Origin: Ylistrum balloti
Taxonomy: Eukaryota
Reading direction: 5' to 3'
Assembly (NCBI RefSeq): GCF_031769215.1
Contig: NW_026782194.1
Location: forward strand, 248,001-312,000
Length of the DNA stretch: 64,000 bases
Shown here: positions 1 through 64,000 of the stretch, piece after piece
Position numbering within the stretch: position 1 is the first letter of the stretch
How the letters are laid out: each line of letters begins with the position of its first letter
Position numbers and translations under genes: made by a program
The notes under the pieces: model-generated
The model's database searches: none
The model's input: the letters and a program-made list of their open reading frames with translations, nothing else
What the model was told of the DNA's origin: nothing

Positions 1-1829
1 TAACTATTTTTAGAATTTGGGATATCGTGGTTTATTATTTTGAAGATTTCTGACATATTCCATAGTATAACAATGTCTTTATGAAAATTCACTTACGTTT
101 GTGATTAAGGGTTCAGTGTATTTTTAGAAAATTAATTTATTGGGTTTATTTAAGGATAGTCTGAAGAATTCAGGTCTCCTTTAATGACAGATTTTCTGAG
201 AATTAACTGTGAGATGTGTTCTTTCTACCAAACATTCAACATAGCAGACATTCCTGTCTGTCCTTAATCATCTCTCATACATTTTGTCTTCTATTCAACA
301 GAGAAGACATCAACTATTCTATCCTATATCAAATAGTTTAATTTCGTGGCAAATGTCAACAACTTTGTCCAGGGATGCATGAAATATATTTACAACATTC
401 ATAAATTCACCTCTCCCAACCATCAAATCGTCTAAGTAATACTGAGTTACTTCCCTTGATGTAGAATACAGTACTTCACAAGACAACCCTCCAAGCCATC
501 ATTATGAAGCTGCTAAAGGATGGAAATACTTATTTCTGCGACGGTGAAAAATGACAGAATCAACATTAGTTTTTTCAAACCACTGGGTTCAAACCTTAAT
601 ACTGGGCTTCTTTGTAAGTGTACATAAGAATACTGGGCTTCATTGTAATGGTAAACTTGATGTTGAAAAGTAAAAGTTGAGTCAATGGAGGCACACCCAT
701 GATGTCTGCTATAAAACCCTTAGACAGCTGATATAAAAATCTTCACTCTTAATTTCCATCTTAAATCGTTCCAGAGCTTTGGCTCTTAAAATTATTGCTC
801 TTTGAACCTAATTCAACAGGAAATTTATACAAGATATAATGGTATTTTGAAAAATTTAAAAAGAAAAAATCTATCATGAATTCACTATGATCACAGATCA
901 CAGATGATATTGAATAACACATGATTTGCAAAAGCCTATCTATATGTAGAAATTTTATCTATTGATGCTTCAGCACAGCTCACTCCTGGCATACAGGAAC
1001 AATTCTAGAAGTCAGTACTGACCAAATTTAGATACCAAGTTTCATCTGCTAATAGCATTGCAATTAGATTCAGAACATTTAAGTACATTAAAATGACATA
1101 GTCTTGACAAAAATTTAATCTCGATGACATTCAGTAATAATATAACATGTTTGTAATACACAATCACATCGAGTTGTCACTACGACAGCAGTTACAGCAG
1201 AAACGACAACAGAATCTACAACATTTGTGACATTTTATACATAATACTATGTACAAATAACACAAGAAAAATTGCACAATCAGAGCAAATTGCCAAATTT
1301 TGCGTTCAATCTCTAAATATTACATAATATATGCATTACTGAAATATTTTGTTATAATGTATAATAACCTGCACCTTCTTGTCAGATATCCAGCATTTGT
1401 ATGACACATATACTGTAGTTACCATTTAACCTTAGTACTTACAGAGCTGACAACACTAGATAGCTCTGTAACTCTGGACTAGTGTGTGGTCGTCATGGTT
1501 ACTAGTGACAGATACATTACACTTCCAAGCGACTTTGGTGAATTACATGTAACTTCTACCAATTCTAAGGAGATTTAAATTCACCACATTCATATCTAGT
1601 ATTTCTGACAGAAATTTTAACCAATTAGTTACACAGTACATTCTGTTTGTATGTTCTCTACAGTTTTTATTGAATTTTTTCAATAATGTTCATTATACAT
1701 GTTCTGATCAATAGGGTTCTGGAAGATTTGTTATCCAGCAGACAGGCCTATTTACATTTTACATTAGATAATACTGAGACAATACTAGAAATACATCAAT
1801 CTTACAACTCAAATCAACATAATATTGTA

Positions 1830-2160
1830 ACCATAGTTACCAGTCCCCACCATGGTAACTCCTCACCACAGTTACCCATCCCCACTGATAAAGGTAACCC
1901 CCCCAACACCCCCACCCCCAACACCCCCTCCTCAAAACAGCAATTTCCTGTTGCAACCACAGTTACACGTCGCTACCAATGTAATTTGCCCTCACCGACC
2001 ACAGTCACATGTCATCATTATGGTAACTTGCCCCCAATTGTGATTACCTGTCCCAACCAGTTATACGTCACCATAATGGTAACTTGCCCCTGGTCACGGT
2101 TACCTGTCTCAACCAGTTATACGTCACCATCATGGTAACTTGCCCCCAACACTGTAACTT
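1830..2160. repeat. Degenerate ~60-bp tandem repeat
   Basis: Recurring atggtaacttgcccc / accagttatacgtcacc. Confidence 0.7.
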
Positions 2161-3477
2161 AGAGTCGTGTCACGGTCAAATTTTTGATAAGGAAGAGAAA
2201 ATCTGGAAACCTCACACAACCATAACATATGACATGGTAGCTTGTTAGAGAAAACGAATGGGACCAAGATTACACAATGTGTATATCGGTAATGTGAATG
2301 AGGACTTAAACACTACTACCAATTATCTATAAGATCCTGTACAGCAGAAGCATGTCTTATTTTTTGTTACAGCTTTAGCAGTAATTAACTTCTAAAGTTT
2401 TTACACAGTTATCTCCCCTATCTGTACATCCAAATGGTCTGTTATCTAATAGTAAATACTGATGATACAGCTGTTTATACACATCACTCATGAACACACC
2501 ATTCATTACTAAGTAGCTTATCAAATTACATTACAAGACATATCTAGAGTAAAGTTTTATTTACTGAAACGATAAATATCTGGATAGAAATACAAGATAT
2601 GATGAAATAATTTCCTGTAAAAATCACTGACTATGTATATACATGTATTATGATAAAATGAATATGTTGTGAGTGAATTATAATAAATTGGATGTTAAGT
2701 AATCCTAAATCCTTTCAGATGTTCTTTTTTTTTTATGACAATGAAAATTCAAAGACTTCAGCAGAAAATATGTGTTTTTTTCTATGGTAATGAAGGACAA
2801 ATGGTTGCCAGCAAATCCAAAGTGAGGACTGAAGGAATTCAAGCATATCAATTTTTTTTTCAAACAAGGAAGAAATTCCCAAGGAGAACGAGAGGAGTTC
2901 AAAAGACCCATTAAACCTCCAACCCAACTTCCAGCACCTCCATGTCACAGATATATAACTAGAGACTATTGTATGATGTTTACGGTGCAGTTCTATCATA
3001 AATTGCTGTGCAAATATCATGTAGCAGTCTTTAAGTGATAATAATAACAAAATGTCATGAAGAAATACAGCGCCTCTTGTAATAGAACAAAAGGTCTACA
3101 TCACAGTATTTCGCTTAACAATCGTGGAAACATTTTCATTAACAGCAAAAATGTGACTTTTTTCCCTCCCATATCACTCGGAGGCAAGAACACAATTTTA
3201 AGCACAACATCAACAGGAACCATCTCAATATACAATTTGCCTTTAAATTATATCCAGCGTATAATTAGACTACTAAAAAGTCTACGACAGAAAGCTATCT
3301 TCAACAATATTCATCCCTTAAACAAAATATTGGCCCCCTGTTTCTTTCCCCTTTTATACAACAGTCCATTCGCACAAAGCAATAACAAGTATTTCTATCA
3401 CATTCAACTTTGGCATATACACTGAACACATTAAACCCAATCTGTAAATATACATTGATACTAGGAGCAAGAAGAAC

Positions 3478-6400
3478 TTATTTCCGTTTACTAGAATCCG
3501 TCGTGCCCAAATCTAGACTCTGCCAATCATCAACGTCATCATCATTAGCCCAAACTTCATTGTCCCAGCCAGAATTTCCATTGGTTTGTGAGGAAGGTTC
3601 ATCTTCGAGATCTAGAAGGTTTCCAACCAATGGTTCCTTCTGTTTCTTTGGGGACGAGAAGCCATCGCCCCAGTCTGCATCGTCCCAACCATCGTTGCTC
3701 TTACTGGTGGTCTTGGAAGACTTTTTACTGTGATTTTTAGGGCTAGACTTTTTACTTTTGTTTGTTTTAAAATCTGTTTCTGCGCCCCAGCTATCCCATT
3801 CATTTTCATCCTTTTTGGGTTTTGAGGATTTTGACTGAAGTGGTTTCTCATCATTCAACCATGCTTCAAACTCGTCCTCCTCAGTATTCCTGTCTGAGGA
3901 CAAACCCTGATCGTTGTAATCACTCGAGTGCATTTTTTTCTGGTTTTTCTTGCCATCTTGCCAGTCACCCTCCCAGCTATCCCATGAATCCTCATCTGAC
4001 AAAAGTCGATTTTTACTGGGATCTCTGCAATACAGAAAACTGCCATCAAACTTTGAGCTTAACAGTTGAAGAACAGTCTTAGTATGAAGTGAAACAAGAA
4101 ACCTGAGATATCAGTGCAGTATTTGCATAATAAAGTGCATCTTTAGATTTCTACTACACAATCTGCCCTTTCCATTGCAAAGAAATATCCGTGACCTTTT
4201 CATTATGTTCAAATGAATACAAATATGGAAATTGTAATATTGATTCAAAATGTCAAAACATATGACAGTGTTACATGTTTTGATGATGAATTGAAGCATA
4301 TAGACTTTTCAGGAAATGGGAAAATTAAAAATGCTGAAAAACACAACGGGCAGTAACTCTTTGAAATACTGTTAAATCAAAATGTTGTTCATGAAATCAC
4401 AGCCTCATGCCATTGTCATAATGTCTTCAAATCTCAAGAAAATGGTTGAAGAAAAAACTGTGGGAGAAGAAATCAGCAAAGGGCAATAACTTTACCAAAA
4501 ATTGTAAAATTACAATGCCATTCATGATATCAGGATTTGGTGTAATGATTTTCAAGCCCCACCAATGTTTAGTTAAACAGGTTATCACTTAGAGAGAAAA
4601 TGTCCATGCAAGATTTATATGCTCCAAAAAAAAAAAAGTCAATTGATTCTTAAAATTTATTGAATTAACCTGCCATCGAAAGAAAAACACATTTTCAAGT
4701 CAGTGTCATACAGCCTACAAAGTTTGCAATAAACTAATTGAAAACTGAGAGAAAAGATGTCCAGACAGGGTGAATATTATGAAAACATCAAAGGCAGTAA
4801 CACAATTTCAAAATCAAGGTAACTAAGCCTACCAATTTTGATACAGATAGGTTGAAAACAAGGGAGGATATCACTAACATATTTCCTGGTTCAGATGTGG
4901 TAAAACTATAGAAACACAACTGCCATGTTGCATGGAACACAGGACTTCTTAAATATTTCCACTGTTATATCATTGGGGCATTGAATTGGCTTCATAATTT
5001 CAAGATATTGTAGACACCAAGCATCACCTTGCACAGAAATGCAATGATGCAACCAGGCTGGAAGGACATATAAACAAAGAAGTTACCTAACCCATCTTTA
5101 AAACAACCATATTATATTTTTTACCAACAGTAATTAATATTTTAGAAGGAGATTACGGAGATTACTGAGATTACTATAATTAAGAAGCACAAAAAGTAAT
5201 GTACTTGTTTTCACTAATTGTTCGGTACTTCAGATCTTTTCAAACCTGGAAACAAACACCAATGACGATATATTTACCTCTGGGGTGATGCATTATCTGT
5301 GAGGAGGGAAGATTTCTCCCCTGGACTGGTGTCCACAGATGACAAAGTTGTTTTAGGTTCTCCCCAAAGAGACTGGAAATTGGTCCATCCCTTAGAACTG
5401 GCAGATGACAGCTAGAAAACAGGAAGGATGAAGAAAATTATATATGGTATACCGGCATCACAGTGCTCAGTTGTAAACAAGTCACTTTAAACACTCAGCC
5501 TGTTACAACCACTGTACTCCCTATGGCACCCAAGTGACAAAAACTTTGGAGTACCGTGTTATAACAGGCTTTGTGACTGGGGTGTTGTTGGGAGTACCGT
5601 GTTATAACAGACTTTGTGACTGGGGTGGTGTGGGGAGTACAGTGTTATAACAGACTTTGTGACTGGAGTGTTGTTGGGAGTACCGTGTTATAACAGACTT
5701 TGTGACTGGGGTGGTGTGGGGAGTACAGTGTTATAACAGACTTTGTGACTGGAGTGTTGTTGGGAGTACCGTGTTATAACAGACTTTGTGACTGGAGTGT
5801 TGTTGGGAGTACCGTGTTATAACAGACTTTGTGACTGGGGTGGTGTGGGGAGTACAGTGTTATAACAGACTTTGTGACTGGGGTGGTGTGGGGAGTACAG
5901 TGTTATAACAGACTTTGTGACTGGGGTGTTGTTGGGAGTACAGTGTTATAACAGACTTTGTGACTGGGGTGTTGTTGGGAGTACAGTGTTATAACAGACT
6001 TTGTGACTGGGGTGATGTTGGGAGTACAGTGTTATAACAGACTTTGTGACTGGGGTGTTACATACCTTTGATCATACCTATATACCTATATACACATACC
6101 TTTGATCATACCTATATACCTATGTGTACATACCTTTGATCATACCTATATACACATACCTTTGATCATACCTATATACCTATGTGTATATACCTTTGAT
6201 CATACCTATATACCTATGTATACATACCTTTGATCATACCTATATACCTATGTGTACATACCTTTGATCATACCTATATACCTATGTGTATATACCTTTG
6301 ATCATACCTATATACCTATGTGTACATACCTTTGATCATACCTATATACCTATATACACATACCTTTGATCATACCTATATACACATACCTTTGATCTTA

Positions 6401-9400
6401 CCTATATACCTATATGTACATACCTTTGATCATACCTATATACCTATATACACATACCTTTGATCATACCTATATACCTATGTGTACATACCTTTGATCA
6501 TACCTATATACACATATGATCATACCTATATACCTATGTGTATATACCTTTGATCATACCTATATACCTATGTATACATACCTTTGATCATACCTATATA
6601 CCTATGTGTACATACCTTTGATCATACCTATATACCTATGTGTATATACCTTTGATCATACCTATATACCTATGTGTACATACCTTTGATCATACCTATA
6701 TACCTATATACACATACCTTTGATCATACCTATATACACATACCTTTGATCTTACCTATATACCTATATGTACATATCTTTGATCATACCTATATACCTA
6801 TATGTACATACCTTTGATCATACCTATATACACATACCTTTGATCATACCTATATACCTATGTCTACATACCTTTGATCATACCTATATAGTTGTGTCTA
6901 CATACCTTTGATCATACCTATATACCTATATGTACATACCTTTGATCATACCTATATACCTATGTCTACATACCTTTGATCATACCTATATACCTATGTA
7001 TACATACCTTTGATCATACCTATATACACATACCTTTGATCATACCTATACACCTATGTATACATACCTTTGATCATACCTATATACCTATGTATACATA
7101 CATTTGATCATACCTATATACCTATGTATACATACATTTGATCATACCTATATACCTATGTGTACATACCTATATACCTATATGTACATACCTATATACC
7201 TATATGTACAAACATTTGATCATACCTATATACCTATATACACATACCTTTGATGCAAAGCCACTCATGGAGCTGCCGACGTCATTCAACAGATTTCCTT
7301 CTTTTACCTACAACATTAGAAAACATAATTTTACAAACGTGGCAGATTTTCCAACTAATTCTTTTTCATATTGGAAAGGGGAGAACCAATTCAAAATCAT
7401 CCATTCATTTTATTATTAAGCAAGGATATTTAATGGAGAGCTTACTTCTAATTGACCTTTCACCTTTAGGTGCTTAAGTTGTATAATAAGACAAAGTCTT
7501 TTGTTTGGGTGCACACATTAGACAAGTTGAAACATTTTTACTACTTTCAGCCACAAAAAGTACATGAGCACATTACACAGGTTTTATGGAATTTTCTTTC
7601 CATCACCAGTCTAACAAATTTCCTTTAAAGCAGATTTTGCCAAGACATTCTATCTAAAGGAAAACACAACTGATTATAATGATGTTCATGAGCAAAAATG
7701 AAAATAAAATTAAGAAAACAAAGGAATACAACATCAAGGCAGCATGCAAAAACATTTACATGTAAATTTATCCTAAAACAATTGTGAATCAAGTTAAATC
7801 AATGGGTGTTTGCCCACAAGTAGTAACAAAGGAGAGAAACCAGTATGTCTGTAAGATAGGATCTTTTGCCTTTTGTGGTCCTGTATGAGATCTGCTGATG
7901 TCACTGGATGATCCAATACAAGAATTGTTGATATAATTCTGATTAGAGAGATTGTACAGTTATATGGATTTCCTGACATCCGTCACAGTTTAATGTTGTA
8001 TAAGTGGAGTCTGTCGTAAGTTATGGTACCATGGGTTGCAGTTTGTAACCTTGGTGTTAGTTACAATAATGTTAGTATCAGTTATGCAAAGTTTGTAACA
8101 TCAGTTATACAAAGTTTGTAACTTCTGTCTTAGTTATAATACTGTTAGTATCAGTTATACAAAGTTAGTAACTTTGGTGTTAGTTATAATACTGTTAGTA
8201 TCAGTTATACAAAGTTTGTAACCTTGGTGCTAGTTATAATACTGGTAGTATCAGTTATGCAAAGTTTGTAACATCAGTTATACAAAGTTTGTAACTGCTG
8301 TCTTAGTTATAATACTGTTAGTTTCAGTTATACAAAGTTTGTAACCTTGGTGTTAGTTATAATACTGTTAGTATCAGTTATACAAAGTTTGTAACCTTGG
8401 TGCTAGTTATAATACTGTTAGTATCAGTTATACAAAGTTAGTAACCTTGGTGTTAGTTATAATACTGGTAGTATCAGTTATACAAAGTTAGTAACCTTGG
8501 TGTCAGTTATAATTTGTTAAGTCAAACAGCCTCCTGGTGTATACCTTGTCCTTTGTGGGTTTGATGACAGAGTCGTTGACTGATTGTCCGAGTTCCTTGG
8601 TTTTGGCTGCAGTCAGGGTAGCTACATGTGAGGCCTAGGAGTGCACAACAACAATCATAGTAACACAAAATACACAACAAAATTTAACTAAATATTTAAA
8701 TAACACAACAAAATTTAACAAAATATTCAAATAAAAAAACCATAAGTGTAACTAGGGATATCACAGGAATCTTGGTGGCCATCATTGTAGGAGTGGTCAT
8801 TTAATTAAAGCTGGATGTTTTCCTTTCTTTCCTTCTTCTTTCTTTCCTCTTCTCATTTTCCATTATATGTGGACATTTATATAGTAACATCAACAAGAAC
8901 AGTACTTCCCCACAAATAACAATAACAAACTAAATTATCAAAATGATTTTTTAACAATTTATCCCAAAATTGACTCTTTTTTTTTTTTTTAACTTTTTAG
9001 GCATGTAAAAAATCCAAGATGGCCATCTATCAGCCATTTTGTTTCTCTGATCAATCTCAACATGGACAATACACCAATATTGGGAACAAGGTCATGAAAT
9101 TTGAGACTAATTTATTCAGTTCTTCTCCAGAAAAAGCCATCAAAAGTATACTTTAAGGACAGAGACCCTGTGTACCATTGACAATTTAGTGTGATTTGAT
9201 AAAGCTTTGGCAAAAGAAGAATCACACAAATGCTCATGCACTTGAAAGAAAGAAAATTGCTTAATAAGCAATATCATTTATAGACTTAATTGTACCTTGT
9301 TCATGCTAAAAAGCTGCATTTGCCAACATAAAGCACTTCACTAACTTTAAAATATGTGCAAACGCTCTGTTTATAGCTGAGGGGAAATATCAAGGTTAAC

Positions 9401-12400
9401 ATACTCAGTATCCATCTCTATTATCTCTAAATATACACCATATTTTCCTGGTTATAAGTCACACCGGTATATAGGCACTCTAAATGCTGTTTCCTTATTA
9501 TGTGCCTACACTTCCTAATGTGTTTTATTTAGAAAATGTTAAAGATTCCCACACAAGCACAGTATTATTGTTTTAAATGTAAATTATATGTCATTTTCAC
9601 TACATCCAGCAGAAATTTAGCACCGTCTCCCGTACAGGTTACTGTGGCTGGTAAAATGGCTGCCCTAAATAAAGAAAGTCAACATTGGCAAAAGTACTGA
9701 TTGCATAACTGTCATGTTGCCATGTACAGAATTTCAGAATTCTCCAGAAACAAGTAAAACTAACTAGAGACCAAGGCATGTTCACATGCTCACACTTAAA
9801 CTGGAGTAGAATCACACATAACAATTCAGGTTTTCCACATTTAACACGTCATCATAAGAATGGCGGAAACCCGAAATGGGACAAAGTAATGACTTCATGG
9901 AAGCTTCGATGTATAAACAATGACTGGGGACTGCATACATACTGGTCTGCCATCGGAGATAGAATAAATACTCCTTTTGTTGAGGTATATGATGCAACTT
10001 ATCTTGTATAAAAACCAAAATGTTTAAAGTCTAACACAACAACAACACCTGTCACAGTGGAAGTTGTATACACAACAAACAACACTTGTCACAGTGTAAG
10101 TTGTATACAAAACACCTGTCACAGTGGAAGTTGTATACACAACATATAACACCTGTCACAGTGGAAACTGTATACAAAACCCCTGTCACACGGGAAGATG
10201 TATACACAACAAACAGCACCTGTCACAGTGGAAGTTGTATACACAACAAACAACACCTGTCACAGTGGAAGTTGTATACAAAACCCCTGTTACAGTGGAA
10301 GTTGTATACACAACAAACAGCACCTGTCACAGTGGAAGTTGTATACACAACACCTGTCACAGTGGAAGTTGAATACAAAACCCCTGTTACAGTGGAATTT
10401 ATATACACAACACACAACACCTGTCACAGTGGAAGTTGTATACACAACAAACAACACCTCTTACAGTGGAAGTTGTATACACAACACAGAACACCTGTCA
10501 CAGTGGAAGTTGTAAACACAACACAGTGGAAGTTGTATACACAACACACAACACCTGTCTCAGTGGAAGTTGTATACACAACACAGTGGAAGTTGTATAT
10601 ACAACACACAACACCTGTCACAGTGGAAGTTGTATACACAACACCTGTCACAGTGGAAGTTGTATACACAGCACAGTGGAAGTTGTATACACAACACACA
10701 ACACCTGTCACAGTGGAAGTTGTATACACAACACAGTGGAAGTTGTATACACAACACACAACACCTGTCACAGTGGAAGTTGTATACACAACACCTGTCA
10801 CAGTGGAAGTTGTATACACAACACACAACACCTTTAACAGTGTGGAAATTGTATACACAACAACAACACCTACAACACCTGTCACAGTGGAAGTTGTATA
10901 CACAACAACACCTGTCACAGTGGAAGTTGTATACACAACAACACCTGTCACAGTGGAAGTTGTATACACAACAACAACACCTGTCACAGTGGAAGTTGTA
11001 TACACAACAACAACACCAATCACAGTGGAGGTTATGAATACATTTTCAAGAAACAATCTCTTAGTTAATCAACATTTACTTGTTTCCCAAATTCTCAGAA
11101 AAAGGTGAAATGGAATGAAATATGAATTGTTTGCTGCTGTTTTGAAGACTAGTTACATTGCTTCTGACGTGATCACACCAACACTTTTCATAAGGTGTTA
11201 CTGATAAAACTAAAATTTGTTATTTGTTTGGTTACCATGGCAACTTATGTATTTCTCTTAAAAACAAACAATCTGCCACTATTTCGTGTCTACAACTAAG
11301 AATATAATCAAGAGTACAGAGAAAATTCACCGTTTTTCAATTAAGGTAATTGCAAAATTTGAGCCTTTTCATCAGCTCACCAAATTTTTGTTTTAATGGA
11401 TTTTACATGGTGATGCAGGTTGGGATGAAACACTAATCTAACTGAGCTATTAGTATTCGACTCAGTCAGAACTCCATGGACATGAGGCCTATGATATACC
11501 AAGATTAATCTTCCTTTTTCTTCATATGAAGATCCCTCCATGACAAACATTATTTAATTCACACAGACAAGAAGTTATAACAAACAACCCTTTTCATCTA
11601 CAAACAACTCTCCACATGTACAAACAGCCCTCCTCACCTAAAAAGAGCCCTCTACATGTACAAACACTCCCTACATGTACAAACAGCCCTCTTTCATTGA
11701 AAAGTGCCCTCCACATGTACCAACAGCCCCTCTGATTAACAAAGAGCCTTTCTCCTTTACAAAAGCCCTCCCCATCTACAAACAGCCATCCATACTTGCA
11801 AACATCACTTCACATGTAGAAAATCCATCAACAGCCCCAACACACACAAAGAGCCTTCCTTATTTACAGAGAGCCCTCCTTATCTACAAACAGCCCTCCT
11901 TGTGTATAAACAGCTCTCCAAATGAACAAACAGTCCTCTACTGTCCTCCACACAGTGTAAAAATAGACCTGCACATACAGCAATCAACATGTACCAGGAG
12001 CTGTCAACATTTATAAAACAGCCCTCTAAGTGTACAAACACCCCTCTAAGTGTACAAACAGCCCTCCACATGTACAAACAGCCCTCTACATGTACAAATA
12101 GCCCTCTAAGTGTACAAACTGCCCTCTAAGTGTACAAACAGCTCTCTAAGTGTACAAACAGCTCTCTTAAGTGTACAAACAGCCCTCCACATGTACAAAC
12201 AGCCCTCTACATGTACAAATAGCCCTCTAAGTGTACAAACAGTCCTCTACTGTCCTCCACACAGTGTAAAAATAGACCTGCACATACAGCAATCAATATG
12301 TACTAGGAGCTGTCAACATTTATAAAACAGCCCTCTAAGTGTACAAACACCCCTCTAAGTGTACAAACAGCCCTCCACATGTACATACAGCCCTCTAAGT

Positions 12401-15400
12401 GTACTAACAGCCCTCCACATGTACGAGTAGTCCTTCACTTGTACAAATAATGTACACTTTCTTTAAATGGTTTCCAGTCAATGGAAATTGAAGACATGCA
12501 CAGCACTCAAGCTAATCACTTAATGTGCAAAAAATGTCAAACCTACTGACTATTTTTGTTTAGTGTAGACATGTGCTGTCATCGATTGTTGACTGACACT
12601 TCTCTGCTGTGTTAATCAGTTGTGTCTGCTATCACAGAATATCTACTGACCTTAGTAATCAATTTACAGGTACTTACCCAGAGGCAAGAGAACTCTTCCC
12701 ATAATTCCTTTGCAGGATATAATATCTTTTAAGAATCTCTAGATCCTAACATCAGTTATGGACAAATTAACAGAAATGTCTCTCATTCTGTCAAGACACT
12801 TACTGCTGAGGTTTGAACTCTGTTGTGATTGTATGTTAACACATTGTAAAGAAATTCAACCATTAGCTAGTAATACTGTATATGAGATAAGTTTCTCCAT
12901 ATATTATCTTCAACCCAATTTGCCCATTTGCAAGTAGGGCAAAAATAGATGGCGTCCTTAAATCTAATCCTTTGGCTTTAAAGCATGTTTCAGTGTATTT
13001 TTATGTGAATGTAACACATTCTCTTAAAACAAGTTCACTTTGCATTGTTAAATTTCCCTCAAAATATTTTTTTTTCTTCACACCAGGACCAAAATAAAAA
13101 TTAAAGAGTACAAATGTTTCCCTGTATAGAGTATTAAGTTTAATTTTAAATCTTAAGTTTAAAAAAGCTTCTCTTTAGAGCATAAGATTTTCCTTCATTC
13201 CAACTACTTATATCTTGAGACAGGTTTTTGCACAAATCTTAATGAACATTTCCCCTACAGAAATATTTCAGTAAATTTGCTTTCCCATTTTTTCAAATTT
13301 TCACTTTTGAAAATGGATTAAACCCTGATACTTCTCACAAGAAAATTGAAAAAATGAATAAGATACACACAGTCCTAGACAGTCCAGTTCCAATTAGCTT
13401 CATTTTCCAGGGCACTATAATAGATTCAGTATAACTATTTATAAAGTTTCCTTTAACAGAACTTACAAATAATCATTCACTACCTCTGACACTTATTGTA
13501 CCAGTAATACATGCAATGTTTTGACTGTTTTCACCACTGCACATTGCTGCAGACCATACTTGACACAGTTTTCCATGGTGAGCCTTATCACAGCTTAAAA
13601 ATGTGATCTTTTTGAAATTCCATCTTAATTATCTATTGGTTGAATGCTACAGGAAGCCTCCCTAGATTTACATAATCAAACAGCCCCTCAGGCTGATACA
13701 GAGCTTCCTGTCATCCAAATTATCTAATAAACTCCACCAAATTGAACCACTGAACACGCTGACTGGTTTAGATTGTAGCCTATACAACACTATATGGATA
13801 ATAATGCAGATAAAAGACAAGGGTTACATATACCAAACTCCCACATGCACACAGGTTAGATATCAAACTCCTACGTAATGGGTGTACAATATACAATAAG
13901 ATATGCTTTATGTATATATCAATGATATACACTGAACATATATATCCATTCTCATATTACTGTCACCATAAAGACAATTTCATAAAAACTTTTTCAGAAA
14001 ATTTCACGGTTACAAATGTTTGATATTATGATGCTTTAGTTATATCTACAGTACAATAAAGATTACCTTTGATCGAAAGACAAGAAAAAAAATATGACAA
14101 TAGAAAATTTCTGCTGTTTGCCTTTTGGATCTCAAGAACTTTCTATGAGATGTATTCCCAAACAAGAAGTTTTTGCAAGAATGTACTCTTATAACAATAT
14201 AATTCTGTAAGGATTCACTCCCAAACAAGAACTTTCCCTTAGGATTCACTCCCAAACAAGAACATTCCCTAAGAATTCACTCCCAAACAAGAACTTTCCC
14301 TAAGGATGCACCCCCAAACAAGGACTTTCTCTAAGGATGCACTCCTAAACAAGGACTTTCCCTAAGGATCCCCTCCAAAATAAGGACATTTGTAAGGATA
14401 CACTTACAAACAAGTACGTTCTGTAAGGATACACTTACAAACAAGAACATTCTATAAGGAAACACTTACAAACAAGACCATTCTGTAAGGATACACTTAT
14501 AAACAAGTACGTTCTGTAAAGATACACTTACAAACAAGAATATTCTGTAAAGATACACTTACAAACAAGTACATTCTATAAGGATACACTTACAAACAAG
14601 TACATTCTGTAAAGATACACTTACAAACAAGTACATTCTGTAAGGATACACTTACAAACAAGAACATTCTGTAAGGATACACTTACAAACATGTACATTC
14701 TGTAAAGATACACTTACAAACAAGTACATTCTGTAAGGATACACTTACAAACAAGAACATTCTGTAAGGATACACTTACAAACAAGTACATTCTATAAGG
14801 ATACACTTACAAACAAGTACATTCTGTAAGGATACACTTACAAACAAGAACATTCTGTAAAGATACACCCCCGAACAAGTACATTCTGTAAGGATACACT
14901 TACAAACAAGAACATTCTGTAAAGATACACCCCCGAACAAGTACATTCTGTATGGATACACTCAGTTATTGACCATCCTTGCGTCAGTAATTTATGACTG
15001 ACATATACTCTAACACACGATGTAATATGTTCCATTTCATTTGTGATGAAATTTGTTGTATTAATGATTCCTGGTTTATAAATGAAAATAAAATGTTGAA
15101 AATAAAACACCATATGACTTTAACCTGCTACAATTAACACTATCCTTTATCATAAACAAATTTTCTCATATATCAATCAAATACACAAATTTACAAAGAC
15201 AATCATTTTAATATGATTACATAACATATGTTCTCTAATAACACAACTCCCACAAGGGAATGTTTCCCAAGATTACTCGTAAGTTACCTGCAATCCCAGG
15301 ATTGGGCAAGAGGAACAGAATCTATCATGTGACAGCTTGTAAGATAACAATTACTGACTTTGACATTCATTATGTTGTATGATTTCAGCACTGCACCACA

Positions 15401-18400
15401 TTATTTCTCATGCTTTCTAAATAACAAATGATCGAGCTACTGTGCTGTGCCTGCAGTACTGCACTATTATAGTACCCGTCTTAACTTCATTTCTAGAGAT
15501 AAAAACATTTCTATAAGATGTTCAATGATTAAACATGAACCTTAATACTTACAATGTAGAACACAGAAATATCCAATGAACACTAAACAGTAGTAGAAAC
15601 CTGTAGACTGAACACTGAACAGACTTTAAAATGTATGTAACATCTGTGTTCTGACAGTCATCGCCAACATCAGGCTCTACACAGCCACCAAAGATGGCCA
15701 CAGCATTTAAAATCAATACCCCCATGTGTCACCGTTAACTCATGGTCTGACCCATCCATATACACACCTCCACATCAGAGAGCTAAACAGCACCAGTCTC
15801 TCCTGTTTTTTTTTTATTTATTTAATTTCAAGCACACAAAGCAAGAAGGTTTTGTATTTGAGCTTGTGTATCTAGGCAATCTTATAACTTTTTATTATTT
15901 TTTTTTAATCTGTTGTCTATATCACTAAAACACATTTACCTGGCACGCATCAGATATGCAGAAAAGTCAAAGGTCTGTGGGGCCTGTATTGCTCGACTGG
16001 TTTGGTTTGGTCAAAATCGCTTGATAAATACAGAAAGGGAAGGATTTTATATAACTTCCTCCGAAGAGTCAGACCCATCATGTATGCACATTGAATCCCT
16101 AATGACCCCATTGAAATCTATTTATCCTAACGGAAGAATTATAATAATGAGTTACCTTTATTTTGATTGATTTTTTGCTTTGTTAGAGGGATCAGACCAT
16201 GGATCATAAAAAATTGAGTACCCTTTCCCCAAAAATATTTCTGACCAAAATTTGTCAAACCACATTCATCACAACAGTAAAAATGAAGGACTACCCAGCT
16301 TTTCCTCTATTTCACCTACTTGACCTCACCTGTTTGGACTCCCAAAGGGTCTGACCCACCATCAATTAATCCTGTGTATAAAGTCACACCTGTTCAGTTG
16401 ATTGGGTACATCTCATATAGGGATAGTCAGGACAATGAATCCTTGTTACCTGTGTATAAAGTCACACCTGTGTATAAAGTCACACCTGTGTATAAAGTCA
16501 CATCTGTCCAGTTGATTTGGTACATCTCATATATGGATAGTCAGGACAAAGAATCCTTGTTACCTGTGTATAAAGTCACACCTGTGTATAAAGTCACATC
16601 TGTCCAGTTGATTGGGTACATCTCATATAGGGATAGTCAGGACAAAGTGTCCTTGTTACCTGTGTATAAAGTCACACCTGTGTATAAAGTCACACCTGTC
16701 ATGTTGATTGGGTACATCTCATATAGGGATAGTCAGGACAAAGTGTCCTTGTTACCTGTGTATAAAGTCACACCTGTGTATAAAGTCACACCTGTCATGT
16801 TAATTGGGTACATCTCATATAGGGATAGTCAGGACAAAGTGTCCTTGTTACCTGTGTATAAAGTCACACCTGTGTATAAAGTCACACCTGTCATGTTGAT
16901 TGGGTACATCTCATATAGGGATAGTCAGGACAAAGTATCCTTGTTACCTGTGTATAAAGTCACACCTGTCATGTTGATTGGGTGTATCCTATATGAGGAG
17001 AGTTAGGACACATTATCTATGTTAATTGTTGGATTATCAAATTCATACTTATGGCAAGTTCTCTGGGCCTTAACTGAGCATATGATTCTGCTAATATACA
17101 GGTAGCTGAAACACACCCTGAACTAGGCATTGTACAACAGGTATTGTACAAATGTGGGATATCTCAGTCTGGACTAGACATTGTACAAATGTAGGATATC
17201 TCAGTCTGGACTAGACATTGTACAAATGTGGGATATCTCAGTCTGGACTAGACATTGTACAAATGTAGGATATCTCAGTCTGAACTAGACATTGTACAAA
17301 TGTAGGATATCTCAGTCTGGACTAGACATTGTACAAATGTAGGATATCTCAGTCTGAACTAGACATTCATTGTACAAGTCTAATTGTTCAGACAGGACTA
17401 GACTTTGTACAAATGTAGGATATCTCAGTCTGGACTAGACATTCATTGTACAAGTCTAATTGTTCAGACAGGACTAGACTTTGTACAAATGTGGGATATC
17501 TCAGTCTGGACTAGACATTCATTGTACAAGTCTAATTGTTCAGACAGGACTAGACTTTGTACAAATGTAGGATATCTCAGTCTGGACTAGACATTCATTG
17601 TACAAGTCTAATTGTTCAGACAGGACTAGACTTTGTACAAATGTAGGATATCTCAGTCTGGACTAGACATTGTACAAATGTAGGATATCTCAGTCTGGAC
17701 TAGACAAGGTACAAATGTTATTGTACAGAGGATAAGACAGTCAGGACTGGATATATTAGTTATACAGACAAGACTAAACATGGTACAATATAATTGTACA
17801 GGCTAGAGATACATATAATGAGCATGTAACTAGATCATTGTAGACAACCCTGGGAAACTTGTGGGAGGAACAGTCTGATGTTTTCATATAAAAGCATTTC
17901 CATGGAAATTTGACTATTGATCACTAGTGCCGAGCTCTAGGCTTTCAGACACGGTGTATGTTACGACCCTAATGCTAGTCACGTGTCTCTTTGCTATTTC
18001 TAACTCCCTAAAAAAAAAAACACGTCTGCCTGGTGTTCAGATTTTCCTTATACAGAAGAAAAATTTGATTAGATTCAAACCTGACATAATACTCCTTCAC
18101 CTGACAATTCCCACTAATAATCAACATGTGGGGACTGAAATATAAGACGGGAACTGTTCCAACAAATCTTACAGAGACAGTTGAGACTGGCATGTTTAAA
18201 AGAAGTTTTCTCAAATTCACCACCACTTACAACCAGTGTCTTTATAACACTTGTGCAGCAGACATGTTACAGAAAATGTCCTCACGGCTATCCAATATAA
18301 ATATGAACTGAACATCTGATACAAATCTACAACTGCACACAAAGGTGCTGTAAAAATTTACATTTACCCTCGAATACAAACCTGGGATTCACAGCCAGTT

Positions 18401-21400
18401 ACTCGACTCCAGGTGTTTTGAAATTGTTGCTGTGTAAATGTTCAATCAATTCAAACGTATTACTGGCTCTGTCAACGACAAAAAATACATCCAATATTCT
18501 CTGTGTTCCTGTCCAGGTCACAGGAAATCAAGGACTCTCGATCATTCAGTTTGCAGCAGACGTCTAAATCAGGGGCTTATCATCATCAGCAAGTCTCAAG
18601 TCAGCCAAGCCAACTTTCCATTGCCACAAATCAATAGGAAAACAGATGGATGTATCAGCACATAATCCTGGTCCGACACAGATTAAACCTTCTTCCTTCT
18701 AAAGGATGAGTGTGACTGTGTGTGAATTGGATAGCTATAGGTGAAACCTCCAGGAAATGAATCTGCAAGCCTGTAATTACCATGGCAACACAACATGGTG
18801 AACGCTGTCACAAGGTTGCATCAATGAATCATCATTATTTACCATTAATTGGTATAACTAGATATTGTTGTAGATTTTCTATGTACGTTATCTAGTGGTG
18901 TGGCATACCTTAAGCATGAATAATATGTTTTTGGGCAGTATCTAAAATGTTCATACTTCCTACAGGACTGTGACGCGCTTGAGATAAAACAATATTTAAT
19001 CTATCAGCATGGTGCCTAAAGAAACAGGTATTTTATTGTGTATCAGCAGTAGATGTAATTATAGGATAACTAACACAGGTAAAGGAGGAAAAGATTTGAC
19101 AAACTTGACATGATCATAAACAATAGATTGTCCATCATGCTGTTCATATCCCGTGGTAAACTGAATAGACTTTCGGTGATAACTGGTAATTTCTTATTTA
19201 CAGTATAACGTCTCTTAAATAAAGTTCCAAATCATTATCAGTAACCAAGGCTCCTTTCGATTACTGATGAATTCCTTTAACATTCGACCAAAAAAGTAAG
19301 ACACACAACTGAAATACGATGTAAAATAAATTTCAACATATCTTCCACTTTTGTATTCCTGTACACTTTATCATCTATAGTTGTATAAATAGATTTTTAA
19401 AAATGTGAACATTATGTCGTTTTTAAGAAATTTTACTTGTGGACTACTTCTTTTGATGGTGTAGTGATTTGGTTAACAATTTTAACATTTCGTGGTTGCT
19501 AAGGTAATTATCTTGAGTATAACTCTTGAAGTCTTGGGTAGATTTCAACTTAATTTTGAATAAATTATCACATCATTACCAATCACAGATTTCAAATTAG
19601 TGAATTCCAGCATTTTAGGTGAAAATTAAAGCACAGTGACCTCTTTTTTAATCAAGAAAAGTATCTTTGAAAATTTCTCTATCTAAACATGAAATCTTTA
19701 CAAAAGTTTCACACTAGAAGATGGTCAAATAAAGTCATTTTGAAACACTTTCAATTTTTTGTTACTATGCAGTTTAAAGCCCATTAAATCAGATGAAAAC
19801 TTCGTATTTCCACTTCGACTTTTTTTCTTAATATCCAAGTACCATACCTTTACTGTGGAATGTAAGATGAAAATTTATCTTAAAAAGGTTGCCGTGAAAA
19901 TAACAGAGAATGTCTGTTATTCAGGAAAAAAATGAAAATATGTGAAAATTAATTATTTCCTGTTAAACATATTCTGATGACTGCACAGGAAAATGCAGTG
20001 CAGAAACATAGATTTTTAGCTTTTAATCTTCTTTCTAAAAAACGAACTTCTTTCTAAAAAAGGAACTTTTCAAAACAAATGGCCTTGATGGTCATCTGAG
20101 ATAAGCAATATTGAATGTAAAAGCTAAAGGGTAGTTATCAAGTGTCATGAAAAAGGAAATTGTGACACTGAAAAGAGTAAGCCAGTGTTAATACATGCAT
20201 ACCATCAAAACTGTCATCCTAAACTTATAATTCCAGTGGAAAATAACCAATATTATGCTCAAAAATGCAATTTTTCTATGAAAATTTAATCAAATTATGC
20301 TCAAAAATTTATTTTTCCTATATAAACTATAGTAAACTTTACCCCCTCCCTGTAGGGGAAATGTGAGACCCTTGGGGCGTGAAATTCACAATTTTTGTAA
20401 AGCACCTTAAGATGTTTCCATCCAAGAAGAGCTTTTGATTCTACCATATTTGGAGATAGAGAAAAAGATTTTTGAAATTTGAATCAATATGATCACTTTT
20501 GGCCTCATCCATCAGCCCCTGGGGGTAAGTCAGGAACAAAATCGGTATACCATCAAGTCATCATTCTTCACTCAAAATTCTAACTATGTTTGAAAAATTT
20601 CCAATGGAAACTAAACAAATTATGCTCAAAAATCAATTTTTCCTATATAAGCTAGAGTAGACTATACCCCCTCGCCACGGGGGAATTGTGAGAACCTGGG
20701 GCCATGAAATTCACAATTTTAGTAAAGCACCTTAAGATGCTACCATCCATGAACAGTATTTGATTCTACCTTATCAGGGAGTCGAGAAGAAGATTATTGA
20801 AATCAGAGTCAATCTGATCCCTTTTGGCCCCACCCAGGAGTTTTGAGAAGAAGTCGAAAATGTTAAAGTTTTGACAGACTTTGTCTCAGGAGACACTTTC
20901 CCTCAGGTGACCTAAAAAACATTATCAGAAAAATAGTTGAAAACTGGAATTGTTTACTGCTCAGAAGAGTACCTTCTTAATGAAAGTTCCCTAAATGGTT
21001 TTCAAAATGATTCTGAACTGAACACTGCCACACACAAATTAAATGCTCTCAATTGGTTTACTTGACAAACCTGTATTAAACAACACTTGAGAGATTAATT
21101 TCCACGGTTTCCGTTACAGTAATGAAAATTTTCCAGAAAACAAACAAACACATTCTAGAAATCAATAGAAACTTCAAACGGTTAAGAAGATGATTTTGGG
21201 GGGAAAAAAGAAGAGAAACTTCATGCCGTATTTCTTGTCCAAATGAGGTTGATGCTATGTTTAAACAGTAAACTACCAACTTGCTCCTAATTTCTAAGGT
21301 CCAGTGTACTTAATCATTACTATCATACAAATACACACTGTGTACTGGTTAATTATAGAGGTTGACTGAGGAAGACCATCGAATCAAGTTAGGTATCATG

Positions 21401-24400
21401 GGACACATATATTGAATCATCCAAAAGTTGGACAGATAGAGAGAATTACTGTATTTTCCTGGTTCTAAATCACACTAGTATATAAGCCACTGAGCCAATT
21501 TTCAACGATTTCTTTTTATTTGATCCACATGTAAGCCACACTGGAATATATGTCACACCCTTTTTTACGTTCCCTCGACCAAAATTGATATAACAGACAA
21601 CGGAAGCCAATTTATCAAAATTGACGGTGAAACATTTAATATAACTTTGCAAATGAGTTAAACACAGATAATCCTTTATTTTATTGATGTGTTTCAAAGG
21701 CGTAAAATATCAATTATTGAACTTGTTTGGCTTGGGAGCCTCCAAAGATTGTCTATGCACAGATATAGGGCCTGAGGTTATGTATGGTTTACTTAACAAT
21801 ATCTCCATCAGTGTCTGTGCTGTTCAATGTCAGTGAAGACCCTTTCATGCTGACAAAATTCTTATAGTCCCATATTATTTCTTGTACGTTACACATTATA
21901 AATGACAGAGCTTTACGGGCAAATATATTGTGTGCTAGTACAATTCATGATGTTTGTCTGCAAACCTATGTCATTTATAACAATCATGAATACCACAAGA
22001 AGACAGTTCGATGCTTAAATTTCTATTCTTTACACATGTTACTTTCTTAAATGCTGATTTAATTTGAGTTCCATTAAAACAAATCATTTTTAATCGACAG
22101 CACGATCGGCCATTTGAAACAGATATTTAACAAGAATTTTGATGGCGATTTATTACTGATATCATAATGGCCGTGTGCTGGATGGCATTTATTGTACCTT
22201 AAATCACACGTCATGCAAATCTCATAATATCTCTTCTCTACATTATACACATCTTAATCAAGATGATTTCCAAGGACATTTCCTGATATCAAGTGTCTTG
22301 GCCTCTGGAGTTTGAGAACATACGTATGGGGATTTGACAAATCCTTTATTAAAATGCTGTAACATGATTTTAATTTATATCTGCTACACAACAATCCAAG
22401 TTTGTATTAAATCATACAACTGATATTGCAAAAAGATGTAATGGTGTCACAAAGGAGACTACTGGCAACCTTCTAACTGACTTAAGTCTGTAGTGTTTTA
22501 CCTGTATTTATGTCTCTGCGAGTATCTGTATCATGACAAGGAATATATAAAAGGAACCTATTTACAAACATGTGAGAGAAGATATACACATATTTGTATG
22601 TAAATGGTTGGTTTATCAATAATATTTTAAATCACTTTGACATTCACTGCACTGTAGTCACTTAGGTTTCTGTTCTCCAGTAAGCACATATCTGCATACT
22701 CTTCTTACAAATAGGATCGTATATTTTCTCCTTGAACTTAAATATTGCAGATAAGTTGACATCAAGGACATGAATCCAGGACTTAAGAGACCTTTTGAGC
22801 AGACGATTTCAGTGCCACTTAAATAGAAGATATCCCAGACAGATCTTCCCTCCAACTACTGTGTGCTTCTATGCAAGACTGATATTTTCTCTAATTTCCT
22901 CCTCTTTCACACAAGTCATTGATAATCCTGCATAAGATATTGAGAAAGACCTAAAAAGAATTTGCTGAGAAATAGCAATAACAAGTTTAAGCTGCCAAAA
23001 TCCAACATGGGTACCAGCTTACCATTTTGTTTTCCAAATTAAACGCAAAATCAAAGGGGCACAACTCCGGACTAAGGGAACGGACACATGCATCCAAACA
23101 CAAATAACAGAAATATCTTTCCAATAGTTCTCAAAGAATATTGATAACAAACTTCAACTGACAAATATCCAAGATTGCTACCTGTCGTCCATATTAATTA
23201 ATTGTTCAGTCTAAAAATTAAATGGACACAACTAGGGGCAATGGGGAACATACACACAAAGTTGGAGAAATATTCTTATGATATTCTCAAGAAACAGAGA
23301 TAACAGCCTTCAGCTACCTAAATTCAAGATGGCCAGACAACGGACCGACAATGGACTGACAATGGACCCTGGATGAAGCCTGATTTGTACAGCTCACAAT
23401 ACAATGATAAATATCTGTTACACAAAAAACGTTAACCTTTGCCAGTAAGAACAAAACCTAGTACAGTGTTTGGCTAACATACTGATTAAGGTTGTAGCAA
23501 TACTTAAACACAGGTAGTGTAATGATATACAGACAATATTACCATTATACGCTATATATTGTCTACAATACACAAAATGTGGCAGTGAAAATATTTTGTA
23601 AATTCTCATTCTCCAATACAACACAACAATGCATTATATTCAAAACTTTCTTGATAAACACTTGATGGAAAATACATGTATATCTAGGCAAAATTTTGAC
23701 TGAATATTTCCATCAAAAAGCAGTTTTTCTTATTTCATTGAAAAACTGCTCCAACTTAATTGAATTTGCTCTTTCATAAACAGAAATCAAATGTTTCCAC
23801 TAGCAACAACAAAATGATTAAATGAAATAAGACATGTATCTTATCAGGAAATTCAATAACGAAATTTCAGGGGGGTTTATCTTAGTGTTTGTCCCATTTA
23901 AAAATTCTTTTTTTTTAGTGTTCATTTAAAAGCACATATTTTCCTTTTCAGTAGAATGTGTACAGTATGTGCCCACACAGCTACTGACATATATTTAGTA
24001 AATCTGTTCATTTACGTGTCAAGGATAACTTATTTTCTTGAGTGTAAGTTTTTTGTAACCCGGAGGTGAAGATTGCTAGCATGTTTGAATTCAAAGACTG
24101 GGTCGCCAGTAAATGAAGCCGTACATCAAACTAAGATTAACCTTTACCTTGCTACCTTAACAGAAAAACAAGACCCCTCATTCAGTTGGAAGTTAATTTG
24201 GGCATTCCTTGCTAATGAAGTTTTAAAAGTCATTATGGGCGATGAAAAATTAATTAACTGACCAGTGTCCCTCCCATGCCTAATAGGATGCTTACCTGTC
24301 ATAGCCAAATTAGTGACCGCCAATGGTGGATTAGATTTCCCAAAAGTAAATCAATTTGAACTTCTCGTATTGCTGAAATCAGGAATGCTTGAAGTCTCAA

Positions 24401-27400
24401 AAGAAATTTTTTTCAGTATTGCAGTACATACATACTGGGTACTTGGTGTAAACAACACTCACCTGTAGAATGCGTCTCTATACTGGTGGTACTCAGTATG
24501 TTACATAAGCATATTCACACCATCGTTTTGGTATGTTCCAGAAAATGTTAGAAAGTTTATTTCTAGTGAGGTTAATATTTGTACATATTTCAGTGCTTCA
24601 GAACTAGTCGCCAAAATAGACAAAATTTGCACCTAGTGAAAATGGTAGTAAGAAATGATTGTTGTATTTAATGTTTCGGTGTCTTGTACACCGACAAAGG
24701 TGTTAAGTATATTACACACACACACTCAACTAACAGGTTGATTCAGCTATTTATAATCTATTATGAAAATTGTATAAAATGTTTAACTGGCCTGTAAACA
24801 CAGAATCAGCAAGTAAAAATTTCAATAACAACAGGCACTAATTAATATGTCAGTAATACAAATCATCCTGTCATTACTAGCAGGAATTTATCACCATAGA
24901 CGATGACAAGCATGGTTAGGCTTTACCGTAAAAATATCAAAACCTCTCTCTGAAAACACAATCCTCCTTCCTTCAAAGTACGCACAAAAGGAAAAAAAAT
25001 ATCATCAGATGATAAAATCTGTACTTACATACAAAACATTGTTTCTCAATAAGACTTTTCATAAAACTGCAATATCCAGACCTGAAGATTAGCTTGGGGA
25101 GTGGGGGCGGAAAAGAACTAAACATACGCCTACTAGGTAGGATCCAATTACAGCCATTATCACAGGAATATGGTAATTCATTCAACGATCGTAATTCCCT
25201 GATGAGCGAGTCAATTAGATTTACCATCATCAAACTAACCAGTAATTAGACTAAATAGGCTGTCGGACAATGATCTTAAAAAAATTACACAGTCAATCTA
25301 AGCCTTATAAGCCCATGGGGACATCTAAATTAGATTTCTTCTGGTATACCCTGTCTATAATGACACCCTATACAAAATCCATCTTATTTTCCCTGTCTAT
25401 AATGACACACTCTGTCGACTTAATTTCATAATTCCTGTCTAGATCAACACCCTATACAGAATCCATCCTATATTCTCTGTGTATAATGACACCCTATACA
25501 GATTCCATCTTGTTTACCCTGTGTATAATGACATTCTCCCAACTAAATCTGATAATTCTGTCTGTAATGAGACCCTCCGTAGATATCATCTTATTTTTGT
25601 CCTTTTCATAACATACATACAATGTTGTGTAGTGATGCCATCTCGAATTTCTTATACTCTCTCATACTTATACACTTGGTCTGCTTCAAACTTTCAAATT
25701 CTATATGAAATTTGATCAAAACAAGATGATGTAATCTTGAATGAAACAAACACATGATAAACTACGATCTTTAACGTCACCCATCATCTACACAGACTAG
25801 CTTTCTGACCAGACCATACAATTACCAGTCGAACATCGAGACGTAAAAGATTTTTAAGAAGTTTTGAATCTTTTACATTAAAGACTTCTATACTCCTGGG
25901 TTTGCCTCCAATGACCTGTCAGTCATGCCCACAGTGCGTCTCGGCTCGTATGACTCACACCATCTTAGTAATCTAGCAACACAGACTCGTTAGCTTTGTC
26001 TAAAATATTTTTGAATAAGAGATTTTCTAAGTTTACAAAATACCATTTGAAGCAATTCATCATAAAGACATCCAACAGCATATTAAAAATAAATTTCAAA
26101 CTTACGTCATTTGTATACATGTAGTAAATATATACGGTATATAAATAAAAATAAGATTTTATAGACATTCACCTAACAAGTATAGAAAAAAAATTAAATC
26201 TGTTTCCTGACATTCTGGTGAGGTCTGTCTCTTTGACCACAAACTAGATATATGTATTTACACTTCTTATTTGATTCCAGGAATGCCCGACACTCCAGTA
26301 ATGAAGAAATTTGTCTCAAAGAATAAGGTTTCAGATTAGAGACAGAATCAAGTAAAAACAGCACTATTATAAATGTAACCTAATGTCTCATTGCTACACC
26401 AAAGGCAATCAGATTACCAGGCCGACCACAGTTCCAGGAAAACATTAGCAGGCAGTTGATGGAATGGCACAAAGATCCCTTTTCCTTCATTAAAACTTAA
26501 AACACAAATCTCATCTGTGTCAATCAGATCAGCATTTTTTTCTTAACTGTAAAAGCTCAGGTTCCTTACAATTAGAATCACTTGAATTATCTGAAAATGT
26601 AGAGAAGCTTAACCATGCTATATATGTTGGAGTACTGTGTACCCTAGATTCTCAATATGTTATTTCCAAACAAGCTGCAACATTTGGGGTGATGAAATCT
26701 TGCTGAAGCCAGGAGTAGACCTCCATACTATCTCATATCATAAAACAATTATCAATAATATTGTATTTTTCCTAGTAGTGTCATTTCATTTATATTTTTT
26801 TTATGTAGTCTGACTTTGTAAGAAAAAGGGAAGATATTACCATAGATGTTTAGTATGTGCCTAGTAGAGGTCTATGAGAGAAAATACAGCCTAGAATCTC
26901 CTATTTTACTCTTGTATAAGTTACATGATAAAGATGTGAAATAACATTAAAGAAAAAAAAAATTCCACTATATAATTTTGATCCTGCAGCATCTAAACAG
27001 CTGTTGTTGATAATCAAATGAAGTCAACAGTTTGAGAAGACCTCTAATGATGGGTACAAGAAATCTTTCTTATGTTCGAAATATATTTTGTATAAATGTG
27101 TTTGAGCTATACAGAAAATCCTTGTTTTTCTATAAATAAAAGAATGTGATTGAACTTTCTGTCAAAATGACAGCAGTGTTCAACAAAAATGAAAACATAT
27201 ACTCAGTACATGTATTCAAGGAAATTACGGCACATTTTGACAATATAACTGAAATACTTGTCTGGACTGTTGATAGCAGAATTATACTGTCCTAATTAAA
27301 GATTCAAAAATGTAAACAAAGGTACTGAATTTTTCTACTAGTGGTCAATAACATTCTTTGTCAAAGTCCAGAAAAGATTGCAATGCACTTCGCTAAAAAA

Positions 27401-30400
27401 TCAATATATTTAAAAATAGTGTTTGTATACTGTGAGTTAAGATGTCCTGACTGTACATTTGTTTGGACAGAAACTTTACAACTGACATGTCCATTCTTGA
27501 GATATAAAATAACTGATAACACATTAGCTGATATTTAATTGACAATATGCCATCTAAATATTTAATTGACAAAACACCAGCTGATATTTAATTGACAATA
27601 TGCCAGCTAAATATTTAATTGACAACACACCAACTGATATTTAATTGACAATACACCAGCTGATATTTAATTGACAATACACCAACTGACATATTAAATT
27701 GACATGCACAGCTAAAATTTGATTGAAAAATTCACCAGCTGATAAATTAATTGACAATACACAGCTGAAATTTCATTGACAATACACAGCTGATAATTAA
27801 TTGACCAGCTGATATTTAATTGACAGCTGATATTTAATTGACAATACACCAGCTGATATTTAATTGACAATACACCAGCTAATATTTAACTGACAATATA
27901 CCAGCTGATATTTAATTGACAATACACATTAGCTGAAAATTGATTGACAATTCACCAGCTGATAAATTAATTGGCAATACACAGCTGAAATTTAATTGAC
28001 AATACACCAGCTGAAATTTAATTGACAATACACAGCTGATATCTAATTGAATACACAATGGGGGATATTCCAATAACATCTTCTCATGAGGTTGTTTGTA
28101 TAATCACGCCTCAGCAGTTCCTTAAACATCACTACGTATAATTCTGTGCAGGTGTACAGTATTAAGTCATCATTTTTATCAATGGCCCCTGTGATTCATA
28201 TAACATGTCATAGATTTAAAGGTGAGGGGTCAAACACATGATATCACAGATAATGTGGTTGACTTTAAGACTAAAACAGCGATACGTGAACATTTTAAGG
28301 TTGATATTAACCCACGTAGTCTCAAATTTCCTGCGGACAGGTTTATCTATCAGATTTGTCAGGTTTTCTACCAGATTATATCTGCATTTCTATCCCTTGA
28401 TCTATAACTTCAGAGTTACATGTACAAACCCGGAAAAAAAACTGCATAGCATTATATATTTGTCATCAAGGACTTATCTTCACCAGGAAAACTGTGACAC
28501 AGAAATAAACTTGAACAGTGTACTAAGGTCTGCAATAACAGTGATTGTGGAGTGTAGTTATGAGAAACTATCAAATTTACTTGTCAGGGTGGGAAAATAC
28601 TGCATGAAAACATAAGCAGCAATAATAACATAGATACAATGACCTAAGATATCTCAGTTCTATTGAACTGTTAGTTCAAGGTAATTGCTCTGTTGGGATG
28701 AGGATTATTTAGGAGAAATATAACAAGCCACTGTAGGGCATTCAAAGTGACTTTTGGAGACTAGACAACTACTGTATAGTTGTTATTTTTGGTGGGATAA
28801 TATTTTTGAGGTAGTCACAATTTGGGCTAGTTCATCAGTATTTATTTTCACACATGTTAATGAAATAGTGTCCATGTATACCGACATAACATGTGTTCTA
28901 AATTTTGTTAATTGCTTTAGAAATGGACGCTGGGTATTAATTTCTATAATATTTACTGACTGTGAATAGAGCGAAATTAAATCTACCACAAATATTACCA
29001 ACTATACAATATTAAAATGCATACAGTGTCTACTGTGTCTACTGTGTCTACTGTGTCTACAGTGTCTACTGTGTCTACAGTGTCTACTGTGTCTACAGTG
29101 TCTACAGTGTCTACTGTGTCTACAGTGTCTACAGTGTCTACTGTGTCTACTGACAAACCAAACCAATGAACAAAATTTACTCCCAATAACAGATAGGCTT
29201 AAAGGACAGTGTCCTATACATAACTAGTTTGAGGGAAGGAAAAAATAAAAACATGGTCAAACATTTCTGTGTATACGGTACGTAATCACACAACATATGG
29301 ATGTACTACTCATTCATTAGAAAGCATGCAAAAAGTATTGGTATTTAAATGCACCAAGCTTTGATAGTAGAAACAATCCTACCTTTTCTGAAGCTACTGC
29401 TGCCATTTTTGAAGCCCCAACTGTAAATGATGACCATCCCTGTAAAAAAAAAGTACTTTGTTTATAATAATGATAGGAAATCTTCTTTTCATTGAGAGGA
29501 ACAGGATATATATATATATATAAACCACGAGAGACATTTTCAAATAAAACTATTATCAAACTAAGCAAATGATACTACCAGAAATTTTTTTTTATATTTT
29601 CACTGTTTATCACAAAACTTATTATTAATTTTTGTAATTTATAATGAAGTAAAACTTAAATTTTGACATCATTTTCCTAAACTATGATAACTTCCTAAAG
29701 TAGTGACATCAATATGACAACCATTCACATGTTTTCTTTGAAAAAAAAAGAAAGAGAGAGAATGAAATTTTATCGGATTATTTATTAAGAACTTTCCATC
29801 ACATTTTCAGCTAAATGTCCTGTCTTAATGAAACCTTCTGTTCAGGAGAAATAAATACTACAATATTTTCAACATGCTGTCATGACAGCCATCATGAATG
29901 TAGTGCAGGTCCCAGTTATATTACAGCCATTTGTAACCTATTCACAACCCATCATTGGAAGTCCTGTCTTGATGCAAAATTCTTTTTTCGAAGAGATAAA
30001 GTAATTTTCAAGATGGCAACCATGAAGCCATCTTGAATGTGGCTGGCATAGGTCAAAATTTTATTTAGGACTATTTGTAGATCATACAGCCATACAATTC
30101 AAAAGTAAAAGTCCTGTCATGATATATCTTTCTGTTCAGGAGGAGAAGTAATGAAGTAATAAAATTTTCAAGATAGCGACCATGATGTCAATGTAGCAAA
30201 TATCCTAATTTTATTTAGGATCATCTGTTAACTCTTTATGTTCAGGAGGAATAGTGATAAAAACATGTTCCCAATGGCACCCTGATTTAAGGTACAGACA
30301 GTCTTACAGATCAACACAAAAAGGCCACTTTGAGTCCTAACAACATTTCCCACAATAAATAAAAACCAACGTGAATGATAATTAGGCTTTACTCACAGAT

Positions 30401-33400
30401 TGAATGGAGGAAAAAGTGTTTTCAAAGAAATCATCGTCTCTTTTGGTTGGAGTGACCGTACTTCCAAATCCTACATACTTCCCTCCCTGGCTAGGTGGCA
30501 AGTGTCTGAAAATAAAACACAAGAAAACTTCAGCCAATCTTCTAACAAAAAATTGACACCAGATAAAATATCAATATCACAGAAGTTATCTCCCCCTTTT
30601 TTTACAGCTTACCATCGTATGCTATTTATGATCATACAAGTTATCTCCCCTCTATCATTGCTTACTGTTATACACTATTTATAAGAGGACTTTAGCTCAG
30701 ACTTACTCAAGCAATGTCAAAGTTCATGGAAAAACAAATGGACTTGTAGTTGCTGTATTTATACATATCATATCTTAAATTGTCTCCTCAAATACATTGT
30801 TAATTCCTTGGATTGGTAGAAAAATTCTGTGTGTTAAATGTAATTCTAAGATGTCTTGGTATTTGTATAATGGTGTACTTTGATAATGGGGATATAGGTC
30901 ACTTTTCAGTAACTGTACCCCCATCTCCCTAGTGCCCAGGTCCACACCTTTTCTAGAGATTTAAAAACTTACTCTGGACGTTGTGCATTCTCTTGCTGTA
31001 CTCTATCAAAGAAACCATCTCTCTGTTTCTTGAAGTCATCACTGAAAGGAATTTTTAACATCGTAAAATGCCAATAGAAACGACTAAACTTCCATTTTTT
31101 TTTCTCATTTTGTCAAAAAGAATACAGTCAGAAATATCAAATGGAAAATATCTTTTCCTACCTTATACATTACATCCCTATATTTTAAAGGACACACAAT
31201 GCTATAAGCCATAGTTGTCAATGTTAAATTACAATATTTAGTGGAGTAGTCAGTTACCTTTCTTGTTTCAAATCTATTATTGGAAGTGACTTTTCATACT
31301 ACGTCTAACTACTGACACAATACAGAGATATCATGATCACTGTGTCCGTTACATATCATACTGTATATTAATCAAAGCTGAATCACAATATACACAGGTT
31401 TGTTGTTCTTTCCTGTCACATCTGGTACTAATACTATTACCAAGACAAAAATTTGAAAAAGATTTTTATCCTGAAATGATCAATTACTTTTACCTCTATC
31501 TCTATCAAACTCAGATGTTGATTAAACTTTTAAAAAGTAAGTATGTAAAAAAGAAAAGATCTGAATATACCATGGCAAATCCTGGTGATAGTATGTCTAA
31601 CTTTGTCAACTTTAAGCAAAAATATTTTAATTAGAAATTGACATACATGTAACTAATAGTAACGGGATCTAAACAGGCACTCTGTTTCCACTATACAATA
31701 AAATAGAAATCAGACATCAAACTACATGCTAGATTGCTGAAGAGTTTAAAGAAAGGAGGCTAACAATGTTTCCAATCATTTAACTATTAATCAAACTGCT
31801 TGTCTACCAGCGAGGTGGCTCTGCAAGCATAAATCAGAGCTCTGGCCCCATGTATAGCGAGGTTAATAAGTAATGTGTGACTCGGTCAGTACCCTAACAC
31901 TAATCATGGAATTAAATTGCACATGGATCAAAACATCTATCCCTTATCTACAAGCTGATACCAATGTAATGTTTCAAAAGTTAAGTGTAAACATATATTT
32001 AAATACTTTTTCTGTATCTACCTATGTTTCGATGGAAATCAGGACAGGAACTCAACCGCGGGACTAAACAGGAACCGACGATACCCAAGGTGTTTCCCAA
32101 AAAGTTATGTCATATATTATTACAAAAATAACCCCGACAAATATAATCACACTTGGATAACATTCACTGTCTTTTAAATCTTAAATTAATCCTTTTATAG
32201 CCATAATATTGTTGTATGTCTCTAACCATTGTACAAATAGCACAGAAGTGAAGTGGAAGAGGAAGAGCAAAATGACTGTGTTTATATTATTTTCTGAACA
32301 TTTGTGCAAGCCCATGAAGGGCAATTAAAATTGGTTTAACCTGTGGTTTAAAATTAGGGGCTGACAATAACCTGTGGTTTAAAGTAGCTAAGGGGCTAAC
32401 AATAACCTGTGGTTTAAAGTTAGGGGCTGACAATAACCTGTGGTTTAAAGTAGCTAAGGGGCTAACAATAACCTGTGGTTTAAAGTTAGGGGCTGACAAT
32501 AACCTGTGGTTTAAAGTAGCTAAGGGGCTAACAATAACCTGTGGTTAACCTGTGGTTTAAAGTAAGGGGCTTACAACAACCTGTGGTTTAAAGTAGCTAA
32601 GGGGCTATAAAATAACCTGTGGTTTAAAGTTAGGGGCTGACAATAACCTGTGGTTTAAAGTTAGGGGCTACCAATAACCTGTGGTTTAAAGTTAGGGGCT
32701 GACAATAACCTGTGGTTTAAAGTAGCTAAGGGGCTAACAATAACCTGTGGTTTAAAGTTAGAGGCTGACAATAACCTGTGGTTTAAAGTAGCTAAGGGGC
32801 TATAAAATAACCTGTGGTTTAAAGTTAGGGGCTGACAATAACCTGTGGTTTAAAGTTAGGGGCTACCAATAACCTGTGGTTTAAAGTTAGGGGCTAACAA
32901 TAACCTGTGGTTTAAAGTTAGGGGCTGACAATAACCTGTGGTTTAAAGTTAGGGGCTGACAATAACCTGTGGTTTAAAGTTAGGGGCTGACAATAACCTG
33001 TGGTTTAAAGTTAGGGGCTAACAATAACCTGTGGTTTAAAGTTAGGGGCTGACAATAACCTGTGGTTTAAAGTAGTTAGGTTGCTGACTAAAAGCCTGTG
33101 GTTTACAGTAAGGGGCTGACAATAACTTGTGGTTTAAAGTAAGGGGCTGACAATAACCTGTGGTTTAAAGTAGTTAGGTCACAAGGTCAATTAAGATAAC
33201 AATTTGGTTTCAGTACTCCTAAGTTTTCATTAACACATTATGTGAAATGTACCTGTTGATCATATCCTTTTGGTAACTCTGGTTGTCAGAGAAAGAGAAA
33301 TCTGAAGAACTGCTGTTCGTGTAATTACGACTTGAGCTAGATGATGTCTTCAATCCAGCTTGTGGCAAGGCAGCAACATAATTTCTCGCAGATGAAGTCT

Positions 33401-35141
33401 TGATGCTCCATGGCCTGCCTTCAGCCTCTGTAGTAATCTGTTTAGATAAAAGATGTTTGTGCACACTTCAAACAAGTATAGAATGTACACTTTCATACCA
33501 TAGGTTTAAACAGAATGAAACATGATCTGACAAAAAAAAGAACACAAAATTACAGTGCTTAACTCATCACAAAACCGTGCTTACCTTATCATGTTACAGT
33601 GCTTACGTTATCAAGGTACAGTGCTTACCTTATCACAGTACAGTGCTTACCTTATCACAGTACAGTGCTTACCTTATCACGGTACAGTGCTGCAGCCTTT
33701 GAGTTGTACTTGTCATGCAGAGACATTCCATCGGTATAATCAGGCTGGGACTTGAAAAAGTCTTTTGCTTTCCTGTTTCCTCCTACTTTCATTTTTTCAA
33801 GTTCAGAATCTTTCCATTTATCCATAGAAACTGATCTTACAAAACTGAATAAAGAAATAAGATGTTTATAAAGTATGAAAACTCAATTTTTTGTTGCATT
33901 GAACATCTTCAATTCACCTTGGATACATAACATTCCATCTTACTTCTTTATCATCTTACAAGCTCATTTTCCAAATGTCTGCGGAATTTATTGTCTTGCT
34001 GTCCAAGCTTAGAATTTAATTAGTTTAAAAATAATAAATTACCAGTACTGTTAAGTAAAATGTGAATGTAGAAAATTCCAATGATTTCAAAATTCCATAA
34101 GAAAATTTGAATTCTCGTTCTTAAACATTGTTGAGCTTTTACAAGTATGAACAAGTAATCTGAATAGAAGATATCACAATTTATCATGTGAAAAATTTTG
34201 TGTCTTCTCAGAAAAGCAAGCAAGTGACTTTGAAAAAACTGACATCTTGCAGACACTTAAGAACTTACTACACTCATTACAACTGACTTTGAAATAAATA
34301 ATCAGATTTGTTTCACCTACACCTGGGCTTTGTTCTTGAATGTTATCTGATATTATGATCATATCAATAACGAATAAAACAAATTAACAAATAAAACACT
34401 CTGTATGTATAAGTAATTAATCAGTAAAGAACAGCAATGATGTCAATAAAAGCTTACCTGAGATGAACGCCTAAACCTCTGTGTTTTCCTGAACATTCTA
34501 GACAAATCCAGATTCCATAGGTCACACTCACCCACTGGGGATTGTGGACGCCGCATTCAAAACATGACTGTAAAATCAAAGCAAATGTATTCATAAAAGG
34601 ATTTTGATGGTCCCAAGTTTTTTTTAGTTTTCTTTTTATTGTGATTAAGCTTTTAAATGAAAAGAATCAAAAGTTTTCATGTCTGGATAGTAGCATGTCA
34701 TCTTCACAAACCACTGTCAACTTGGTGCAGAGGCAATTTTTGTCATTCACCTGCAATGACAAGGTTCTGTTTGCCATCTTCTACTTTTCACTAGCTTTGC
34801 TAATGTTGATTTAATTGATCAGTCACTAATCAGCCAGTTCTTTTTGTTTTTCATTTGTTACCTGATTGACTCAGACTTAAGTGATCCTACAATCTCAGAA
34901 TATATCAAACTTGCTGTCTAAATTAATATACAGGTTTCTGAGCAAATCGAGAGTTTCAAACTTTTTTGTAATTTAAGAACTTTTAGACTTTAAACAGTGT
35001 AACTTTAACAGTGTAAAGTTAATAACTTTCACTCTTTTAGAAAAAATAGACATTTTCCAAGTAATCTATTTTCATAACTTAGATTCAATGATGTATCATA
35101 CTCTTATCTAAATCTGTTATAAAACTGTTAAATAGCTTAAC

Positions 35142-35173
<32 letters not shown>

Positions 35174-35688
35174 TATGCCTTGTATATCATAATGTATTTA
35201 TGCCCTATTAACTTATTAACTTCAGTCAGATTCCTCTGTTTTTATCATTATTAAAGCTATGCTCTTTTCAGACGTTTCCTTTTCAAATTAGATTTTCTCA
35301 TATTCTAACATTTTCTGCGGAATAACTTTTTTTTTAAATATTCAAAATTACGACCAGAACAAAATTACTTCAATCACGGCTTCCAATGCTTAAGCATTGT
35401 AGCTATTTATATGCCCTTTATAGTTAAGTCATTTCTTGACTATATTTTTTAAACACCTATCCCTCTTTTCCATTCTTATATCATTCTAATTAATCTTAAG
35501 TGTTATCTTTTCATTCATGAAGCACATGGCAAGTATGACAATGTAAGATATATATCTCTGTCAATATATATACATATGTCAGCTGATCACGGTTTCTCGA
35601 CACTTAATATGGAAACATTATATCTTACATTACTCTCATCTTTAATCCTTAAATCTTTCAAAACTCTTCTGGTTCTTGGGCTGGCCAT
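3478..35688 (-). CDS. ARFGAP1: ADP-ribosylation factor GTPase-activating protein 1 (11 coding exons, about 530 aa)
   Basis: Hand-spliced exons (minus strand): 35688-35629 [20 protein letters not shown]; 34567-34458 [36 protein letters not shown] (ArfGAP C4 zinc finger); 33844-33673 [23 protein letters not shown]...[12 protein letters not shown]; 33437-33253; 31041-30973; 30505-30397 [16 protein letters not shown]; 29439-29383 [19 protein letters not shown] (ALPS region); 8634-8545; 7307-7248 [20 protein letters not shown]; 5411-5278; 4024-3478. All introns are GT-AG, phases are consistent, and the total of 1593 nt is 531 codons. Confidence 0.96.
5549..6060. repeat. 43-bp tandem array, about 12 copies
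   Basis: Unit gagtaccgtgttataacagactttgtgactggggtgttgttgg. Confidence 0.95.
6061..7254. repeat. 26-34-bp tandem array containing the ARFGAP1 exon 9 donor junction
   Basis: About 30 copies of catacctttgat, which is the reverse complement of the exon end/donor ATCAAAG|GTATG at 7248/7247. Confidence 0.95.
8040..8515. repeat. 50-bp tandem array
   Basis: Unit gtaaccttggtgttagttataatactgttagtatcagttatacaaagttt. Confidence 0.93.
10040..11030. repeat. Variable 21-39-bp tandem array
   Basis: Core acacctgtcacagtggaagttgtatacacaac; it produces the spurious long ORFs in the track. Confidence 0.95.
11580..12450. repeat. 20-bp tandem array with a duplicated ~310-bp higher-order block
   Basis: Core tgtacaaacagccctctaag; the block cagtcctctactgtcctccacacagtgtaaaaatagacc occurs at about 11931 and 12240. 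Confidence 0.9.
14215..14955. repeat. 31-bp tandem array
   Basis: Unit aaacaagtacattctgtaaggatacacttac, degenerating towards lower coordinates. Confidence 0.93.
16370..16990. repeat. Composite array: 18-bp subunit within a ~100-bp higher-order unit
   Basis: cctgtgtataaagtcaca repeats alternate with gttgattgggtacatctcatatagggatagtcaggacaaagt. Confidence 0.93.
17145..17710. repeat. 37-bp / 76-bp composite tandem array
   Basis: Unit tgtacaaatgtaggatatctcagtctggactagacat. Confidence 0.93.
20074..20918 (-). mobile_element. Non-autonomous Helentron-like element (HINE)
   Basis: On the minus strand it begins tttttaggtcacctgag and ends ctcagatgaccatcaaggccatttgtt. It contains an internal duplication (gtgaaattcacaattttt...agcaccttaagatg). 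Confidence 0.65.
22960..23400 (-). mobile_element. Degenerate HINE-like remnant
   Basis: aaaggggcacaactc and caagatggcc modules and a degenerate ggac-type microsatellite. Confidence 0.35.
27520..28050. repeat. 24-26-bp tandem array
   Basis: Unit ttgacaatacaccagctgatatttaa. Confidence 0.9.
29023..29152. repeat. 9-bp minisatellite
   Basis: (acwgtgtct)n, about 14 copies. Confidence 0.95.
29800..30335 (-). mobile_element. Degenerate HINE-like remnant
   Basis: Repeated ttttcaagatggc...ccatg and ttctgttcaggag modules. Confidence 0.35.
32330..33180. repeat. 31-35-bp tandem array
   Basis: Unit aacctgtggtttaaagttaggggctgacaat. Confidence 0.95.
33552..33691. repeat. 22-bp tandem repeat spanning the ARFGAP1 exon 3 donor
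   Basis: Unit acagtgcttaccttatcacagt; donor-like GT at 33672 (real), 33650, 33628, 33606 and 33584. Confidence 0.9.
35142..35172. repeat. (TA)n(TG)n microsatellite
   Basis: atatatatatatatatgtgtgtgtgtgtgtg. Confidence 0.9.
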
Positions 35689-36083
35689 ATTTCCTTCTTG
35701 TTATCAGAAACTTTCGTCCTGTTTATCCTTCGAGCAATGTAAAATCACTAAAATTATTATTATGAGTCTGGTGAGTTGTCAGTTTCGTCCACCATTGACA
35801 TCGGCATATAAAGCTACCACGACATTGCCGTATAAAACAATAATTATTTTAAAAGATTAATCATAACACAGGTTGGTGATCACCGAGATGGAACTATAAA
35901 ACAATGGATTTTACCACAAATTTAAATAAACCTTTATCAAAAACTCTTTCTATAAAAAGTCTGCAAGAAAATACGAAACTGAGGTTAGTTAAGAAGTGCT
36001 TTCGAATAATGGCGGCGCCAAACAATCGTTCGAATAACCTGCTCCCTGTTTACAATGTGTAAGACAGAGTCGAGAGATGGAAG
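35689..36083. promoter_or_regulatory. Bidirectional promoter / 5' UTRs shared by ARFGAP1 and TAF2
   Basis: Divergent start codons are 395 bp apart. The region is locally CpG-richer and has a YY1-like ATGGCGGC at 36009. Transcription starts cannot be located from sequence. Confidence 0.75.
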
Positions 36084-39000
36084 ATGGACACAAGTCATAA
36101 AAAAGCCAAAAAGGATGGAAAATTTGACACCCATCGTCCATATAAACTAGGTGATTTAATGTCTCAATTATATGAAGTGGTAGCTCCTGGAATTGAAAAC
36201 GTGAATGCCATCTTCCAAAATTGACGATTACAATGGTATCAAAACCGGCTTCTACTGTCAGAACCGTCAATCATTTATTTTATTATACTTGGGAGGTGGG
36301 AATCATCAGTTTGGTGATGACCAAGATCAGACTCAGTCAATTTATTCATGTGATACTTACCAGTGATATATATAGAGAGAAAATTTAGTTTTTCCTAAGC
36401 CATCTGTCATATTGAAACTTTATAACAGCTATCAGAAAACTTCCAATCTGAAATTAGAGCCATTTCTTATATGATCTGAGAAAGGACTCATCTATTCGAC
36501 TGAAGATTGTTCAGATGGGATTGCATGTTACTGTAGTACATGTATTTGTGACAGACTTAATAAATATCTGTAGTAACCATAAGTATATTGCATCAACCTG
36601 TTTACATTAACAGTGTTAAAGGAAACTTATGACAGACCTGCCTTGTTGAAAAAAATGCAGCTAATGAAATAAGAAGAAAATTATGTTTAAGCCATGACGG
36701 AGTACATTCAAATGTGCTGTGCTTTTTAAATCAGGTTTTCACTAAGTTCAAAGCAACAAATGAATTTTTTAAAAAGAAGAATTTTTTTCTGATTTATTAC
36801 ATTATGCATGATAATGCATACATAAAGATCTTGCAGAACATTTGTGTTTTTATTTGCAGCTCATCAGACATTATGTATCAGGGCCATCAACTTCAGGCAG
36901 AGAGCCATTTTTGTGAGTGTATCTCTTTTTATTTTTATGGTCTGTTAATGAAATTGTAGTCGAAGAACCTTCCAGATTTCATGTTTATTGTATATGAACA
37001 AGGGTGAAAATTCAAGTCTTTTAAAATCACATAATATTCTGATTATTTCAACAAAAGATAGTAAAACCACTTATGTGCTTTATAGGAGTTAATATACACT
37101 TATGTTGTAATGGTTTCTTTTGAACAACATTACTATGGTCTTGATTACATCTAAGACTTTAGAGTTAAGATCTAACATAGTTTGAAAATCTAACATTATT
37201 TTTGTTTGAATGTGTTTATTCTTGTTTACAGGGCTATGTGGAACTCACCATCCATCCACTTCAGAATGACCTGAGAAGAATCAAGATAAACAGCAAACAA
37301 TGTAGTATCCTTTATTTTCTGCATAAATTACCTGGTATACATAGTGGTCAGGGATTGATGTAGTATCTGGGGCAAATGTGTAAAAAGGTTCTTTTGCCGA
37401 GTATGTCTATAACAAACTTGTCATTCGCTGAATTAGTCTGTCGTTGACTTGTCATACACAGTACTATAATATGCGAACCTAACGCTGAATAATTTAATGG
37501 TGAAGTTTTTAAAAAATTTTGTAAGATGTAGACATATCTTATAAAGTCATTATTTAGAAAAAAGTGAAATATGTTATCGTTCTAAATAGAATTATAAAAT
37601 GTTGCATGCACAGAATAAGGTGGTTTCGAGTCGCTTTAATTTTCTGTGGAAATGCATGTTCATATATGTACATATGTTAGGATAGTAACCCTTTGTTCAC
37701 ACCAGTTACACGCCTTAAATAACCAGAAAAAGTTTGAAGGCTCCTGTATATTATTAATTAAGCTTATTTGATAAGTTGTCAATACAGAGATCTTTTAACC
37801 TTTCAGGAAATTTGCTATAGATTTCTTCTTCATGTTGTTTTGACATCACTGTTAGGATAAAAATAAAAAATAATCTATAATTAGAATCTATCCTTACAAC
37901 AATGACAAAACTTCATGGCTTTTGTATCCTTAACCTCGACCAGAACTGTTCCATGTAGCAGTCAATGACCAGTGGGAGGCTCGCTTCCTGTACAATGACC
38001 CCACTCTAGAGATTTGTCAGGAAGATGGCAAACAGTAAGTACCTGTCACTGTGTAGAAGTTACCAATGGCATCAATATTTCATGATTTCATATGGACAAA
38101 GTATTTGTCTTGTCTGCATCAAATAGCAGCGAATCAAAGACAATGTCATTGTCAGCATTTCACTTTTTTTTGAAGTTTTGTGTTTATTTACATTACTGGA
38201 AAAGGATTAATCTAACTTTAACCAAACTTTGTTTTATCTTTAGATCGCATAGTGAAATACATCTATTCTTTACAAAATATTTTCCTAATTTTATTGTCCA
38301 GGATCCTTACAATAAGGGGTGCTGAAAAACCTCACTATAAAGTTTTGCATTTAGGTTCATTTCTCATAAAATAGAAGTGCCTTCACAAGGAAAAAAGGTG
38401 ACAAGGTAGTATGAAGATCATAATTCGTCAAATAGATTAAATGAATTTGAATTTTTTGTTTTATCATTTGTCATGTACCATGTCCATGTGGATCTGATTG
38501 AAATTGTCTACAATTCTTGTGCTATGATTATAAATCAAATTGAAATTATCAACAACATTTGTGTTATGATACATTTTGTGTTCTTTCATCATAGGAGGAA
38601 TCTGGATTTTTTCCAAAACTGCCACTTGAAGTCTATGCTTTCTGTTGACCCTGACCAAGGCAATGGAGAGGTTACCATTAAACTTCCTGTTGAAGTCTTC
38701 CCCATCATTGCTGGTAGGAACAACTAAATGTCAACTAAAAACTTTCTGTAAAGAAGACATTTTGATTATCACTATGGTCTGTTTTGATGCCCTGCCTCAT
38801 TTCTGATATTTTTGAAAGCATCTTTTCCATTACTGCAATAGTATTTTGGAAAAGTTTGGGATGTTAGCAGTAAGTTCTGGTGTGTATAAACTGTATCTTA
38901 TCTGCTTTAGATAAAACATGTGTCGCCTTCATAACACTGTCGCAACATTGTCAGGGATATATATCCTCTGAATCTGCCTATACCCATATATACACATACA

Positions 39001-42000
39001 CTATGTTAACATCATTGTTCTACAGGCTTTTTTCTTGTTTAAAACTTTTACTGTTGTAGAAGATCATATTGTAATCTTATAGGGTCAAAGGTCATCTCAG
39101 AAAAAGTTTCATGGCGATTGCCTGCAGTCCGTTGAAAACAATTGACATTTTCTACTTATTCTGGAAAACCCTTGATCCATTTTCTGGAAAACCCTTGATC
39201 CATTTTCAATGAAATTTTGCTTAACCCTTCCATGGCGAATGGTGAATGAAAATGGTGAACTTTAAGGTCCCAATCCACCAGAAGCCTCAGGGGCAGAGCA
39301 AAAGGGATCAAATTGACTCCAAGTTCTTCTCAACATTAATATATGGTGGAATCAAATACTCTTTATTTTAATTCAGATGGAGTTAGAATCCTTATCATGG
39401 TAGTTAATGTTATGCACTGAACATATTTGCATTAGGTGTACAGCGTAGGCAATGTTGTCTTACTTTGTCAACAGACCTACGTTTGTGAACAACAACATGA
39501 TTTAAAGAACTCAGGTGACCATTGAGACACTTGGGTCACTCACCACTACTTCCATTCTAAGAGTTTAAGAGACATCAGTCATGTCTTATCATAAATTTCA
39601 AATTAGTTAAATGATTATCACCTATAAATATGCTGTATTTTTCATGTTGAGTGAAAATTTATGTTGAGTCATTTGGATAACAAAACAGTTTTATTCATTT
39701 TCAGATCTGAGACCAATTAAAGTCTGTATTGAGTTTGCCGTGGAACAGCCAAAGGGTGGAGTACACTTTGTGATACCAGATACTGAGGGCACACTGTCGG
39801 AGAAGGCTGCACACATGTTCACATACAGACATGAAAATTCCTCAAGGTCAGAGCTTACAAATTTCTTATGTGAAAAACCCCCTCGTACATTAAATTTTGG
39901 GACTGATTCTGAGCTTAAAATTCATTTTGTATATTATCAGATATCTGATATTTGGTCTGTTCAGTTCATATATTTCAGACATCTGATATCGGGTCTGTTT
40001 AGTTCATATATATTTCAGACATCTGATATTGGGTCTGTTTAGTTCATACATATTTCGGACATCTGATATTGGGCCTGTTTAGTTAGGGCCCCGCATCGCG
40101 ATGCGGGTGCCCTATAGTAATCACCTTGTCCGTCTGTCCGTCTGTCTGTCCGTCCGTCTGTCTGTCCGTCTGTCTGTCCGTTTTGCTTTCCGCACGATAT
40201 CTTGAGAAGGAATGATGAGATTTCAATGAAACTTGCTTATGATACTTGGTACATAAGTCCCTCGCTCAAGTTCGATGTTCGCCAAATTCCGCGCATATTT
40301 AATGAGGCTGCTGCAATCTGATTGGCTGAATGTTTTACATGTCTGTCGGTTTCGCTTTCCGCGCGATATCTTGAGAAGGAATGATGGGATTTCGATGAAA
40401 CTTGCTTATGATACTTGGTACATAAGTCCCTTGCTCAAGTTCGATGTTCGCCAAATTCCATATTTAATGAGGCTGCTGCAATATATATGTTTTACATGTC
40501 TGTCAGTTTCGCTTTCCACGCGATATCTTGAGAAGGAATGATGGGATTTCGATGAAACTTGCTTATGATACTTGGTACATAAGTCCCTCGCTCAAGTTCG
40601 ATGTTTGCCGAATTCCGCGCATATTTAATGAGGCTGCTGCAATCTGATTGGCTGAATGTTTTACAGAGAATATCTTCTGAAGGAATGATCTGGGATTTCT
40701 TTAAAACTTGCTTCGTGATACTTGGTACATAAGCCCCTCATTCGAGTTCAATGTTCACCCTGTCCGTCTGTCTGTCCGTCCGTTTCCCTGTCCGTCGATC
40801 CATATATTTGTCCATCTGTCCATTTTCATTGGATTTTGATGAAAGTTGCTTTCAATACTTGACACCTGTTCATATATTTCTTAATATTAAGAAACTCAAT
40901 CATAAGGGGTAGGTATTATGCGGGGCCCTTCCTCGACAATGGTCTAGTTCATATATATTTCGGACATCTGATATTGGGCCTGTTTAGTTCATATATATTT
41001 CGGACATCTGATATTGGGTCTGTCGGTCAGACATAAGTGGTTTTGCTGACATAGGCATTTTTTTAAAAAGTGGCTTGAGATGCTACCTATCCATAGAATT
41101 AGGATGTAACTTTAAAAAACTAGAGCCCAAGTAATGATGCCAATTACTTTCTCACATTTTAATTTTTAGTTCATCTGAGACAGCCTCATAGTGACCTATG
41201 ACGTCTTGTCTAGCGTTGTGCATTTTTTAACATTTTTACTACTATAGCCGTGATATTATAGCTTCATTTCCATCATAGTGGGAGCGGAGACATATTGTTT
41301 TTTTCTCATTACTGTTATATAAAAGAAGCTGATATCAATTTTCTGATAGGCTATGGTTCCCCTGTATTGACACATACTCCGAGCCATGTACATGGAAGAT
41401 TGAGATTACCTGTGACCTGAGTATGACCGCGGTCAGCTGTGGAGAACTTATCGAGACAGTCTACACTTCAGACAGAAGGAATAAAACCTTCCACTACTTT
41501 CTGTCAATGCCAACTGCTGCACCAAACATTGCAATGGCTGTGGGGTAAGAATCTAGCAGATTATCAGTGGTGAATTAATGGTTAAAAAATCTGGATACAG
41601 AAAAATATTTGTTGAAGGATGATGTTATCTATTCTAGTACCATACATGTATGATATGAACTGAACCATAGGAATGTATTAAGAGAACAAAAGTTTCATTT
41701 TCATATTTCATAATATATCAATTTTTTTACTGTGACATAACATTAACCTGTTAGTGTTGGGAAAAAATGTTTTGTCTATCGTTATCTCTGTATAAAACAT
41801 TTCTGAAATCTTTATGTGTATGTAAAACATTTCTGAAATCTTTAAGTCAAAAAAATTCTGAAATCTTTATCTGTATGTAAAACATCCCTTACTTTTTTCA
41901 CTAAATCATTATACTGCAGTGACGTTCCCCTGATATTGAGCATTATACTGCTGTCAAATTACATTGGTAGTAAATTTGATGTGTCACCAAAAAGATTTCA

Positions 42001-45000
42001 GTGCTTAAAATGATTAGTATTTTCAAAAATTATTTGCTGTTCAAATCAAGTTTATATCCATGTTCATACATTTGCTCAGTGAGTTATCATTACGGTATCT
42101 ATAACGATAATTACAAAAACAATTTTTCCTCTGATTTTTATGAATGAGGTGATTGGTAAGTGGACTTGGTAGGATTAAACAATATCCTTTGGCAGTTTTC
42201 TCTTTAAGGTGAACTTTGAAATTATTTATTTTGTAGACCATTTGAAGTACTAGTTGACCCCAACATGCATGAGGTCACCCACTTCTGCTTACCTCATCTC
42301 ACGGATCTCCTCAAACATACCACCAGTTATATCCATGAGGTAGGCTGACTCCATGTTTACATGGTGTGAGAAATTGTTTAAAACGGAACTTATAGATGTT
42401 GTATCTATATCAAATTTCAAACTGTCAGTGAAAATATTTTGTGAAAAGTTTTTAAATAGCTTGTCCCATCAACCTTTCAAAATATCACAACAGAGGCAGA
42501 CAAGATTTCTTTTTATCTGTATTTTCTAAAAATGGTTTAACCCAAAGTTTTCAATTATTGCATATATTTGTGCAAGAGATATTTTTGTATAAATTGTAAA
42601 GCATCTGATTTGTCTGACTTCATCCTCCATAATTAGTATACTTTTGAAATTGTGTGACTTGTGGAACTTCTCAAACTCCACCACTGGTATATACATCAAA
42701 CTTGGCTGGAATGATCTTAGAAGGATCCTGATCTATGTAGTTATCTCCCTTATGATGTCAGTTCTTATCATAATAGAAATTAACTCATTCACAACTGACT
42801 TTGTTTTATTAGGTTTTTAATTTCTGTAACCTGGAGAAAAAATGTGCTTGTAATTATTTTGATGAATCTACATTGAACCCTCCATAATTATCTTGATGAA
42901 TTTGTACTTTGTACAGGCGTTTGAATTTTATGAAGAGCTGTTGTCTAGTAGAAACCCCTACTCCTGTTACAAACAGGTGTTTGTAGATGAAAGCTACCAA
43001 GACTCCATGCCATATGCCACCATGACCATATTCAGGTAAAAATTAAAGAGGATATCACAGTTTTTATCAAAATAGTGTATTGAATATAGGACTTGTTATA
43101 CTCTTGTGACAAAGTTGTTGGAAGGTATATAAGGATCATACGTATGCTTGTAATGTCTGCAATATAACTATAGATTTTAAAGTTGATGTTGTGATTTCAT
43201 CATAATCAAAGTAAACTTGACAAACCACTGTCCTTACTTTCATGTGTCAGAAGGGTTTCAAGAGTCACGTTCATCCGCTCTCTTTTGTCACAGAAGAATT
43301 TTTAAGATACTAATGCATCATGTCTTGGTGTTGGAAAGAAATTATGTGATGTGATCAACCATAGGAACAGAGGATGCATATATGTAATTGAGTATTTTAG
43401 AAAAGTGTACTAACACACTAATCAGTTAATGTTTACAAAACTGTTTAGCACCAACCTCCTCCATTCACCACGGATCATCGACCAGACATTGGAAACACGT
43501 CGTATACTGGCTGCTGCTGTAGCAGAACAGTTCTTTGGCTGCTTCATCACAATGCAATCTTGGTACGTTACACTTTCCACTGAGATGTAGATTCATAATT
43601 TAAACTTGAATAACAGCTTTGTCAACAAACATGGCATTTACAGTGGTTATTTGAAAAAATGTTTACATTTTTACATAAAGTTTTCCTTTGTTAATTTGAT
43701 GAATTTAAATTTTGGAATTAAACTGTAAGATGGTGGTGATGATTCTAACTTCTTTGTATTGTTAGATTCTGTAAACGTACATATTTCAGTGGTGATTTTA
43801 TTTCATTGTTTTAGTTCTTTTCATGCTGAAAATATTATTCTAATTCCATTTTCTTTTTGCTGTTTATATGGAAATTATTGTGGATGCATGAATTGATCAT
43901 TTCACCAATTTAAATATATTTACAATAATGTTGATTGCAACCTTTTGACAGTTCTGACATGTGGATAACAAGGGGCACGGCAGGCTACCTCACAAGTCTG
44001 TTTGTGAAGAAAACCTTCGGAAACAATGAGTACAGGTACATAATAAACAGGGTAAGTAAATACAGTAGTTTTTGGATGGAGTTATTTTGCAAAATGGAAC
44101 ATTTCATGAATTTACGTTAATGTATCTTTGATATTTAAAAAGAACTCATTTCAAATGTGACATCGATTTAATATTTATACACCCATTTTGTTTTTGATTT
44201 TAGGACCTAAAGGAGGTACAAGAGTATGAGAACCGTGTGGGTGGAATACTGTTGGATCCTTCCTTAAAAGACTGTAACCACCATTTCTCCATACGTAATC
44301 CCCACACGCTATCACCCAAGTATATAGAGGTCTTTTCAAAGAAGGCCTACCTTGTCATGCGCATGCTTGAAATCAGAATTGGAGCTCAGCTTCTTATACA
44401 GGTAGGTTGTAGGTTAGTGAGTGGTTCTATTGAGGGTAAGGACACAGCCATTATATGGGTGAAACAAGAGTACAGACAGGTTGCTTATACATACAAGATA
44501 GGAAATGAAGACACAGCCATCATATGAGTGAAACATGCGTGCAGGTTAATGATACATATGAGGTAGAGTTGTTGACACAGCCATTACATTGGTGAAACAA
44601 ATACGTACAAGGTAGTGACTGTTGACTCATCCATATGGGTGAAACATGCATACAGGTTAATTACACATAAAAGATAGGAAATGAGGACACAGAATTTATA
44701 TTTTAAAACAATGAATTTGTACTGAAAGCTGCTGAACTTTGTTATAAGATTAACAATGTCCTTTCCTTTTAGGTTTTCAACAAGGTATTGTCATTAGCAT
44801 ACTCTGCCTCTCAACAGAAGTTCATTGCCAACACCTGGAACAATATGTGTGTGTCTACACACTCAGTAAGTAGTACAGTTGTCATTCAGTATTTACAGCC
44901 GTAAACAATCAACAGTGTATAGTTTATCATGGAAAGTATTAAATTTGATGAAACAGTCTATACCGATCGTCTGCAGTGATGCTGTATACTGTAATTCTAA

Positions 45001-48000
45001 TGGAAATATGTGCGTAGTGCCTTAGTTAGCTGAGTGTGTTATTGCAATTCACTCTTCATATTAATTGCCCTATAATCTTTTTATAATGCCCATCTTACTT
45101 ATTTGGAAGCAATAGGTATTAGGTTTTAATTCTAGTTCAAACCTGAGAAAAATCATTCAAACATTTCAACAATTTATAAATATAAGTACCTTTTATTTTT
45201 CATAATCAAGAAATTTGAATTTGCAGTCAACTTTCCTATTTATATATGTCATACATGTATATTACATATATTAGATAATATATAGAACATAATATTTTAT
45301 GTTTGCCAGTATGTTTAACATAGCATTATTTTTTATTGACAGTGTCTGAAGCTGATCTCCACTGTGACAGGGAAAGACATTCAACCCTTCCTAGATCTCT
45401 GGGTGTATCCTTGTTATTTAAGCTTACAGAAAATATATGTCTTTTAAACAATTACTGAAAACCAACTTTCTTTCATACAGGATTTGCTTTCTCAAATTTA
45501 GGATCAAAGTAAAACCACAAAAATTAATCAATTAATTAGAACCAAGATAATGAACATTATTGGGTATTGTAACATATGTTGTTGATGAAGTATGAAAAGT
45601 CGTTTCGGTCTATGAACAGCTCACCTGTTATGTCCAAATTAGCAACTAAATTCAACATTCAACTTGTATAGTGATTTACTTAAAATATGTACTGATAACT
45701 ACAATAATTTTCATAATACCATGGTTTCCTTAACTTATTTTGACAGTACTCAGAGTGGGTGTGCCAGATTCTTTGGGAACTCTGTTTTCAACAGAAAAAG
45801 GAATGTTGTTGAACTAGAACTCAAGCAGGACCTTGGGGCCAAGGGGTCACTGAAATATGTGGTAATGTACAAATATTAGACATCTGGGTCTCACAAATGT
45901 TTGGTACATGTATCCACTATTTACCTGGTAAATAACATTAAGTTGTCAAGGATTACTCTAACAATTTAATTGTTTACTTTTAACATTCTAGGTTTAAATG
46001 TTTGATGGAATACAAGTAATGTAGAATTGCTATGTTATGAATTATAGATATTTAATATGCTTGATGGTGATGATTTTTTTAAAAACATGGTGATTGGTTG
46101 TTGTCAGGGACCTCTGACTGTGACTATACAAGAACTGGATGGATCCTTCAACCATACATTTAAGATTGAAGAAAACAAGACCAAATTTGATATCACATGC
46201 CATTCTAAAAGCAGAAGGTATATATGCTGAGGAGAAACACATGCATGCATGACACCAAGGCTGAATTTTTAATTTAATCACGATTATTATTATTTCCCAA
46301 TATGTAGCTATATGAAGCAGCAATATTAGTGTCCTTCAGTTACAGTGAAATCTGCTTGTTATGATACTCTGTTTTCCAGATAAAAACACAATAGATGATA
46401 TATTATAGTAGATGAGTAAGCTTTTAGATTGTGAGAACAGGAAGCATGACAGTATGATAGGAACCTGATTTCTAAATGAAAACAGAATAAAAAAAAACGT
46501 GTTATGATTAATAAATAGTGGAATCCCTTGAAAAATATAGGTTTACGATGATTCTGGATCTTCACCAAACTTTGAGGGATAAGTGTTGATGCTTTTAGAT
46601 GTTCAAACAACTTTTTTTGTGATTTGACAAGATGGCTGTCATTTTCTGACACCTGATTGGTTAATACTTTTTTACCTGTAACTTTGTTCTATTCGGTGCA
46701 TCACGATTACAATTGGTGGGAAGGATAACTATAGGAAAGTCCCTAGGATTGTGTAATAAATATGCCAGTCACCATAATGGCTGCCAAATAGAGGCTTCTG
46801 GTTGGTTAAAATTTAGACACTATCTGATTTTTATGAAATTTGGTATGGAGGTGAAATATGACATCGAAGCACCATGGTGATGTCAGTTTTCTGACTGGAC
46901 AAAATGGCAGACTAGGGGATTATTTGAAAATTTAATTTTTATAGTTGTACATCAGGGTTTCCTGCCAGTGTCAAGTGTATTGATTGAAATTTTCCAAGGT
47001 GTACACCAGTGTGTTCCACAGACCTTCCTTTCCAGTACTGATGTACTTAGATAAGCATCAATCACAACTGAAGGGGTAGCATTGGGGACTTATGTAACTG
47101 AACTCCTGTTACATTTGTATCAATTAAAATGTAATTGATATTGATCCTGGTAGCTGCATTTTTAATCATCATAGGCACAGTCATATCGGGAACAAGATAA
47201 TTTATAGTTTCACGTTTAGTTCTGTTTCTAAGAACTGAGTGTAACTGAAGGCAGAATAGATTAATGTAATGCACTGTTCAACCAGAACAATGTGTTAATC
47301 ATCAGCATTTTATCAATTATCATGATTTGCTGGATTTGCAAAAATAAACAATGTTACCTGGCACATTGACAAAACCATTTTGCCACATGAAAAGCTGTGC
47401 GATCATGTGACAATTATATATCATGCTACTTAAGCAGTTTTTGACAGAAAATTTCGTAAAATTCTATGTGATAAATCTTTTAACTTGTTTTTCCATAAGT
47501 GTATTGAAGTGAATGAAAATATATACTAAGTGGGTTTTGCTGTACAATGAGACAGTTGATTAAATTGCTTTCAATATAGGATGATTTTCATACAAAAAAT
47601 TGACAAAATCTGATTTCAGAAACAAAAAAAAGAAGATTCCATTAATGACAGCAGAAGAGGTAGATATGGATTTGAGTGCCATGGAGTAAGTATGCTAACT
47701 ATAAACATTGCAAGTCACTGGATATATCTCACGGCTACTAATCATGTAGGCTTTTTCATTTTCATATGTCTTGGTTCATAAGTTTTTGTCTATATTCTCA
47801 TTTAAAGCTATGCTCTCCCCTGAATATATGCTTGAATGTAGAACCATTTAACCAAAACCTGTGTTTTTTACCAGTGTAACCCTACTGTACTATAGGAGGG
47901 GCTGTGGGAGCATGTAGTTTTACCCATGTTCATCCTGTTGTGAATCAACATCATTTCTAAGTGATTTTAAATAAAACTTTCTACAAAAGTCAATAGAGAC

Positions 48001-51000
48001 GATACCTCACTTGAGTCTCTGTTTCAGGTTCCAGGGTAAAGATTACCATTTATTGATATCTATAGAAAACCTCCAACCATTTCATAGCTATTGTGTTGAC
48101 ACTTCAAGCATGGAAGTGTTGGCACTCATGTACCACCATCATTTTCTGATTAATTTGATTGTCACTAAAAGTATCAGATGACTAGGTTGATGACCATTAG
48201 GTGTTTAATTATAACCTGATATTTTGAGAATTAGGGATGGCAACTTCAATACTTGTCAGGTTGACTTCATTGTTTGCAAGTACTTCCAATTATTTGACAT
48301 ACATGTAACTAACGCATTAAGAATTTTTTCTAGAAATTTTATGTATTTCAGATCTAAGGCATTTAAAGGAGGCAAAACTTGGACATCTTGTCAAATTTTT
48401 ATAATTCTTGTTTACGATAAAAATTCCATAACGTTGGAAAAGAGTGACAGGCATATTTTGTGTAAATAGTGATACCATTGTTTTGTAGTGCTGACTCTCC
48501 CGTGTTGTGGTTGAGAATTGACCCAGACATGCACCTACTTAGTCAGGTAACCTGGGAACAGCCAGACTTTATGTGGCAGTACCAGTTGAAGTTTGAGCGA
48601 GATGTGGTCGCACAGAAAGAGGTAAGGAAAGTATCTGTCTTGTCAGAATTCATTTTAGAAGTCGAGTACAGATGTCTCTCACATAAAATGTCTCCTGGAA
48701 GTAAAGCCGGGGCTGTTATGTTAAACCTTAAACATTGGTGCAAGAAAGACTTCCAAGTGTTTTTGTTGCTTTTAAGCACAAGTCTGGTGTATTTCTTTAT
48801 CATTGCTTTAAAAAATGCTGATACTTAAAGAACGTAAAAATGATGCATTAATTCCTTACATTACTTAACAGGAAACTGAAAAACAACAATCTGGATTGGA
48901 AAAAAATAAAAATAAATAAATAAAAAAAAAGATAAAAAAAAAACCTGGATTGAGTTAATGGATTTTATTTTGTATATCTTAGGCTATTGTTGCATTAGAG
49001 AACTACCCAACAGCTGCTACTAGGAAAGCTTTGACAGACACATTAGAGAATGAGCACTGTTTCTACCGGGTTCGCATGGAGGCCTGTCTCTGTCTGTCAA
49101 AGGTGAGTATTCCACACTGGAGAATGAGCACTATTTCTTCTGTGTTCGCAAGGAAGCCTGTCTCTGTCAGATAACATGTGATAATGGAATTAATGTCATT
49201 TGCTACCATTTGAAATGTTAAATAAATGTATAAAGATTGTTTGTCGTCTGAAGTTTTTTGTTATTACAGGTAGCCAATTCAATGGTCAATAACTGGGTGG
49301 GACCTCCTGCGATGATCACTATCTTCCGTAAACTGTTCGGGTCACATTCCTGTCCGAACATCGTCAGACAAAACAACTTTTCCAAGCTACAGCATTACTA
49401 TCTTCTAAAGGTAGGAACTCAATCTGTATTGTAATTAATATTAAATTGAATAATAAAATACTGGCAGCTTATATTAATTTTCTAGTTGTGGCAATTTTCA
49501 AAATTTAGAAAAAAAAGGGCCCAACAATTTTTTGTGATATCTGAAACACCTTGCTCTAAATTCTGTATTTATGTATTTTGTGATATTTTTACCATTGTAG
49601 ACCATCCCTTTTGCCATGGCCCACCTCCGGAGTATCCAAGCCATCTGTCCCCAGGAAGTTCTCCGCTTTATTCTGGAACTTTTCAAATACAACGATAATA
49701 GCAAAAACAAAGTATGTTATTGTTTTTTTTTGACCAGCTTTTCACCAGTCCTTAATATGTATACCTGAACAGGCTTGTACATCAGTCCCTCATAATTAAT
49801 CATTATGTACTGATATTTCAGTCTATTAATATAGTGTAATTGTACAGACTCATAAGTCACTCTAGTAAACATAAACACATATATTATACACAGTATACTC
49901 AGTTAGGAGTGTTTTATTTATATACAATGTTAATTTCCAGGTATACTGTATCGATTCTTTACAATTAAGCATGTCATGATGTCAACAGAAATGTATAGGT
50001 ATATTAATGTGTTGTAGTACTCTGACAACTACTACAGAGCTGCTCTGTTGGATTCTCTAGCAGCCACTCTGACTCCTGCTGTCACTATCATCACTGGTCT
50101 TGGGTAAGTTGTCAATCATTTTACACTAGCTTAAATTCAAATATAGACTGAATGTCAGAGAAAGAGGCTCAATTCTTGGACACTGTGCTGTAGAAAGCCA
50201 ATTTTCTTATGGAAAACATGAAACATCCACTGTAATGATGTTACTAATCCATTTCATTCGCAACAGGTTCGGGATAAGTTGATTTTTATTCGTGTGAAAT
50301 GTCTACCGGTTTCGCCCGAACAGTGGGCTTCTTCAGGACAGAGTATAAACAATTTTTTACCCCTAAGGTACTGAAAATCGGGAGAAAGTTTTCATTGTTA
50401 TTTATGACGTCTTACAATAGACATCACATGATCATAAAGTAACGGTTAAAATTCTATGATATTCCTTCACGGTTACTGTTATCATTTTTAGTTTAATTTT
50501 CGGAATTAACAGTGAAAAAAATTTTTAAAGTTCATATGCGATAGTTTCTAATATGGTGGTACAAGATATAAACATATGTATATTGCATAGTCATTCTTCT
50601 GATCTTAATAGACTAGTCATCATAGACTCGTTCATCTAGGCACACCGTCGACGTAGACTCCGACTGGTAACCTAACCTCCGGTAATCGACCGTAGACGAT
50701 ATGTTAGAGTTTGACGCTGTATCATCACTATCAGATAATTCCAAGTCTTTCTTTAGTTCTTCTAGTGCTAAATCCAAAACCGGTCGATAGTTTTTATGGG
50801 CTGGTCCGACTGTGTCGTATGGGCCCTCCGCTGGTTTCAATCTGAATTTCACTTGTTGTAGTTGTTTCTTTGTCAGCACCTCGAACGGGCTCTTATCCTC
50901 CGGTTTAGTTGCGTTCATTCTGGTGTCATCCTGGAAAATTTCAGGTTCCACTTGGTATCCTGGGTGTTTTTTCTTTAAATGTTCTTTGTACGCCCCTTTC

Positions 51001-54000
51001 CTTCCATAAGTATGTTTACAAATTTTGCATCGGTGCCATGTTTTCAGCATGGTGTGTACTTTATCTGCATGTCTTCTCAGGTTTTCTAAACTTGAGTACG
51101 TTTTGCCGCATTTTATGCACAGTATTCTCGGCTTTACTTGCGTCTTTTGATCTGTTGCCTGTTTCCTTGGTGTTTGTTTCGTACGCGCCATCACGATATA
51201 ATATTAAGACCTTCTGGCTGCGTTGTTCTCAATATCCTGATCCAACTCTCTTCAATTCTCAGGCGACGGTTGTTATCACTGACGTTCGATAACAGACCGG
51301 TGACTATGACGTCACTGGTACTGTGACCTGGCGACGTGAAATGTCCCGCCACCGGCTTGTCTGGGTGTTTGTTAATGATGCTATACAGATGATTGCGGAT
51401 GCGTGTATTTATCGTCGTCGATGTTTGTCCGACATACTGCATACCGCATTTTTTACATGATATTAGGTACACCGCGTTCACACTTTGGCATGTGATCTGT
51501 CCCTGTACTTTATATTCTGATCTGGTAGTGTGACTTGTGAAGTGGATAGTGGGTTTCATATGCGCACATATTCTGCAGTTTTTTCCGCACGGACAACTGC
51601 CCGGTCGGATAGAGTCACAACCGTCGCCTGAGAATTGAAGAGAGTTGGATCAGGATATTGAGAACAATGCAGTCAGAAGGTCTTAATATTATATCGTGAT
51701 GGCGCGTACGAAACAAACACCAAGGAAACAGGCAACAGATCAAAAGACGCAAGTAAAGCCGAGAATACCGTGCATAAAATGCGGCAAAACGTACTCAAGT
51801 TTAGGAAACCTGAGAAGACATGCAGATAAAGTACACACCATGCTGAAAACATGGCACCGATGCAAAATTTGTAAACATACTTATGGAAGGAAAGGGGCGT
51901 ACAAAGAACATTTAAAGAAAAAACACCCAGGATACCAAGTGGAGCCTGAAATTTTCCAGGATAACACCAGAATGAAACGCAACTAAACCGGAGGATAAGC
52001 GCCCGTTCGAGGTGCTGACAAAGAAACAACTACAACAAGTGAAATTCAGATTGAAACCAGCGGAGGGCCCATACGACACAGTCGGACCAGCCCATAAAAA
52101 CTATCGACCGGTTTTGGATTTAGCACTAGAAGAACTAAAGAAAGACTTGGAATTATCTGATAGTGATGATACAGCGTCAAACTCTAACATATCGTCTACG
52201 GTCGATTACCGGAGGTTAGGTTACCAGTCGGAGTCTACGTCGACGGTGTGCCTAGATGAATGAGTCTATGATGACTAGTCTATTAAGATCAGAAGAATGA
52301 CTATGCAATATACATATGTTTATATCTTGTACCACCATATTAGAAACTATCGCATATGAACTTTAAAAATTTTTTTCACTGTTAATTCCGAAAATTAAAC
52401 TAAAAATGATAACAGTAACCGTGAAGGAATATCATAGAATTTTAACCGTTACTTTATGATCATGTGATGTCTATTGTAAGACGTCATAAATAACAATGAA
52501 AACTTTCTCCCGATTTTCAGTACCTTAGGGGTAAAAAATTGTTTATACTCTGTCCTGAAGAAGCCCACTGTTCGGGCGAAACCGGTAGACATTTCACACG
52601 AATAAAAATCAACTTATCCCGAACCTGTTGCGATTGACTTATATACTTTGGTTTCCCCTATTCCTTCAATCGCCCTGCATACCGGGTGGTATCCGGGCAA
52701 GGGATATAAAGAACCAACGGAACCTTAATAAAAGTCAAGGCGTTGGCTCTACCCCTGGATTTACGTAATCCATTTCATTGTTATGTCAGGATGCTAGCAC
52801 ACCCTACATCAGTACACTAATGATATTAAGAGAACATGCTATTTATTAGCCCACCATCCTCGAATGGTTTGCTGTATAAATCACCTTTTGTCTGTAGCTA
52901 TGGTTTGGCTTTCCTTAAAAAATTGTTGTCATTGATATTTCTTCAGAAGTGCTGGATGTATCATTTACAAATTTCATATGTAAGTTTCTCTTGGTCCCTA
53001 ATTGTTTGTTTTCCTATTTTAGTCTGCCATGTCACACGAGGTGGGCTGATCAGATAAGTTATTGTGAGTGGTCAGTGGTCCATAAGCAGTTCTTGTTATC
53101 GCTACTCCCTAGAAACATTCCTTGGGATTTTTTTCTGAACTGTCAGTATATATGTCCCTTGGTCCCTAATTAGTCGTGATTTTCTGATATATCTGATTTC
53201 AAGATGGCCACCAGTAGTCATATTGGGATTTAGCAGGAAAGTTTGATATTTTTCCTTTTCCAAAACTATCAAAGGTGATTAGTGTCCATCTTTTAATTGC
53301 TGTGTTGATGTTGAACTTATTTTTCAGACGAGCATATCTAGTGTTGATGATGGTTCTACTGTTTGCTTTGTTCCCATCTGGAAATGTGACATTACTTACT
53401 GATATTTACATGACAGATGTCGTCCATGAAGACATTTTGCAGGAAAACCTGTAGGTCTTTTCCTCCTTGTACCATTTGAGGGGTCTCTATAGAAATCTTT
53501 CCTTTGTTCATATTTTACCCTAGTTTCATAAAATTTGAGTTTGACTTAGGATTCTTTCGACATGTTGGTATTGTGTGTGTTATCATGAAATACTGGAGTA
53601 ATATTTATGTAGATTTCTGTTTGTGTCTTATTGTCCTCGGTCAGTGTTCAGAGTAAATAATTAGACAGATGACAAAAGAAGAGAAGAGATCAACTTAACA
53701 TAGACTTGATACAGAACTTATGCTGGTGGATGCCCAGATCTCTCTGGGATCTTTTGTGTGTAATAAGGAAAGAATTTCAATGGACAATCTGTCATAGAAA
53801 TTTTACCATGCGTTAATTCTACAGTGAGGGTCCATCGATGGACAGCCTGACAACAGAGACGAAGCAGATCCTCGAGGAGATCACACGCTGCCTTAACCTC
53901 GACAAATTACTGCCATGTTACCATCACACTGTGACTGTCAGGTGAGGCAATTTACTTTCACACTGTGACTGTTAGGCAAGACAAATTACCATCACATCGA

Positions 54001-57000
54001 CCCACTTGAAGAAATTTTTTAAAATCCTTTTTCTGTAGGAATTGCAGGATTATGTCTTGATTTGGTCTGAAGCATCCTTGGGTGAGGGAGACTTTTGTAT
54101 AAATGGATTTGCTGACCCCATTTGGGCAGAGGGGTGGGGGGCTAAAGGGGAAATCAATATAAATCTTAAGAATTCCTTTTGTACAATTAAAGTGAAATAT
54201 ATGCTGTAGTCGTATTTCACTGTCCTTAATTTGTCCCATAATGAGTCCCATAGTCTCCATGTCGGTCAATATCTTATGCCATTAAGAATATGTTTTCTAA
54301 TTTTGCACATGCATTCCTAATGACATTTAACTCAATTGTACCACATTTGTTCATCAACACCTTCAGTATTGCAAAATATTTTAAATTGCATGTCCTCACA
54401 TTTGTTTTGCTTTCATGAATGGCCTCCCATGTTGGACATAGTGTTTTTCTAACACATGTTAAATTTATGTTATTACTTCAGCTGTCTTAAGGCAATCAGG
54501 ATTTTACAGAAGTTTGGCCATTTGCCAAGTGATGTATCATTGTTTAAGAGCTACATGCAGTATGGTGTGTTCAGGAATGTAAGGATTGCTGCTGTTGAGG
54601 CTGTGGTAGACTACATCAAAAGTAGGTGAAATATTCTCAATTATTAAATTCTGTTGAGGCTGTGGTAGACTGTATCAAGAGTAGGTGAAATATTCTCAAT
54701 TATTAAATTCTGTTGAGGCTGTGGTAGATTACATCTAAAGTAGGTGGAATATTCTCAGCTGTTTAAAACTGTTGCGGCTGTGGTAGACTACATCAAACGT
54801 AGATGAAATATTCTTAACTATTAAACTCTGTTGAGACGTTGATAGATTACATCAAGAGTAGGTGAAAGATTCTAAACTGTTAAACTCAGTTGAGGCTGTG
54901 GTAGATTACATCTAAAGTAGAAAGTTTTTATCTCACAAGTCAATTTAACTCTGTAACATAATAGAACTTTTATCACAAACAACTTACTATAGAGATTCAT
55001 CTATTGTAACTGGTGGTGGTGTTTTACACTGTTTTCTGGCATCATCATGAAACAATTTCACTATGTTTATTTATTTTCAGCTGATTGTAAACCTGAAGAA
55101 CTACACTATCTGGTTGATGTTATAGAGAAAGATCCAGATACTTACTTCAGGTATAAATACTTTATTGTATAATCTCATAATTTTGTGGTTGTGCAAAAAT
55201 GTGCACTTTTGTCGGCTCTTAATTTCGTGGATAAATCCACAAATACTATAATCCTTGTCTAGTTTTATCAGTTCATCATTTTGTAAACATTTAAATTCAT
55301 GGATTAACAGTAACTATGAATTCAGCAAAAATAAAACCACCACAAAAAATAATGTTCTTACAGTATACTGTAGTCTGAATAGGAAATGGATAGCGTCACA
55401 CATGTCTTATGTATGAATAGAGAGCAATGATATTATATAAAGAAATTAAGTTTTTTGTAAGGTAAATTTTTCAGAAACTATTTAAGAATAAATTTGTGCT
55501 TAGGTAGGGGTGTTTGGTAATATGCTGACATTATGACTGTAGTACTGTGTGCATTCAAACATGAGCTTTAGACCACTTTACCATATATGGGTTTAAAACA
55601 CAAGGTTGCAGAGGATGTCTGTTAAGTTAATTCATACCTTGGTTTTCCCTTATAGGTTAGCCTCCAGCATCTGAAACAAGTTTCATTTTTTAAGTGACAT
55701 GACAGTAAAAGTTATTGTCATTTGTTGATCTTGTAAACAACAGTAAGTAAAGGTTGAAAGCTATGTATTCTACTTCTTTCTCCTTTCATGTATTCAGACA
55801 CGTTGTCATCAGAAAACTGGTACAGAACCCACCCTTCAAGCGCGGTGAGCACAGCCATCTACATACACAGGCCTTGGTGGAACGGCTTTGGAAACTCATG
55901 AAGTAAGTGTAACAACATGGGTTATTGTTATTGGGAGAGGGGACAGGAGACCATAAATACCTACCCATATCAATTTCATGGCATCTTGTCTGTAACTGAT
56001 GACATTCTGCTAGGTTCTTCATTTCTTTGGTGAATTAAGTGAAGTCGACAAAAGATCACTGAAATACATTAGAAGTTAACTTTTCAGGGTTTTAATTAGC
56101 TCCATATGACCATTAACAGAAATTCATTGACTTATTTGTGTGGGAGTGAGGGCGTTCCAATCTGAAATTCTGATGATTGTCACAAAGATGTGTTTTAGTA
56201 TTCAATGTAATTATTCTGTCTTAAACATCTTACAATGTGTCCTAGTCCAGCTGTGTTTAGTAGATATTGGTACTGTGTATTCTGTCGAAGATGAATGTAG
56301 ATATAAACAGTCTACCTACCTATCTAATTAAAGTGTAAGGCATTAACAAGATTTATCTTTGTTCTGGTTTACAATGCGATGAAATAGATGTGTTGATATG
56401 GTTTTGAATCAGTTGAAGATCACTTGTTAAGAAAGTATATAGGACAAGAATGTTACAGTTAAAAGGAGGAATTTGATGTGTTTAGAAATAGATTTGGTAT
56501 CCCATTTTGTTTCTTTTCCAGCATCACATTTTCCCATGATAGTCGTTTGAGGTGTGACATTGCTGACCTCTACTTCACCTTGTATGGCCGCACACGCCCC
56601 ACGTGTCTGGGGATTCCTGAGGTAAGTCACAAAACACAATTATAGAAGTGACCTCTACTTCACCTTGTATGGCCGCACACGCCCCACGTGTCTGGGGATT
56701 CCTGAGGTAAGTCACAAAACACAGTTATAGAAGTGACCTCTACTTCACCTTGTATGACTGTACATGTTCCATCTGTCTGTGGATTCCTGAGGTAAGTCAC
56801 AGAACACAATTGTAGAAGTGACCTCTACTTCACCTTGTATGACTGTACATGCCCCACATGTCTGAGGTAAGTCACTTAACACTGTTATATTTTAACCTGT
56901 AGAGTTTGTCAAGAATTTCATCCAGAATCAATGTATCACTCTAGGGATTTTATTTCTTAACTGTGTTTTCCAATAATGAAAAAAATTATTGATTTAACCC

Positions 57001-60000
57001 ATTGATTTTAATGGAATTTGAAAAGAAAATAAAGAAAAAAAATGTTAATTAACATATATAATGTTTTATGATACTTGAAAGTAAAATTATTCAAGTTTTC
57101 AAAATTTATATATTTGACTATTAAGTGTATATTGATAAATATAATATTTGATTTAAATGTTTGTAAAAGTGTAACTAGATGTTTCTTATTCTGTGAAAAT
57201 CTAACCCGAAGGGTCTGATTATGCTTCGTCCGTCGTCGTCCGCCGTGCGCCGTGCGTCGTTGCGCCGTGCGCCGTGCGCCGTCCGTAAACTTTTCATTCA
57301 AACGACTTCTTCTCAAATACTACTTGGCACAGAGGATACTGGCATGGAGCTCTACCAAGTTTGTTCAAATGAATGACCTTGACCCACTTTAAAGGTCACA
57401 GGGGTCAAATATGTTAAAATCTTTAAACAACTTCTTCTCATTAACCAAAAGGCTCAGAGTGTAGATATATATTTGTTCAAATGAATGACCCACTTTAATG
57501 TTAAAATCTTTAAACAACTTCTTCTCAATAACCAAAAGGCTCAGATTGCTAAATGGGATAATTAAATGAATGACCTTGAAAACTTTCAAGGTTCAAATAT
57601 GTCAAAATCTTTAAATAACTTCTTCTCACATACTAGAAGGCCTAGGGTGCTAATACTTGGCCCATAGCATGCTGGCATGGAGCCCTACAAAGTTTGTTCA
57701 AATGAATGACCTTGGCCCACTTTATCAAAATGTTAAAATATACAAAGGACTTCATCTCAATAAGCAAAAGTTTAGTATATTTTGTAGCATGCTATTATTT
57801 AAATGAATGAGAACAACTTTGTATCAAATTGATAAAGGCCTATATACTTATAGCATGCTGGCATGGAGCCCTACAAATTTGAATGACCTTGGCCCACTTT
57901 AAAGGTCACAGGGGTCAAATATGTTAAAATATACAAAGGACTTCATCTCAATAAGCAAAAGTCTATGAGTGCCGATATGTCTGTAGCATTAGGCTACCAA
58001 ATTTGTCAAGGTCACAGGGGTCAAATATGTTAAAATATACAAACGACTTCTTCTCAACAAGCAAAAGTCCATGAGTGCTGATATTGGGCCTGTAAGATGC
58101 TTGGAGGAGAGGCTTCCAAGTTTGTTCAAATGAATGACCTCAACCACTTTCTAGGTTTGGCTTGCTTTTTGTCAGATGACCGTTAAGGCCCATGGGCCTC
58201 TTGTTATATAAACATGTTTAATTTTGACATCTATTCCTCCTGGCATGGTCATACTTGTCTTAGGAATTAGGTTAAAAAATGTTTATAATTGTGTTGTTAA
58301 TGATATAAATTCAGTATTTTTCAAGTTGATGTTTTTTTAATTTGTAGAAGAATTGTAAAAATTACTGAAGTATTTGGGTGAAGTGCAAGATATTGTATTA
58401 TAATAATAAATAATAATATACAACATTTACATAGCGCACTATCTATTTTGACAAAATACTCTAATGCGCTTCACAATTACATAATAATCTTACTACAAAA
58501 TTTACAGAACATGTATAACACAGTAATCAACATATGTAACACAGTAACCAAATCAAGTAAGTAGTGGTGAAAGTATGTATATACAGGACGTCTGCGTGAG
58601 AGTCTAAAATGCAGACGTAAACAGGTGGGTTTTAATATCCCTCTTGAATTTGGCCAGGGATTTTGACTTTCTAGTAGCAGATGGTAAGCTGTTCCACAAA
58701 GTGGCCACTACCTTTCCAAAGCATCGGTTACCATAAGTCACAGTCCGAGAGTTCGTATAGCACAACAAGGATTCTGTCTCCGATCGTAGTGATCGTGACG
58801 GCCGATAAACGGTGACAAGTTCCTGCAAATATTCAGGAGCTGTTCCATTTATTGCCTTGTATGTATACATCAAAATCTCGCACGGGCAGCCAATGCAATA
58901 AGTAAAGGACTGGTGTAATGTGGTCCCTCTTTCGAGTACGGGTAATTAGGCGTGCTGCGGTGTTCTGTACCCTCTGCAGGCGGCTCATAAGTGTATCAGA
59001 TACACCAACGAGTAACGCGTTACCATAGTCTAACCTAGAAGTAACAAGAGAATGTACCAATGTCTTGCATACATCTGTGGTGATGAACTGACGGATACCC
59101 CCAATGTTTCTGATTTGGTGATAATTGATATTGAATTTTTTATCATTTTGTATATGGAACCATGTCTATCCTGCGAAAATCTAATTGTATAGGAGATGGG
59201 CTTATTATGTGGCGATATTGTAGTCTTTGTTAGCATTTCAACTGAAGCAAAATACCAGGCCTAATATCAGAAAAGGAGATATTACCAAAATTGAATGGCC
59301 TTTCAGCAGATAATTACCAAAACAATACAAAACATCTTTATATTTGATTCACAGAAACTTCGTTTTGTTTCAGAGTCTGGTTGTGTTCAATCTCAAAGAG
59401 AAGAAGGCAAAATTCAATCCCTCTGTGGTACCAGTGGAAATGGAGGTCAGTGATTAAACTCTTCATCACGACATAAAGCAATGATATGATGGAAAGTTAA
59501 ACAATGTATTAACCTTCTACAGTCATGGCTGAACAGACCTTTCACATGCCTTGCATCATTTGGTTAGAAAATAAAAATCTTAATCTCACTGCCAGTAATT
59601 CAGTTCTCCTCAAAACTATGTCTTGAAAAAAGGAAGAAAGAGCCGAAACTCTGTATGTATTACAGACAGAATTTGTCTACATTTCCTAAATACATAAACA
59701 AATAGAAGAGTTACTGTCAGAATTTCTGTCTTGCCTAGATAACTATTTATTATGTATTTGATGAAAAGAAGAATTGACAAACAGTTATTCTCAGATAAAA
59801 TATTGTTGCTGTCCTGTCAGCATTTTATCCAACTAGACATCACACCAATCAAAGGTTAGAATGCTATATTTGTGAATATTGAACCTTTTTCCTACACTAT
59901 TTGATAGCAGATGACCGAATATTCATAGATTAAGAATTACGTTGCATAAAAAGGCCACAATTTCACCTCTCAGGCAATGTTTGAAGATGAAGAGGAAGTA

Positions 60001-63000
60001 GATGATGTGGAAACAGAAAATGTAGCCATGGAGGTTGAAGAAGGCGAAATTCTGGACCCAACAGAAGTATCAGTTTCTGTCCCTGTAGAGACAGATGTAC
60101 CACATGGACAGAAACGGCCAGCAGAGTCGCCCCTGGACCTGGGACCTGCGACCTCATTGGAATTGAATCCCACCCTTGAGTCCTCCATCGTGGAGAGCAA
60201 CACTGAGGCAGGCCAGAGCGAAGACAGCAACACTTCCTTTAAACTCAAAATCAAGGTCAGCTGCACGTTACATTTTCTCTGTAAATAATTTCGTTTTATG
60301 AATGGAATGGCAAGTGGTTGACCATTATAAGGTGGAGGTGCTGTCAATGCTTTCTGTTATCCATTACAAAAACAATCATGCATGTATTAATTAAGCAGTA
60401 AATTGTCATTAATTTGATTGATAGATAATTGATTATGGTAAATTTTGCATTATGCATGTTTTTGAATGTAAGAATGTTTCAGCGTCAGTTATTAGTTGCC
60501 TGTCTATATTAATGAAGATTTTCCCATATTCATTTTCAGAGATGTTATAAAAGATATAATTCCTTTGCACTGAATGATTTGCCTGGCATGACACTGGTAC
60601 CAATTGGCATGTTGTTGTTGCAGCCTAATTGTCATCTTAATGTTGTGTTGGTTGATTGTTTGTGGTTTGCTAACAGATTGGTGGTGCATCAGCGGATAGT
60701 ACCCCTTCCTTCCTACCCTCAGTGAGGGAGGAGATCCGTCCACAGCTACCTCCCACGCCATCCTCAGCTCCAGTCTCTGCATTTTCTTCTGAGTTCTTCA
60801 AGGTTGTTGGGGTACAGCATGTCTTTATGAGCTTAAGCTTACATTAGATTCAGTCGCGGCATTTAGTTTGATCTGCAGGCAATAACAGGAATAGTTAATG
60901 CACATAAGCTAGTAGGAGAAGCAAATGTGGTTTGTACAAGTCATGGTCACACCAGTAAGGAGAAACAGCAATTGTTTATTGTAAAGATATAACCTGCGAT
61001 CACACATGTTAGAAGAAACAGCTATGGTTTTGTGTAAAGATAATGCATGGGTCACACATGTTAGAAGAAACAGCTATGGTTTTGTGTTAAGATAATTCAT
61101 AGGTCACACATTTTGGGAGAAACAGCTTTGGTTTTGTGTAAAGATAATGCATGGGTCAAATATGTTAGAAGAAACAGCTATGGTTTTGTGTTAAGATAAT
61201 TCATGGGTCACACATGTTGGGAGAAACAGCTATGGTTTTGTTTAAAGATAGCTCATGGGTCACATATGTTAGAAGAAACAGCTATGGTTTTGTGTTAAGA
61301 TAATTCATGGGTCACACATGTTGGGAGAAACAGCTATGGTTTTGTTTAAAGATAACTCTTGGGTCAAATATGTTAGAAGAAACAGCTATGGTTTTGTGTT
61401 AAGATAACTCATGGGTCACACGTCTTTTGGTGTTAAAATAGAATTTATGGGTAACACACATTATGGGAAATAACAATGGTTTGATGTAAAGATAATAGCA
61501 GTAGCTGTAATGTCACAGTCTAGATAAAACACATGATGTGGTGTATCAGTAGCAATGTATGTCAGTTTTTTATTAGGTCACCTGAAATGAAATTTCAAGT
61601 GTCCTATTGCGGTCACTTTTTGTGCGGCGTTGTCTGTCCTCCATCATAAACAATGTACATTTACATTTTTCTCAATAACCAAAAGGCCAAGGGTCATGGG
61701 ATTGGGCCAGTAGCAAGCTGGGATGAAGGGCTGCCATGTCTGTTCTAATGAATGACCTTAACCTATTTTGAAGATCACAGGGGTCAAATGTGTAAAATCT
61801 TTTGACTGCTTCGTCTCAATAAACAAATGGTCCAGGGTCATGATATTGGACCAGTAGCATACTGAGATAAATGGTTATCACGCTTGTTCGAATAAATTAC
61901 CTTGACCTTCTGTCAAAGGGTCACAGAGGTCAAATATGCTAAACTACATCAACAGACAGAGGTATCAATTCCGTTTAATTTAAAATTAAGCCATCAAACT
62001 TAGAAATATATAAAATTTTTGTAAGTATGAATATATCAGTTCTGTTCTGTCTGACCATATGCTGGGGCTTGTGGACAGGTTCTGAAACTGTCCAAAGACC
62101 TGAAGACCTCAGGTGACTGTTAAGGCCCATGGGCCTCTTGTTGTCATTCATTTTGCAGTGAATAGATAAAATACCTAACACCAGATATGCTTGAAGTTAA
62201 CCTTACAATCTAACTTCAATATTTCTACAAATTTAGATTTTTTTAAGTTGTCTGTGATGTCAACTTTGATTTGTCATAAAAATTCAGTTTTGGTTGAGAT
62301 TCTTAATTACTAATAACTAATTGACTAACACATTTAATGTTTTGCATGTTTTTTATGTAGCTGATGTGTTAATATATATCATGGTTAGAAAATTAATGTG
62401 TAGTGTGATCATTGTGGACATTCGAATACATCACCTTTCCTAATGTATTTTTTGTATGAAATTCCAATTAATTCAAATAGATTCATTGCTTCTTATTTAA
62501 ATAATGAATGATACATTTTTTTATTTTGAAGAAATCATTGTAGAAGATTTTATTACATGATAAAGTAATAAAGGAGACCATGATTTCAGGTTTAGTTTTT
62601 CATTTTTTTACGAAATTAATTTAAGAATGAAATCTGTATGTTAAATATGCATCGTAGTTTGTTTGAAATGACAGAAGTAATTATTCTATTTTTAAAAGAT
62701 GAAGGCAGAGGAGGACTCTGTCTCGAAGGTATCTGTCCAGTCCATTCCTGCTCCACAAACAGGAGGCTCTGTTTCCATGGATACCATTGGTAGACTGAGT
62801 GAAGATTCATTGTCTCCCATACACTACAGTACTGGTATGTCTACAAAATCACTACTTAAAATTATTTTATCAGGTGAATGTTTTGTCAAAAGCAGTGAGT
62901 GCACTTTTGATATTTTAAGATTCTGAGCTTCCCTATGATAAATCAGTTAATGTATTTTATGAAACTATTGAATATACAAGCAGTATTTCAGTGATTGTAC

Positions 63001-63363
63001 ACATATCAAAGCTGTATAATTGTCTACAATTATGGATAATTTTCAGAGACAAAAGGAGGCAGCAAACCACCGATGTCCTTTGCAGGGTTGTTGCCTGGAT
63101 CTCAGACATCAGGAGGTGAAACGTCGATACAGACAAATCCAGACGATCCATCTTCTAGCAAATCACACAAGGCAAAGAAAAAGAAGAAAAAAAATAAACA
63201 CAAACATAAACATAAACACAAACACGATAAATCAGAACGTGATCGCGAGTCATCAGAACGGCCCAAGGACGCTGCAGGACATTACAGCTCGGAGACAAGT
63301 ACTATTAACTCACCAATAGTGAAACTAGACCCTCCAAGTTCACCCGAGTTTGAGATTATATAA
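36084..63363 (+). CDS. TAF2: Transcription initiation factor TFIID subunit 2 (32 coding exons, about 1294 aa)
   Basis: Exons: 36084-36150, 36860-36912, 37232-37304, 37944-38034, 38595-38713, 39705-39846, 41350-41544, 42237-42339, 42917-43035, 43449-43562, 43952-44051, 44204-44401, 44773-44865, 45343-45404, 45747-45861, 46108-46217, 47620-47685, 48489-48621, 48983-49102, 49270-49410, 49601-49711, 50018-50103, 53825-53941, 54482-54621, 55081-55150, 55798-55902, 56522-56621, 59374-59445, 59974-60255, 60677-60811 (donor uncertain, 60802 also in frame), 62699-62834, 63047-63363. Recognisable TAF2 segments include [61 protein letters not shown] and the C-terminal [16 protein letters not shown]. Phases are consistent. 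Confidence 0.96.
37305..37943 (+). other. U12-type (minor spliceosome) GT-AG intron, TAF2 intron 3
   Basis: Donor GTATCCTTT at 37305; branch point TCCTTAAC at 37927-37934, 9 nt before the end of the intron. Confidence 0.9.
39060..39545 (+). mobile_element. Degenerate HINE-like remnant
   Basis: gggtcaaaggtca module and 3' tcaggtgaccattgagacacttgggtcact, resembling the ends of the other HINEs. Confidence 0.4.
40085..40949 (+). mobile_element. DINE-1/HINE-like element with internal ~165-bp tandem core
   Basis: Subterminal inverted repeat gggccccgca / tgcggggccc, (gtcc/gtct)n microsatellite, three to four copies of a core containing gatgaaacttgcttatgatacttggtacataagtccc, 3' end ctagtt. It is inserted into a host 40-bp tandem array. 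Confidence 0.72.
45405..45746 (+). other. U12-type (minor spliceosome) GT-AG intron, TAF2 intron 14
   Basis: Donor GTATCCTTG at 45405; branch point TCCTTAAC at 45727-45734 close to the acceptor AG. Confidence 0.88.
50300..50340 (-). ncRNA. Minimal type I hammerhead ribozyme (mirror copy)
   Basis: Exact reverse complement of 52551-52591. Confidence 0.85.
50613..51191 (-). CDS. Accessory PLE ORF (192 aa): histone H3-tail-like N-terminus, two C2H2 zinc fingers, acidic Ser-rich tail
   Basis: ATG at 51191. Starts [13 protein letters not shown], then CIKC-x12-H-x4-H and CKIC-x12-H-x4-H, and ends with [15 protein letters not shown]... The frame is intact in this arm. Confidence 0.82.
   Translation of the reverse strand: MARTKQTPRKQATDQKTQVKPRILCIKCGKTYSSLENLRRHADKVHTMLKTWHRCKICKHTYGRKGAYKEHLKKKHPGYQVEPEIFQDDTRMNATKPEDKSPFEVLTKKQLQQVKFRLKPAEGPYDTVGPAHKNYRPVLDLALEELKKDLELSDSDDTASNSNISSTVDYRRLGYQSESTSTVCLDERVYDD
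51191..51616 (-). CDS. C-terminal GIY-YIG endonuclease domain of a PLE ORF (5'-truncated, RT domain absent)
   Basis: Open frame from the inversion junction: [22 protein letters not shown]...[17 protein letters not shown]...RIRNH...RIEESWI...GLN. This shows the GIY/YIG boxes with internal CxxC, conserved R, H, E and N, and an upstream Cx3CxxC linker motif described for Neptune PLEs. Confidence 0.9.
   Translation of the reverse strand, partial: DSIRPGSCPCGKNCRICAHMKPTIHFTSHTTRSEYKVQGQITCQSVNAVYLISCKKCGMQYVGQTSTTINTRIRNHLYSIINKHPDKPVAGHFTSPGHSTSDVIVTGLLSNVSDNNRRLRIEESWIRILRTTQPEGLNIIS
51699..52278 (+). pseudogene. Disrupted second copy of the H3-tail/C2H2 ORF in the inverted pseudo-LTR
   Basis: Mirror copy with a +1 A frameshift near 51975 (ATGAAACGC vs ATGAACGC) and CGA>TGA at 52261. 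It can still encode a 95-aa product with the H3-like tail and both fingers. Confidence 0.85.
52551..52591 (+). ncRNA. Minimal type I hammerhead ribozyme in PLE pseudo-LTR
   Basis: tgtc-CTGAAGA-a-gccc-actgttc-gggc-GAAA-ccg-GTA-gaca: stem I tgtc/gaca, stem II gccc/gggc, palindromic stem III accggt, predicted cleavage after 52587. Confidence 0.85.
54592..54920 (+). repeat. 59-bp tandem repeat spanning the TAF2 exon 24 donor (6 copies)
   Basis: ctgttgaggctgtggtagactacatcaaaa|gtaggtgaaatattctc starts at 54592, 54651, 54710, 54769, 54828 and 54887. Confidence 0.92.
56565..56877 (+). repeat. 85-bp tandem repeat spanning the TAF2 exon 27 donor (4 copies)
   Basis: gacctctacttcaccttgtat...ctgag|gtaagtcac starts at 56565, 56650, 56735 and 56820. 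Confidence 0.95.
57204..58205 (+). mobile_element. Non-autonomous Helentron-like element (HINE)
   Basis: CG-rich microsatellite (cgtcgtc/cgccgtg) near the 5' end, internally repeated aaatgaatgaccttg and ggggtcaaatatg modules, 3' palindrome aggcccatgggcct followed by cttgtt. Confidence 0.75.
58397..59099 (-). mobile_element. 5'-truncated L2/CR1-group LINE fragment
   Basis: Post-RT C-terminal motifs IRQFITT...[17 protein letters not shown]...[11 protein letters not shown]...HITPVL..LHWLPV and PEYL...RSLRS...LWNSLP...[10 protein letters not shown], with a frameshift near 58870. 3' stem-loop agcgca...tattttg a caaaata...tgcgct at 58433-58470 and a (TAT)n tail. Confidence 0.88.
61010..61420. repeat. 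51-bp tandem array
   Basis: Unit gagaaacagctatggttttgtgttaagataattcatgggtcacacatgttg. Confidence 0.9.
61571..62142 (+). mobile_element. Non-autonomous Helentron-like element (HINE), same family as 57204-58205
   Basis: Subterminal inverted repeat aggtcacctga / tcaggtgact; 3' palindrome aggcccatgggcct followed by cttgtt; shared internal modules. Confidence 0.78.
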
Positions 63364-64000
63364 GGCACTATGGTTACAGGAGAATTTATCCTCTGCCACT
63401 AAAAGTGTTAGTGATTAAACTCATTTATATAAGTTAACTACAGTGTACTAATGTCAGTGTGTGGAGAATGTCTCGAGTCGGTCAACTCCTGAAAGAACAC
63501 AGTAGTCATTGTGTGTGTAAGAGTGAAGAGATGTCAGAAAGTGTTCCATTGATGTGCTAGTCACTTTCTAAATGATGAAAAAGTGTAAGTATTTTGAATA
63601 CTTAAAAGAGGGAGGTAAATTGTTTTCTTAACTATCATACATCTTGAACAATTTGTATGTTTCAGTCTACACTACTGTAAATGTGTATACTTTATCATCT
63701 TCTGTGTATCTGCTTGGTATCGTGATGAGTATGTGATTGATTTTAAAATCAGGAGTATTCAAATTAAACTAATACAAGAAATATTAAGATCATGTCTCAG
63801 TTTTCTTTTCATGGTGTTTTACCTGAGGGCTTTTCCAGTAAAACATGACCCCAGGACATGTTTTACAAAAATCATTAACTTCTATCCATGGTTCTGTTAC
63901 TGTCCTTTACTTCTAACCAGTTTATTTAAATTCTATGAGTGTTATCCAAAAAACCTGGCTTCCTGGAATGGGATAGATGATTTACTGGAATATCCCGAAG

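What the first reader, a model, noticed from the sequence alone, without database searches (positions are those of the whole stretch)
50613..51191. Retroelement-borne histone H3-tail mimic fused to two C2H2 zinc fingers
Seen: the PLE pseudo-LTR holds an intact 192-aa ORF starting [13 protein letters not shown]. This matches 8 of the first 9 residues of histone H3 (ARTKQTARK) and also reads like H3 1-6 joined to H3 16-22 (PRKQLAT). Two canonical C2H2 fingers and an acidic tail follow, with no histone fold. Established: Met is removed before Ala, leaving the free A1-R2-T3-K4 end that PHD fingers, LSD1 and K4/K9 methyltransferases recognise, and H3-tail mimicry is known from influenza NS1 and SNAG-domain factors. 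PLEs normally encode one RT+GIY-YIG ORF. Inference: this is a PLE accessory protein that binds nucleic acid through its fingers and decoys or recruits H3K4/K9 readers and writers, for example to escape silencing. I do not know of such a module described in PLEs, but could not search.
Basis: partly seen in the sequence, partly recalled or inferred. Interest (0 to 1): 0.93.

Follow-up and report, generated by a model that had tools for sequence, protein, structure and literature searches.

The report
Retrotransposon gene with histone-like tail
A group of scallop jumping genes carries a conserved extra gene whose protein starts like the tail of histone H3, has two zinc fingers of the DNA-binding type and a short motif that host proteins use to recruit the Mediator transcription complex, so it may help the element keep itself switched on.

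Summary
Observation confirmed and extended. The 192-aa ORF is the last gene of a clade of Penelope-like elements (PLEs). It has 148 matches in this genome, starts at or within 5 nt of the GIY-YIG stop in 40 of 41 copies examined (TRATG overlap in 19), is under strong purifying selection, and has relatives in Pecten and Argopecten. Six related PLE ends lack it.

The H3 likeness is real but partial. Across 37 distinct N-termini K4 is kept in 35, T6 in 32 and K9 in 28, but R2 in only 9; 8-of-9 matches occur in 4, in both deep clades. The 'H3 16-22' reading is not conserved, and silent sites show no recent capture from host H3.

New here: an LxxDLxLS motif plus acidic run in 17 of 20 proteins, the published MED26-binding consensus of AF4/EAF. 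A matching core lies just downstream of the host EAF match.

Best model (about 0.5): a chromatin-acting trans-activator or anti-silencer. No binding, translation or target was shown. Seven literature searches found no description; Repbase and Dfam were not searchable. The scan had not noted this protein on other DNA.

The parts
50245..50258 (.). left target-site duplication (14 bp)
   Evidence: identical 14-mer at both ends of the insertion
50259..51273 (-). 3' pseudo-LTR arm: last EN codons, accessory ORF, 3' UTR, hammerhead
   Evidence: inverted repeat arms 50254-51273 / 51617-52637, 98-100% complementary; exact left edge read by eye against the TSD
50300..50340 (-). minimal type-I hammerhead ribozyme motif (CUGAnGA, stem II, GAAA, palindromic loop 3)
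   Evidence: motif read from sequence; same motif downstream of the ORF in 12 of 15 loci; architecture as in PMC4209133. Rfam found nothing and fold z-scores are near 0
50405..50410 (-). CRE-like ACGTCA hexamer in the 3' UTR / pLTR
   Evidence: present in 11 of 12 stop-to-hammerhead segments; a similar site is visible in PLE ends without the ORF, so not ORF-specific; CRE label recalled
50613..51191 (-). accessory ORF (ORF3), 192 aa, open
   Evidence: purifying selection between subfamilies
50733..50756 (-). LxxDLxLS motif (residues 146-153), followed by a Ser/Asp-rich run
   Evidence: 17 of 20 aligned proteins; D149 and S153 invariant; predicted helix 138-153; consensus defined in PMC8387021
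50964..51029 (-). C2H2 finger 2 (residues 55-76); Arg at helix position -1
   Evidence: Pfam; R at -1 in 19 of 19 proteins with fingers
51054..51119 (-). C2H2 finger 1 (residues 25-46); Arg at helix position 6
   Evidence: Pfam; R at 6 in 19 of 19 proteins with fingers
51162..51188 (-). H3-like N-terminal nonapeptide (codons 2-10)
   Evidence: 8/9 identity to host H3; silent sites saturated against subfamily B and against the H3 gene
51189..51193 (-). TGATG overlap: EN stop codon and ORF3 start codon
51191..51613 (-). 5'-truncated C-terminus of the PLE RT-EN protein: CX3CxxC linker finger and GIY-YIG domain
   Evidence: PF01541; 99% identical to full-length copies carrying RVT_1
51617..52765 (+). 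inverted pseudo-LTR copy with ~130-nt tail; holds a frameshifted ORF3 (51699-52278) and a second hammerhead (52551-52591)
52766..52779 (.). right target-site duplication (14 bp)

Best explanation
One clade of Neptune/Nematis-type PLEs in scallops carries a conserved last ORF. SHOWN: the gene exists, follows the endonuclease stop, is kept by protein-level selection, and has three conserved modules: a short tail anchored to the N-terminus in H3 register (K4, T6, R8-K9), two C2H2 fingers with base-reading arginines, and an LxxDLxLS plus acidic motif. INFERRED: it is made by termination-reinitiation from the element's RNA and loses its Met. It binds DNA, probably the element's own repeats, and acts as a compact trans-activator or anti-silencer. 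The LxxDLxLS segment would dock on a TFIIS-N-terminal-type domain such as MED26, as in host EAF/AF4. The tail would engage an H3-tail-binding enzyme or reader that needs a free N-terminus and K4/K9 but tolerates loss of R2.
For: 148 matches, 30-100% identity. EN stop within -1 to 5 nt of the start in 40 of 41 loci. Silent sites saturated in 64 of 66 pairs; dN/dS 0.075 and 0.30 in the other two. Codons 2-10 of subfamilies A vs B: pN 0, pS 1.0. H3 matches total 172 against shuffle mean 50, maximum 76, and at most 49 in slid registers. 8/9 matches on both sides of a 100/99 branch: 4 of 37 seen against 0.18 expected if positions were independent (related sequences inflate this). LxxDLxLS in 17 of 20 against 0 in 190,669 background residues. 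PMC8387021 and PMC6339877 passages define it as the MED26-binding motif. A stop-terminated DLQLS plus Ser/Asp run lies about 6 kb downstream of the host EAF match on the same strand, and MED26 is present in this genome. Finger residues R6 and R-1 in 19 of 19.
Against: R2, central to most H3 N-tail readers (PMC8166343), is kept in only 9 of 37; some open subfamilies keep just 1-2 of 9 H3 residues (L010, L017, L025). In 16 of 37 the tail reads T-P at 6-7, which also fits a CDK site or basic DNA arm. LxxDLxLS is short and also fits a leucine-rich export signal (recalled). In the human system DLXLS plus SDE without the NKW motif did not activate transcription (PMC8387021). No profile similarity of the C-half to the AF-4 or EAF Pfam families or to any PDB chain. 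No conserved ORF-specific binding site was found in the UTRs. Translation and binding were not shown.
Confidence: 0.5

Rival explanations
1. The protein is a real nuclear regulator, but its tail works as a basic nuclear-import or DNA-binding arm with a cell-cycle kinase site; the H3 likeness is a relic of origin or matters only in a few subfamilies.
For: R2 9/37, Q5 4/37, A7 2/37; T-P at 6-7 in 16/37; open subfamilies starting MPNLKK, MGDSKK or MEKKRK.
Against: K4 stays fixed relative to Met while the spacer to the finger varies from 17 to 34 aa, which an import signal would not need (inference). 8/9 H3 matches persist in both clades with saturated silent sites.
Confidence: 0.2
2. It is a self-limiting repressor or decoy: the unmodified tail recruits NuRD or LSD1 as N-terminal motifs of host zinc-finger repressors do, and the DLxLS segment sequesters MED26 rather than using it.
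For: Unmethylated H3-like N-termini of zinc-finger factors bind NuRD (PMC8166343). DLXLS plus SDE without NKW is not activating. Pro follows Met in 8 of 37, as in SNAG repressor tails (SNAG likeness recalled).
Against: The NuRD-binding examples satisfy the M-Z-R-X-K rule, which 28 of 37 members do not.
Confidence: 0.12
3. It is a Rev-like shuttling protein: basic tail for import, fingers binding the element's RNA, and the leucine motif as a CRM1 export signal for unspliced PLE RNA.
For: Spacing hydrophobic-x2-L-x3-L-x-L in the alignment fits an export signal (recalled); PLEs retain introns (PMC8557442 passages).
Against: The invariant residues are D149 and S153, which match the MED26 consensus and are not required in export signals (recalled); the finger arginines are of the DNA-reading type (code recalled).
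Confidence: 0.1
4. It is an integration-targeting adaptor that tethers the RT-EN particle to active chromatin through a TND protein, as lentiviral integrase does with LEDGF.
For: TND hijacking precedent (PMC9987994 passages); co-translation with RT-EN would favour co-assembly (inference); this copy sits in a TAF2 intron.
Against: One insertion site is anecdotal; no contact with RT-EN was tested; 17 of 18 matches in one 80-kb cluster share a strand, which gene targeting does not explain.
Confidence: 0.08

Closest known systems
Neptune/Nematis-type EN+ Penelope-like elements (PMC8557442, introduction and passages)
   Same: RT plus C-terminal GIY-YIG, CX2-5CxxC linker finger, pLTRs in direct and inverted arrangement, hammerhead, TSD.
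   Different: Described as a single ORF, with an optional upstream ORF1 in the figure legend; here a further conserved ORF follows the EN stop inside the pLTR.
H3 N-terminal mimicry proteins, H3TMs (PMC8166343, passages)
   Same: Cleavable Met, small residue 1, K4; this copy satisfies M-Z-R-X-K and adds Q5, T6, R8, K9; several H3TMs are zinc-finger factors.
   Different: Transposon-encoded; only 9 of 37 family N-termini have R2; the conserved skeleton is K4/T6/R8/K9.
AF4/AFF and EAF DLXLS-SDE module (PMC8387021, PMC6339877, passages)
   Same: Exact LXXDLXLS consensus followed by a Ser/Asp/Glu run in 17 of 20 proteins.
   Different: No domain-level homology to AF-4 or EAF; no NKW tripeptide in the aligned C-termini (by eye); joined to its own fingers.
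VANC anti-silencing proteins of VANDAL transposons (PMC6719617, passages)
   Same: Accessory gene of a transposon family, plausibly sequence-specific and acting on chromatin in trans.
   Different: Plant DNA transposon; no similarity seen in any search here; the anti-silencing role here is only inferred.
SART1 and calicivirus UAAUG termination-reinitiation (PMC10275272, passages)
   Same: Stop and start codons overlapping or adjacent after a long ORF.
   Different: Here the coupled ORF lies downstream of RT-EN; no TURBS or downstream structure was tested.

Membership tests
EN+ Penelope-like element | RT with C-terminal GIY-YIG endonuclease | tested here: met
   RVT_1 and GIY-YIG in full-length copies L087 and L088; window fragment 99% identical
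EN+ Penelope-like element | pseudo-LTRs, direct or inverted, with TSD | tested here: met
EN+ Penelope-like element | minimal hammerhead in the pLTR | tested here: met
   core motif in 12 of 15 loci; Rfam negative; cleavage not tested
Neptune/Nematis clade | CX2-5CxxC finger between RT and EN | tested here: met
   CX3CxxC in L087, L088 and L089
Neptune/Nematis clade | RT phylogeny groups with reference elements | not tested
   no reference RT set was fetched
H3 N-terminal mimicry proteins | M-Z-R-X-K at the N-terminus, this copy | tested here: met
H3 N-terminal mimicry proteins | M-Z-R-X-K as a family-wide feature | tested here: not met
   9 of 37 distinct N-termini, one of them with a non-ATG start
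H3 N-terminal mimicry proteins | binds H3 readers or is modified by H3 writers | not testable with these tools
   needs peptide assays
AF4/EAF DLXLS module | LXXDLXLS consensus followed by an SDE-rich run | tested here: met
   17 of 20; 0 in 190,669 background residues
AF4/EAF DLXLS module | binds the MED26 N-terminal domain | not tested
AF4/EAF protein families | domain homology (PF05110, PF09816) | tested here: not met
   no such hit among 12 proteins or 11 C-halves at E<=10
Histone H3 / H3 variants | histone fold | tested here: not met
   no Pfam histone hit; the model shows two fingers and isolated helices
PRDM16/EVI1 (RefSeq names given to two copies) | PR/SET domain and long finger arrays | tested here: not met
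   the named proteins are 178-183 aa with two fingers; the sibling scanned has only finger hits

The most novel reading that the evidence does not exclude
An animal retrotransposon encodes its own miniature chromatin regulator that imitates two host signals at once, the histone H3 tail and the EAF/AF4 Mediator-docking motif. It uses them, through sequence-specific fingers, to keep its own copies transcribed: a VANC-like anti-silencing system in animals, with subfamilies retuning the tail around fixed K4 and K9.
Probability: 0.35. Interest if true: 0.93.

Novelty: new variant of a known kind. Interest (0 to 1): 0.8.

Why it matters
PLEs are described as single-ORF elements (PMC8557442), and the clearest transposon-encoded anti-silencing protein in the review read here is from a plant (PMC6719617, passages). 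A conserved accessory protein with a histone-like tail and a Mediator-docking consensus offers small, testable handles (a 10-mer, an 8-mer, two fingers) on how an animal retroelement may counter silencing or secure its own transcription. The natural tail series (K4/T6/K9 kept, R2 lost) is a ready specificity panel for finding the host partner. It also corrects annotation: two copies are named EVI1-like and PRDM16-like host genes in RefSeq.

Tried and rejected
Word-indexed protein search with the single ORF: 0 of 41 candidates passed; with the alignment, 6 of 1039, of which 5 are full-length relatives and 1 a finger-only match. Only near lengths were searched, so fused forms are not excluded.

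JGI metagenome scans: 0 of 599 stretches; 5 of 334, all matching only the finger region; four of the five were read and are unrelated proteins. ESM Atlas: only generic finger or unnamed clusters. Foldseek: nothing at E<=0.001; best Tramtrack fingers 2drp, E 5e-3.

Rfam: no hammerhead hit; folding z-scores -0.05 to -1.76, so the ribozyme rests on motif conservation.

A recalled wider resemblance to the AF4 ELL-binding region was tested and not supported: PF05110 found nothing in the genome (uninformative, nothing rang in the controls), nor in Pfam or PDB scans.

Recent capture of a host H3 gene rejected: silent sites saturated. 'H3 16-22' reading rejected. The search for a finger target in the UTRs gave only the ACGTCA site, also seen in ORF-less PLE ends.

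Expression: no RNA holder listed. Runs guessed to be RNA have contigs over ORF3 and EN, but RNA status is a guess and contigs cannot show a transcript.

Full report
OBSERVATION. The ORF is real: 51191->50613, minus strand, 192 aa, two C2H2 fingers and no histone fold. Its first nine residues after Met match the host's own H3 gene at 8 positions. The chance of that is 6e-10 to 9e-7 depending on the composition assumed, and 138 unrelated C2H2 proteins score at most 3 of 9. AlphaFold2 gives confident fingers (pLDDT 80-93), a coil tail and a helix at 138-153, with pTM 0.34.

ANATOMY. The insertion spans 50259-52765 between 14-bp target duplications, in an intron of a TAF2 gene whose exons flank it on the plus strand. 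It is a 5'-truncated PLE with ~1-kb inverted arms: a GIY-YIG C-terminus, then the ORF starting inside the EN stop (TGATG), a 3' UTR and a minimal hammerhead motif. The inverted arm holds a second ORF copy broken by one base. Near-full-length copies elsewhere show an upstream ~200-aa ORF, then RT with a CX3CxxC linker and GIY-YIG, then this ORF. The upstream ORF and RT are in different frames in L031, L032 and L088 and fused in L087; the extra base of L087 is absent from the contigs of two runs laid on it. The element therefore most likely has three ORFs. Identical proteins carry RefSeq names from Ylistrum balloti, so the host is very probably this scallop.

A FAMILY, NOT A ONE-OFF. The ORF has 148 matches in the genome (150 of 407 candidates scored). 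I examined 41 loci chosen because their 5' end was in hand. In 19 the start overlaps the EN stop as TRATG, in 21 it lies 0-5 nt behind it (L045 read), and one lacks EN. Some are near-identical copies and five keep only the last EN codons. As a control I fetched 14 further stretches. Six with a clear, more distant EN end have no such ORF before the hammerhead; two were ORF-bearing relatives; five belong to other elements and gave no ORF match; one had no EN hit. Outside the genome, full-length relatives came from Argopecten irradians, Pecten maximus and unnamed Logan/ENA assemblies; their genomic context could not be fetched. One contig from a coded second organism covers both EN and ORF (run X2, record 10).

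SELECTION. Among 12 subfamily representatives silent sites are saturated in 64 of 66 pairs while pN is 0.09-0.54; the two measurable pairs give dN/dS 0.075 and 0.30. Four young copies differ by 8 replacement and 1 silent change, four of them private to the window copy. That is post-insertion drift, so this particular copy is open but not shown to work.

HOW H3-LIKE IS THE TAIL. Among 37 distinct N-termini, decayed copies included, the H3 residue is kept as follows: A1 18, R2 9, T3 22, K4 35, Q5 4, T6 32, A7 2, R8 22, K9 28; positions 10-15 at most 5. A Met-cleavable residue follows Met in 35. The total of 172 matches compares with a shuffle mean of 50 (maximum 76 in 20,000) and at most 49 in slid registers; these sequences are related, so this shows register, not independent events. 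The register is fixed to Met while the spacer to the first Cys varies from 17 to 34 aa. Matches of 8/9 occur in four N-termini on both sides of a 100/99 branch of a tree built without the tail (23 rows; two long branches flagged). Between subfamilies A and B codons 2-10 have pN 0 and pS 1.0, and against the host H3 gene silent sites are saturated too: the peptide is selected as protein and was not captured recently. Against strict mimicry: 28 of 37 fail the M-Z-R-X-K definition (PMC8166343, passages), some open subfamilies keep only 1-2 residues, contigs of the second organism show Q5 changed beside two silent changes, and T-P at 6-7 (16 of 37) also fits a kinase site or DNA arm (recalled).

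THE MISSED MOTIF. The best conserved C-terminal signal is L146-x-x-D149-L150-x-L152-S153 plus a Ser/Asp/Glu run: 17 of 20 proteins, none in 190,669 background residues. PMC8387021 (passages) gives LXXDLXLS as the consensus of the AF4/EAF motif that binds MED26, followed by the SDE motif; PMC6339877 agrees (passages). In this genome a stop-terminated DLQLS plus Ser/Asp run lies about 6 kb downstream of the EAF domain match on the same strand; assigning it to EAF is my inference. MED26 with its N-terminal domain is present. Caveats: the motif is short and also fits an export signal (recalled); DLXLS plus SDE without NKW did not activate in the human system; there is no domain-level similarity to AF-4 or EAF; the structural test could not be run. 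The fingers keep Arg at position 6 of finger 1 and at -1 of finger 2 in 19 of 19 proteins, as DNA-reading fingers do (code recalled); no target site was found. Further invariant residues (A94, P102, E104, F116, T182, D186, E187) are unexplained.

MECHANISM. Most likely (about 0.5) the protein is made by termination-reinitiation (precedent in PMC10275272, passages), binds the element's DNA, docks MED26 or a related TND, and uses its free, K4/K9-bearing tail to engage or divert an H3-tail enzyme, so keeping copies transcribed. Existence, coupling geometry, selection and motif conservation are shown; translation, binding, target and sign of effect are inferred. Rivals: basic arm or import signal (0.2), self-limiting repressor or decoy (0.12), Rev-like export (0.1), integration tether (0.08). 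That it is a selected accessory protein at all I put at about 0.97.

PRIOR KNOWLEDGE. Seven searches of the open library listed no paper on a 3' zinc-finger ORF in PLEs or on a histone-tail mimic encoded by a retrotransposon; most hits were seen as listings only. Read in part: PMC8557442 (passages, sections 3 and 11, one supplementary file searched without a hit for C2H2, Pecten or the start motif), PMC4209133 (part 1 of 4), PMC3846280 (passages), bioRxiv 10.64898/2026.07.22.740005 (part 1 of 5; supplements closed), PMC9987994, PMC6719617 and PMC10294476 (passages). Repbase, Dfam, subscription journals and unseen supplements may already hold such elements, with or without this ORF annotated. 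The scan's index had no look-alike by sequence and nothing for this genome; three notes describe H3-like motifs in unrelated genes.

VERDICT. A new variant of a known kind: a PLE clade with a conserved accessory gene of an unnamed family. Interest 0.8.

Noticed in passing
window 48466-53942 (+): The element sits in an intron of a host TAF2 gene; four of five plus-strand host frames scanned hit TAF2 Pfam families.
   Followed up: yes
G000:C281:511,000-593,000 (L006, L016-L018, L020, L030, L035, L041, L047, L053): Cluster of 18 ORF matches from many diverged subfamilies within about 80 kb, 17 on the same strand; may be a single-strand silencing cluster or a self-insertion hotspot.
   Followed up: no
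L067-L070, L101:5243-5848, L102:4015-4620: A different, near-identical multi-copy 187-aa two-finger ORF without the H3 tail or LxxDLxLS; in L102 it follows a gypsy-type pol directly on the same strand. A parallel 3' finger gene in an LTR element.
   Followed up: partly
L032:3160-3238, L088, L087: The upstream ~200-aa ORF overlaps the RT frame. An A-rich run at the overlap resembles a slippery site, but an in-frame ATG and similar basic residues upstream in both subfamilies point to a separate start.
   Followed up: partly
P0003, P0007: RefSeq names two of these transposon ORFs as EVI1-like and PRDM16-like proteins.
   Followed up: yes
L047: Rearranged copy in which the ORF's N-terminal half runs into RT sequence.
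   Followed up: no
window 52790-53720: Sequence between the right TSD and the next TAF2 exon looks by eye like a decayed fragment of another retroelement; two frames gave no useful Pfam hit.
   Followed up: partly
G000:C422:240,000-262,000 and C129: Tandem array of another GIY-YIG element with a 755-aa open frame, about 5.3-kb period; no ORF3 match downstream in the two copies read.
   Followed up: partly

What the first reader, a model, noticed from the sequence alone, without database searches (positions are those of the whole stretch)
50245..52779. Young PLE insertion: tail-out inverted pseudo-LTRs, 14-bp TSD and a two-ORF ribozyme cassette
Seen: TSD - 1016-bp arm (minus) - 343-bp endonuclease core - 1017-bp arm (plus) - 132-bp extension - TSD, so both ends of the insert are element 3' ends. 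Each arm consists of the last ~27 codons of the endonuclease, the H3/zinc-finger ORF, a ~270-nt UTR, a hammerhead and AATAAA. Established: PLEs form direct or inverted pseudo-LTRs containing the ORF 3' end and hammerheads. Inference: the pseudo-LTR here is unusually long because it carries a complete second gene. In a tandem full-length element this cassette would also lie upstream of the RT ORF.
Basis: partly seen in the sequence, partly recalled or inferred. Interest (0 to 1): 0.78.

Follow-up and report, generated by a model that had tools for sequence, protein, structure and literature searches.

The report
Penelope-like retrotransposon insertion with extra gene
This is a real, recent, dead-on-arrival insertion of a Penelope-like retrotransposon in a scallop genome; its inverted-arm layout is typical of such elements, but the family carries a conserved second gene after the endonuclease that the papers I searched do not describe.

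Summary
A 2521-bp insert (50259-52779, counting one target copy) is flanked by an exact 14-bp target duplication. Contigs from two other public runs carry the precise empty site.

The insert is a 5'-truncated Penelope-like element (PLE) on the minus strand (51616 to 50259). It is joined head-to-head to a second 5'-truncated copy on the plus strand (51617-52765).

- **Parent:** an uninterrupted RT-endonuclease frame of 934 codons, linked to the same 3' module, lies on another contig.
- **Hammerhead:** Rfam finds nothing, but the motif fits the published minimal PLE hammerhead and shows compensatory changes across 13 element families.
- **ORF2:** about 190 aa, with a basic H3-like N-terminus, two C2H2 fingers and a conserved tail. 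It is under strong purifying selection, starts within 0-4 nt of the endonuclease stop, and follows the endonuclease in at least eight diverged families.
- **Extension:** the "132-bp extension" is the known PLE "tail", here 3-4 times longer than reported. In nine tail-out inserts it sits only on the direct arm.

The architecture is known biology. ORF2 is a new variant. The scan had already noted ORF2 and the TGATG overlap on this stretch, and a similar fold-back insert elsewhere in this genome.

The parts
50245..50258 (.). Left copy of the 14-bp target-site duplication (TAATCCATTTCATT)
   Evidence: Exact direct repeat. The empty-site contigs in runs X1 and X5 keep a single copy.
50259..51273 (-). 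Left (inverted) arm: the last ~26 codons of the endonuclease ORF, ORF2, a 272-nt UTR, the hammerhead and AATAAA. Its outer end lies at element position q1359, inside a conserved motif, and it has no tail.
   Evidence: There is 1-nt microhomology (A) at the outer junction.
50297..50343 (-). Minimal PLE-type hammerhead in the left arm
   Evidence: Covariance model R1, 66.9 bits (the window's own sequence was in the model). Motif anatomy.
50613..51191 (-). ORF2, intact here (192 aa from the ATG): an H3-like basic N-terminus ([11 protein letters not shown]), two C2H2 zinc fingers and a conserved, largely disordered C-terminal half. It carries 4 private substitutions, including Pro to Leu in the conserved IPC motif.
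51191..51616 (-). 5'-truncated end of ORF1: the CX3CxxC linker and the GIY-YIG/CCHH endonuclease. Its TGA stop (51193-51191) overlaps the ORF2 ATG by one base (TGATG).
51274..51616 (-). Unique 343-nt core, present only in the minus-strand copy
51616..51617 (.). Head-to-head junction of the two 5'-truncated copies (element positions 3531 and 3874 of the C85 reference copy), with 2-nt microhomology (AC)
   Evidence: No other genomic copy shares this junction.
51617..52632 (+). Right (direct) arm, the same module as the left arm. ORF2 is broken by a 1-nt insertion in the A-run at 51975-51977 (pieces 51699-51986 and 52012-52278).
52548..52594 (+). Minimal PLE-type hammerhead in the right arm: helix I UGUC/GACA, CUGAAGA, a bulged A, helix II GCCC/GGGC, GAA, and palindromic ACCGGU. 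The predicted cut is after UA at 52587.
   Evidence: Features as defined in PMC4209133.
52601..52606 (+). AATAAA 14 nt after the predicted cut site. It is conserved at this place in 8 of 10 diverged families.
52630..52674 (+). Conserved motif (TGTTGCGATTGA) whose GCGAUUGA can pair with UCAAUCGC at 52667-52674. The 'short' termini of the family fall in and just after it.
   Evidence: One compensatory change in family E. This is an inference, not statistically tested.
52633..52765 (+). The PLE 'tail': a 133-nt extension present only at the direct arm's end. It contains a second AATAAA (52727-52732).
   Evidence: The tail concept comes from PMC8557442 and PMC11167929.
52766..52779 (.). Right copy of the 14-bp target-site duplication

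Best explanation
One retrotransposition event of a Neptune/Nematis-type Penelope-like element (PLE) placed two 5'-truncated copies of the element's 3' region head-to-head into an AT-rich site, duplicating 14 bp of target. The genome is very probably that of the scallop Ylistrum balloti.

**Shown.** The insert is bounded by the target duplication, and other samples lack it. It contains no RT, so it cannot move by itself. Its family has a long copy with an uninterrupted RT-endonuclease frame. The family's 3' module is ORF1 stop/ORF2 start (TGATG), ORF2, a UTR, a minimal dimer-type hammerhead, AATAAA, a conserved motif, and a ~130-nt tail.

**Inferred mechanism.** The endonuclease nicks both target strands 14 bp apart, and each 3'-OH primes reverse transcription of element RNA. 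One cDNA starts at the distal start site (q1492, giving the arm with the tail). The other starts at the proximal start site inside the conserved motif (q1359, giving the arm without a tail). Both cDNAs stop early (at ORF1 codon ~790 and at 26 codons before its stop) and are joined at a 2-nt microhomology. Because the arms overlap by 1 kb, two RNA molecules, or a template switch onto the first cDNA, are needed.

**ORF2.** It is an accessory protein of this PLE lineage. It is probably translated by termination-reinitiation after ORF1. Its fingers and basic H3-like tail suggest nucleic-acid or chromatin binding.
For: - **Insert boundaries:** inverted arms, core and target duplication. The empty site is precise in contigs of two runs.
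- **Parent copy:** GIY-YIG in the window. On C85, a 934-codon frame with RVT_1 + GIY-YIG is followed by ORF2 and the same 3' end.
- **PLE motifs:** GxKF, DKG, YIDD, a CX3CxxC linker, and CCHH between GIY and YIG, matching the criteria in PMC8557442.
- **Hammerhead:** it shows all four hallmarks of PLE min-HHRs from PMC4209133. There are 72 exact core matches in the genome against 0 for the reversed control, with many different loop-2 sequences. 88.7% of cells are paired against 23-38% for slid partners, and 19 two-sided changes beat 0 of 500 shuffles.
- **ORF2:** pS 0.78, pN 0.15; the other frames have 10-13 stops. At least 149 matches in the genome. It lies between the endonuclease end and the hammerhead in A, B, D, E, G, I and J, and next to a hammerhead in F, where no ORF1 match was found. 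Its ATG lies -1 to +4 nt from the ORF1 stop.
- **Termini:** in 9 of 9 tail-out inserts the inverted arm ends at q1359-1382 and the direct arm at q1489-1492, with different inner junctions.
- **Published mechanism:** a purified PLE protein cleaves and extends both strands and starts reverse transcription at two internal sites, and the tail is the stretch between them (PMC11167929).
- **Arm differences:** all are private to one arm, as expected after a single event.
Against: - No raw reads or long reads could be laid, so the inverted duplication in this individual rests on the assembly alone.
- The two-strand priming model is carried over from an in vitro study of a lizard Poseidon element. It is not shown for this family.
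- The short termini could instead be RNA 3' ends made at the conserved proximal AATAAA.
- Rfam does not recognise the hammerhead, and self-cleavage is untested.
- Helix I is only 4 bp.
- The tail is 3-4 times longer than the 30-40 bp reported, and it shows no energy-based structure signal (z -0.33).
- Clade placement rests on motifs, not on a tree.
Confidence: 0.85

Rival explanations
1. Two independent insertions of the same family landed head-to-head. The second landed in or next to the 5' end of the first.
For: The family is active and prefers AT-rich DNA. PLE clusters exist in this genome, for example C281:511-592 kb.
Against: There is a single 14-bp duplication around the whole unit, and the empty allele lacks exactly 2521 nt. 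No second duplication is present at the inner junction. The same tail-out layout, with the tail on one side only, recurs in 9 of 9 inserts. Independent hits would not produce that pattern.
Confidence: 0.04
2. The inverted duplication is an assembly artefact, such as a fold-back or chimeric long read. The true allele holds a single 5'-truncated copy.
For: Inverted PLE structures are known to trouble assemblies (PMC8557442). No served run shows the filled allele.
Against: The arms differ at 8 sites plus one indel. The artefact would have to end exactly at a second copy of the target duplication. The missing-tail asymmetry matches eight other loci.
Confidence: 0.04
3. A simple 5'-truncated insertion was later turned into a palindrome by DNA repair or replication template switching.
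For: The inner junction has only 2-nt microhomology, which is typical of end joining or fork switching.
Against: A later duplication would not regenerate a target duplication at the new outer end. It would also not stop each time in the same 35-nt zone (q1348-1382) in independent loci.
Confidence: 0.04
4. The insertion event is the same, but the short terminus is the 3' end of an RNA polyadenylated at the proximal AATAAA, not an internal reverse-transcription start. The two arms would then come from two RNA isoforms.
For: AATAAA 5-15 nt after the hammerhead cut is conserved in 8 of 10 families. The short ends lie 14-48 nt after it, and the long ends lie 33 nt after a second AATAAA.
Against: No A-tract is present at any short or long end. 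PLE reverse transcription has been shown to start internally, without need of the RNA 3' end (PMC11167929).
Confidence: 0.25

Closest known systems
Neptune / Nematis clades of endonuclease-containing Penelope-like elements (Arkhipova 2006; Craig et al. 2021, PMC8557442)
   Same: C-terminal GIY-YIG with CCHH between GIY and YIG. A CX2-5CxxC linker upstream of the endonuclease. GxKF and DKG motifs. Frequent 5' truncation, direct and inverted pseudo-LTRs, a hammerhead near the 3' end, and a tail at one end.
   Different: Canonical EN+ PLEs are described as single-ORF elements. This lineage has a conserved ~190-aa ORF2 directly after the endonuclease stop. The tail is ~130 nt rather than 30-40 bp. 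The target here is AT-rich but is not a (TA)n microsatellite.
Poseidon PAc of Anolis carolinensis, studied in vitro (Frangieh et al. 2024, PMC11167929)
   Same: Two discrete classes of 3' terminus with a 'tail' between them. An AT-rich target with ATT at the nick sites. Both strands used, which explains inverted arms.
   Different: A different clade with no linker zinc finger. In PAc the hammerhead and start sites lie at the pseudo-LTR/ORF junction, inside the start of the ORF. Here they lie after ORF2, upstream of the 5' UTR of the next unit.
Minimal dimeric hammerheads of metazoan PLEs (Cervera & de la Pena 2014, PMC4209133)
   Same: A type-I topology with CUGANGA, an extra base between positions 9 and 10.1, a G10.1-C11.1 pair, and a very short palindromic helix III (ACCGGU or ACUAGU) that can only form a stable helix between two copies.
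   Different: Nothing essential. Helix I is short (4-5 bp). Activity is untested.
L1 twin priming inversions (Ostertag & Kazazian 2001; from my own knowledge, not checked here)
   Same: An inverted 5' part joined to a direct 3' part, within one target duplication, with microhomology at the inner junction.
   Different: In L1 the two parts come from one RNA and do not overlap. Here they overlap by 1 kb, and both outer ends are element 3' regions.
Chlamys-2_cBra, a PLE with an accessory zinc-knuckle ORF (Craig et al. 2021, PMC8557442)
   Same: A PLE that carries an extra small zinc-binding protein in addition to RT-EN, together with a 3' hammerhead.
   Different: That ORF is upstream, gag-like (CCHC), and found in a green-lineage element with an N-terminal endonuclease. 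Here the ORF is downstream, C2H2, and in a metazoan element with a C-terminal endonuclease.

Membership tests
Penelope-like elements (EN+) | Reverse transcriptase with PLE-specific N-terminal GxKF/Y and DKG motifs and a YxDD core | tested here: met
   The C85 parent frame has GKKF, ADKGG and YIDD, with Pfam RVT_1 at E 1.7e-7. The window insert itself holds no RT.
Penelope-like elements (EN+) | GIY-YIG endonuclease with a CCHH motif whose two cysteines lie between GIY and YIG | tested here: met
   The window's minus-strand ORF reads [17 protein letters not shown], followed by two histidines. Pfam GIY-YIG E 2.7e-6. Criterion from PMC8557442.
Penelope-like elements (EN+) | Pseudo-LTRs (direct or inverted), frequent 5' truncation, and a variable-length target duplication | tested here: met
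   Direct pseudo-LTRs in C85 and C310. An inverted piece in C85. Tail-out inserts in the window, C282, C63 and others. A 14-bp duplication here.
Penelope-like elements (EN+) | An optional 'tail' extension at one end of the insert | tested here: met
   A 110-133-nt extension on the direct arm only, in 9 of 9 tail-out inserts. It is longer than the published 30-40 bp.
PLE minimal hammerhead (min-HHR) | CUGANGA and GAAA cores, an extra base between 9 and 10.1, a G10.1-C11.1 pair, palindromic 15.2-16.2 / loop 3, and H at position 17 | tested here: met
   All are present at 52548-52594. Covariation in helix II (CG to AU/UA) and in the palindrome (CCGG to CUAG).
PLE minimal hammerhead (min-HHR) | Self-cleavage of the RNA | not testable with these tools
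   This needs in vitro transcription of monomer and dimer constructs. The Rfam hammerhead models do not match.
Neptune or Nematis clade | A CX2-5CxxC zinc-finger-like linker between RT and EN, which is absent in Penelope/Poseidon | tested here: met
   CGKNCRIC lies directly upstream of the endonuclease in the C85 copy, and the same linker occurs in the window core.
Neptune or Nematis clade | Placement inside the clade in an RT phylogeny with reference PLEs | not tested
Neptune and Nematis cannot be told apart by the motif alone.
Histone H3 N-terminal mimics | After Met removal, an N-terminus reading ARTK..., bound by H3 readers or writers | tested here: inconclusive
   Families A and B start with [11 protein letters not shown], matching 8 of the first 10 H3 residues. 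Other families keep only x-x-T-K-x-T-P-R-K and start with V, P or G. Binding was not tested.

The most novel reading that the evidence does not exclude
A whole lineage of molluscan Penelope-like elements has acquired a second gene, translationally coupled to RT-EN by an overlapping or near-abutting stop/start. Its product uses a conserved histone-H3-like N-terminal tail (TKxTPRK, exactly ARTKQT in two families) together with two C2H2 fingers to engage host chromatin readers or writers. It could, for instance, steer integration or blunt H3K4/H3K9-based silencing. That would be the first histone-tail mimic encoded by a retrotransposon, and the first accessory protein of canonical EN+ PLEs.
Probability: 0.2. 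Interest if true: 0.8.

Novelty: new variant of a known kind. Interest (0 to 1): 0.55.

Why it matters
PLEs are the least understood class of eukaryotic retroelement.

This locus, with its sister copies, gives a clean natural record of the two-start-site, two-strand insertion model that so far rests on one in vitro study. The record has precise ends, a proven empty site, a strict rule that the tail sits on only one arm, and a conserved motif at the proximal start zone.

The papers I could search describe canonical EN+ PLEs as single-ORF elements. This lineage instead carries a strongly conserved downstream ORF2.

ORF2 copies are annotated in RefSeq as host genes ("EVI1-A-like", "PRDM16-like"). 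That is a practical annotation error worth flagging.

If the H3-like tail is functional, it opens a testable link between a retrotransposon and chromatin reading.

Tried and rejected
- **Rfam:** an E-value scan of 49500-53500 gave no family at E<=1. I read this as a model mismatch, because min-HHRs lack helix III, and tested the structure by covariation instead.
- **Word-index protein search with ORF2:** nothing at E<=0.001. The exhaustive search with the C-terminal half then found 8 relatives.
- **Protein Atlas:** only generic C2H2 clusters.
- **The look-up of encoding contigs:** They are at most 70% identical to anything in this genome.
- **AlphaFold model of ORF2:** only the two fingers are confident (mean pLDDT 63.7), so I ran no fold search.
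- **RNA folding of the tail:** z -0.33, no energy signal.
- **Reads:** only Logan contigs were served, no raw reads. Therefore neither the inverted duplication in the assembled individual nor transcription could be tested. Run X11 is only guessed to be RNA.
- **Arms from two different master copies:** rejected, because every difference between the arms is private to one arm.
- **Insert as a copy of a pre-formed inverted unit:** rejected, because no other locus has this inner junction.
- **Consensus:** Natural copies were compared instead.


Full report
**1. Observation**

- The inverted arms are 50259-51273 (minus) and 51617-52632 (plus).
- They surround a 343-nt unique core, 51274-51616.
- The plus arm runs on for 133 nt (52633-52765).
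- The whole unit is flanked by an exact 14-nt direct repeat, TAATCCATTTCATT (50245-50258 and 52766-52779).

The arms are not identical. They differ at eight positions, four private to each arm when compared with five other copies of the family. The right arm also has one extra A in the run at 51975-51977, which frameshifts its ORF2.

**2. It is a true insertion and it is absent elsewhere**

Contigs of two public runs (X1, coded organism A; X5, coded organism B) cross the site and skip exactly 50244->52766, which is 2521 nt. Fourteen letters fit both sides. This is the empty site with one copy of the target.
- The flanks in those contigs differ from the window by about 1%.
- The insert is therefore either polymorphic within the species or specific to the assembled lineage.
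- Only contigs were served, so I could not see the filled allele in reads. The internal inverted structure in this individual rests on the assembly.
- Three things argue against an artefact: the differences between the arms, the second target copy at the outer end, and the same asymmetry at eight other loci.

**3. Which genome**

ORF2 relatives returned by the exhaustive protein search include RefSeq proteins of Ylistrum balloti.
- One of them, P0004, is 100% identical to G000:C371.
- The "longest contig" lengths of three of them (293,449, 913,268 and 816,284) equal the lengths of C371, C111 and C281.

The assembly is very probably that scallop.

**4. The element and its parent**

Searching the window's own genome with the core, arm and extension found long copies.

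On C85 (locus L032, minus strand) the parts run in this order:
- an inverted piece;
- a direct upstream pseudo-LTR;
- about 58 nt of spacer;
- an uninterrupted 934-codon frame with Pfam RVT_1 and GIY-YIG;
- a 196-codon ORF2 frame, then the same UTR, hammerhead and tail.

C310 holds a second long copy with frameshifts and a direct pseudo-LTR. C58 holds a 5'-truncated one.

The ORF1 product has the following motifs:
- GKKF, DKG and YIDD;
- the linker CGKNCRIC;
- the CCHH motif, with its two cysteines between GIY and YIG.

By the criteria in Craig et al. 2021, this is a C-terminal EN+ PLE of the Neptune/Nematis type. It is not Penelope/Poseidon, which has no linker finger. It is not Hydra, which has no CCHH. 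It is not Naiad/Chlamys, which have an N-terminal EN. I did not make a tree.

**5. The hammerhead**

Rfam finds nothing. By eye, the motif at 52548-52594, mirrored at 50343-50297, reads:
- helix I UGUC/GACA;
- CUGAAGA, then a bulged A;
- helix II GCCC/GGGC;
- GAA;
- the palindrome ACCGGU;
- A at position 17.

These are the four hallmarks that Cervera and de la Pena 2014 list for metazoan PLE minimal hammerheads, which are thought to act as dimers.

An exact core pattern occurs 72 times in the genome, against 0 for the reversed control, with more than 25 different loop-2 sequences.

I aligned 17 distinct instances: 13 from diverged family variants and 4 decayed copies of family A. The proposed structure is supported:
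- It pairs 88.7% of cells, against 23-38% when partners are slid.
- It has 19 two-sided changes, reached by 0 of 500 shuffles.
- Changes include CG to AU and CG to UA in helix II, and CCGG to CUAG in the palindrome.

A model built from this alignment finds exactly the two arm copies in the window. That hit is by construction, not independent evidence. Cleavage itself is untested.

**6. ORF2**

ORF2 starts with its ATG sharing one base with the ORF1 stop (TGATG).

*Selection.* Family A and a sister family B are 72% identical in DNA. In ORF2 they show pS 0.78 (saturated) against pN 0.15. The two other frames carry 10-13 stops and have pN greater than pS. This is a gene under strong purifying selection.

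*Spread in this genome.* tblastn finds at least 149 matches, many with open frames of 180-220 codons. In A, B, D, E, G, I and J, ORF2 lies between the endonuclease end and the hammerhead about 200-270 nt downstream. In F it lies next to a hammerhead, but no ORF1 match was found there. ORF2 identity to family A is 41-69%. The ORF2 ATG overlaps the ORF1 stop (TGATG or TAATG), or follows it after 2 or 4 nt, in every family checked. This fits termination-reinitiation, which is an inference.

*Protein features.*
- A basic N-terminal tail with the consensus M-x-x-T-K-x-T-P-R-K. It reads [11 protein letters not shown] in families A and B, matching eight of the first ten residues of histone H3.
- Two C2H2 fingers.
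- A C-terminal half with invariant short motifs ending in CLDE.
- AlphaFold is confident only for the fingers.

*Relatives outside this genome.* Relatives at most 70% identical to anything in this genome exist in ENA and Logan assemblies of unknown organisms. The family is therefore not confined to this species.

*Literature.* The papers I could search describe canonical EN+ PLEs as single-ORF elements. They mention accessory ORFs only upstream and in other clades.

**7. The extension is the PLE tail, and the two ends differ**

Craig et al. 2021 describe a 30-40-bp tail, often present at one end only, and an inverted 5'-truncated copy next to the upstream pseudo-LTR.

Frangieh et al. 2024 showed the following for a purified Poseidon protein:
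- Both target strands are cleaved and extended.
- Reverse transcription starts at two internal RNA sites.
- The tail is the stretch between those two sites.

Here, nine independent tail-out inserts of family A and its near relatives have different inner junctions. In all nine the inverted arm ends at q1359-1382 and the direct arm ends at q1489-1492 (q = window coordinate minus 51273). Two direct copies, C310 and C58, also end in the short zone.

The short zone coincides with a motif (TGTTGCGATTGA) that is conserved in ten diverged families. Its GCGAUUGA can pair with UCAAUCGC about 30 nt downstream, and family E shows one compensatory change. Energy alone gives no signal.

AATAAA sits 5-15 nt after the cut site in 8 of 10 families. 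The short ends could therefore also be polyadenylation-site ends. No A-tracts are seen at any junction.

**8. Mechanism proposed**

The steps are inferred except where marked.
- The endonuclease makes staggered nicks 14 bp apart in an AT-rich target.
- The bottom-strand 3'-OH primes at the distal site. The T at the junction is shared with the target.
- The top-strand 3'-OH primes at the proximal site, with one shared A.
- Both cDNAs are incomplete. Their 3' ends are joined at a two-base microhomology, AC, at 51616|51617 (shown).
- Because the arms overlap by 1 kb, two RNA molecules or a switch onto the first cDNA are required. This differs from L1 twin priming.

The product lacks RT and a promoter-proximal 5' end, so it was dead on arrival.

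Its left ORF2 has since taken four substitutions, including Pro to Leu in the conserved IPC motif. Its right ORF2 has a frameshift. Both fit neutral decay.

Arm divergence of 0.8%, together with the empty allele, makes the insert young but not brand new.

**9.

- Arm length is set by where the two cDNAs were joined, not by a fixed pseudo-LTR. Sister inserts overlap by 50-800 nt.
- In C85 and C310 the upstream pseudo-LTR begins inside ORF2 (q929 and q795). A complete ORF2 is therefore not seen upstream of RT.

**10. Limits**

- No raw reads and no confirmed RNA data were available.
- There was no labelled PLE reference set for a tree.
I compared natural copies only.

Noticed in passing
G000:C200:530722-531026, C511:234210-234513, C42:652907-653224, C370:19441-19752 (loci L022-L024 and others): There are many ~100-210-nt mini-copies made only of the hammerhead plus tail (q1279-1490). 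They often form near-perfect palindromes centred on the 5' edge of the hammerhead, and once form a tandem (C370). They look like retrozyme-like non-autonomous derivatives of the pseudo-LTR (compare bioRxiv 10.64898/2026.07.22.740005).
   Followed up: partly
G000:C281:511000-592000: More than 20 ORF2 matches from several diverged PLE families lie within about 80 kb. This is a dense PLE cluster or graveyard.
   Followed up: no
G000:C371:292620-293168, C111:493587-494120, C281 (proteins P0004, P0005, P0010): RefSeq annotates PLE ORF2 copies as host genes: 'MDS1 and EVI1 complex locus protein EVI1-A-like', 'histone-lysine N-methyltransferase PRDM16-like', and 'uncharacterized protein'. These are probably transposon ORFs misnamed because of their C2H2 fingers.
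   Followed up: partly
L049 (G000:C111:488500-496500), about 4577-5881: This is a tail-out insert of another family. In its inverted arm the endonuclease C-terminus is followed after ~110 nt by the hammerhead, so ORF2 is missing from that arm. It may be the fold-back mini-insert noted by another reader.
   Followed up: no
L052 (G000:C977:344500-350213), about 3027-5659: A tail-out insert of family J reaches the end of its contig. It is nearly symmetrical, with about 1.3-kb arms (ORF1 codons ~712/730 to the end, plus ORF2), the same layout as in the window.
   Followed up: partly
L033 (G000:C58:161000-170999), 1-2500 and 6270-7200: The C58 copy sits in a long tandem repeat that stays open in several frames, with a periodic ...ITRLRTYLSPDYVP... 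translation. It is a satellite of unknown kind.
   Followed up: no
window 52968-53005: A short stretch just downstream of the insert has contig depth 15-20 times that of the flanks in three runs, and many loose ends. It is probably the edge of another repeat family.
   Followed up: no
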